64,000 bases of DNA from Magallana gigas (Eukaryota), in assembly GCF_963853765.1 (NCBI RefSeq), contig NC_088859.1, forward strand, positions 1,736,001 to 1,800,000, in the 5' to 3' direction. Both the position numbers and the translations under genes were made by a program. This document shows positions 1 through 64,000 of the stretch, piece after piece (within the stretch, counting starts at the first letter, position 1; each line of letters opens with the position of its first letter). Under the pieces are notes generated by a model. The model searched no databases and was not told the origin of the DNA. It worked only from the letters and a program-made list of their open reading frames with translations.

Positions 1-1775
1 AGTTTTGTGATTTAACAATTTCCGACCCCCAGCAACTTTTCAATATCCGGAAATTAATTGTTTAACTTTTTTGTTATAGCTTGCTTAAATGAAATGTGTG
101 ATAATTCTATAGTCTTTATATAACACTATTGATCATCAATCATTTCAGCTGGTGTTACAGAGTATATATACATGTATCTTTGCTGTTTGAAGACTTTGAT
201 TTGCCGGCCGAACGATAGTTTAAACACAAATCCACTTTCCATTACAATTATGTTAATCAATTAACTAACCATGCTGTATCTTTGTAAAAAAAAAAAAGGG
301 GGGGGAATCCATGATTTGATTTTTTTAAAAGTTTCAATTTGATAAATATAACGTATTGAAAACTTATGGATGGTTACATTACTTTAATCTGAAGGTCAGG
401 GGTCCTTAAACTGTAAATATAAAATAGCACACAAAAATGGGCGTGAAACTTGTTGAATATTTTATGTGAATGCTTTTTCACGTGAAATTCATGTGCATGC
501 AGCTAGTTTAGCTGTATGCATTGTTCCACATAGTTAAAGTAAGAAATGCATTTATCTTTCTGCGTTCCTGAGAGGCACCTGACGTTCATATACATATTTG
601 TTTCTTAATAACAAAAATATACACCCTACCTATAAATACAGTACATCATGAACGTTACCGGTATATTTAATATAGCAGGTTCATTGTGTAAATGTTGAAT
701 TAACCTATCGTAAAACTGCATATACCTGTGTCATGGCCTGTATGTCAAGTTCTTAGGTAAAGTACATGCAATCAAAGTTATATGCTACATGTACTATGAT
801 GCATATTCAGTATTGACTAATGAATATTGTGGCTATATAAATTATGTGCGATATACACATACTTGTACATTCGTATATGACTAATATTTTCACTATCAAG
901 CCTTTTAATTTATCATATGCATTTCAGCAATCTATCGATACACGTATATAATTATGTTTCTATATGAGAATGGAATTACCTAAAGGGAGGGGATCATTTC
1001 CTGTAGGACTTCACACCACTGTAAAACTAATCAGAATTTTTACACATTAACATAACAAAAATAACACAGGTTTTATATTACACTGTTTTATTTATGTACA
1101 TAAAATTACACTTAAAATCAAAATTCCACAAGTGAAAATAAAATATAAACAGTCAAATTGTGGATTTTTTGGTATTTTTCTTCTCGCCACTTTCTAGTCC
1201 TCCTCTTCTCACCTCACCTACTCTCTCTTCACTGTGTCTCATTTTTGTCATTTTTTTAATGCTTTTTCCAATATGCATGTCAACTACACACTTCAGAAAA
1301 AATCAAAGTTTGAATGGGAGTGGTTTATATTAGTTACATCTGTCGTTCCATCGCCACAGTGGTGCATTGTGGGGTCATGATATGGGCCATGAGTTTGAGG
1401 ATGGAGGGGAGGGGGCACCTGTTACACCTCCCTCCCCTGTGCTGTTCCCCCAATGTCTGGATGCGTAGCTCTTTACAGCTGGGTACACTAAGGCAGATGG
1501 ACAACATCAGTAACAAACCACCCCCGGGCCAGCCCTCAGGGTCAGGAACTGCTTCCTTTACTCTCAATGTTCTGAAACAACACAAAAGGACATGCTTACA
1601 CTCACTATAATTCATTCAAATAATCTTTACAATTTAAATTAACTTTGGCATGCAAAACAGAATTCCATAATCTAATTTTATCTTTAATTTTTTTTTCTAA
1701 CAAATTGAAAATTCTCCATGAAGAGCTTGCTTACTTTTGTATTGCATGTCCGTGGGGTTGCGGTCATCGGGGAAA

Positions 1776-2569
1776 TCAGGCCGGGATCTGGATGACCAGA
1801 TCGTCAGGGTGCTTCAAGCACCTGTTCAGGAACTTCCTCTCCAGCTGGGTTTTCCCTTCTTTGGCAATCTACAAAAGGACAGAGTCAAAAGTACTAAGTA
1901 CTTGAGAATACTCTAATATTTTTAGATTTAAGCATGCTTATTTAAAAGAATTACAGTTATGCATTGCAATTGATAATATTTATAAAGGATTTTTCAGCAT
2001 TGTCAATTAGTTTATCATGTAATATTTCATCACTCCAATTGTTCCATCACACACTTTGTTGAATAGGGTTTCTGAATGACCTTGACCTACCTGCACGATG
2101 ACACAGCTGAGGTCATTGTCTTTGGGTTTCCTCTGGGCACTTACTGGGAGTAACAACAGTTGCTCTAGCTTCAGTGTACAATCAACCTACACACAAAAAA
2201 GGTCAAAATATTAACTTCCCACTTAAAACAAGGCTTATTGGCTAATAGTATTTTTTCTTATGAAACTCACGATGGTTACTTATCACCTTAACATATATTA
2301 TTTGTTTGTATTTGTTGGTAAAATCATGCTTACTTTAACAAGTGTTATCCTGTGTTCCCTGCAGTGAGCCTCAATCAACACGTGCTGCATGTGAACCAAG
2401 TCATCATGCTCGGTCTCTACTGGCATCACACACATCATCACCCCCTCAGGTGCCCTGAAAGACAGACACAAAATTATAAATTGTCCATGCACTAACACTT
2501 TTAAGTCCAAGAAATAATAGCTTCAGAACACTGTGCCCAATACAAGTTTACTCAACAGGAATCATCCTC

Positions 2570-2616
<47 letters not shown>

Positions 2617-3133
2617 ACACACATTGTCTACATGTACAGGTGTTATTACTTACATCTGTAGCACCCTGGCACAGGTGTACAGCCCTGCAGTCACTCTCCC
2701 TTTGTCAGCCGCTTGCAGCATCACTTCTCTAAAAGTCTTGTGTATGTCCATGCTGCAACAAAGCACATTTAAAATGGATCAGAACGTAGTATATACTTGC
2801 TACATAAATAACTTTGGTTTTAATACGAATGGTTTGGTTTCTCCAAATTCATTGCCTTTAATTGTTCATCAAATTTTTATGCATGCTATTTATAATCCTA
2901 ATGGCAATGAAATTTTGTGATATTTGAGTATACGAACAATATACGAATAGAACAGGCAAGGCGGATCTTCCATTTCCCGTTTGCGTCAAAATGTGTAAAA
3001 CTTTTACAACCCTAGCTGTTGTATACCTTAATTGAATATCAGCAGTGTTTTATATATATTAGCACCGATGCCGCATACTTCCAACATGAAAATTAAGAAG
3101 AATTCTTTACCTGTCGTCTTCAGGAAAAGTCAT
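1776..3133 (-). CDS. GADD45: GADD45-family growth arrest and DNA-damage-inducible protein, 5 coding exons, 143 aa
   Basis: Exons 3111-3133, 2654-2752, 2334-2454, 2091-2186, 1776-1868; all GT-AG, phases consistent (432 nt). Translation MTFPEDDSMDIHKTFREVMLQAADKGRVTAGLYTCARVLQMAPEGVMMCVMPVETEHDDLVHMQHVLIEAHCREHRITLVKVDCTLKLEQLLL...NDLSCVIVQ...LVIQIPA matches the GADD45/L7Ae-fold pattern (ITVGVYEAAKLL, IHFTLIQAFCCEN, DLHCVLV). Vertebrate paralog not assignable. Confidence 0.9.
2569..2615. repeat. (CT)n microsatellite in GADD45 intron
   Basis: Direct dinucleotide run. Confidence 0.9.
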
Positions 3134-3289
3134 AGTATCCAAGGAGATATTTTGTAGACCACACAATCTCTGTCTCTGCCGACACATCCGTTTCGTTCTC
3201 TCTCTACGCAACGTGTATCTTGTGTCAGCACATTCTTTGCAATTGTACTTTGACCTACACTCAGGCGGGGCTAACACAGATTCTCGTTC

Positions 3290-3385
3290 ATTGATTGGCC
3301 ATATCACGGGTTAAAAGGCCAACTTCCTCATTATCATGGCTACCAATGATGTCATTGTAAACAAATGTAAATAAAAACACGTGGA
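3290..3385 (-). promoter_or_regulatory. Putative GADD45 proximal promoter: two CCAAT boxes, ATF/CRE-like TGATGTCA, forkhead sites GTAAACAA and GTAAATAA, E-box CACGTG
   Basis: Motifs read directly within about 100 bp, 160-250 bp upstream of the ATG (GTAAACAA 3357-3364, GTAAATAA 3367-3374, CACGTG 3378-3383). Function not demonstrated. Confidence 0.5.
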
Positions 3386-3833
3386 AATCTCACTGTTGGC
3401 CGGTTAAATCGATTAAATATTTTTATTAAAGTTGTTAATCCATGTCTTTGAAGTTTATTATACTTAGTTTTTGCTGTATTTTAAAAGATCGGGTTAAGAT
3501 ATGAACGTCTACAGAGTATTGCACCATCGCCGGATGTAACAGAATTCTGGATTTTTTAAGACGGGGATTTCCCCGATTGGATTTCGTCATTCATAAACTG
3601 AAGGGACTGGCTGGCCCTTCATAAATCAGATGATGGCAATAAAAAATTTGTAAAAATTCTCTTGCAATATCTTATAATAGTTGCAGTTACATTTATATGC
3701 ATAATTTTGCGCACTTTTTTTTTTTTAGTTTACTTTTTAGGGGTGGGGTAGACTTTAAAAATACCGATGTTTTCCCCCTCTACATCGGATTTGGGAATAT
3801 GTTTTGATTGATGAAAGATAGTTTGTATTTGAT

Positions 3834-3917
3834 CATCTCCGCTAGCCATGGTTTTCTGATACCGCCTCTCACGAGGAGCGGTGCGGATCAGAAACCTTTG
3901 GCTAGCGATCGAAGATG
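3834..3917. repeat. Imperfect palindrome, probable small foldback/MITE remnant
   Basis: catctccgctagccatggttttctgat...atcagaaacctttggctagcgatcgaagatg: inverted arms around a GC-rich core. Confidence 0.55.
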
Positions 3918-5782
3918 GAAGTTGAGTTGATTTTATTATCTTTAAACTGACTAATTATAAGTTGATTTATTGCACGGAAAATATTATAAATAAACTGACT
4001 TTTTCATAAGTCATCGCAGGTAATACACATATGCAGTATATAGGTAGTTTAATTGCCTTTACCACCTCGGCCCCCACCCCCACCCCCACCCCCTGGCCTT
4101 ACTAACCTCACTGATAGATAGACAAGTTTGTCATATACGCCTATTGTTAAAGGAAATACATTTTATACATCGTAAGACTTATATGTAACTAAAGCACTCT
4201 TACCATATGATGTTTCTGTTTAAAAAAAATCATTGCATTGTGGTTTGCGGCTGCAGTAAATACTGAATGGAGATCACAAGCATTTACTATTTCAACTATT
4301 TATTTTTACAACAATCAGCATGCAGAACAAACCCAACTAGATGGGAGTTTACGTTTATTTATATCAATGCCTTTTTCACATCTTTCTGTGATCATAAATT
4401 AAGCTTTACTCTTCTCTGAAGCATGCAAATTAAAACTAAAAACCAATCACATTAATCTTGAAAATGTTTAAAAATTTTAATCTTATACAGGAGTTCCGCA
4501 AATTAAAATAAGAAATATATTTTGTTCTTTAGTAAAAAAAAAAATGTAAAATACCATTTTTGAAAAAAAAAATGAGGAACGACTATTTATACGGATAGAG
4601 TGGAAATACATTTTTTCTACAAAATTTTATAATCTACTTCCCCGTGTCATTGATGATAATCCTTCAACCCTTGGAATGTTTCATAAATCATTTCAAATAA
4701 CTGAGTGGAGAAAACGATGGGAATTCATAAGGATGTTTATACTTTACAAATATAAAACCTTACTACCTGGTTGTATCAGGTATTGAACTCTTTTAAGCGT
4801 TCACCTGTCATTGATCATCATTACTGGGATTTCACGTTGTTAGTTAACAGTGACAATAATTTCCAGATAATAATTTTAGGAATATATAAAAAGGCAATGT
4901 CTGAACGATGTCACACATGCAGCCCCGATAAGACGGACTTCGGCTCGGACGTCGTGCCAAAAAACCACTCAAACGTTAGACTTATTAGATTAAATTCCTA
5001 TATTGTATTACGCTTTGCACAATCGAAATTGGCCTTGGAGTGGTTTTAAATGGTTACATTGTTTATCTGTGTATTGTCGAACTCGCATTAGTAGAGAGCT
5101 AAAACCTGTGCTTCAATGGCGACATAATTTGAATACCTGAACACTCTGCTAGTTCTGATACCCAGGACGTATTCTGGATTTTGGGATTGGGGGGGGGGGG
5201 AGGGGGGGGGTGAGGTTCCTTATAATCAGTAAGCCTGGTCATTATGTCATCCCTCTTTACCCTGACATGAAATAGTAAATTCGTTATAGTTTTCCGCCCT
5301 TGCACAATAAAACTAGATAACACAATTCTGACTGCATTCATATTCAATTTTATGGTGAATATGCATAATAATGAATAACATACATCTACAGGAATTACTT
5401 AATTTATAAGAATGTATTCAAAACAAGAAGAATTTGACGGTACAGGGACAAATATAAGGTTTCTTTTAATACATTTTTTAAAAATTGATTTAAAACAGTA
5501 TTAACACGTTCAATGAAAATCGCCTTTCAATAGCAGTTATAATGTAGGTGTACGAGACTGCATTGTATATAGTAATAGTCATGACTTTCACAAATGATAT
5601 CCCCATCTGACATTGTGTCATCTGTAATTGGATGATACAGCTAGTGTGACGGAACACTAACTATACAACTGTGTGATGACTACTAGAACATTTGGCAAGA
5701 AATCTAGCGTCCGTCATCTCCCACGCCATTCACATCCGGTTCACGGAATCCCTTGGGGTTCGTCACGGAATCCCTCGGGGTT

Positions 5783-8700
5783 CTACCTGCGTTTCCGTGC
5801 TTCGGCTGCCCGTTGCTCATCTTCTTCTTTCCGTTTCTTAGTGATTTCTTTCATTTTTAAAACTAATTCACTGTCAAATAATAAAACAAACGTTTTGTTG
5901 AAACACATTACAAGAAACTAAAAAGGAGAAATTATTTTCCATTTTGAGGAAGTTACTTACCTGAAATCTATATCTCCGTCACCGTCCATGTCAATGAAGT
6001 TGATCAGCGCGTCCACTTGACTCGATGACAGTGGAATCTTTGCTTGCTGAAATTAAAAAATATCATTAAGGAGATTAAATACTCAACAAATTAACCATCA
6101 TAATTGTTTTAAACTTTAAACATACGATATTTTTTGCGGTAAAATAATGTATAATAAAGAAAAAAAAATATTTAAGCTTAAACATTTGATAATTATCCTA
6201 TTAATATCTTTATACAGAGTGAGCTCTTCTTTTAAAGTAAAAAAAATAGTCTAAAAATGGCCCCGACTATTGAGCCCACTTTAAAAATATCAATTAGATA
6301 AATTATATTTTTTAAGAGTCGTCTACCGTTTACCACACAGTACACTTTCAAATTTTAAATCGCAACTTCTCGGGCCTTTCCGGCAGATTCGGACCACAGT
6401 GTTATTCTGAGCCTGACGGAAAGGCCCGCGAGGATGCAATAGAGTACCCGAGAAAGAACATCCAGTGACAAAAAACGATAAATAACAATTGATATTTTAA
6501 CCACATATAGATTTTAAAAACCTTGCAATTTCCGACACACAAAAGCAAGTGACACTTTTGGACCGAAAAATCGGATTTTATAACACCTTCTGCGGAAACC
6601 TTAGGTACATGGTACACCACCCGTCGGATGGTTTCACATTGTTTACTCGTACCTTGATTCCCTGTCTGAATTCGTTAACTCGTACCTTGATTCCCTGTCT
6701 GAATTCATCGTAATCCACACTGTTACTTCCGTCCTCATCAAACTCCGCGAACAGCTTGGCCACGGTTAGATCCTTCTCTTCAATGAACTCCTTAATAATC
6801 CAGAGAGCTTCCTCGCCCAAATCAGCGAAGCCGGCCATCTTTCTTTTCCCGTAGGAGTCCGTGTATCCGTGAACAACTTCTAAGTTAGGGTGAACCTCCT
6901 CCAGGCTCTCCAGTTCCTTGACGACGGAAGCACCTAACATTACGTCCTGGAAAATCAGACGGGCAAGTCATAAATACCTTTAAGTTAATGATTGGTTAAG
7001 ACGTGAACCATGATGCGAGAAAAAAACCAAAAAAGATTTAACATTGATACATATTTTTAAGCACTTCAAAAAATCCAGTTTAACTTAACGTTGTAATGAT
7101 ATTATAAATGGACCTTTTTTAGGGGTTAAAAAAAATCAATTAATTAATATGACAAGGTCTTTGAATTTTTTTTAACAGCTATAAAATGACACGTGGGAAT
7201 ACTTACTGATAAATCTAAAAGTACTAGTTTTAATGTGGTAATTTCTTTAAGTAGATCTATTGACAACTTCACAGTTTCCTCTTTGATGTTGTTCTTGCCA
7301 ATCTAGAATTAGAGAAAATGTTTATCAACGTCACTGAAATGTAACTGCACTTAAAAATATGTGCCAAAACCTCAGATTTAAAAATACATGAAAATTTTAA
7401 TTTAAGCATAGATTGCAAATATCGTAACATTTTCATGCACTATTTTTTAGCATTCTGTCTCATTGATTTGAACATATTTTTATTGTACAAAATTACAACT
7501 GGGGTTGGGCACAAGTACTAAAACTTAGACCGCCCTCTCCTGATACAAGTACGAGTAAATAATGTATATACAACATGTAAGGTCAACAGATCATATGACA
7601 GTATTAATATATAAATTTTCAATGGTGTACAAAAATCAACTAGATCTTTTTGTGTCTATGAAATACCGGTAAACTAAAGAAAATAAATGTTTGTTTTCGC
7701 TGACACTGTTTGCGTTGTCGCATTTCATTCAGCAGAACATTTCTGGCCACTTTGTATATGTTACAAGTATCTCATTATTTTTAAACTTTTCTTTTCAGTT
7801 CAAGCGGTTATTATAGAAGTTGTCTCTGGGTACCTGCTATTGTATTGTTTTGGGACCTCTTTACATAAATTAAAAAAAAACCAACTAGAGTGGGCTACTA
7901 TGAGCAGTTACATGTACGGTAGACAGGAACAAAAAACCTTCTACCCACCCGTAGGACCTCAAGGTCCTCGTTCTTTTTGAAGGCCCTCATGACTTGTGCG
8001 TAACCTTTGTCCCCGATGCGCGAGCAGGAGATATCTAGTTCCGTTAGGACGGCGTTGTTACTCAGACAGTCGGAGAACGCCAGCGCCCCCTCGTCGTCGA
8101 TTCCATTCCAAGAGGCGTTCACTAGCTTCAGTTTCATGTTGTCCTACAATCGAAATGATATTTTAAAACAGAAACTGCACTGTATAATGAAAATCATATT
8201 TTGTTCGCGACGACTTCATTTCGCGATTAATTAAGATGATAATCCGTTTCAGCCATTTATTTTTCCGACTGAACTTTTTTCATCGAAAGAAAAACACAGC
8301 AAAAGATATTCATAGATCAATGCATTTGGCGGAAAATTTTCGCGTTGATGAGATTCTCGCAAAAATTTTTCAAAAGCGAATAAATTTTACAAAATTATAA
8401 ATCATAGATTTAACTTATGTGACGAAAAGGTAGTAATGCAACTTTCATTTATAAACGGTAATACAATATTACTTTAATATCGATTTACTTCATATTAATT
8501 AAATACTACATGTATATATATATATATATGTTTACCTTTAACCCTCTCGCCAAACATTTCGCCCCCGGTACTCTGAATTGGTTCCAGCTTATGTTAAGCT
8601 CCGTCATATTGTTGTTTTCAGCTGAAAAAAAACCCAACACATATACATGTAGAACAAATCCATCATTCATTGATTGATGTTTTACGTCCTTGTTAGCACA

Positions 8701-11700
8701 TTTAATCATCATATTTACATGTTCAAGCGTCTTCGCCTGAGATAACACTACGAATCGATTTTGTAATATATAGTCCAATACAGTTCATCAATGATTATTT
8801 CAACAATTAATCGTACAATTGTTTACAATTATATATAAGTAATGAGGAATCATTCTTTGAATTTTATAAGGCTATCAAATACTGTCGGGTGTGATCAAAT
8901 CTATCGGGCTTTGTTGGAATTGATCACTCCCAACCGTATTTGATCACCTCATAATACTCAAAAAATGATTCCTTGTTCCTTGAATGAAAAAGATTATTTA
9001 ATTGTCAAGTGTATTGCCCGGTCTTGACACAAAATATTATAATACATGTATCAATGGATTTTCAAACGATTCATACAAGAATGCCCTTTTTCATGAGATT
9101 TTCTAGACGTTTTTCTTTTCGTAAACGACTTGTTTAATGTCAAAATTCAAAATAAATTTCTTTATAAATGCATGGGTATGTATCTCTTAGTAAAAAATAA
9201 CTATACAAAGAAGGTTGTATTCAAATACACAGCGAAAAGCATTATTTGCATTGAATATAATCAATATGTTTATGTAAGAATAGTCTTTGTGAATTCAAGA
9301 GGGCTTAATGGCCGTGGCCAGTTTTAGAGTGTTATGATTTTCATTAGAAGATGAGTTCTATTTTTTTTATAGGAAATGCAATTATTCAAAAGGTAAGACA
9401 TAAGGGGTTTTTCTTTACTAAATAACTGTTTATAGATTTGACCATCCAGCCTCCTTACTCCGAACATGTATATCTATTGATTGACCGCGCAGACTTTTTA
9501 ATGCATACAGTTGTGATTCTAAAAAAAATGTACTACCGAGGTTTGCACTTTATCATGTATTCAAAATATTTGTTAATTTGTCTTCAGTGTACATGAAAAT
9601 CACTGGCTTTGGAAACTCCATAATACAAAAGGTAACTTACATATCATTTTTTCAAAGAACGGTGCAGCTATATCTCCGAAGCCATTCCGACTGATGTCTA
9701 GGTAGTCCAATGTAGGATGGATCTGTTTGATACGAGTAAGCAATAATTAACATGCTATTAACTTAACGAAAACTTTTCTTTCTTCTGTATTTCATTCATA
9801 CTTACTTCTATTTCTTTTGTTAGAAATGTTGCGTCGAGATCGGTAAATTCGTTTCCTACAAACATATTTCAATATCTATATTAGAAAAATAATTGATATA
9901 GACTGTAAAGAGAAACTGAGTGCTGTTTCCATGGATGTCTACTGTTGGTTTTTACGATACATATTTGATAGGCTAACTTTATTCTGGTCCTGTTAACCAA
10001 AAATATTTCGTTGAACGGTCACCTCTTAAAGCTTTTTGTCCCAGAGTAATTAAATATAGCCTTCTTGGGACTAGGATACATTTACACAAGAAATATAATG
10101 AATCCTTTTCTTATCAATAGAGCATTGATATTATTTATTTTCATAAGAATATGCTTTATAATATCTAGCGAGTAAATTATACATATCTGTAAGAATATTT
10201 TAACGAATTGATATAAAACGAAGACGATTTTTATCATTTTCATTTACTCTCTAGTGATTTTATGCATTCTTAACACTTTTCAAATGTCATTCCTTTAAAT
10301 GGGTTTACTTTAAAATGAAGTTCACCTTCAGAATGTTTGCACATTAAACCCACTTGTACAAATTGACCTAAAGTTACTTAGTCTCCCAATTCTCATTCAA
10401 AATATTTACTCTCCCGAACTTACAATTACATATACTGACATTTAAACATGGACGGATTGAGAGAGAAAAGTCCCTTTATCCGAATCAAGCCTAATCCTAC
10501 AATGCATTAGATCAAGAGTGATATATCCTATCAAAAGAAAATCACCGGCAATGCTGAGTCTTCTGATTCCTTTGTTGTCTTGAAGCATCATTCCAATTGC
10601 CTTGGCCCCGAAAGTTTTTAAATGATTGTCGGAAACATCCTAATAAAAGAATTAAAGAAACATGACATTAATCTCCTGTAAAAATCACTGACAGTTCAGG
10701 TGTACTATATGTGATTCAATACTCTTATTAACAGCTGCAGTATATATTGTTCATTTTGTATTGTTAGCAGTGTGGAATCTTTTCTAGCCCTGGCCTTGAA
10801 TGCTAGGCGTGGCTTCAAATCCCGGCAGAAACAGGACATACTAGATCTAAGATTGCAATGCTCTTTATCTAGTGTTGACTAACTAGATCTACGATTGTAA
10901 TGTTCTCTATCTAGTGTTGACTTACTAGATCTACGATTGTAATGCTCTCTATCTAGTGTTGACTTTCTAGATCTACGATTGTAATGTTCTCTATCTAGTG
11001 TTGACTTACTAGATCTACGATTGTAATGTTCTCTATCTAGTGTTGACTTACTAGATCTACGATTGTAATGCTCTCTATCTAGTGTTGACTTACTAGATCT
11101 ACGATTGTAATGTTCTCTATCTAGTGTTGACTTACTAGATCTACGATTGTAATGTTCTCTATCTAGTGTCGACTTACTAGATCTACGATTGTAATGTTCT
11201 CTATCTAGTGTCGACTTACTAGATCTACGATTGTAATGTTCTCTATCTAGTGTTGACTTACTAGATCTATGATTGCAATGTTCTCTATCTAGTGTTGACC
11301 TACTAGATCTATGATTGTTATGCTCTCTATCCAGTGTTGACTTACTAGATCTATGATTGTAATGTTCTCTATCTAGTGTTGACTTACTAGATCTATGATT
11401 GTAATGTTCCATCTAGTATTGACTTACTAGATCTATGATTGTAATGTTCTCTATCTAGTGTTGACTTACTAGATCTATGATTGTAATATTCTCTATCTAG
11501 TGTCGACTTACTAGATCTATGATTGTAATATTCTCTATCTAGTGTTGACTTACTAGATCTATGATTGTAATGTTCTATATCGAGTGTTGACTTACTAGAT
11601 CTATGATTTTAATGTTCTCTATCCAGTGTTGACTTACTAGATCTATGATTGTAATATTCTCTATCAAGTGTCGACTTACTAGATCTATGATTGCAATGTT

Positions 11701-14700
11701 CTCTATCTAGTGTCGACTTACTAGATCTACGATTGTAATGTTCTCTATCTAGTGTTGACTTACTAGATCTACGATTGTAATGTTCTCTATCTAGTGTTGA
11801 CTTACTAGATCTATGATTGTAATGTTCTCTATCTAGTGTTGACTTACTAGATCTGTGATTGTAATATTCTCTATCTAGTGTCGACTTACTAGATCTGTGA
11901 TTGTAATATTCTCTATCTAGTGTCGACTTACTAGATCTATGATTGTAATATTCTCTATCTAGTGTCGACTTACTAGATCTATGATTGTAATATTCTCTAT
12001 CTAGTGTTGACTTACTAGATCTATGATTGTAATATTCTCTATCTAGTGTTGACTTACTAGATCTGTGATTGTAATTATATCTATCCAGTGTTGACTTACT
12101 AGATCTATGATTGTAATGTTCTCTATCTAGTGTTGACTTACTAGATCTATGATTGCAATGTTCTCTATCTAGTGTTGACTTACTAGATCTGTGATTGTAA
12201 TATTCTCTATCTAGTGTCGACTTACTAGATCTGTGATTGTAATATTCTCTATCTAGTGTCGACTTACTAGATCTATGATTGTAATATTCTCTATCTAGTG
12301 TTGACTTACTAGATCTATGATTGTAATATTCTCTATCTAGTGTTGACTTACTAGATCTATGATTGCAATGTTCTCTATCTAGTGTTGACCTACTAGATCT
12401 ATGATTGTTATGCTCTCTATCCAGTGTTGACTTACTAGATCTATGATTGTAATGTTCTCTATCTAGTGTTGACTTACTAGATCTATGATTGTAATGTTCC
12501 ATCTAGTATTGACTTACTAGATCTATGATTGTAATGTTCTCTATCTAGTGTTGACTTACTAGATCTATGATTGTAATATTCTCTATCTAGTGTCGACTTA
12601 CTAGATCTATGATTGTAATATTCTCTATCTAGTGTTGACTTACTAGATCTATGATTGTAATGTTCTATATCGAGTGTTGACTTACTAGATCTATGATTTT
12701 AATGTTCTCTATCCAGTGTTGACTTACTAGATCTATGATTGTAATATTCTCTATCAAGTGTCGACTTACTAGATCTATGATTGCAATGTTCTCTATCTAG
12801 TGTCGACTTACTAGATCTACGATTGTAATGTTCTCTATCTAGTGTTGACTTACTAGATCTATGATTGTAATTATATCTATCCAGTGTTGACTTACTAGAT
12901 CTATGATTGTAATGTTCTCTATCTAGTGTTGACTTACTAGATCTATGATTGCAATGTTCTCTATCTAGTGTTGACTTACTAGATCTGTGATTGTAATATT
13001 CTCTATCTAGTGTCGACTTACTAGATCTATGATTGTAATATTCTCTATCTAGTGTCGACTTACTAGATCTATGATTGCAATGTTCTCTATCTAGTGTCGA
13101 CTTACTAGATCTACGATTGTAATGTTCTCTATCTAGTGTCGACTTACTAGATCTGTGATTGTAATATTCTCTATCTAGTGTTGACTTACTAGATCTATGA
13201 TTGTAATATTCTCTATCTAGTGTTGACTTACTAGATCTATGATTGTAATTATATCTATCCAGTGTTGACTTACTAGATCTATGATTGTAATGTTCTCTAT
13301 CTAGTGTTGACTTACTAGATCTATGATTGCAATGTTCTCTATCTAGTGTTGACTTACTAGATCTGTGATTGTAATATTCTCTATCTAGTGTCGACTTACT
13401 AGATCTATGATTGTAATATTCTCTATCTAGTGTGGACTTACTAGATCTATGATTGTAATGTTTTATATCGAGTGTTGACTTACTAGATCTGTGATCGTGA
13501 TGTTTTCCTCCATCATCCTCTGTATATACAAGATCCCTGTTTTGTCGATATTATTGCCGCTGATATTAAGTGTGGTTACTGTTGAGTTAATCTGTGAATA
13601 AAGTGTAAGTCGTCATTACTGGTAACAGAATATTTGACTGACCTGTGCGAGGTCATTTATGTTCAAAGCTTAAAAGTTAAATCTTAATGTGTTCATTGTC
13701 GACAGTCATTCAAAGCGGTTGTGTTGAGTTCAATGTAATAAAATAACAAAATATATTAAAATGCATACTTTTTTTACTTTCCATATCAGTGTCACACACT
13801 TAAAACGTATTTTTTAATATTGTTTATTCATATATATCCGTACGTAGCAATTGTCAGGTCTATTCGAAAATCAAATTAAAACAAGTTCAATGTCTCACAC
13901 CTTTTTAAATATTCACATTACTTTTCAAGTATATGTTATGTGAAAATAATCAAAATATTTTATTATTTCCTAAACTATTGCTACCCGGTAATTGAAATTT
14001 AATACTTTATCAAGGGCACGGATACATAATAGATATCATGTTATGTAACAACAGGTGGGATGGATTTTACGGTTGGAAGACGATTTTGTTTTGTCACCTG
14101 TTAGCTTTTTGTACTCTTTCTCTTCTTATATGTATTGTTTTAAACAACATAATAATTATATATTAAGCAGTGTCCAGTTTATTAAGTTACATGTTTATTC
14201 ATATTAATTATGACTTATTTTTACATTAACTGTTAACTGTTGTGTTTTCTTTTATACTGTTTAAGTTGACTATGAGTGGACGGATTATTTTATAATCGAT
14301 CAAACGCTGGACTTTTTTGTCATTGTAGACAGTACTTACATTTATTTAGTATTACTGCAAAATAATCACATAACCGGCGAGTTGGTTTTATTTAATGAAT
14401 GCATACAATGTTCCAAATGAACTACCAAAGAAAGAATTTCAATTTATTATTGAATACTACTGATATTCAGTTCAGACTCCGAAGAACACCGCAAGTGGAT
14501 GAGCGTGTACTTACTACTAGGGCCACGGACACTGCCATGGTTCCTTTGGGGCCCAGTCCGTAGTGTCTGATGTCGATGCTGGGGGACTCCGCCAACTTCC
14601 GCAAGATCTTGGAGGAGGGAACCACGTCCAGTTTCTGGCAGATTTTCTCATACGTTCTTCTCCCCGTGTCATCGTAAGGAACGTGGGGAGCTGTTGGAAA

Positions 14701-15273
14701 CGTATTCTGGCGATTTACCTTATTTGTACATGCATATGAATACAAGTTGCAATATACATTTGTATATTCCTACAAGTAATAACTGTATATTTGTTAACTT
14801 ATCGATCTTATTAAATTTCCTTTTCTTGTTCACGATAGACGTACCACTTAATAAGAAATTAAAAGCAGTGTAGCAAACTTTTCAAATTAGTTATGGTTTA
14901 TTTGTTCATTATGTTATTTACGCATCTTCTTTTTATTCACCTATTCGCTTTTGCATGTAAGCTTAGATTTACCTGTTATATCTAAAACCGTTTCCTGGTC
15001 ATCCTCAATGTCAGCTTTACCTTTTACCGGTGTAGCACGGGCTGAATCTCTGGTGAACACCTATAATAAGAAGATTGATTAAAAAATAAGGTAAAAACCG
15101 TCTAATCCGAGAGACAGGTGCAAACACAGGTGCGACAGGGGCCGGGACTGGGCGTCTACCTCACACTTGCTGAGGGGTAGGGACAGTAGGGAGTCCCTGG
15201 TACTGGAGCGGACATTTACAAAGGACAAGAAGCGGGTCAGGAGATAATCGTCCGTGTAGTCGATGGCATCCAT
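5783..15273 (-). CDS. LRRC74: LRRC74-like leucine-rich repeat protein with C-terminal EF-hand pair, 13 coding exons, about 507 aa
   Basis: Exons 15160-15273, 14973-15060, 14515-14690, 13484-13591, 10546-10639, 9806-9855, 9641-9722, 8536-8621, 7949-8143, 7207-7302, 6686-6946, 5961-6046, 5783-5870; all GT-AG, phases consistent (1524 nt). YEKICQKLDVVPSSKILRKL...IDIRHYGLGPKGTMAVSVALV matches the LRRC74 N-terminus. RI-type LRRs (LNISGNNI, DVSDNHL, LDISRNGF, LNISWNQF, NASWNGI). EF loops DEDGSNSVDYDE and DMDGDGDIDFSE. The first exon and start codon are the least certain. Confidence 0.82.
6645..6706 (-). repeat. 33-bp tandem duplication spanning a 5' splice site
   Basis: Minus strand reads GAATTCAGACAGGGAATCAAG|GTACGAGTTAAC GAATTCAGACAGGGAATCAAG|GTACGAGTAAAC; possible exon ends at 6686 and 6653. 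Confidence 0.9.
10841..13500 (-). repeat. 42-bp minisatellite, about 63 copies, derived from an LRRC74 exon/intron junction
   Basis: Plus-strand unit ctagatctatgattgtaatgttctctatctagtgttgactta. On the minus strand each unit is the exon tail (AACATTACAATCATAGATCTA vs true AACATCACGATCACAGATCTA) followed by GTAAGTC. Variant blocks recur 1090 bp apart (11406 and 12496). Confidence 0.95.
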
Positions 15274-18054
15274 GTCAGCTCTGACCCGCTAATCCAGTCC
15301 GACTTCCTCTAGTTATTAATCTGTTTCTGAGGGCCCTCCAATGATGCCCTTTATTAAGTCATAATTGTATCTGCGGTGTCAGAGTTTTCACTCTTTCTGA
15401 TAAATAAGAATACAAACTCCTTGCTAAAGCTTGGGGGACAATGATGTAAACTCTGCTAGAGGAGTTATTTAATTCACAGAATGGATACTGACAAAAGCAA
15501 AGAATCGTCATCTTGTAATGGAAGGGGAGGGGAAGTGTTTATTAATCAAACACTTGTATTTTCTTAAGCTCTGCTTTGGAACTTTGGTACATGCATTAAT
15601 GTTATGTTGGGAATTAGTCGATATTTTTGGGACTGAATTTAAATACACAAACTTTGACCTTTGTTGATACGAACATTAAATTTTCATTTGAATTGTGTTT
15701 AAATCGTTTCTGTTACGGTATTGCGAGTAAACGGAAATATGGAGATTAAGGATATCTGGTCAATAACGTTTTATACCGATAAGGACGTTACATGATTTTT
15801 TCTTCAGGTTAAATTACCCATTGTTAAAATGGCGTTATCAAGAGTCAGTTTATGGCACTAAGCTGGTGGGAACATGGAATTCTCGGCCATTACATGATGA
15901 TAATCGGATTTGTTATATAGTGGATGACTTTAGGTGACGTTATGTGGCTTGACAGACGCCACGACATAACGGTCCGAGTCTGTGTTGATTCAGAAATAGA
16001 GACCCACATTCTGTCTCCGTCCCCTTTGAGCCAAGGACACAGCCACACCCCCCCCCCCCCCACCCACCCACCTAACCTCTCTCCCCAACTTTGTAGTAAT
16101 ACAAAAACCCACCCTAACCTCTCTGCGTCCCTTCTGGTCCATGAATTTGGACCCCCCCCCCACATCTCTCCGTACTATAGACTGACACCCCCCCCCCCCT
16201 CCATTGTAATCTACACAGAGATCCAAACGTACCATTCCCCTGTCCGTACTTATCCTCAAATAGACCCACTAGTTAGACTCCCACCATCTGAACTGATCCA
16301 AACAGACGTCGGTTATAGTGCAGTAAGCTCCATTTGTTTCCTATGAAAAAAGGATAAAGTCTCATCTGCCTTGATTTTGTCATGTGTTTCCAAACTACAT
16401 GTATACCACTATTTGGGGCAACTGTTGTACATGTATACACATAAGTATATCTGTGTAGTTCTGTAGTGCTGTGTTTGTGGTCAAGATTTAATTATGGTTT
16501 TTCTGGGGTCTTGCTACCTGGTTTTTAGTTTATGTCAATGTATATGGTTTTGTGCATGGTTTACATAATACCGGTATTTAGCTAGGATTTGGGTACAGTC
16601 TTTTATAATCAATGAATTGTGCTCACAAGTTATCATTGTTGTGTACGTCATGTGAGGCCATAAATACAAACGAACTGAGATTTACACATTTTTTAAAAAT
16701 ACCTTAGCTAAATGATTACCAAATTAATTTGGTTTTGGTTCTTTTTTTCTTTTCTTTGCGATGAATTATGCATGCGAATAAGTAATCAAATTACATATAC
16801 TTTTTAAACTAACAAGACACAGTGAAAAGTAATGTGGATTTGGATTCTAAATTGAGATTTTCTCAGTATTACTTTTGTTGATACGTTTTGAAACTGCCTC
16901 ACATACCTTTGAGATCGCCTTTTTATCTGGGGTAAAACGGGCAGTAGTTGTTCCGATATATTCCGCTTTTACGCTGGCCATTTTGATTTACGGAATATTT
17001 GTTTCCATAATACTCCTGACAAAGTGAATGGTGGGCGAACAAATATTACACTAGCACTCTCTCCTCCCTCATTAGTTACATGTCAATTTGCCTGATTTCC
17101 GGGTAAATATTATCATAATATTCCACAAAGAAAGTTTTAGACATTTCCCTGGCCAGGAATCGGGCGCCGGAACAAACTGAACGCTCCGGTAAATTATACT
17201 GTGATTTATAGTGTATTGAGATATGGGATTAACGGAAAGTACTTTCAATCAGATTGGTCTTTAATTTCAGATTAAGCCTTACCTCTTCCATTGTTTCGTT
17301 AATCCACTCCTCACCTTTGACCCACTTCATAAGAAAAACAATATTCCTCCGACTCCTGTCCCTCTCATCAAAATTGTTGCAACTCCATTTTTATTAACTT
17401 ATTTGCCTTGCAATTATGCGGATATCTCTAGCGTAATTCATTTAATGAGGGTACGTAAGGGTATTTGTTAAAAATATTCAATAAATACATATTTTTCAGA
17501 AGGAACATTGCGCGCATATTTCAGTTAAAATTAATTTGGTTACGTAACGTATTCAAAGTTGTTCTTGTGTGGTGTTATAGGAACTGAAAGCGTGGCAAAT
17601 GTTAAGTAAAAAAATATCTTCAAACTTTATTTTTAAAATCACCCACTGGGGGCCATCTGCATTTGAATTTGACTGAAGTTTAAATTAATGATTGTTTTGG
17701 ATGCGGAGCGGACAGATCGGCAGATAGTAACAAAGGAGCATTTTAAACCAATGCTTTGTGCTTAGGAACAATCTTGTCTTAACAAATGCGGTAGCAGACT
17801 CTGTGAGAAAAAAAATAAGCACGGCTTTTAAATTAGGAAAAAGACTTGTATGTGTATTACTATTTAAAACTGTAATTAGCATAACATCATTATCAGATAT
17901 ACGGATGTATTTTGAGACGGTTATAAATATTCGGGAGTAAAAATTGTTGCTTTTCAAATCATCATTCATTGCAGGTTGTTCTAAGCAATGCTGAGTGTTG
18001 AGTTTAATGAATTAAGATATGGGCTTATTGTTTTGTTTTTTTTGTGGGGAGGGG

Positions 18055-18089
<35 letters not shown>

Positions 18090-20026
18090 TTGCGCATGCT
18101 GTTATCGTTTTGCTCAATTCTCTCTTTGTAAATATAATCGTATACGATTCCTATATATACATGTATGAAGACACGTCTTTTTGAAATCAAGCCGTTAATT
18201 AGTAAGTGCTTCTCTCGAAATGATCAACTTACAATCAAGGGAAACAAATTCGGAAAGTTATATAGTAAAAATGTCTCGGCTTTCTTTGCTTACATCCGTA
18301 ATTCCCTTATCATTTCGTACTGAAACAATTGTTCTTTTGAAACACTACATTCAACCATATGCTAAGGAACAATCATAGCACGGCAAACTGTCTTTTCCAA
18401 AATCAAAAAAAAAGATGAAACGCATGCTTCTCGGATTATAATATTATTACTTAAATATTCTATGATAAAATTTACCAATCAAATATCTGTGAATAAACTA
18501 AAGGGAGAATGAAATATGTTTATGTATTTATTTGATAAAAGTACAAGTCTTGCCTCTGATTTAGAACTTATATTACATTTATAAAACTATTGAGAAAGTA
18601 AATTAAAATGTCAAGTTTGAATCCACGACCCTTTAACAGACTCAGCTGTATTCCAATGGAATGCGAAATATCATACATGCAAGACATACTAATTTCGAAA
18701 GAAAATGCACCACCAAACAGATTAACGGAGATATTCCAATATTGTGTTGTCAGCTTGTGAAGGTCACGATGTGCAACAATTTTATGGTTTTTTTTCTGAA
18801 TTTAAATTATAGACCATCTTGGGCACGTTCGATGTTTGATAATATTACACATGTTTCTGTAATTCATGTATCATTTGACTCATGGTACATTTTTTTTGTG
18901 AATACTAGTTATAAAGATTGGTTGGATTCAAGTTTAATTAATATCATTCAATTATTCAATTGAGCAATGACAAAAATGACCTATAACCTATTTTGTTTCA
19001 CCAAGCAGTAACCCTCAATGTCTTTTAAAAAGGTTTTTTCTTTTCTTTTTCTTTTTTATTTCGCCCTTATTCATAATTTCATGATTCTGTTCAAATAGCC
19101 AGTAACAACGCTGAATCATTTTCATGTTTTGAAAAAAAACCACGGACACAAAAACTATGAAAATTCAATGAATCATTTTCTTTAAAAATATGAACAATAC
19201 AACATGTGGACTAGAACAATTGTCTTTACACATTTAACATGTTATGCATCCATATCATGACAGAAAATCACAGTAAATTGTATGTAATATCAATAAAACA
19301 TAACATTCCTTAATACCTTAAATGAGATACAATACATTAACCATAAAGAGGACATACTTAAAATCAGAATAAATGATTAAAATGCTATAAATTACTTTAG
19401 TATATCAACATATTTTCCTCTTTTAAACAATTCAAACAGTTCTGTGGAACCATTATAGTTTGTAGGGGGTTTATTTTCTTGGATTTTATGGGTTTATCCC
19501 TTACATATGAATTTAAGTCAAAAAATAAAATGTTAACATGGTTTATGCTCACTTTTTCTATGAAATCTATAAAATAACCTCCCCATGAAATTGTAAAAAT
19601 TAACAATCAATCCAACAATATCAAAAGATTCCACAGTGTTTCATTTGATTAAGAAATATCAACACAATACATGTTTCTGAATGAGGTAAAGGACATTCCT
19701 GGGGCATGTATAAGTTATATTTTTTTTTAATGATAATGAGAAAAATGAGATAAATAACTATATTTAAAACACATTTTAAGACGAAAATTAAAAAAATAAA
19801 AATGAAATGAAACTAAGCATTCATGGAACACAATGTTATCACAGCATATGAGGTAAACCAATACAAAGTCTCTTTATAATCCAAACTATTTAAAACACAG
19901 TCAAACTACATGTACATGCGTATCAAGTTTGTTTTGTGGTTTTTTTTTGTGTAATGTTATAAAACTGTAACAAAACTGAACATAAAATAATTTGTAAATA
20001 TCCATGGCTAAATAAAACTGTTAGTG

Positions 20027-20569
20027 CTATAAAAGACCAAGTTCAAGTTTGAGGAACATTTTGAGTGATGGGTTATCGATCTTATCTATTTCTCTTTTGG
20101 CACGTTCATTACCGTCTTTTTCATAATACTTTTTCAGTTCGTTTGCATACATGATCCATACACAGTTTGCACATCCACTCATGCAGCAATCGACCGGCGG
20201 CTCAGGTGGCATACCTTTACCTGGAATGACTTCTTTTGAACAACCAGATAGGGATTCTCCATTATCTTCATGGATGTAAGTGCTAAGTCCAGGGTCATCA
20301 TTTGAAACAGTATCAGTCTTATTGAGGTTACTTCTGCAAGTACTATCAATTGTATTAGAAATATTGCGGTCTAAATATTTATCTTTTTCATCAAGGTCAA
20401 TTAGAGGTTGTGTGATTTTTTTTTCAGTGGTCGGTCTCCCAGTGCTTTTCCCTCTAATATGTTCATTGATCCATATCTTTTGCCAAACATATTGAGATGT
20501 GCAGGTTGAAGAAAACTGATACTCGAGATGCCTCAATATGAAGTTGGTAAAACCAATTTGAAATCTCAT
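20027..20569 (-). CDS. OXLD1: Oxidoreductase-like domain-containing protein 1, about 180 aa
   Basis: C-terminal PPEPPVDCCMSGCANCVWIMYANEL is the oxidoreductase-like N domain motif, followed by IDNPSLKMFLKLEL. Acceptor tttcag 2 nt before the ATG. Probable non-coding first exon ends at 22251 (AAA|gtaagt). Confidence 0.88.
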   Translation of the reverse strand: MRFQIGFTNFILRHLEYQFSSTCTSQYVWQKIWINEHIRGKSTGRPTTEKKITQPLIDLDEKDKYLDRNISNTIDSTCRSNLNKTDTVSNDDPGLSTYIHEDNGESLSGCSKEVIPGKGMPPEPPVDCCMSGCANCVWIMYANELKKYYEKDGNERAKREIDKIDNPSLKMFLKLELGLL

Positions 20570-20768
20570 TTCTGAAAAATATAAATTGTACATGTACTTT
20601 TGCAAAACAGTTGGAATAAATTAACTCTATTAATTAACAACATGCACTGATCTAGAGGGTGTTTGGGGTTTCCTTACACCCCCCCCCCCACCCTTACAGA
20701 AATTATTTTATGGAGCAATGCATGTTCAAGAGTGAAAGGAAAAAAAATACTTATTTAACTAATATATA

Positions 20769-21900
20769 TTTATTTATTTATTTATTTATTCACCAATCAA
20801 GGGCCCTCAGGGGGCATATACATTTTAAAAAAAAAAAATAATAATATCATGATTATAACAAATAATGAATGAAATACTGCTCACAATGTCCAGGCAACAA
20901 TATGCAAAATGTTTCATTAATACAATGAAATATATGTATGGGATTTACACATCAGTGAATACAACAGCTATACAGAAACAAAGTGGCCTGAAAACAGAGA
21001 GTACCAAGGGACGGTGCCTGCACAGTTGATTAGACTGGTCTTCTTGTACTCAAAGTGTTCAAGCCAATATGCTTATACATAACATAACCCCCCCCCCCAA
21101 CCAAAGTAAATACACTGCATAATATATCTGTATATATAACTATAACCATTATATTCCACCTTTAAGAATCATTTCACTGAGTTGTACAAGTACTTGTAAA
21201 TCTTCAGTTGTCATAAGCCAGTAAAATTTCTGATTATTGTCCATATATTGAAAATTTTTACGAGAGTCATTAGCTAATTTGTACAGAGTATCTCTTAATG
21301 CCTTATTATGATCACATGAGAATAAACTATGTTTTTCATCATCCACTGATTTGACATTACATCTATTACAGTATCTTTCTTGTCGTGGAATGCCTTGATA
21401 TCGTCCTCTTTCAATATTAAGTCTATGAGCGAAAACGAGTTAAAATTCTCCTCTGCTCAAAATTTTTAAGTAATCTTAGGTAGTTCTCTTGGCCAAAATT
21501 TTGCTTAAAATTGCTGTAGCAACTTAGTTTTTTGTCAGCATGTATAGTGAATTTAGAAATCCATTCTTTAATATAATATTTAAAGAGATAGTCTCTAAGT
21601 GCTCTTTTGAATTTTTGTATTGTTACCGACAGTAAATTGTTTGTGCCATCAATGCTGTTAGTTAAAAATTGAATTGAGCCATACTAAGAGGGGGTATTTT
21701 GTTGAAACAACTGTTTTGATTCACAATAAGCATTATACAAAAGTGGAAATGATTGACTTTGATTCTCAAGTCTGTACCAATAACTTAACATAGATCTTAT
21801 GATATCAAAATGTAAGGGAAATCTTCCCAATTCAGATAGAACAGCAAAGTTTGTTGCAGATTTATGTACACCAAGTATATGTAAGCAATCTTAATTCCTT
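20769..21900 (-). mobile_element. 5'-truncated, degenerate LINE (CR1/L2-like clade) in OXLD1 intron 1
   Basis: Fragments translate as LHILGVHKSATNFAVLSELGRFPL and AHRLNIERGRYQGIPRQERYCNRC...DDEKH, homologous to the C-terminus of the RT ORF at 56139-58199. (AAAT)n tail at 20769-20790. Confidence 0.8.
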
Positions 21901-21911
21901 TACAACATTAC

Positions 21912-22039
21912 TGTGACGGTCAGACCGGTTTGAATACCGGCGCCAGATAGCTCAGTTGGTAGAGCACCTGACTAAAGATTCTGGGGGCCCGGGTTCGAAA
22001 CCCAGTCTGGTCCGTCATTATTTCTCCCATCCCGTTACA
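21912..22039 (+). mobile_element. 128-bp tRNA-derived unit bounded by TGTGACGG...CCGTTACA (LTR-like or SINE-like)
   Basis: A box TAGCTCAGTTGG and B box GGTTCGAAACC inside a tRNA-like core with a non-canonical anticodon arm. Terminal inverted TGT...ACA. A degenerate related stretch follows to about 22190. Confidence 0.6.
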
Positions 22040-22349
22040 TAACAAATGGTCAGATGGTCTGGTCAATCAAAGGCAAAAGAAAAAGTGACCAGAGTTTAAA
22101 TCCTGGTGTGGTTCGTCATCATTTCCCAAAACCTGTTTCATTTGATCAGTTGATACCGTGCCAAACTCCTGGAACTGATTGACAGGTTCACGTATGTTAC
22201 AAATGCTTGTGAAGAAAAAAAAATGAACCTCCGAGGTACAATGTACTTACTTTTTCAAAGGGGTCGGTCCTTTTTTCTACTCAAGCTCCTGTGCTCTTGT
22301 CAGGGGAGAGAACTTAGGATGGTAATCATCTCTATGGGCAAAAATCGTT

Positions 22350-22699
22350 TAATATAAGCATGTCAAGAGGGCGGAATGTGTCAGGCAAACTAAATCATTG
22401 ATAGAGTGCCTAAGAGGTCAAACTGTATAAACACAATTACAACGCGATTACCTATATCTATTGAGATAAATTGGCTTAAAATCTGATATTAATTGTTAAA
22501 ATAAAGAAAACGCAATAGAAATGTTTTAACAGAACAGCCATACCAAAGTTTTAAGTTAAAATCTGTACGAAGATGTTTGAAGTCGCCTGGTTTGAAACCG
22601 GAAGTGTGAAGTACGTCATCAATATTTGTAGTGTTCCGTGTAAACATTGCAGCGTGGTATTTTTATTTGGGTACCGTTTTTATTTACTCACTTCCAGAA
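22350..22699. promoter_or_regulatory. Bidirectional promoter between OXLD1 and CCDC137
   Basis: Divergent genes start within about 450 bp. ETS/GABP-type CCGGAAGT near 22598, GGGCGGAA near 22369, CRE-like TACGTCA near 22612. Confidence 0.6.
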
Positions 22700-25600
22700 A
22701 TGGGGAAGCTTGGCAAATTACAGAAAAGCAGAAAAAATAAAAAACTTAAGAATGTTGACGCTGAATACTCCAATGAACCTAGAGGATCTAAAAAGTGAGT
22801 AAAAATACTCTTGATAAGAAGACATCCGTTCATAGATAAATAAAATGCGAATTTTCTCGACATGCAGTTATTTACGGGACTGTATAATGACCTGATATGT
22901 ATAATGTCCTGATGACCTGATGGCGTGTATTTTGTAAAATACTGATTTGTGCAATGATATAAGAACAATATTTTTACATATTTATACAGATAATACTATT
23001 TTCTCTCAGAAAAACACAAGAAATAATTTATAACTTCTTTCAAATAAATTTTTCAGAGCATATAATTTTTTCAGTGGTATAATGTCCTGATTTTTTGTAT
23101 AATGACCTGATGACCTGATGGCATTTATTTTGTAAAATACTGATTTGTACAATGAAATAAGAACAACATTTTATTTCGTTGTATAGATCATACTGTTTCC
23201 TACAAAAAAACACAAAAGATATTTTGAAAATTCCTTTAAATTATTTTTTATTGAGCAGTTAAAAAAAACAAGGGTTATAATGACCTGATTTTTAATTGGT
23301 AATGACCTGGTGACCTGATAAATTTCAACAGTTTACCAAACACCATTTTTCAGCTTTATATCTGAAAAATTTTGTAAAAGATGGATCTTTATAAACTTTT
23401 GAATAATAATTTTGTAGGATAAACTCTTTATTAATCAAGATCTGTTCATGTTTCTTTGATCATATAAATGAAATTAGGGACAATATTAAAGTTATTCGGG
23501 ATAAACCCACATATTGCTATCTCAAATATATTTTTTTATGTTCTTTATTTTGTTATGAATTTTTTTTTTAATATATATAAATGTTTCAATATATTATTTG
23601 TTCTGGTATTATATGTGTCAGATTATATATGATGCGTATAGTGTTTGACAGATTGTACCCCTCTGTATATATTCAGTAGCCTCTATAAATGTATGGTTTA
23701 CTGGGGTGTTATTCACACTTTTTTACCACAAGAACCATAATTGGGTTCCTTTGTATTGATAGCAATTAACAGTTTACACTGCATGTACACTGTTTAAAAC
23801 TTAAGTGGTCCTCTCCTTGTTACATACCTTATTTTTTTATGTTTACATTGCCATACAGTGTATAATAAACATTATAACAATTGTGTTACAAAAACAGAAA
23901 TTATTGTGTATTAAAGTAGAAGTTGAATAAGAATTAAAATAATGCAAAATTAATACGATTACATATAATTCATCTAGTACTGGTAAATCAGTCTCCACAC
24001 TTTTGGATGAGGAATGTATGAATTCCTCAATATTTTTACAAACTAAGATTTATCATCTCAAAGTATTACATGTGAGTGTATATGAATTATATTTTTTTAA
24101 ATCAACAATAAAAGATTGATTCTCTCCATTAAAGATCAAGGTATTTACTGATATTTCTTATTGTGTGTATTTTTCAGTTTTACATATAAATTTTTCTAAG
24201 TTTAGTAACTTACAGAGAAAACATATACAATGTATTTAGGCTTACATTTCAATCTAAAATCAAAAAGATATACTATACTGACTTTAATTTTGAATATATA
24301 TAGCCTATAATACCTACGTTCAACTTACCCCCCCCCCCCCCCCCCAAAAAAAAAAGAAGAAGGAAAATGAGAAGTAGACAAATCACATTTCATATAATCT
24401 TCACACTCATTTAATTCTATATTAAGAAAATGTGGTATTTAAGAATTTTCAAAAATGAATAAACACTGAAACCCTAACAAAATTCAGCTGTTTCAGAGAG
24501 AGAGAGAGAGAGGGAGAGAGAGAGAGAACAGTCTTAATAACCAAGAATTTAAAAAAAATCTTAATAAGATTATTTGTATGTATCATTGAAATGTTTTCTT
24601 CGTTCTTAAATTGTCAGAATTATAGGATCCGGTTCATTATCTACTTGATCAGGTCAATCAGGCCATTCTGAAATCAGGACATTATACCCCGTGTTTTAGA
24701 TCAAAGTGATTTTTGGAAAAAGTATCCATTTATATTTGTTCAAACTTCAGAATTTTCATTTAGATGATCATATCAAACGATGTCAATATAAATAATGAGG
24801 CCTAAAGCTTAAAATTTATAGCTATGGCCTTTTAAAAATCATCAGGTCATTATACAAAAAAATCAGGACATTATACCCCTAAAAAAAATTATTTGCTCTG
24901 TAAAAATAATTTGAAAGAAGTTATAATTTATTTTTTGTGTTTTTCTGAGAGAAAATAGTATGATCTATACAATTAGGTAAAAAATATTGTTCTTATTTCA
25001 CTGTTCAAATCAATATTTTACAAAATACACGCCATCAGGTCATCAGGACATTATACATATCAGGTCATTATACAGTTCCGTTATTTACATGTATTGTATA
25101 ATTTTATTCTAGGAAAAGACCTGCCAACTTGGCACCGAAAAATGATGAGCAGGATATGCCTAAGAAAGTACAGAATATTATGAAATATAAAAAGAAAACG
25201 CCAAAACAATTTCAGAACGAGCATACAAGAAAAAAAGGTTTGTGTCATTTTACATGTAGATATGTCTAATTATAAGCATGGTTGAAGTTTAAATTAGGAA
25301 GGGTAAATATCATATTGGTTTGGTTTCGTTTGTAACTGGGTTACAGAATTGCCACACTGAGAAACTGTACTGTATTCTTGCCATATATGTTTGCATGCAG
25401 GAACCACATTTCTTTATAACTTGTATATTACAAGTTATATTATGTATATTACATCACATCTCCTAATCAAACTGAATAATTATGATGTAATGCAGTGTCA
25501 TTAAAGTTTTACCTTGATACTGACAAGGTCAAACTTGAACTAAAAAATAAGGGCCTTATACCAATTCTTTAATTACATAATTACTGACATAACTGAACAA

Positions 25601-28600
25601 AATAAGTAATACATTTTTTTTTATAAAAAATAATTCCATTCATCCCTGATAGACCCCGGGTCAGCTTTCATGGTAACTGCGGTACTGCTCTTTTGCAGGG
25701 CAAAGGGACATAGTTAGGTGAAATATGACGTATCATCAATTGTTTCATTTACGTCATTGAATTTAGATATCTACCTACTTAACTTCGACAAAGTTTATCA
25801 ATTTGCCCTGTAAGAGAGCAATACCACGGTTGATGGGGTGTATTCAATGTTTTCTTAGAATTTAAGATCAACATTGTAATGATTTTTTTCAGGAAAGAAG
25901 CCTGTTTACATGGAACGGGGAATGACAAGACCTATGGCAGCATCTCCAAAATTCATTCAAGGGAAACGAGAGAAGAGCAAGGATTTCATGAAGAGAGTTG
26001 AAGTAGAGACAAGAAAAGTTCTCCATCGACACCAACTGTCCCAGAAATTTAAGGTTCTTAGCTTTATTTGTGCAGAGTTTCAATGTGAACACACCCCTAC
26101 CCATTGTTCCATTGCTTCACTAAGTTCATTCTAATTCATTCAATATACATATATAAAAGTAAGGAAGAACACAATGAAGTACATGTATAGGCTATTTAAA
26201 CAATAAAATGCTTTATTTGTTAGTTTTTAACCAGCAGATGCAGGCATTGCAGAAAAAATACATGTGTTGAGAGGAGTTGACAAATTTTATCAGCAGTCAT
26301 CAAAACCATTTAATTCCTATTGAAACAAATAAAGTTTCTGTATCTTTCTTAAAGTCATTGATCTAACAAAGTGCTGTTTTTATGTTGCATATACATGTAG
26401 ACTGAAGAGCCAGTTCACACCTGACATCTGACACAAAATCTAGTCATCTCATGCAGTTCACTTGTTTATCTGACTTGTTTTGTCCAATTTAACCAGATCC
26501 ATCTTGTAAAACTGTTTACACTCCTTATCATTAACAAAATTTATTTTATCTAATGATAGATCAGTGAGTGTAAAAGAGTAAGAAAAAATAATAGCTGTGC
26601 AGAATGCTTAAATACATATGGAATCTCACGAGAATAGCAGTATTGTACTTCAAATAAAACCAGTATAAACAGAAAATTTGTAATCATGATATTATTACAC
26701 AGATATCATAAATAAGCCATTAAAGAAAAGGGAATGAGAATTAATTTGTGTACTTCAGAATTTGTCATATTACTTGTTATAATTGAAATATTATGTTCTT
26801 TCAGATGGATTTAGATGCAATGGAAGCAGGAGAAATTAAAAAACATAAGAAAAAGATGAACGAAAAACAAAAAGAGTAATTGTACTTTACATATATAGCT
26901 GTTTTTGGAGTGTTTTCATTGAATATATTTACAACTTAAAGCTGCTTGGTCTGATTTTATATCAAAATTTGGGTACGCTTTTAAATGATGGTTATGCTAA
27001 GTATGTGTATAATAATAGACTTTGCAGTAATTTTCCCCGATCAACAAAGCCAAGTTTCACTGAAAAAATTGTGTACAAAATTTGTTGACAAAACAAGTGA
27101 CAAAAAAGGGAATCGCATTATTTCGCCTCACTTTAAATTCCGCCCATGGCGTAGAGACCGGTATGGTTGTATTACAACTTCGAGTCGCTATAAATATAGG
27201 TCATTTATGTTCAGGTAACTATTTAAAAAATGTGTATATTTTGATGGTAATATTTCTGAAGTTTGCTTTGTTTACAGTCGATGCATAACATGGGGGTTGA
27301 ATAAACCCAATCATCCGGGGAACAAAACCAAATGGTTCCCTTTTCTAAACATTCCCATGATGCATTTTTGGTTTGTTTTTTCGTTTGCCCAAAAAGAAAT
27401 TATTTTATTTACTTTAAATATTTCTAACTTTGAAAGGAGACAAAAAATTGGATCAAGCAGCTTTAAAAATATTAAGCAATTGAACTACTGGTACACGTGA
27501 AAAATATTTGTGTACAACATGAAGTATAAAAAGATTTTCTAAGAGCATGTTAAGGAAGTTTATTACTTACATAAAGAAGTACATAAAGGGAAAAAGGCAT
27601 TTTTTAAAAATTTTAGTTGAAATACCTTATATAATCAGTAAATCTAATCTATGCAAGATATTCTTTGTTTTAAAATGAAGTTTGAATTTTTTTAAGGAGA
27701 TTACTTCTGAAAAAGCATAAAAAATCAGAAAAGAAGGGCAGAGATGTGGATGAATTTAAGGATTATGAAGGTACATTGATTTTAATTTGATAATAGAACA
27801 CATGCTTCTTGTTAAAAAGAATTAAGCTTTATCAAATGGTGTAAAATTATGAAATTAATTAATATTAAGGTGATTACTTTAGATGGTTTAAATTCTCATC
27901 CAAGACTGGGACCTTAATTGTATTCTCTTGTATTCTCTTCAGTTATTTTCTCATAATTTGAAAAGTAAAATCATATTGAATATTTTTTATTGAAGTTTTC
28001 ATTTACTTGATCAAATGTTAAACTTATTAGCTCTTTTTAATTTTAAAAGTTAGAAAGATGTCTTGAAAGAGTGAGAAACTTTCCTCTTTTATAGTACCGG
28101 TATTTGATAAGTGATGTGTCTTGAGAGGGTTGGAGCCTTTTTCTGTTTTATTGCATTTGTAAACACTTGTTTTTACCACATGATAGATAAGGTGAAGTTT
28201 GGAGAGGTGGTTTATGAGCCTCCGTCCCTCACAGCTCTACCCAGGAAAGCTGTCAAAGAGGAATCGGTACCCAGGGTAGGTTAATCCTTTGTGTTGTTTT
28301 AATATGTTTTGTATTTTACAGGTAATACTTGGGGAAGAAAGTTCTTAATTTTATTTTAAGGGGGTGCTTTAATTTGGATCAAGACTTGTATGAATGCAAG
28401 AATTACAATATACATGTACTTTTAAAATGATAAGTGACTTTTGTGAAATTGTTAACCGTATGATTTTATAAATTAAATCGTAATTTTATAAATGTTGTAT
28501 ATGAATCATTACAAATGTATCAGGAATGTGATTTTTCAGCAGATCTGCTGATTTCAGTGGATTTGGAAATCGAAATGTTTTCTTTAGAAATTAATACAGA

Positions 28601-28975
28601 CCAATGATTGAATGATTTTCTCCTTTTTCTTCTTCTTTCATTTACATCCCTGCATAATGAATTTTGAAACAGTTTCAAGAGAAATTTGTAACCTTCCAAA
28701 AGAAACCCAAGTTGTGTAATTATAATGTTTGCTGGATTCCTAACTGTATCTTTCTGTTGCAGCCTGGCAAGAAATCTCTGCTTCTGAAGGAGATCATTGC
28801 AGACAATGCCTCCATCACCCCAGCCAGTGTAGGATCTTCATCGAAGCGTGAAATTGGACAGTCAGTCAAGCGTAAACATATGTCAATGGCACAGCAAAGT
28901 AGAATGGACAGAGAGAGAGAGAATGCAATATTACTGTATAGACAACAGAAACAAAGAAAATTAAACCCGTCCTGA
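22700..28975 (+). CDS. CCDC137: Coiled-coil domain-containing protein 137, 7 exons, 275 aa
   Basis: Exons 22700-22794, 25113-25237, 25893-26053, 26805-26875, 27697-27770, 28187-28275, 28763-28975; GT-AG, phases consistent (828 nt). Motifs PKNDEQDMP, PKFIQGKRE, DKVKFGEVVYEPPSLTALP, MDRERENAILLYRQ match CCDC137 (human DEQEIP, DTVKFGEVVLQPPELTARP, EERERAVQAYR). Confidence 0.9.
22876..25079. mobile_element. Non-autonomous Mutator/foldback-type DNA transposon filling CCDC137 intron 1
   Basis: Identical 9-bp TSD GTTATTTAC at 22867-22875 and 25080-25088. TIRs begin GG(G/A)ACTGTATAATGACCTGAT, extend more than 200 bp and carry ATAATG(A/T)CCTGAT subrepeats. No transposase ORF. Confidence 0.85.
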
Positions 28976-29785
28976 CGGATCTTCATATTTCCTCTTTTTA
29001 ATCACTTTTTGTATGAATCTAACCAAGCTTATTCTGTGCATATTCTTAAGGTGTCAGTTTTACAATATTCTTAAAAGGTTCATGTTTAATTCATATACTA
29101 GAATATACATTAGGTGAGAAATATCAGGGCAGGCACACATGACTATGGTTACAGTAAGGTTTGTTTAATGTACCTGATAAGTATACATATGTTCTTGAGC
29201 ATTATAGCTATCGGGTACAAAATGGAAAACAGTTCAATAAAAAGAAGACGCTATCTTCATCACTCTTGTAAAATTAGTTGATGACAAGAAATTTGAAATG
29301 GGAGTTGGTAGTGTATTTTGAAATACAAGTTTATTGATAACCACGTGTTTTGAGAAGTACTAGGGGTCAACTGAGTCGTGGCAGTGTTGTATTCGTTGCC
29401 AGGCCTTTCCTTGGTAACTTAACACTAATTTGTGAATTTAATAAGTTAGATCCGTGCATGCCTAAGAAAAACAGCTTGAATATTAGATTTTTTTCTCACA
29501 AAGCCACATAAAGATATAGTTGAAAGTTGTTGCGTCGTATGTCTAAAAAGAATACATGTAGCTTGGTTATAATTTATCCGTTGTTCATTCTATTTGTATT
29601 GCATTGATAATCGATGTAATCAATACATGTTGGTCTCAAAATTATCTTTAAACTGAAAATCTGAAGATCGACAAAAGTCACGAAAATATGATATCAAAAC
29701 TCGTTGTGTGTGTGATTCACGACCTCTGAAACCCACTCTTCTAGGTTCCGTTCATCATCGAAAGTAAGACTTTTGTCTTGCCTAT

Positions 29786-29856
29786 ATGGTCGAGTGGTTA
29801 GCGCGGTGGCGGCTTACTGCAAGAGTGGGTTCCAGAGGTCGTGAGTTCAAGCTTCA
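29786..29856 (+). mobile_element. tRNA-derived SINE head fragment
   Basis: A-box-like TGGTCGAGTGG and B-box-like GAGTTCAAGC; no intact cloverleaf. Confidence 0.4.
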
Positions 29857-31128
29857 ATATTCAAATGAATATCTATCTATCTATCTCTTTATATCCGCAT
29901 GCATATATGTTCAATATTTCCTTACAATAATTGACATCAGTGTTCAAAAATTAATGAATTTTACAGTAATTTTTGAAATTGTATGTATATCACTATTTAG
30001 ATAAGAATGTAAAATGTATCTCTTTTTTTGTCCAAGTTATTGGCAATATATTTTCAGTTATATTATACAAATTGCTACAAAAAATTGTTTCTTAATTGAG
30101 AATACAAGGCTTAGCATTGAAACAGATCTCCATCAAAGTTTGTTTTGGCTTTATTTTGCCATGCAAGATATCGTAATAAATATATGTGCATTTAAGGATG
30201 GAGTCTTCTCGTTATCAAACATACTTCTTATAATTAGAAATTCATGAAATTTTGACACAGTCAAACGGATCATATTACCAAATGATTCTATCAGTTTAAT
30301 CAAATTTGACCTTTTTGTTTTCGCAAAAAGGTCAGGTCAAGGTCACTACCTTTTTCCTCAACGTAAAGGGTGATAAAAATAAGTGTAGCTCTTTGTAGCT
30401 CTGTAGACATTTGTTTAAGATTTGAAGAATCTATTCTTCAATGAAATGATAGAATATCAGAATGTCTATCAGCTCATACAACTAAATTGGAATAAATATT
30501 TATACTAAAATTGATATTGCTTAGCCCGCATTTCCTCTAATTTTCTTAAATTTTGAAGAAATTTTGATTATTTTTTTATGCTTCCAATAATAAAATATTT
30601 CTGATTTTTATGTATTATGAAGACTTTATATAAAGATATAAATTGACAGAAAAGCTCATATATTGACCATTAAATAAGAGAGAAAAACTGATTTTAGTGA
30701 TTTTTTCACAAAAATCAATGTATAGAATGGGCGCTTTAAAAAGCTTATAAAAATGTAATTTGATAGGCAAATCATATTATAAAAATATATTCTGAAACCC
30801 AAGTATCATATCAATAGTTCACATTAGTAAAAAAAAATCCAACTTTAATGTTATTGTTTTTAAAATGCTAAAACAGACTTATTAATCTGCAGCAATTCTG
30901 AATTGCGAAATATGTGATATTTTCCTACGCCAATATTACGCCAAAAATAAAGTCCTTGTTAGATTCTAAACATTGATTACTTTTTCACTGCCAAGTTGTA
31001 TGATAGTAAATAAGAAAGAAAAATATACTATTTTAATTTCCTTTCATCTTGACTTAATGAACAATTAATCAAATTTACGTTTGACAAGTCGAAAACCAGA
31101 AAAGACTCCTTCCTTAAATTCTAGTTTA

Positions 31129-31665
31129 TTTTTAACCGGGTTTTCCGAAGGAAAAATCCGGTTATTAAAATGGTGAAAATGGCGGGCGGGCTGGCGGCTG
31201 CCAAATGGGTACCCTCATTGTACGGATAACTCCTCCTACAGTTTTCAAGATAGGAAGTTGTTCTTTTGCAGATTAATTGTACATATATCAGAGGTGTGCA
31301 TATTGCTAGGATTTTGATTTCTGATAATTTATGAAAAAAATACCAGCTTTTGAATTTGGTCATTTTTTGGCAAAATATTGCATATAGGGTACCCTCACTT
31401 GTACGGATAACTCCTCCTACAATTTTCAAGATAGGAAGTTGTTCTTTTGCAGATCAATTGTACATATATCAGAGGTGTGCATATTGCTAGGATTTTAATT
31501 TCCGATAATTTAAAAAAAAATACCAGCTTTTGAACTTAGTCATTTTTTGGCAAAATATTGCATATAGGGTACACCATTTCACTGGATATGGGTTGACATG
31601 GATTATCGATACTGTGCACATAAAAGAAAACCCGGTTTGCTGTCACATTGACAGCTTTTCACTTG
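31129..31665 (+). mobile_element. Helentron-associated HINE / pearl-type non-autonomous element
   Basis: T-rich start, subterminal inverted repeat AACCGGGTTTTCC...GGAAAATCCGGTT, (GGCG)n seed, two 180-bp core repeats (31207, 31387), 3' AAAACCCGGTT plus GCTGTCA-TGACAGC stem-loop. A degenerate family member lies at about 40410-40850. Confidence 0.75.
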
Positions 31666-33232
31666 TTTCTTATTGATACAGCGGAGTGTTGTTGCGATGT
31701 AGGCCTAAATTTTACACAGTGTGACAGGTGCATTGTCGATTTGCCGCTCTTTGATTTCAAAGCATTCGTAGTGTTGATGTTTGTGAATTAAATGCTTCCA
31801 CAACAGATTAAAATTGAATACAAAGTAATATATTTCACATAAGTTACATAATATATGAGTCAAGATTAGAAAAATATTAGGTGAAAAGAAGAAAGAGTTA
31901 TAGATATAATAATTTCGGATACGTTAGAAGGCGGTGGTAGAAAGAACGGTCATTGATATGGATCGTAAGAAAAGGGCGTTCGCGATTTCTTGGGCAATTG
32001 CTACTGTATTACAAAGATTACTTTTTAATATGAGCTATGAAATGGACACCAACTGTGAAATAGAAAACCTGGAAAACCAAAGAACATATTGAAAAGGGGG
32101 ACAATAATGAAAAAAAAAACCACGAGATATCATGAAACAGCAACTGTTAAAGAGGGGACTTTTTGGATGTCTTGTTGCAATTCACGAAGGGGATCAAATG
32201 AGCGGTTCATTTGTGTCAAGCAAATGTAATTTGTATGTATACATGTAGTTACATTTACAATATTATATTCCATGACCTTTGGTCCTTAGAATAAAAATGG
32301 TTATGCTTCCATCTCATGCTTTATTCTCTTAGTATTCAAAATTTAATGTCATCAAACTACATGTTCTCGTGATACAATGATCCTTTAGTGATCTCTGAAC
32401 TAAAAATCCTTGAATGAAGGTTGACAGCAGACACGAAAATTTCTCAAGAAACTATATTGTAGTTTAGCAAAAAAAAGCATGGCCTATACCAATCCAGCTG
32501 ATCGACATACAAAAGGATACAACTCTTCATCATCTAAGTGGGTATAAAACGGGAGTAATGTACGTAAATTGATACCATGACAAGCATTGTGTGGATCTCT
32601 TTGATTTCTTTTTATTTGTGTTTATACCAACGGTCACACCTTCCTCTTTGAAGAAATCGAAGAAGAGGTCATATTGCTTAGATAATGTTAGTCGAAAAGT
32701 TGTGCTGAGGTCAAAATCAGACTCGCCAGTGGTATTGTCCTTTCTGATGTAATTTATTTTAACAAATAAACTATACAACATGGCTATTTTTAATATCAGA
32801 AAGGACACTATCTTTAAGAGTCCTATACTAATACTTATTCTTATAACAATAATGCAGGTTGATCATGATAAAAATATGTACTTGAACATTTCAAAGGGTC
32901 AAAATTTATCCGTCACTAGATATATCGGTAACCGAAAGTCCAAATTATTAGAAAAATTCTTAAGGACCGTTTGCTTAACGACAGTCTGCAATATTCATAC
33001 ATGTAGCTTGCCAAAGTAAGAAAATAACATAATCAATATTCAGGTAAAAATGTCAAAGATTATTTGATTTATTAAAAGATCATCTTCAATGTTACCAATA
33101 CAAATAGATTACTTCCAAGGTTACCTACATATACATTTCAACTCACCACTGTTGTTGTCCGTTAGTTACTGTTGAATGATAAAGATGGTGGTCATTTCTA
33201 TCTAAGTTCGACGATCAAAGTTTTCAATTTAA

Positions 33233-33757
33233 AGGGACTTGGACACGATTTGAATTAAAATTGTCTAAGTTTATTTTTCCATTTTCAATGTTTATACTGA
33301 TAAATATAGAAGTTTATAATGCTATGTCAAAATTTGAAACTTAAATATCAAGTTATAAGCAGGATACAGAGTTTATATTTTTGTTTTGTAAACAAAGCTC
33401 GAATATTGTCATTTTTTACATATTCGTTGTATTGGTATAAATTTCAATCAAATGTAACTTTCCTTTGTTGATTATAGTTTTAAAGAAGATATTGAATTAG
33501 TTTATATTGTTTTTTACCGTCATTTTGTCCAAGAAACGGTAGTTCTCTACATTACATTTTTTGTAAAAAAAAAAAAACTATAAGACTCGAGCTTTGTCTA
33601 CATACATGTAACAATCAATTTTTACCTCTGTACAGTGTATCTCGCTTGTAACTTGACTTTAACATTTAATATTTCGGTCAATCATTTAAAATGCACAATA
33701 AACAATTTGATACATAAAAAATAAAAATAAAATCTTTGATCTCAAATCGTGTCCAAG
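33233..33757. mobile_element. TTAA-flanked MITE (Kolobok/piggyBac-type), right end truncated
   Basis: TTAA|AGGGACTTGGACACGATT at left, AATCGTGTCCAAG at right; interior similar to the copy at 43492-44040. Confidence 0.65.
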
Positions 33758-34193
33758 AGACACAGACGGACAAGGAAATTAAAATGATCACCAGATCCTT
33801 GAAATAGTACGCGCATTCAATTTAATTATGATATTCATGTTAAGTCAAGCATCACAAAAACATACATGCATGCGATACAGATCAAGACTTCACCCTTACA
33901 AATTAAAACAGGTAACATCCTGTCTTTTTCCTTTTAGTATATACATCATTAAGATATTTATACCCATAGGTTGTTCCTAACTAAAGGGGTAAATTAAAAC
34001 GGGCTCAGTTTAACAAGTATCTACCGGTAGGCGGGTAATACATGACGTAGGTTCATTGCTACCTCTTAAAACTTGCACAAATCAATGATAATGAATTGAG
34101 ATCAAATATTTATGAATTGCCAATCTACAATAAAAATTAAATAGATGTAAAAATAATTTTTCTTCATTGCTTTAACAAATAACTGTACATATC

Positions 34194-37100
34194 CTAAGTT
34201 TCTTTGATGATTTTTTCCTTGATGTCCCTTTTCCTGATTGCCTGTCGATGGAATTTCTCCCTGAATCCCGTCTCATTAAATTTATACGATGGCTCTTCGA
34301 GATAAAACACACTCGTATTCTTTTTCGAAGCCAATTTCAAATCCAAGTGTTTCTCTGTTACACCCTTATCCAAGTCGGAGAGATCCTGGGCCTCACTGTG
34401 TTCTACAGGGGACTGTGGAATCGGGTCCTTCCTGCTGGAATCTTCAATCTTGCGTTTATAAGACAAACTTTTGCAGAAACACGAAAATTTCTTCAATTTC
34501 CTGAATTTGTCGAGTTCCTCGCGCAAACCTTTGAATTTAGGCAGTAGTGAATCTGCCAACACATTGATGGCTTCTTCATTCTTGATGTGGGGCCTAAGTT
34601 GTTCCCATCCCTTTTTGGGGTCACCACATTGGTTTATGTCCCGCATGACCTTGGTAGGAATGACCTTCTGGGTGTAACATTTGTCGATGACCTCACGAGG
34701 TGGAACGTTTTCAATAATTTTACAGACGATGCACTTCAAGCGTCCATGTTTCTTTTCTTTATACATTATACTGAGCGATCGTTTCAGTGTTGTGTGGATG
34801 TGCCTGTAGTCTGGTTCCAACGCTTCCATAAAGCTCACAAAAGAACCGTGTCCGCGCTGTTCCAACATCAGCAGAAGGCTTCTTGCCTTTTCCCTTCTCC
34901 CTCCTCCTCTCCTTATATCCTCAGCATCACTAGCTGTAATGGCCTCCTCAGATATCAGCCGGTCCAAGATATCTGTGTCACTCAGGTCAATGTCTTTCAA
35001 AATGGTTTCATGTTCCTGAATCAGAACGTCTTTGTAAAGGCTGGCACATGCATCTGGAAGATCTAAAACGAGAATATGTCAAAAAAAAAAATTTGAACTT
35101 GGATAAACCGTTTGAAATCTAGCATGCAGGGAAATGCACTAACGAAGAAAAATATTCGAAGAACTGATGTACCATCTAATTTTATACTCCATGTGAATGA
35201 CTCGTCACTAGTACTGTTACTACTGGTATCGCTCAGATACACCGCAGGGTGGCGTTTGATCTTTGGTCTGATGCGCCATGGTAACACGTTGTTCGGACCC
35301 TTGTCTGTGAACAGCAACTTATTGTCCCTTGGTGTCGCATTCCCAGCATCCTCCCCATACAACTTATTGTCCCTTGGTGTCGCATTCCCAGCATCCTCCC
35401 CATACAACTTATTGTCCCTTGGTGTCGCATTCCCAGCATCCTCCCCATACAGCTTTATCTCGATTCGCGACACCCGCTCTGTGAGAAAATCTAGTTTCAC
35501 ATTGGTAGCTCTCAGCTCATTTAACAACGTGTTCTGGAGTTCGGCAAACATAGACTGTAAATGCATGTATACACGAGTAGGATTAGAGGGTTAGAACAAA
35601 CCATCGGCGGGTACATTCACACGTCGCTTAACAGAACTGACTTTGTCATTATGACTTACAGGTATTTTGTTGGGAGTTACCTTATTTTTTTTTCCGCATA
35701 ATCAAATTTTATGCACTATCTAAACTGTGTTTGCCTAAAATTATGTTAAGCTATACCGCTTTCATCCTTTGTAATTCAAATAAATATGCTGGTAATACCT
35801 GCAAAGGTACGGTGTGTTTACAAAGTGGGTGTGTTACTAAGAAATTATTTTGGGCTTACTCAATTCACAAATTGCACATTTTTCATGCTTCTGCTTCGTA
35901 GAACTTGCATTTTATTCACTTTGTTAATGCAAATAAAGAGTGGGGAAAATCACTACAGAACTTTACTTCCTGAATTTATTTATTTAATCAGCCAAATTTT
36001 TGTGTTGACTGTTTACCTTTCACTTTTACATTTTTTTATTGCATAATTTAATTATTATTTAATATGTCTGTATTAAACTTTTTGAATTTCGACTTAAAGT
36101 TTATACATGTTTTTTATTTGTGTATTATACCATGACATGAATATTTCCTTAACAACGCGAATAGAAAATCGCACCGATACATTTTTTACTAAGGGATGCA
36201 AAGACCGCATGAAAATTGAAGATGGAGCATTGCAATGTAACATGCCATATACGTATCACTTTTTTCAATACAAAACCGTCTTAGTCTATTTAAGAGAACA
36301 CATGTATATGTTTCCTAAAACCTGTTAAATTTTTTCTCGAAGCATAAGAAAAAATATTTCCAAAATTAACATATTACAGATTCTGCCTTAGAACAGTACA
36401 ATACTGTTTTCAAATTTCAAATTTTTACGCCTGGTAAATAACAGTTTTATGATTGGATAATCTTAAAAAGATCTGAGTCTTTTGATTTGTAACGATATTC
36501 AGGAAACAGCACAGAAGGAAACACATTGGAACTTGTTCGACTATTTTACGATAAGATAGAAAACTTCATAAGGACAAACATCCCCGGTTCCTGCTGTTAC
36601 GAATAGGCACATTGGCTGATATTTATTTGATAAAAGACTTACCTTCAAGTGTCCAGTGAAGTCTCCACACTCCTCGGCATACCTAAGTATTAAGTGTCAT
36701 AAGAATTAGGTCGGACATCGTGGTACATAGTAAATATTAAGTCGTACATACGAGATACTTAGTCGTATATACGATATGCTAAGTCGTACATATACAAACT
36801 ACTAAGTCGTACATACGACTAAGTCGTATATACGAGCTACTAGGTCGTACATACGAGCTACTAAATCGTACATAAGATGTACTAAGTCGTACATACGAGA
36901 TGCTACGTCGTTCATACGAGTTGCTAAGTCTTACATACGAGATGATAAGTTGTACGCACAAGATACTAAGTCGTGCATACGAAATAATATGTCGTACATA
37001 CGAGATGCAATAAGTCCTACATAAGAGACGTATGTACAGGATACTATGTCCTACGTTCAAGATATCACATCATGATAACGAACCATTTTGTCTTTATTAC

Positions 37101-38237
37101 GAGAAACTATCTCGTTATAACGAGACACTATCCCATACATGTACGTATGACTTGGCATCTCGTATGTATGACTAAGTAAAAATTTTATTCAATTGGCATC
37201 AATAGGTTAGCTATATTTCGAACATGGTGCGCCAAAAAGTTGAGGAAGAATTCATTTTATATTACACATAAAAACAAAATTACTCAAATTAAAAAATGCC
37301 TTTATGTGAACTTTGAGAAGTGATAAAATGATATGAGCCTTTGTATATACTATATAGCCAAACAATGGCGGTTAGGAAACCAATTCTTTTGAAATAATAA
37401 ATTAAACTAAGTGATAAAACGTAACTACATATTGTACTAGTATATTATCCACATTTAATTACTATTTGATTTTTATGTTCACCTCCACGCTCAGTCTAGC
37501 TGTATTTTTAAGTGACTATGCCTACATATCTGTGCATAAGTGGGTGTATTGTATAAAAATCTTGATAGTGAATACGGATGCATATACCTGTATCTACACT
37601 GATAAGATGTTTTAACGTTTGTTTAGTAATCTTCTCTTCTCTGAGTTATTCTGTTTACAAAGCCCCGTCAGATTTTACGCATTGTTTTTTTTTAATTTTT
37701 TTTAAATATGCACTAAATAGATATATTGCAGGAGGTTTCATGAATTTGCTGATTGGTTGCGATAGAAGGTAAACTTCCTAATTTCACATATTTTCTTAAT
37801 CACACAAATTGTGTAAGTATCTGAGAGAATATAACAAAAACATCTTATATGTTCAAATCAAAGTAAAAAATGGCTGTATAGTTTATATAATTTTAAGAAT
37901 TGGACTCATCTACAATTTAATATGTGGAAAATGCCAAACACCCTTGCTTGAAATGTAGCCAATAAACTATTTTTGGTTCCCTCATTTTACTTTACCTATA
38001 TTATATCCAAGTGATGCATCACTTTAAAAAATTTAAGTTAAAACTATCTAGTTAAAACAATATCAGCGAACTTGAAATAATAAATAAAACATGTAAAAAG
38101 TGGCAAAGTATACATAGCTGCCGTGACAAAAGCATCCATCATGATGACAGTCTCAGGCCTGTTTGTATTAAAGGAAGACATACTAACTTCAAATATGTAA
38201 TAACCTACCCTGAATCTTCTTTCTGCAACGAAGCCAT
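34194..38237 (-). CDS. Uncharacterised CARD-domain protein, paralog 1 (DSG motif, coiled coil, 15-aa repeats, CARD, CARD-like), 439 aa
   Basis: Exons 38209-38237, 36643-36682, 35173-35554, 34194-35062; phases 2/0/1 consistent (1320 nt). N-terminus MASLQKEDSGYAEECGDFTGHLKSMF. CARD: YKDVLIQEHETILKDIDLSDTDILDRLISEEAIT...RREKARSLLLMLEQRGHGSFVSFMEALEPDYRHI. Confidence 0.8.
35316..35456 (-). repeat. Coding 45-bp tandem repeat, three copies (KLYGEDAGNATPRDN)
   Basis: Three identical units starting at 35316, 35361, 35406. They account for the exact 90-nt length difference from the paralog-2 exon. Confidence 0.95.
36720..37560. repeat. Block with about 21-bp subrepeats (AAGTCGTACATACGAGATACT), duplicated at about 38680-39365
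   Basis: Both the subrepeat array and the unique sequence after it recur about 1.9 kb downstream. Confidence 0.75.
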
Positions 38238-40923
38238 CTCCGTGCCTAGACGTGATCAAATCATCGCTAGTCACTAACTCCATGCATTGTTTCACGATCA
38301 ATAAGGTGCTGCTATAACCCTGTTTATTTTCGAATAGATAAATTTAAAAAAAAATGAAAATACCTGTGTAGAATCGTTTAAGGGTTGAACATTCTTGATT
38401 CATTGTCAGTTGCTTAAGTTTATCTGAAGGGGAAGTCTTTAGGAAAGTCTGATGAGACTTTACCCGATGACCTCTAAATCAGATACTAGTTTCTAAGAGA
38501 TTTGTTTTCAACAACCAGTTCTTTCCATACCACAACAGAAAAAATGTTGTAAAAACCGAAAATGATAATTTGATGCAATAATGGAACAATTCAGAAAATT
38601 TGCCATATTGAAATCCCTGACAAAATGGTTATCCAAATTTCCGTAGGCAAAGTCCGGTTATTGCAATGGTAATAGAAAATCGTACATACGAAATATTACT
38701 TCGTACATACGAGATTCTTAGTCGTACATATGAGATGCTATGTCGTACATACGAGATACTAGATCGTACATACAAAATGCTAAGTCGTGCATACGAGATA
38801 CTCAGTCGTACTATATACGAGATATACTATATACTACATAAGAGACGTATGTACAAGATACTATGTCCTACTTTCAAGATATCACATCATGATAACGAAA
38901 CATTTTGTCGTTATTACGGGAAACTATCACGTTATAACGAGACACTATCCGAATACATGTACATGTACGATTTGGAATCTCGTATATATGTCTATATTAA
39001 ATAAAAATTATTTTGATTCGGCGGCAATAGGTTATCTTGGATAAGCTATATTTCGATTACAATGCGCCAAAAAGCTGAGGATGATCTTCATTTTGTATTA
39101 CACATAAAAATAAGTAAAATATGCCTATGCATGTACCTTGAGAAGAGATAATTTGGTATCAATGAGCCTTTGTATAAACTATATTATAATAGTCAAACGA
39201 TGACGGTTAGGGAAACCAACCAATAATACAAGTACAAAGTTTTAATAGTTTTTCATCATCCACATAAAAATACGACTTGATTTTTTGATGTGCACCTCCG
39301 CGCTCTATCTAGCTGTATTTTAAGTGACTATGCCTACGCGTCTGTGCGTAAGTGGGTGTAATGTATTCAATGCGGATATATGGGACATTATCTGCGTCAT
39401 TCGGAAGTTAAACATGGACAAAGTAACCTCTCCCGATCTGTCCTTTGAATATGCATTGCTTCACGGTCAATAAAGTGCAAACTGTCGTAACAAGGTTTAT
39501 CTTCGTGTAGATAAATAAAAAAGTGAAACTACCTGACGGGTGTAGAATCTTTTAACCAAAGGCTGAACATTCTTGATTCTTTTTCAGTTGCTAAAGTTTA
39601 TCTGAAGGGGAAGTCTTCGGGAAAGTCTCACAAGATTTTACCCGATTTTTTTAGCCTGTTGCTCCATAAGCAAATAAAGAACGTATATAGCGAACAAGAT
39701 TATCTGATGCGTGTGTCTTACGATTTACTCCAACATATAAATGTGTATTTTTTGTATATATAACTTGTAATGTAAAAACAACTGATTTTTGTAGCGGATT
39801 CATTAATCAAATAGTGCAATTTAAGGTTCAAATGGAGGAGTTGATTTAAAAATCAACTTAAAAAACCCAAATGCATTAAAAATAGAAATAACGCTAAAAA
39901 GGGATCTTACCCTCTCTGCTGTCCTTCTGCTCCATAAGTTATATTGAAAAATTATCGCCTTAGTGGTATAAAATATATTTTATAGTATAAGCCAAAGAAC
40001 CTTTCTCTATAATAAAATTTAAAGCGGTCAAACAATGTTTTTCAATATATTAAAAAAAATCGACACAAATGTTGCTTGGGGATGGCGCTGTGCTGCTGTC
40101 TTTAATTAAAGATTACCTCCAATATTAGCTGAAATGTTTTTAAAAAGTATTGTGAAGAAAAGAAAACACAATCGATCTAATGTATCATTTTTTGTACAAA
40201 AGCAAAGACTAAAATCGAAAAGACTTCTAAATCAGATACTAGTAACTATTAGTTTGGGGTTTTTTCTATACAACAAAAAACAATTTTTGTAAAAAAAAAA
40301 AAAAAAAACAAACGAAAAGCTATTTCTAGTAAAAAATGCAATGATTGAACAATTCAGAAATTTTGTCATCTTCAAATGTTTGACAAAATGGTTATCCAAA
40401 TTTAATTCACTGGTAAAATTGGCAGACGGGAGGCTGCCAAAAGGGTACCCAAAACTCTTCCTACAGTTTGCATGATAGGACGTTTTTTGCTTTGCAGATC
40501 AATTGTACAAATATTAGAGATGTACATATTACTTGGATTTTTATTATTGTTAATTTTGGCGAAAAATACTAGCGGTTGAACTTTTCTTGCATTTTTTGGG
40601 CATATTACTAGGATTTTGGTTTTTGATGCCCCAAAAAAGAATACCAGCTGTTGAACTTGATTATTATTTTTTTAATTGCAAATAGGGTAACCTTATTTTC
40701 CGGATAACTCCTCTGACCTTTTTCATGATTGGAGATTTTGTTTTACGGACCAATTGTACACACACTAGTACATCAGAGGTGTGGGTATTGCTTAGATTTT
40801 GATAATTTATGCAAAAAAAAACCATCTGTTGAACTATTGACATATAATGTTATAGATCTATGGTATTCCAAACATTTACATTCATTGAAAACTTTCCTTG
40901 ATACATTTGAAACTTAGACACGT

Positions 40924-40933
40924 GGGACTTTCC
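40924..40933 (+). promoter_or_regulatory. Perfect NF-kB consensus site GGGACTTTCC
   Basis: Exact classical kB decamer, 2.7 kb upstream of the paralog-1 ATG. A single motif; function unproven. Confidence 0.3.
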
Positions 40934-41397
40934 TTCTAGATTTTCAATGAGCGTAAATGTAAATATTGAACAGTTTTATTTCAGTTCACATTACATGTAA
41001 CAATTCCAAATGGATTGAATTTATGTATAAATAATTTTAGAAAGGTGTTTTTGAATTACATCGTGATAATGGAGAAACGACTTTGAAATATTGTTAAACA
41101 AACCTGAAACTTGGAATGATACTGGAATTATAGGAACCTTGAATTATTCCAGCTTCAGCAGAGAAAAAGATTTCATATAACAGTACACCTAATTTACAAA
41201 TATGTAGGATTACATAATTCCTCTGTTATTGCCAGTGTTTTTGGTTTTTTTATTTAGCAAAACACGATGAGTTTAAACAGGTGTTTTGAACATAAAATCT
41301 ATCATGTCGTGTCATTATCAGCACTTGTCACATTACTGTTTGCAAGAAATGATGCCTGCAATGTTTGTTTTGTCCATTGAAGACTGGTATATATTTC

Positions 41398-44300
41398 TTA
41401 CGTTTCTGGGATTGCTCTTTCCTTCATGTCCTTTTTTCTGATTGCCTGTCGATTAAACTTGTCTCTGAATCCTGTTTCTTTGAATCTACACACTGGCTCC
41501 ATCGCTGGCACAACGGAGTTTGTGTTCTCCTCCGACGTCACTTCCATATCCATATCATTATCTATTACACCCTTATCCAAGTCGGAGAGATCCTGAGCCT
41601 CGCTGTGTTCTATAGGGGACTGTGGAATCGGGTCCTGCCTTTTGGATTCTTCAATCTTGCGTTTAATTGACAACCTCTTGCAAAAACACGAAAATTTCTT
41701 CAATTCACTAAATTTGTCGAATTCCTCGCGCAAACCTTTGAATTTTGGTAGTAGTGAATCTGCCAACACATTGATGGCTTCTTCATTCTTGATGTGGGGC
41801 CTAAGTTGTTCCCATCCCTTTTTGGGGTCACCACATTGGTTTATGTCCCGCATGACCTTGGTAGGAATGACCTTCTGGGTGTAACATTTGTCGATGACCT
41901 CACGAGGTGGAACGTTTTCAATAATTTTACAGACGATGCACTTCAAGCGTCCATGTTTCTTTTCTTTATACATTATACTGAGCGATCGTTTCAGTGTTGT
42001 GTGGATGTGCCTGTAGTCTGGTTCCAACGCTTCCATAAAGCTAACAAAAGAACCGTGTCCGCGCTGTTCCAACATCAGCAGAAGGCTTCTTGCCTTTTCC
42101 CTTCTCCCTCCTCCTCTCCTTATATCCTCAGCATCACTAGCTGTAATGGCCTCCTCAGATATCAGCCGGTCCAAGATATCTGTGTCACTCAGGTCAATGT
42201 CTTTCAAAATGGTTTCATGTTCTTGAATTAGAACGTCTTTGTAAAGGCTGGCACATGCATCTGGAAGATCTACAACGACAATTTCGAAAGTGGTATATAT
42301 ATTTTTTATAGAGAAAAAAATGATATGAAAGATCAGAAAGTCGTGAAGCGCTGATTTACCGTTAACATCCAGTTTCATACGGAACGACCCATCACTGCTA
42401 CTTGTATCAATATCGTCGCTCAGATCCACAGCAGGGAGGCGTTTGATCTTTGGTCTGGTTCGCCCTGATAGCATGTTGACTGGACCCCTGCCCCGCAGCA
42501 GTGTCCTGTCGACACCTGGTGTCAGAGTTTGGTTATCCTCTCCATACAGCTTCATCTCGATTCGAGACACCCGCTCTGTGAGATCATCTAGTTTGTCGTT
42601 TGTGGCTTTTATCTCAGTTAAGAATGTGTTTTGGAAATTGGTAAGCATAGACTACAATGTTTAAAAATACACAATTAAATGCTGTTTCCCAAAATACCTT
42701 ATTATTTTGCTTAACATGGGTGACTAACTCTTTGATTATTAAATAAATTTGTTTCGGTTTTTTATCAACGTCTGTTTTCTATATTCAAAGTACATTCCTT
42801 TATAAGGTTATATTTACAAATCTTTATGTAACCTTAACACACTTTTCATGAAATGGAAAAACTTCAGATACTCTGGTATCACATGTACACGTGAATTTAC
42901 AAGGTGGGCGTTTTAGGTACCTGATTTTTGGGTTTATCCATGCACATATTACATATTTTCGTGCCTTTACATGTAACCTTTTTCCTCCGTGATATCACAT
43001 TTCTCAACTGATACACTAAAAATGTCTAGCTGTATAAACGCATACGATCACTACACTAAACTAAAGACTCGTGGTCCACATCTCTAACCTATACACAATG
43101 GACAACTGTAAATCAAATTGCTAACTAACTGTGCAATAATATCAAATACAACACAATTAAAAATTTTATATAAGCATTATACTTTTATCAGTATTTAACA
43201 CTCTTAACCAAATATCTCCATTAATGTACAAGTAATTTGTAAAGTCCTTTATACAAATCTTTTTTACCCCCCCCCCCCCCCCCCCCCCAAAAAAAAGAAG
43301 AAATTGATTGTGTTCTCTCCTTCGTATTGTATCCCATTTTGTCCCGCTTTTTTCAGTATTTTTTATCGATGGACTATTGCTTGCCACCATGAGTCAACTG
43401 AGGGTTTTTTCTATGCAGAAGCAAATTGAAATCAAGAAACAGTAGTAGTCTGTTTCTGAATATCTTTTGAAAAAAAAGAGCGAATCTTTAAAGGGACTTG
43501 GACACGATTTCAGCTCAAAATCTTCAAATTTTGTTTTTCCATTATGTTTTTCCATTATGTTTTTCCATTATGTGTAGAATGGATAATATCGGTATTGTTA
43601 ATGATTCCTCTAAATTTGAAAATCAAATATCGAGTAACAAGAAGGATTAAGAGTATGAAGTTCTTTGTTTCGTAAACAAAGATCATGTCTTGTTATTGTT
43701 TGCATATGTGTTGTATTGGTATAAGTTTCAATTAAATGGTACTGTCTATTTTTTTTTTTATAATATCATTTATGCACACAGAATCAGTTTATCTTGTTTG
43801 CAACGAGTCATTTTGTCAAAGAAATGGTAAATTCCTTACTTTACGTTTTTTGTAAACAAATATAAGACTCGAGTTTTATTAACATGACAATGATTTCTTA
43901 CTTCTGTATCTCGCTCGTAACTTCACGTCTAACATTCAAATTTTTGTCAATCATTCAAAATGCACATGTAAACCATTTTATCCATTGGTTTACATGCATT
44001 AAAAAATAAAATGTTGATCTTAAATTGTGTCTAAGTCCCTTTAATGAGTACAAAATATTTTTAGAAAAGGACCACTCTTGATAAATAAAAACAGAGAGAT
44101 CCTTTCTGCTTTTGGTGATAATTAAGCAACGATAGTTTGATCGATTCGTTGTTTGAAATATTTGAGGAAGGTGGGCTTCATATATGATATTAATGCTAGA
44201 AGAAATAAAAACAAAAAATCCTATTTTTGCTTTTTGTAATGGTTAACTTCAGGTGCTTTCATGGTTTTAACTTCAACTGCTTTGACATTCTTCTGTCGTT

Positions 44301-46240
44301 GCATTTCTTCTTATGTGAGTCTTAATCCTTACAAGATGTGCATGGTGGACATTTTTACTCATTTTTTGCCATCTTTGTGTAGGTGTAGAAAATTATAGAA
44401 ATTTATAGATATTGCAGTGCTTTTGTCCATTTTGAATTGTATTTATTTCATTGTTGATAACTATGAATTATCTTGAAATATTAACTAAGAATGGTCAAGT
44501 CATATAACATCGATAAGCAAGTTGTTTCAAATTGTGAGATGACATAAATTAGTTGTAGATTGATATCCTCGCAACCAAGTATCTCGGGTAGACAATGTTT
44601 ACATTATTTGAGAATTAATCACTTGAGAAATATTTTTAAAAAAAATCAGTAGTTTAATCCAAACAAAAAATTAATTTAAAAACATGGTATAACCTAGTAT
44701 GTAACTGAATACGCAATGATTCATTTATGTGCATATCATAATGTGGTAAGTTACATGTAGGTTATTCTCACAAAAAGGATTTAAATGACCCGACCTAAAT
44801 ATGAAATTAATGTTCCACACCCCTGGTCATAGGACAACAAAACAAAGTTAAGGTTTTGCACGGAGAGAACATAAGCATGGTGTCTGCTGTCCATATAATT
44901 GTTTAAGATGAATAGAATAATTGTTGAACTAATCAGACTAAGGTCCGAATGTAATGGGCTATCGTACAGTAGATTTAAAAAAAATGTAATTTGTCTTGTT
45001 TAAACCATAAATTTAAATTATCAACTTAAGGTTGATACGCTCGGTTCTGAATGAAAACTTTGAGACCGTGTAAATCTGGTAACGTCTTTGAGGTCAAAGG
45101 GATAGTGTAAATATAGTACGAAAGATTATAAGGAGATCTAAAAACAAACAGAATTTGTGCCGACGCCCTTGCAGTGTTATGGATGACACCAATAAATCAC
45201 TTACCTTAAGGTCTCCTAGTAAGTCCCCGAACTCTTCAGCATACCTATGGACCAAAATAATAACGTCGGGAAAATTAGTACGTAACATTGTCCGCGACGT
45301 TCTGATGCTTCATATAAGTTTTTCTTTCCTTTTATTCAGTTATTATTTAATAAAATATTATTTATTAAAATATTGTACATTCAATACTCAATATTTCTTA
45401 GTTATTGACATTTTAACAGGAAAAAAACCCAAAGCAAACATTGAAAATGAAGATAATAAGATAAATGTATACATGTACATTACAGTGATATCTGATACAT
45501 TTGTAAAAGTGCACATTTTCATTTCTGTTGTAACATGTCTTAATAAATAAAGTAAAGTAATAAATAAATAAAATGTTTTCTCTATTTTAAGACGCCTTGC
45601 ATGTGGTATTTTATCGCTGTCCAATGCTATTATGTCAAATAATATTATGTCAAATGCTAATCTAATCTTATTTTCTATTAATGGTTAATGTTTACATAAA
45701 CATCGAATTACTGAGCTTGTTTGGTCATACACTGCATATGATTGCATCTGATGAGAGAAATCCTGAAGATATGTTTGATATAAATCCCTCTATAAAGTTA
45801 CAAAACAAAACAAACTGTGGACCAAACGTACACTGTCCTTTTCATTACATCAATACATAATGTAAGCATTTGTGTTCTTCTATTTTGATAGATGGCGCAA
45901 ATAACGAGAAATTGATGTACGTGTCGGCAAACTATTAAATGGGCTAAGATTGCGATGTAGATGCAAAGCCTACAGAAATAAAGCTCAAATTAATTTTTTT
46001 TTAATGATAAAAAGCAACTTGTGAACTTTCCACCTTAGTTGCTCTTCAATGTGATCTACTGATAGATACATCGGACTTTCGAAAATCTACTGACTTCTCA
46101 CTGCAAAGTCTATGGTGCACTTCGTGAGAAAATTACGTTAATACTTAGTTTTAAAAGTACTCTATGCACGGGTAGAAAACATAGATCTGTCCCAATCTGA
46201 ATGTATTTACAGAGCCTACTGAAATCTAGATCAGCATACT
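41398..46240 (-). CDS. Uncharacterised CARD-domain protein, paralog 2, 410 aa
   Basis: Exons 46212-46240, 45205-45244, 42360-42651, 41398-42269; same exon sizes and phases as paralog 1 (1233 nt). N-terminus MATLQKADSGYAEEFGDLLGDLKSML. The 90-nt last intron is open, which explains the 416-aa track ORF. Confidence 0.8.
43492..44040. mobile_element. Complete 549-bp MITE with TTAA target duplication (Kolobok/piggyBac-type)
   Basis: TTAA (43488-43491), AGGGACTTGGACACGATT ... AATTGTGTCTAAGTCCCT, TTAA (44041-44044). Confidence 0.8.
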
Positions 46241-46489
46241 TCCAATTATAGTTAAGTTTTTAAGTACCTACCCTGAATCTGCTTTCTGTAAGGTAGCCAT
46301 CTTAATATTTGTGTTTACACACATACATTGTAATATGTCAACGCATGCTCGCCTACGTATTTTAAAGGAATTTAAACATGGGCGAAACCAAATTATTTTA
46401 TTCTTTTAGAAACAAGACTAGATAACTATTGGACCGCGACTCTATTTAAATGGAGCGGTCTGACCGGGTTCAATTTTTATTCAATGAAT

Positions 46490-46600
46490 AATGCTATGCC
46501 CCCTACATGCAAGATAAATTATGTCAACATGCAATAAAATTGTAAACATGCAAGATAATTATGTCTACATGCAAAATAATTATGTTAACATGCAAATTAC
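46490..46600. repeat. Short array of ATGTCAACATGCAAGATAATT-like subrepeats (DNA-element remnant)
   Basis: Four to five degenerate ~21-bp units. Confidence 0.55.
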
Positions 46601-47017
46601 AAATCGTTTTGGAGAATCTTATTTTCATTTGGGTAAAATGACTCACTAATGCCAGACTCTGACATCATAGAGGCAAGTTGCATCTAGTGTATAATAATTA
46701 TTAATATGCATTGCAGCAGATTTCTTTTGTTGAAGGGAGACAAATTTCGCTGGTGTAAAAAGGTGAAAGTATATAACTTTCTAAGATAATTGGTTTGTAT
46801 AAAAAAAAAACAATAATTATTTGTTACTGTTAAAGCCAAAAAAACCGCACCAAGCAGCTTAAATATTCTAAACTGAAGCTCTTAAAATAAACAAGCGAGG
46901 TACGTGCATCAACTGTTTTACGTTTCAAGAGACTCTTGTTTCGCTTCAGTATTTATATTATGGGAAATCACGCTATTTTCGATTCAGCTGTCCCGTGATC
47001 TTTAGTAAGCACTAGTT

Positions 47018-47536
47018 ATGGATGAGGTAAGTATTTTACAATTTTTGACCACATTATTGTATTTTTTTTCTCTGAAAAACATGTTGTCGTTACGTATATA
47101 TAACTAACCAATGGATAACGATTCATTTGTGCAACTTTTACAAATAGTGTCAATGCTGCATGGGCTAAAACAGTCTTCATATGTTTGTATCTTAATGATC
47201 AAAAAACAAAAACAAGAGTAGTTCCTGTTATAATTGTGCGTAGCTGTGTTAATGCTGTAAGTTTACAAGTGTCCTCGATTGAAATAAAAGCGAGCTGCAA
47301 ATAAAAGCACTGTCACATTGTGTCCAAAACGCATTTAAAACTGATTATAATTCTATAAGTTAACACAACATTTCAGGACACTGACGAGGTACAGACTGGG
47401 GCCCATAACCTTCAACAGATCCAGCGACAGATCCACGAGCTGGTGGATGTACTGGACAGTAACGTACAGTTGTTGATGAATCGCCACGGCAATGTAGAGG
47501 AACTGGAGAAACTGGCAGAGCAGCTGAAGGAGAAGG

Positions 47537-47596
<60 letters not shown>

Positions 47597-64000: not shown

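What the first reader, a model, noticed from the sequence alone, without database searches (positions are those of the whole stretch)
34194..46240. Tandem pair of uncharacterised degron-like / coiled-coil / double-CARD genes: candidate innate-immune or cell-death regulator module
Seen: both proteins start M-A-x-L-Q-K-x-D-S-G-Y-A-E-E, a motif split over a 29-nt exon and a 40-nt micro-exon and retained although the micro-exons are only 70% identical (12/40 differences). Next come a coiled coil, KIKR plus an acidic Ser patch, a clear CARD, and a second CARD-like segment bracketed by CIVC and CFC; there is no protease, NACHT, helicase or TM domain. Established: DSGxxS is the beta-TrCP phosphodegron of IkB and beta-catenin, acidic substitutions are tolerated, and catalytic-free CARD proteins act as adaptors or decoys. 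Inference: signal-degraded CARD adaptors or inhibitors. I recognise no named family with this architecture.
Basis: partly seen in the sequence, partly recalled or inferred. Interest (0 to 1): 0.72.

Follow-up and report, generated by a model that had tools for sequence, protein, structure and literature searches.

The report
Oyster coiled-coil tandem-CARD gene pair
Two neighbouring, expressed Pacific-oyster genes encode enzyme-free proteins with a long helix and two CARD (death-fold) domains, the second bracketed by four conserved cysteines; they belong to a large, unstudied mollusc family, and their role in immunity or cell death is untested.

Summary
Both genes lie on the minus strand, have four coding exons and are annotated only as uncharacterised (Magallana gigas LOC105327448 and LOC105327447). 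RNA contigs show all three splice joints of gene A, and a cDNA-like contig shows them for gene B. So the 29-nt and 40-nt exons are used.

- **N-terminal motif:** MA-x-LQK-x-DSG-[YF]-[AE]-E is kept in all 7 complete oyster orthologues (Magallana, a sister species, Saccostrea, Ostrea).
- **First CARD:** clear, Pfam E 2e-12.
- **Second segment:** also a CARD. Profile-profile probability is 97.8%, the model has pLDDT 85 with six helices, and its best structural matches are almost all CARDs (Z up to 9.5).
- **Cysteine bracket:** CxxC...CxC recurs in 93 of about 108 such domains.
- **Family range:** all named relatives are molluscs. In abalone the same module is a caspase prodomain.

The proteins are therefore not orphans, but no named or studied family fits them.

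The beta-TrCP degron idea stays untested. The motif ends in Glu, not Ser/Thr, although the genome does encode beta-TrCP. An invariant TRAF6-like SP[VI]EHS motif is only a lead.

Gene conversion keeps the tandem-CARD exon 497/500 nt identical between the two copies.

Most likely these are oligomeric, non-catalytic CARD scaffolds. Interest is moderate.

The parts
34194..38237 (-). Gene A = M. gigas LOC105327448 (XP_011426239.3, 439 aa), start codon to stop
   Evidence: Exon borders are GT..AG. RNA joints are seen for all three introns. Product is identical to P0199.
38209..38237 (-). Gene A coding exon 1 (29 nt): MASLQKEDS + GG of the Gly codon
   Evidence: Joint 36682-38209 in an X2 RNA contig.
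36643..36682 (-). Gene A micro-exon 2 (40 nt): (G)YAEECGDFTGHLK
   Evidence: Joints on both sides in an X2 contig, and one X22 raw read.
35173..35554 (-). Gene A exon 3: long helix, 3 x 15-aa repeat, RPKIKR plus Ser/acidic patch (35195..35269)
34194..35062 (-). Gene A exon 4: tandem CARD plus tail plus stop codon
34782..35027 (-). Gene A CARD1
   Evidence: Pfam PF00619, E 2.1e-12, 47.3 bits, residues 12-93 of the exon-4 product.
34473..34733 (-). Gene A CARD2 with its cysteine bracket (CIVC ... CFC)
   Evidence: hhalign against the CARD1 profile gives 97.8%. AF2 pLDDT is 85 with six helices. VIA Z is 9.5 to the Apaf-1 CARD. Cysteine conservation.
34392..34412 (-). Gene A invariant SPVEHSE island (fits the TRAF6-binding pattern P-x-E-x-x-[acidic/aromatic])
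   Evidence: S368 P369 E371 H372 S373 are invariant in 10 oyster sequences. The pattern is not enriched in the wider family.
34218..34280 (-). Gene A conserved basic C-terminal motif F-x-E-x-GFREKFHRQAIRK
   Evidence: Invariant F412 F417 R418 F421 R423 Q424 A425 I426 K428.
35315..35455 (-). 45-nt coding tandem repeat, 3.1 copies (KLYGEDAGNATPRDN)
   Evidence: Other records have one copy (P0001; the 409-aa RefSeq versions).
34543..35062 (-). Gene-conversion tract of gene A (partner in gene B: 41750..42269)
   Evidence: 497 of 500 aligned bases are identical. Flanking coding sequence is 59-88% identical and the introns do not align.
41398..46300 (-). Gene B = M. gigas LOC105327447 (XP_011426238), conserved start codon to stop
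   Evidence: tblastn of P0003 against the window, splice sites, names.
46272..46300 (-). Gene B coding exon 1 (29 nt): MATLQKADS + GG
45205..45244 (-). Gene B micro-exon 2 (40 nt): (G)YAEEFGDLLGDLK
   Evidence: Spliced in P0003.
42360..42651 (-). Gene B exon 3: helix, RPKIKR, DTSSSDGSF patch
41398..42269 (-). Gene B exon 4: CARD1 (41989..42234), CARD2 with cysteine bracket (41680..41940), tail, stop
   Evidence: Pfam CARD E 3.3e-12. Translation.

Best explanation
The locus holds an old tandem duplicate of one gene. Both copies are expressed.

Each encodes an enzyme-free protein of about 410-440 aa with these parts, in order:
1. a conserved 14-residue N-terminal motif;
2. a long amphipathic, probably coiled-coil helix;
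3. a disordered basic/Ser-acidic linker;
4. a canonical CARD;
5. a connecting helix;
6. a second, divergent CARD whose ends carry CxxC and CxC;
7. a disordered tail with two invariant short motifs.

Shown here: the gene models and their splicing, the two CARD folds, conservation of the motifs and cysteines, and membership of a large mollusc family built on the CARD plus Cys-bracketed CARD module.

Inferred:
- The four cysteines bind a zinc ion that ties the two ends of CARD2 together.
- The helix makes the protein an oligomer, so several tandem CARDs sit side by side.
- This oligomer seeds or joins CARD-CARD assemblies with a CARD-bearing partner and so acts as a scaffold or regulator.
- The most likely partner is a caspase-2/9-type caspase or an Apaf-1-like protein. 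CARD1 is most like the Apaf-1, caspase-9, ARC and ICEBERG CARDs, and abalone caspases carry the same module as their prodomain.
- The N-terminal DSG motif and the SP[VI]EHS island are docking sites for regulators. Their partners, beta-TrCP and TRAF6, are only guesses from pattern matches.
- Gene conversion keeps the tandem CARD of the two copies identical, so both should bind the same partner and could co-assemble. Their helices and tails have diverged.
For: - **Gene models and expression:**
- **CARD1:** Pfam E 2e-12. Its nearest solved sequences are Apaf-1 (E 2e-10), CARD8, ARC, ICEBERG and caspase-9.
- **CARD2 is a CARD:** hhalign against CARD1 gives 97.8%, E 1.2e-12. Of 101 CARD2 segments, 33 hit Pfam CARD, best E 1.4e-10. 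The profile's best PDB hits are MDA5 CARD2, Apaf-1, NLRP1 and CARD11. The model has pLDDT 85 and six helices. VIA Z is 9.5 to 6.1 to about 30 CARDs, ahead of PYD, DD and DED. All Atlas matches are CARD clusters.
- **Cysteine bracket:** present in 93 of about 108 CARD2 domains. One member has CxxH and three have HxC nearby.
- **Family:** 252 representatives at E<=0.001. All named ones are molluscs. About 9-10 loci occur in this genome.
- **Caspase link:** abalone caspases P0116 and P0149 carry the module.
- **Helix:**
- **Motif conservation:**
- **Concerted evolution:** paralogues are 99.5% identical in the tandem CARD but 59% in the N-terminal part, and a sister species shows the same pattern.
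Against: - No functional, interaction or induction data exist for these genes or for any family member.
- Zinc binding is inferred from conservation only.
- The heptad signal is weak in gene A (262/2000 shuffles).
- In this oyster genome no module locus lies next to a caspase domain, so no caspase with the same module exists here to act as a cognate partner.
- The full-length model is poor (pLDDT 52.8).
- Foldseek E-values for CARD2 alone are weak (best 0.23). The case for the fold rests on the VIA Z-scores plus the sequence profiles.
Confidence: 0.6

Rival explanations
1. The proteins are adaptors or inhibitors whose abundance is set by signal-induced degradation. Phosphorylated DSG[YF][AE]E at residues 8-13 is recognised by SCF-beta-TrCP, as in IkappaB and beta-catenin.
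For: D-S-G-[YF]-[AE]-E is kept in 7 of 7 complete orthologues across Magallana, Saccostrea and Ostrea, through synonymous changes between the paralogues. The region is predicted disordered (pLDDT 33-38). The genome encodes one beta-TrCP D domain (E 1.3e-22). From my own knowledge, not tested here: acidic residues can replace the second phospho-Ser, as in CDC25B DDGFVD.
Against: Position 6 is always Glu, so the strict pattern D-S-G-x(2,3)-[ST] is not met. The whole 14-residue block is conserved, not just DSG, which fits any docking motif. The only upstream Lys is two residues from the motif, whereas (my knowledge) classical substrates use a Lys about 9-13 residues upstream. DSG-type patterns are not enriched in the wider family (6 observed, 4.4 expected). 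The related bivalve proteins P0015, P0016, P0022 and P0232 lack the motif.
Confidence: 0.2
2. Decoys. The proteins are prodomain-like, protease-less relatives of a tandem-CARD caspase that cap or poison caspase CARD assemblies, as ICEBERG/COP/INCA do for caspase-1 or cFLIP does for caspase-8.
For: The same CARD plus Cys-bracketed CARD module is the prodomain of abalone caspases P0116 and P0149 (Peptidase_C14 E 1e-52 and 5e-29). CARD1 is closest to the Apaf-1, caspase-9, ARC and ICEBERG CARDs. No catalytic domain is present.
Against: None of the 9-10 module loci in this genome lies near any of 61 caspase-domain matches. The added helix and conserved tail motifs suggest more than passive capping. 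Known CARD-only decoys are single CARDs of about 90-110 aa. The direction of evolution (caspase lost, or module gained by abalone caspases) was not resolved.
Confidence: 0.2
3. Signalling adaptor to NF-kappaB, working like MAVS or BCL10. CARD-CARD assembly with an upstream sensor clusters the tail, whose SP[VI]EHS[E/D/Y] motif recruits TRAF6.
For: The island is invariant in 10 oyster sequences inside an otherwise variable tail and fits P-x-E-x-x-[aromatic/acidic]. Oyster MAVS has been shown to recruit oyster TRAF6, which activates NF-kappaB (PMC5557890). The CARD2 profile's top solved hit is MDA5 CARD2 (E 0.0011).
Against: The pattern is loose and not enriched in the wider family (17 proteins observed, 17.3 expected). 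CARD1 resembles apoptosome-type CARDs, and MAVS and RIG-I are absent from its listed best matches. The CgMAVS locus (contig 8, 29.33 Mb) is not hit by either family search, and its CARD is split over two exons without the cysteine bracket. No kappaB or ISRE site lies at either promoter.
Confidence: 0.15
4. No role in immunity or cell death. The death-fold module serves as a general oligomerisation unit for some other process, for example a nuclear body or a developmental scaffold.
For: There is no evidence of induction. Expression is low in the two raw polyA runs sampled (5 and 21 reads from about 1% of each run). A basic KR-rich stretch follows CARD2. Neighbouring genes are unrelated to immunity: a linker histone and a retroelement.
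Against: Almost all characterised CARDs act in apoptosis, inflammation or NF-kappaB signalling (established knowledge). Relatives include caspases. Lineage-specific expansion and gene conversion are common in immune gene families, though that is only an analogy.
Confidence: 0.15

Closest known systems
Abalone tandem-CARD caspases (Haliotis diversicolor 'caspase-8' AYK02334.1 = P0116; H. asinina XP_067665466 = P0149)
   Same: They have the same two-domain module, a CARD followed by a CARD-like domain bracketed by CxxC and CxC, and they are found by the family profile.
   Different: They carry a Peptidase_C14 caspase domain; the oyster proteins have none. They lack the N-terminal DSG motif and the oyster tail motifs. 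Identity in CARD2 is only 17-20%.
RIG-I / MDA5 tandem CARDs (2CARD)
   Same: Two consecutive CARDs. The CARD2 profile's best solved-sequence hit is MDA5 CARD2 (E 0.0011). Structural Z is 7.4 to MDA5 CARD2 and 6.8 to RIG-I CARD2.
   Different: There is no helicase or C-terminal RNA-binding domain. The cysteine bracket is absent from RLR CARDs. CARD1 is closer to Apaf-1-type CARDs.
CARD-only regulators (ICEBERG/CARD18, COP/CARD16, INCA/CARD17) and ARC/NOL3
   Same: They are non-catalytic CARD proteins. ICEBERG and ARC are among the closest solved sequences to CARD1 (E 9e-9 and 7e-9).
   Different: Those have a single CARD of about 90-200 aa, are restricted to vertebrates, and have no coiled coil, second CARD or cysteine bracket.
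MAVS (including oyster CgMAVS, PMC5557890)
   Same: A CARD followed by a second death-fold domain (in CgMAVS) and a tail that recruits TRAF6. One family member, from Sinanodonta (P0131), has a MAVS-like C-terminal tail anchor.
   Different: The window proteins have no membrane anchor. The CgMAVS locus is not detected by the family searches, and its CARD is split over two exons without the bracket.
CARD9 / CARMA (CARD plus coiled coil)
   Same: They combine a CARD with a coiled coil, and the CARD9 CARD binds zinc (PDB 6e25, Z 8.0 to CARD2).
   Different: The order is reversed: here the helix precedes the CARDs. There is no sequence relationship outside the CARD, and no MAGUK region.

Membership tests
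CARD (Pfam PF00619), first domain | Match to the family model above its gathering score (23.9 bits) | tested here: met
   47.3 bits (gene A) and 46.7 bits (gene B), covering model positions 3-83 of 85.
CARD / death fold, second domain | Match to the Pfam CARD model by the protein itself | tested here: not met
   The gene A/B second domain gives no Pfam hit on its own (part A). However, 33 of 101 homologous segments do, with best E 1.4e-10.
CARD / death fold, second domain | Six-helix bundle with remote homology to CARDs | tested here: met
   hhalign 97.8%, E 1.2e-12. Six helices, pLDDT 85. Z 9.5 to Apaf-1 CARD, with CARDs filling the top ranks. Atlas TM 0.57-0.64 to CARD clusters.
Structural zinc site ('zinc clasp') | Four conserved Cys/His ligands close in space, and bound metal | tested here: inconclusive
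   All four Cys are present in 93 of about 108 domains. One member has CxxH and three have HxC nearby. Geometry and metal content could not be tested.
beta-TrCP phosphodegron (ELM-type pattern D-S-G-x(2,3)-[ST]) | Sequence pattern | tested here: not met
   The motif is D-S-G-[YF]-[AE]-E in all 7 orthologues, with Glu at the last position.
beta-TrCP phosphodegron | Phosphorylation-dependent binding to beta-TrCP and degradation | not testable with these tools
   Only the presence of a beta-TrCP D domain in the genome was shown.
TRAF6-binding motif (P-x-E-x-x-[aromatic/acidic]) | Sequence pattern in a disordered region | tested here: met
   SP[VI]EHS[E/D/Y] is invariant in 10 oyster sequences and the tail is low-confidence. 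The pattern is loose and not enriched family-wide. Binding was not tested.
RIG-I-like receptors | DExD/H helicase and RIG-I C-terminal domain after the tandem CARDs | tested here: not met
   Pfam finds only CARD in P0199 and in the exon products.
MAVS | C-terminal transmembrane tail anchor | tested here: not met
   Among the 159 proteins held, the only C-terminal membrane anchor of a complete family member is in P0131. P0003, P0004, P0009 and P0011 have none. The tails end in a basic Lys/Glu-rich stretch.
Caspases | Peptidase_C14 domain | tested here: not met
   It is absent from both products. No caspase-domain match lies near any module locus in this genome.
Coiled coil | Long helix with heptad repeat of hydrophobic residues | tested here: inconclusive
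   A 48-residue helix with pLDDT 58-79. Heptad score against shuffles: gene B 17/2000, Ostrea 71/2000, Tegillarca 1/2000, gene A 262/2000.

The most novel reading that the evidence does not exclude
Molluscs have an undescribed subtype of death-fold module: a CARD fused to a second CARD whose N- and C-termini are tied by a zinc ion. It has been shuffled onto caspases (abalone), a tail anchor (a freshwater mussel), an MLLE domain (abalone) and coiled coils (oysters, ark clams, scallops). On this reading the oyster pair would be a coiled-coil signalling hub. Its level would be set by a one-phosphate beta-TrCP degron, and its output would run through TRAF6 or a CARD caspase.
Probability: 0.12. Interest if true: 0.7.

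Novelty: new variant of a known kind. Interest (0 to 1): 0.45.

Why it matters
Oysters and other bivalves have greatly expanded cell-death and innate-immune gene sets, and most of the expanded adaptors have never been studied.

This work turns two 'uncharacterized' RefSeq genes into a defined architecture. It also shows that the CARD plus Cys-bracketed CARD module is a recurrent mollusc building block that appears on caspases.

If the four cysteines bind zinc, this would be a distinct metal-stabilised death-fold subtype.

If the conserved N-terminal and tail motifs bind beta-TrCP and TRAF6, the pair would connect CARD assembly to regulated turnover and NF-kappaB in a commercially important animal that suffers mass mortality from OsHV-1 and Vibrio.

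Concerted evolution confined to the tandem-CARD exon gives a clean natural example of selection, or conversion bias, keeping an interaction surface identical between paralogues.

Tried and rejected
1. **CgMAVS membership.** I located the CgMAVS locus with a published primer sequence (contig 8, 29.33 Mb). Its CARD is split over two exons, lacks the cysteine bracket, and is not hit by the family searches. Rejected.
2. **RLR origin.** The non-bracket tandem-CARD hits in the deep search (P0065, P0082 and others) have no helicase domain. There is no support beyond a weak MDA5 CARD2 match.
3. **A cognate oyster caspase with the module.** None of 61 caspase-domain matches lies near a module locus.
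4. **TRAF6, TRAF2 and DSG patterns in the tails of 86 family members.** No enrichment over shuffles.
5. **ISRE and kappaB sites at the promoters.** None. One consensus kappaB site lies between the genes, at chance level.
6. **Papers.** Nothing on the gene or protein ids, on tandem-CARD bivalve proteins, or on such a module in the caspase surveys I read.
7. **Language-model look-alikes.** Only an unnamed mollusc CARD cluster.
8. **Foldseek on the full-length model and on CARD2.** All hits are CARDs but the E-values are weak. The VIA search was clearer.
9. **Weak Pfam hits.** DUF5709 and the matrilin coiled coil score below their cut-offs and were disregarded.
10. **Zinc geometry.** Model coordinates are not exposed, so Cys-Cys distances could not be measured.

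**Spliced model.** I neither typed a spliced model nor sent one to any search. Searches used single exons by reference, or database records returned by the tools (P0003, P0184, P0199). The one joined step was a local translation of the 69 nt of exon 1 plus exon 2 of each gene, to check the reading frame.

Full report
**What is there**

The window comes from Magallana (Crassostrea) gigas, contig 7 of a 564-Mb assembly. The finding covers two paralogous minus-strand genes.

- Gene A coding exons: 38237..38209 (29 nt), 36682..36643 (40 nt), 35554..35173 (382 nt), 35062..34194.
- Gene B coding exons: 46300..46272 (29 nt), 45244..45205 (40 nt), 42651..42360, 42269..41398.

All borders are GT..AG.

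Cluster look-up names them LOC105327448 (gene A; XP_011426239.3, 439 aa, stored as P0199) and LOC105327447 (gene B; XP_011426238, stored as P0184). Both are 'uncharacterized protein' or 'CARD domain-containing protein'.

**Splicing and expression**

RNA-library contigs of run X2 carry all three joints of gene A. Run X10 confirms intron 3, and one raw polyA read of X22 crosses intron 2. In both raw-read runs every first mate lies on the + strand, as expected for a minus-strand RNA in a typical stranded library.

P0003, a 1770-nt Logan contig with 32 cluster members, is the fully spliced gene B product and includes MATLQKADSGYAEEFGDLLGDLK.

Expression in the two sampled raw runs is low: 5 and 21 reads from about 1% of each run.

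**The N-terminal motif**

Within MA-x-LQK-x-DSGYAEE the paralogues differ only by two replacements at the x positions and by synonymous changes.

The motif M-A-[STG]-L-Q-K-x-D-S-G-[YF]-[AE]-E is present in all seven orthologues with a complete N-terminus. These are both M. gigas genes, both genes of a sister species, Saccostrea echinata, S. cucullata and Ostrea edulis isoform X1. More distant bivalve relatives with the same overall layout lack it: Tegillarca P0015, scallop P0022, and the oyster paralogues P0016 and P0232.

The motif is therefore real, under constraint, and specific to the oyster orthologue group.

Whether it is a beta-TrCP degron is open.
- For: it lies in a low-confidence, probably disordered stretch, and the genome encodes a beta-TrCP D domain.
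- Against: the last position is always Glu, so the strict pattern is not met. The whole block is conserved, not just DSG.

**The two CARDs**

CARD1 matches Pfam CARD at E 2e-12 in both genes. Its nearest solved sequences are Apaf-1, CARD8, ARC, ICEBERG and caspase-9.

The second segment gives no Pfam hit by itself. Four independent lines show it is a divergent CARD:
- A profile of 101 homologous segments aligns to the family's CARD1 profile with 97.8% probability, E 1.2e-12.
- 33 of those segments hit Pfam CARD on their own, best E 1.4e-10. One paralogue in this genome (L006) has its best CARD match in the second domain.
- The profile's best solved-sequence hits are MDA5 CARD2, Apaf-1, NLRP1 and CARD11.
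- A model built on the 101-sequence alignment has pLDDT 85 and six helices. Its structural neighbours are CARDs almost without exception: Z 9.5 to Apaf-1, 9.1 to a chain of the CED-4/CED-3 holoenzyme (8jol_C) and 8.0 to CARD9, ahead of PYD, DD and DED.

**The cysteine bracket**

I searched the deep-search hits with a core profile that excluded the cysteine columns. Of about 108 second-domain matches, 93 carry both CxxC just before helix 1 and CxC about ten residues after helix 6.

Among the exceptions, one has CxxH at the aligned position, and three have a His two residues before the remaining Cys.

High conservation against a 27% mean column identity, a cytosolic setting and Cys/His exchange all point to a zinc site tying the two ends of the domain. 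Geometry and metal content could not be tested here.

**The wider family**

A profile search of 1.84 billion representatives found 252 proteins at E<=0.001, most of them matching across CARD1, linker and CARD2.

Every named member is a mollusc: Pinctada, Tegillarca, Mytilus, Saccostrea, Ostrea, Ylistrum, Mercenaria, Sinanodonta and four Haliotis species.

The module is combined with different partners:
- a caspase domain in abalone (P0116, deposited as 'caspase-8', and P0149);
- an MLLE domain (P0111);
- a C-terminal tail anchor (P0131);
- N-terminal helices in oysters, ark clams and scallops.

This genome has about 9-10 module loci. None lies near any of 61 caspase-domain matches. The characterised oyster MAVS is not a member. 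I found no paper describing the genes or the module.

**Other conserved features**

Within the oyster group three more blocks are invariant or nearly so:
- R-P-x-[IL]-[KR]-R followed by a D-T-S-S-S-D-G-S-F-type patch, which is also present in Tegillarca;
- an island S-P-[VI]-E-H-S;
- a basic C-terminal block G-F-R-E-K-F-H-R-Q-A-I-[RK]-K.

The island fits the TRAF6-binding pattern, and oyster TRAF6 is known to be recruited by oyster MAVS. However, the pattern is loose and not enriched in the tails of 86 other family members (17 observed, 17.3 expected). It is a lead, not a finding.

**Concerted evolution**

The introns of the two genes do not align, and the flanking coding sequence is 59-88% identical. 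Yet 497 of 500 bases from 35062 to 34543 equal gene B's 42269..41750.

At protein level the paralogues are 99.5% identical in the tandem CARD, against 59% in the N-terminal part and 66% in the tail. In the sister species the paralogues are also closer to each other (96.7%) than to their orthologues (95.1%) in this region only.

Gene conversion has therefore repeatedly homogenised exactly the two-CARD module.

**Mechanism**

I commit to this reading: a non-catalytic scaffold, oligomeric through its helix, that takes part in CARD-CARD assemblies.
- Shown: the folds, the conservation, the family and the expression.
- Inferred: zinc binding, oligomerisation, the partner, and the meaning of the short motifs.

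The apoptosome-type flavour of CARD1 and the abalone caspases favour a caspase-linked role slightly over an RLR/MAVS/TRAF6 role. Decoy, activator and degron-controlled versions cannot be told apart without experiments.

**Verdict**

This is a new variant of a known kind, a death-fold adaptor. It sits in genes that are already annotated but uncharacterised. Interest is moderate.

I neither typed a spliced model nor sent one to a search tool. Searches used single exons by reference or database proteins returned by the tools. The only joined step was a local 69-nt translation of exons 1 plus 2.

Noticed in passing
window 35315-35455 (gene A exon 3): A 45-nt in-frame tandem repeat (KLYGEDAGNATPRDN) has 3.1 copies here. 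The Logan contig P0001 has one copy and the older RefSeq versions (409 aa against 439 aa) are shorter by 30 aa, the length of two units, so this is a coding copy-number polymorphism.
   Followed up: partly
window 42270-42359 (gene B intron 3): The intron is 90 nt long, in frame and free of stop codons, which gives the 416-aa open frame 41398..42648. One Logan contig (P0002) retains it. Gene A's intron 3 is 110 nt and cannot be read through.
   Followed up: partly
window 46324 (gene B exon 1): An upstream in-frame ATG adds MCVNTNIK to the RefSeq 418-aa model. The conserved start (MATLQK) has the stronger Kozak context and matches all orthologues, so the 410-aa form is the likelier product.
   Followed up: partly
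window 36700-37555 and 38635-39366: A repeated element of about 0.8 kb, made of a 21/42-bp minisatellite plus flanks 83-91% identical, sits once in gene A's intron 1 and once upstream of gene A. It looks transposon-like.
   Followed up: partly
window 38380-38468 and 39558-39646: An 89-nt segment just upstream of gene A's first coding exon is duplicated 1.2 kb further upstream at 88% identity. It may be a duplicated promoter or 5' UTR piece.
   Followed up: no
window 40924-40933: A perfect kappaB consensus GGGACTTTCC lies between the two genes, 0.5 kb downstream of gene B and 2.7 kb upstream of gene A. The number of such sites in the window (6) is not far above chance (2.2 expected).
   Followed up: partly
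window 49162-49857 (+), 56139-58199 (-), 10879-12502 (-), 20027-20605 (-): Neighbouring open frames are a linker histone H1-like gene, a reverse-transcriptase ORF of a retroelement, two repetitive ORFs with below-threshold PPI_Ypi1 matches, and an Oxidored-like N-terminal domain ORF. There is no immune gene cluster around the pair.
   Followed up: partly
P0116 (Haliotis diversicolor AYK02334.1) and P0149: The abalone protein deposited as 'caspase-8' has a CARD plus Cys-bracketed CARD prodomain. The name implies death-effector domains, which Pfam does not list for it at E<=0.001.
   Followed up: partly
P0131 (Sinanodonta woodiana), P0111 (Haliotis rufescens): Two family members pair the module with other parts. 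One has a C-terminal tail anchor, a MAVS-like layout. The other has a C-terminal MLLE (PABP-type) domain.
   Followed up: no
G000 contig 6, 52814703-52814945 (L015): This module copy has an internal TAA and lies 41 kb from the intact paralogue L012. It is probably a pseudogene.
   Followed up: no
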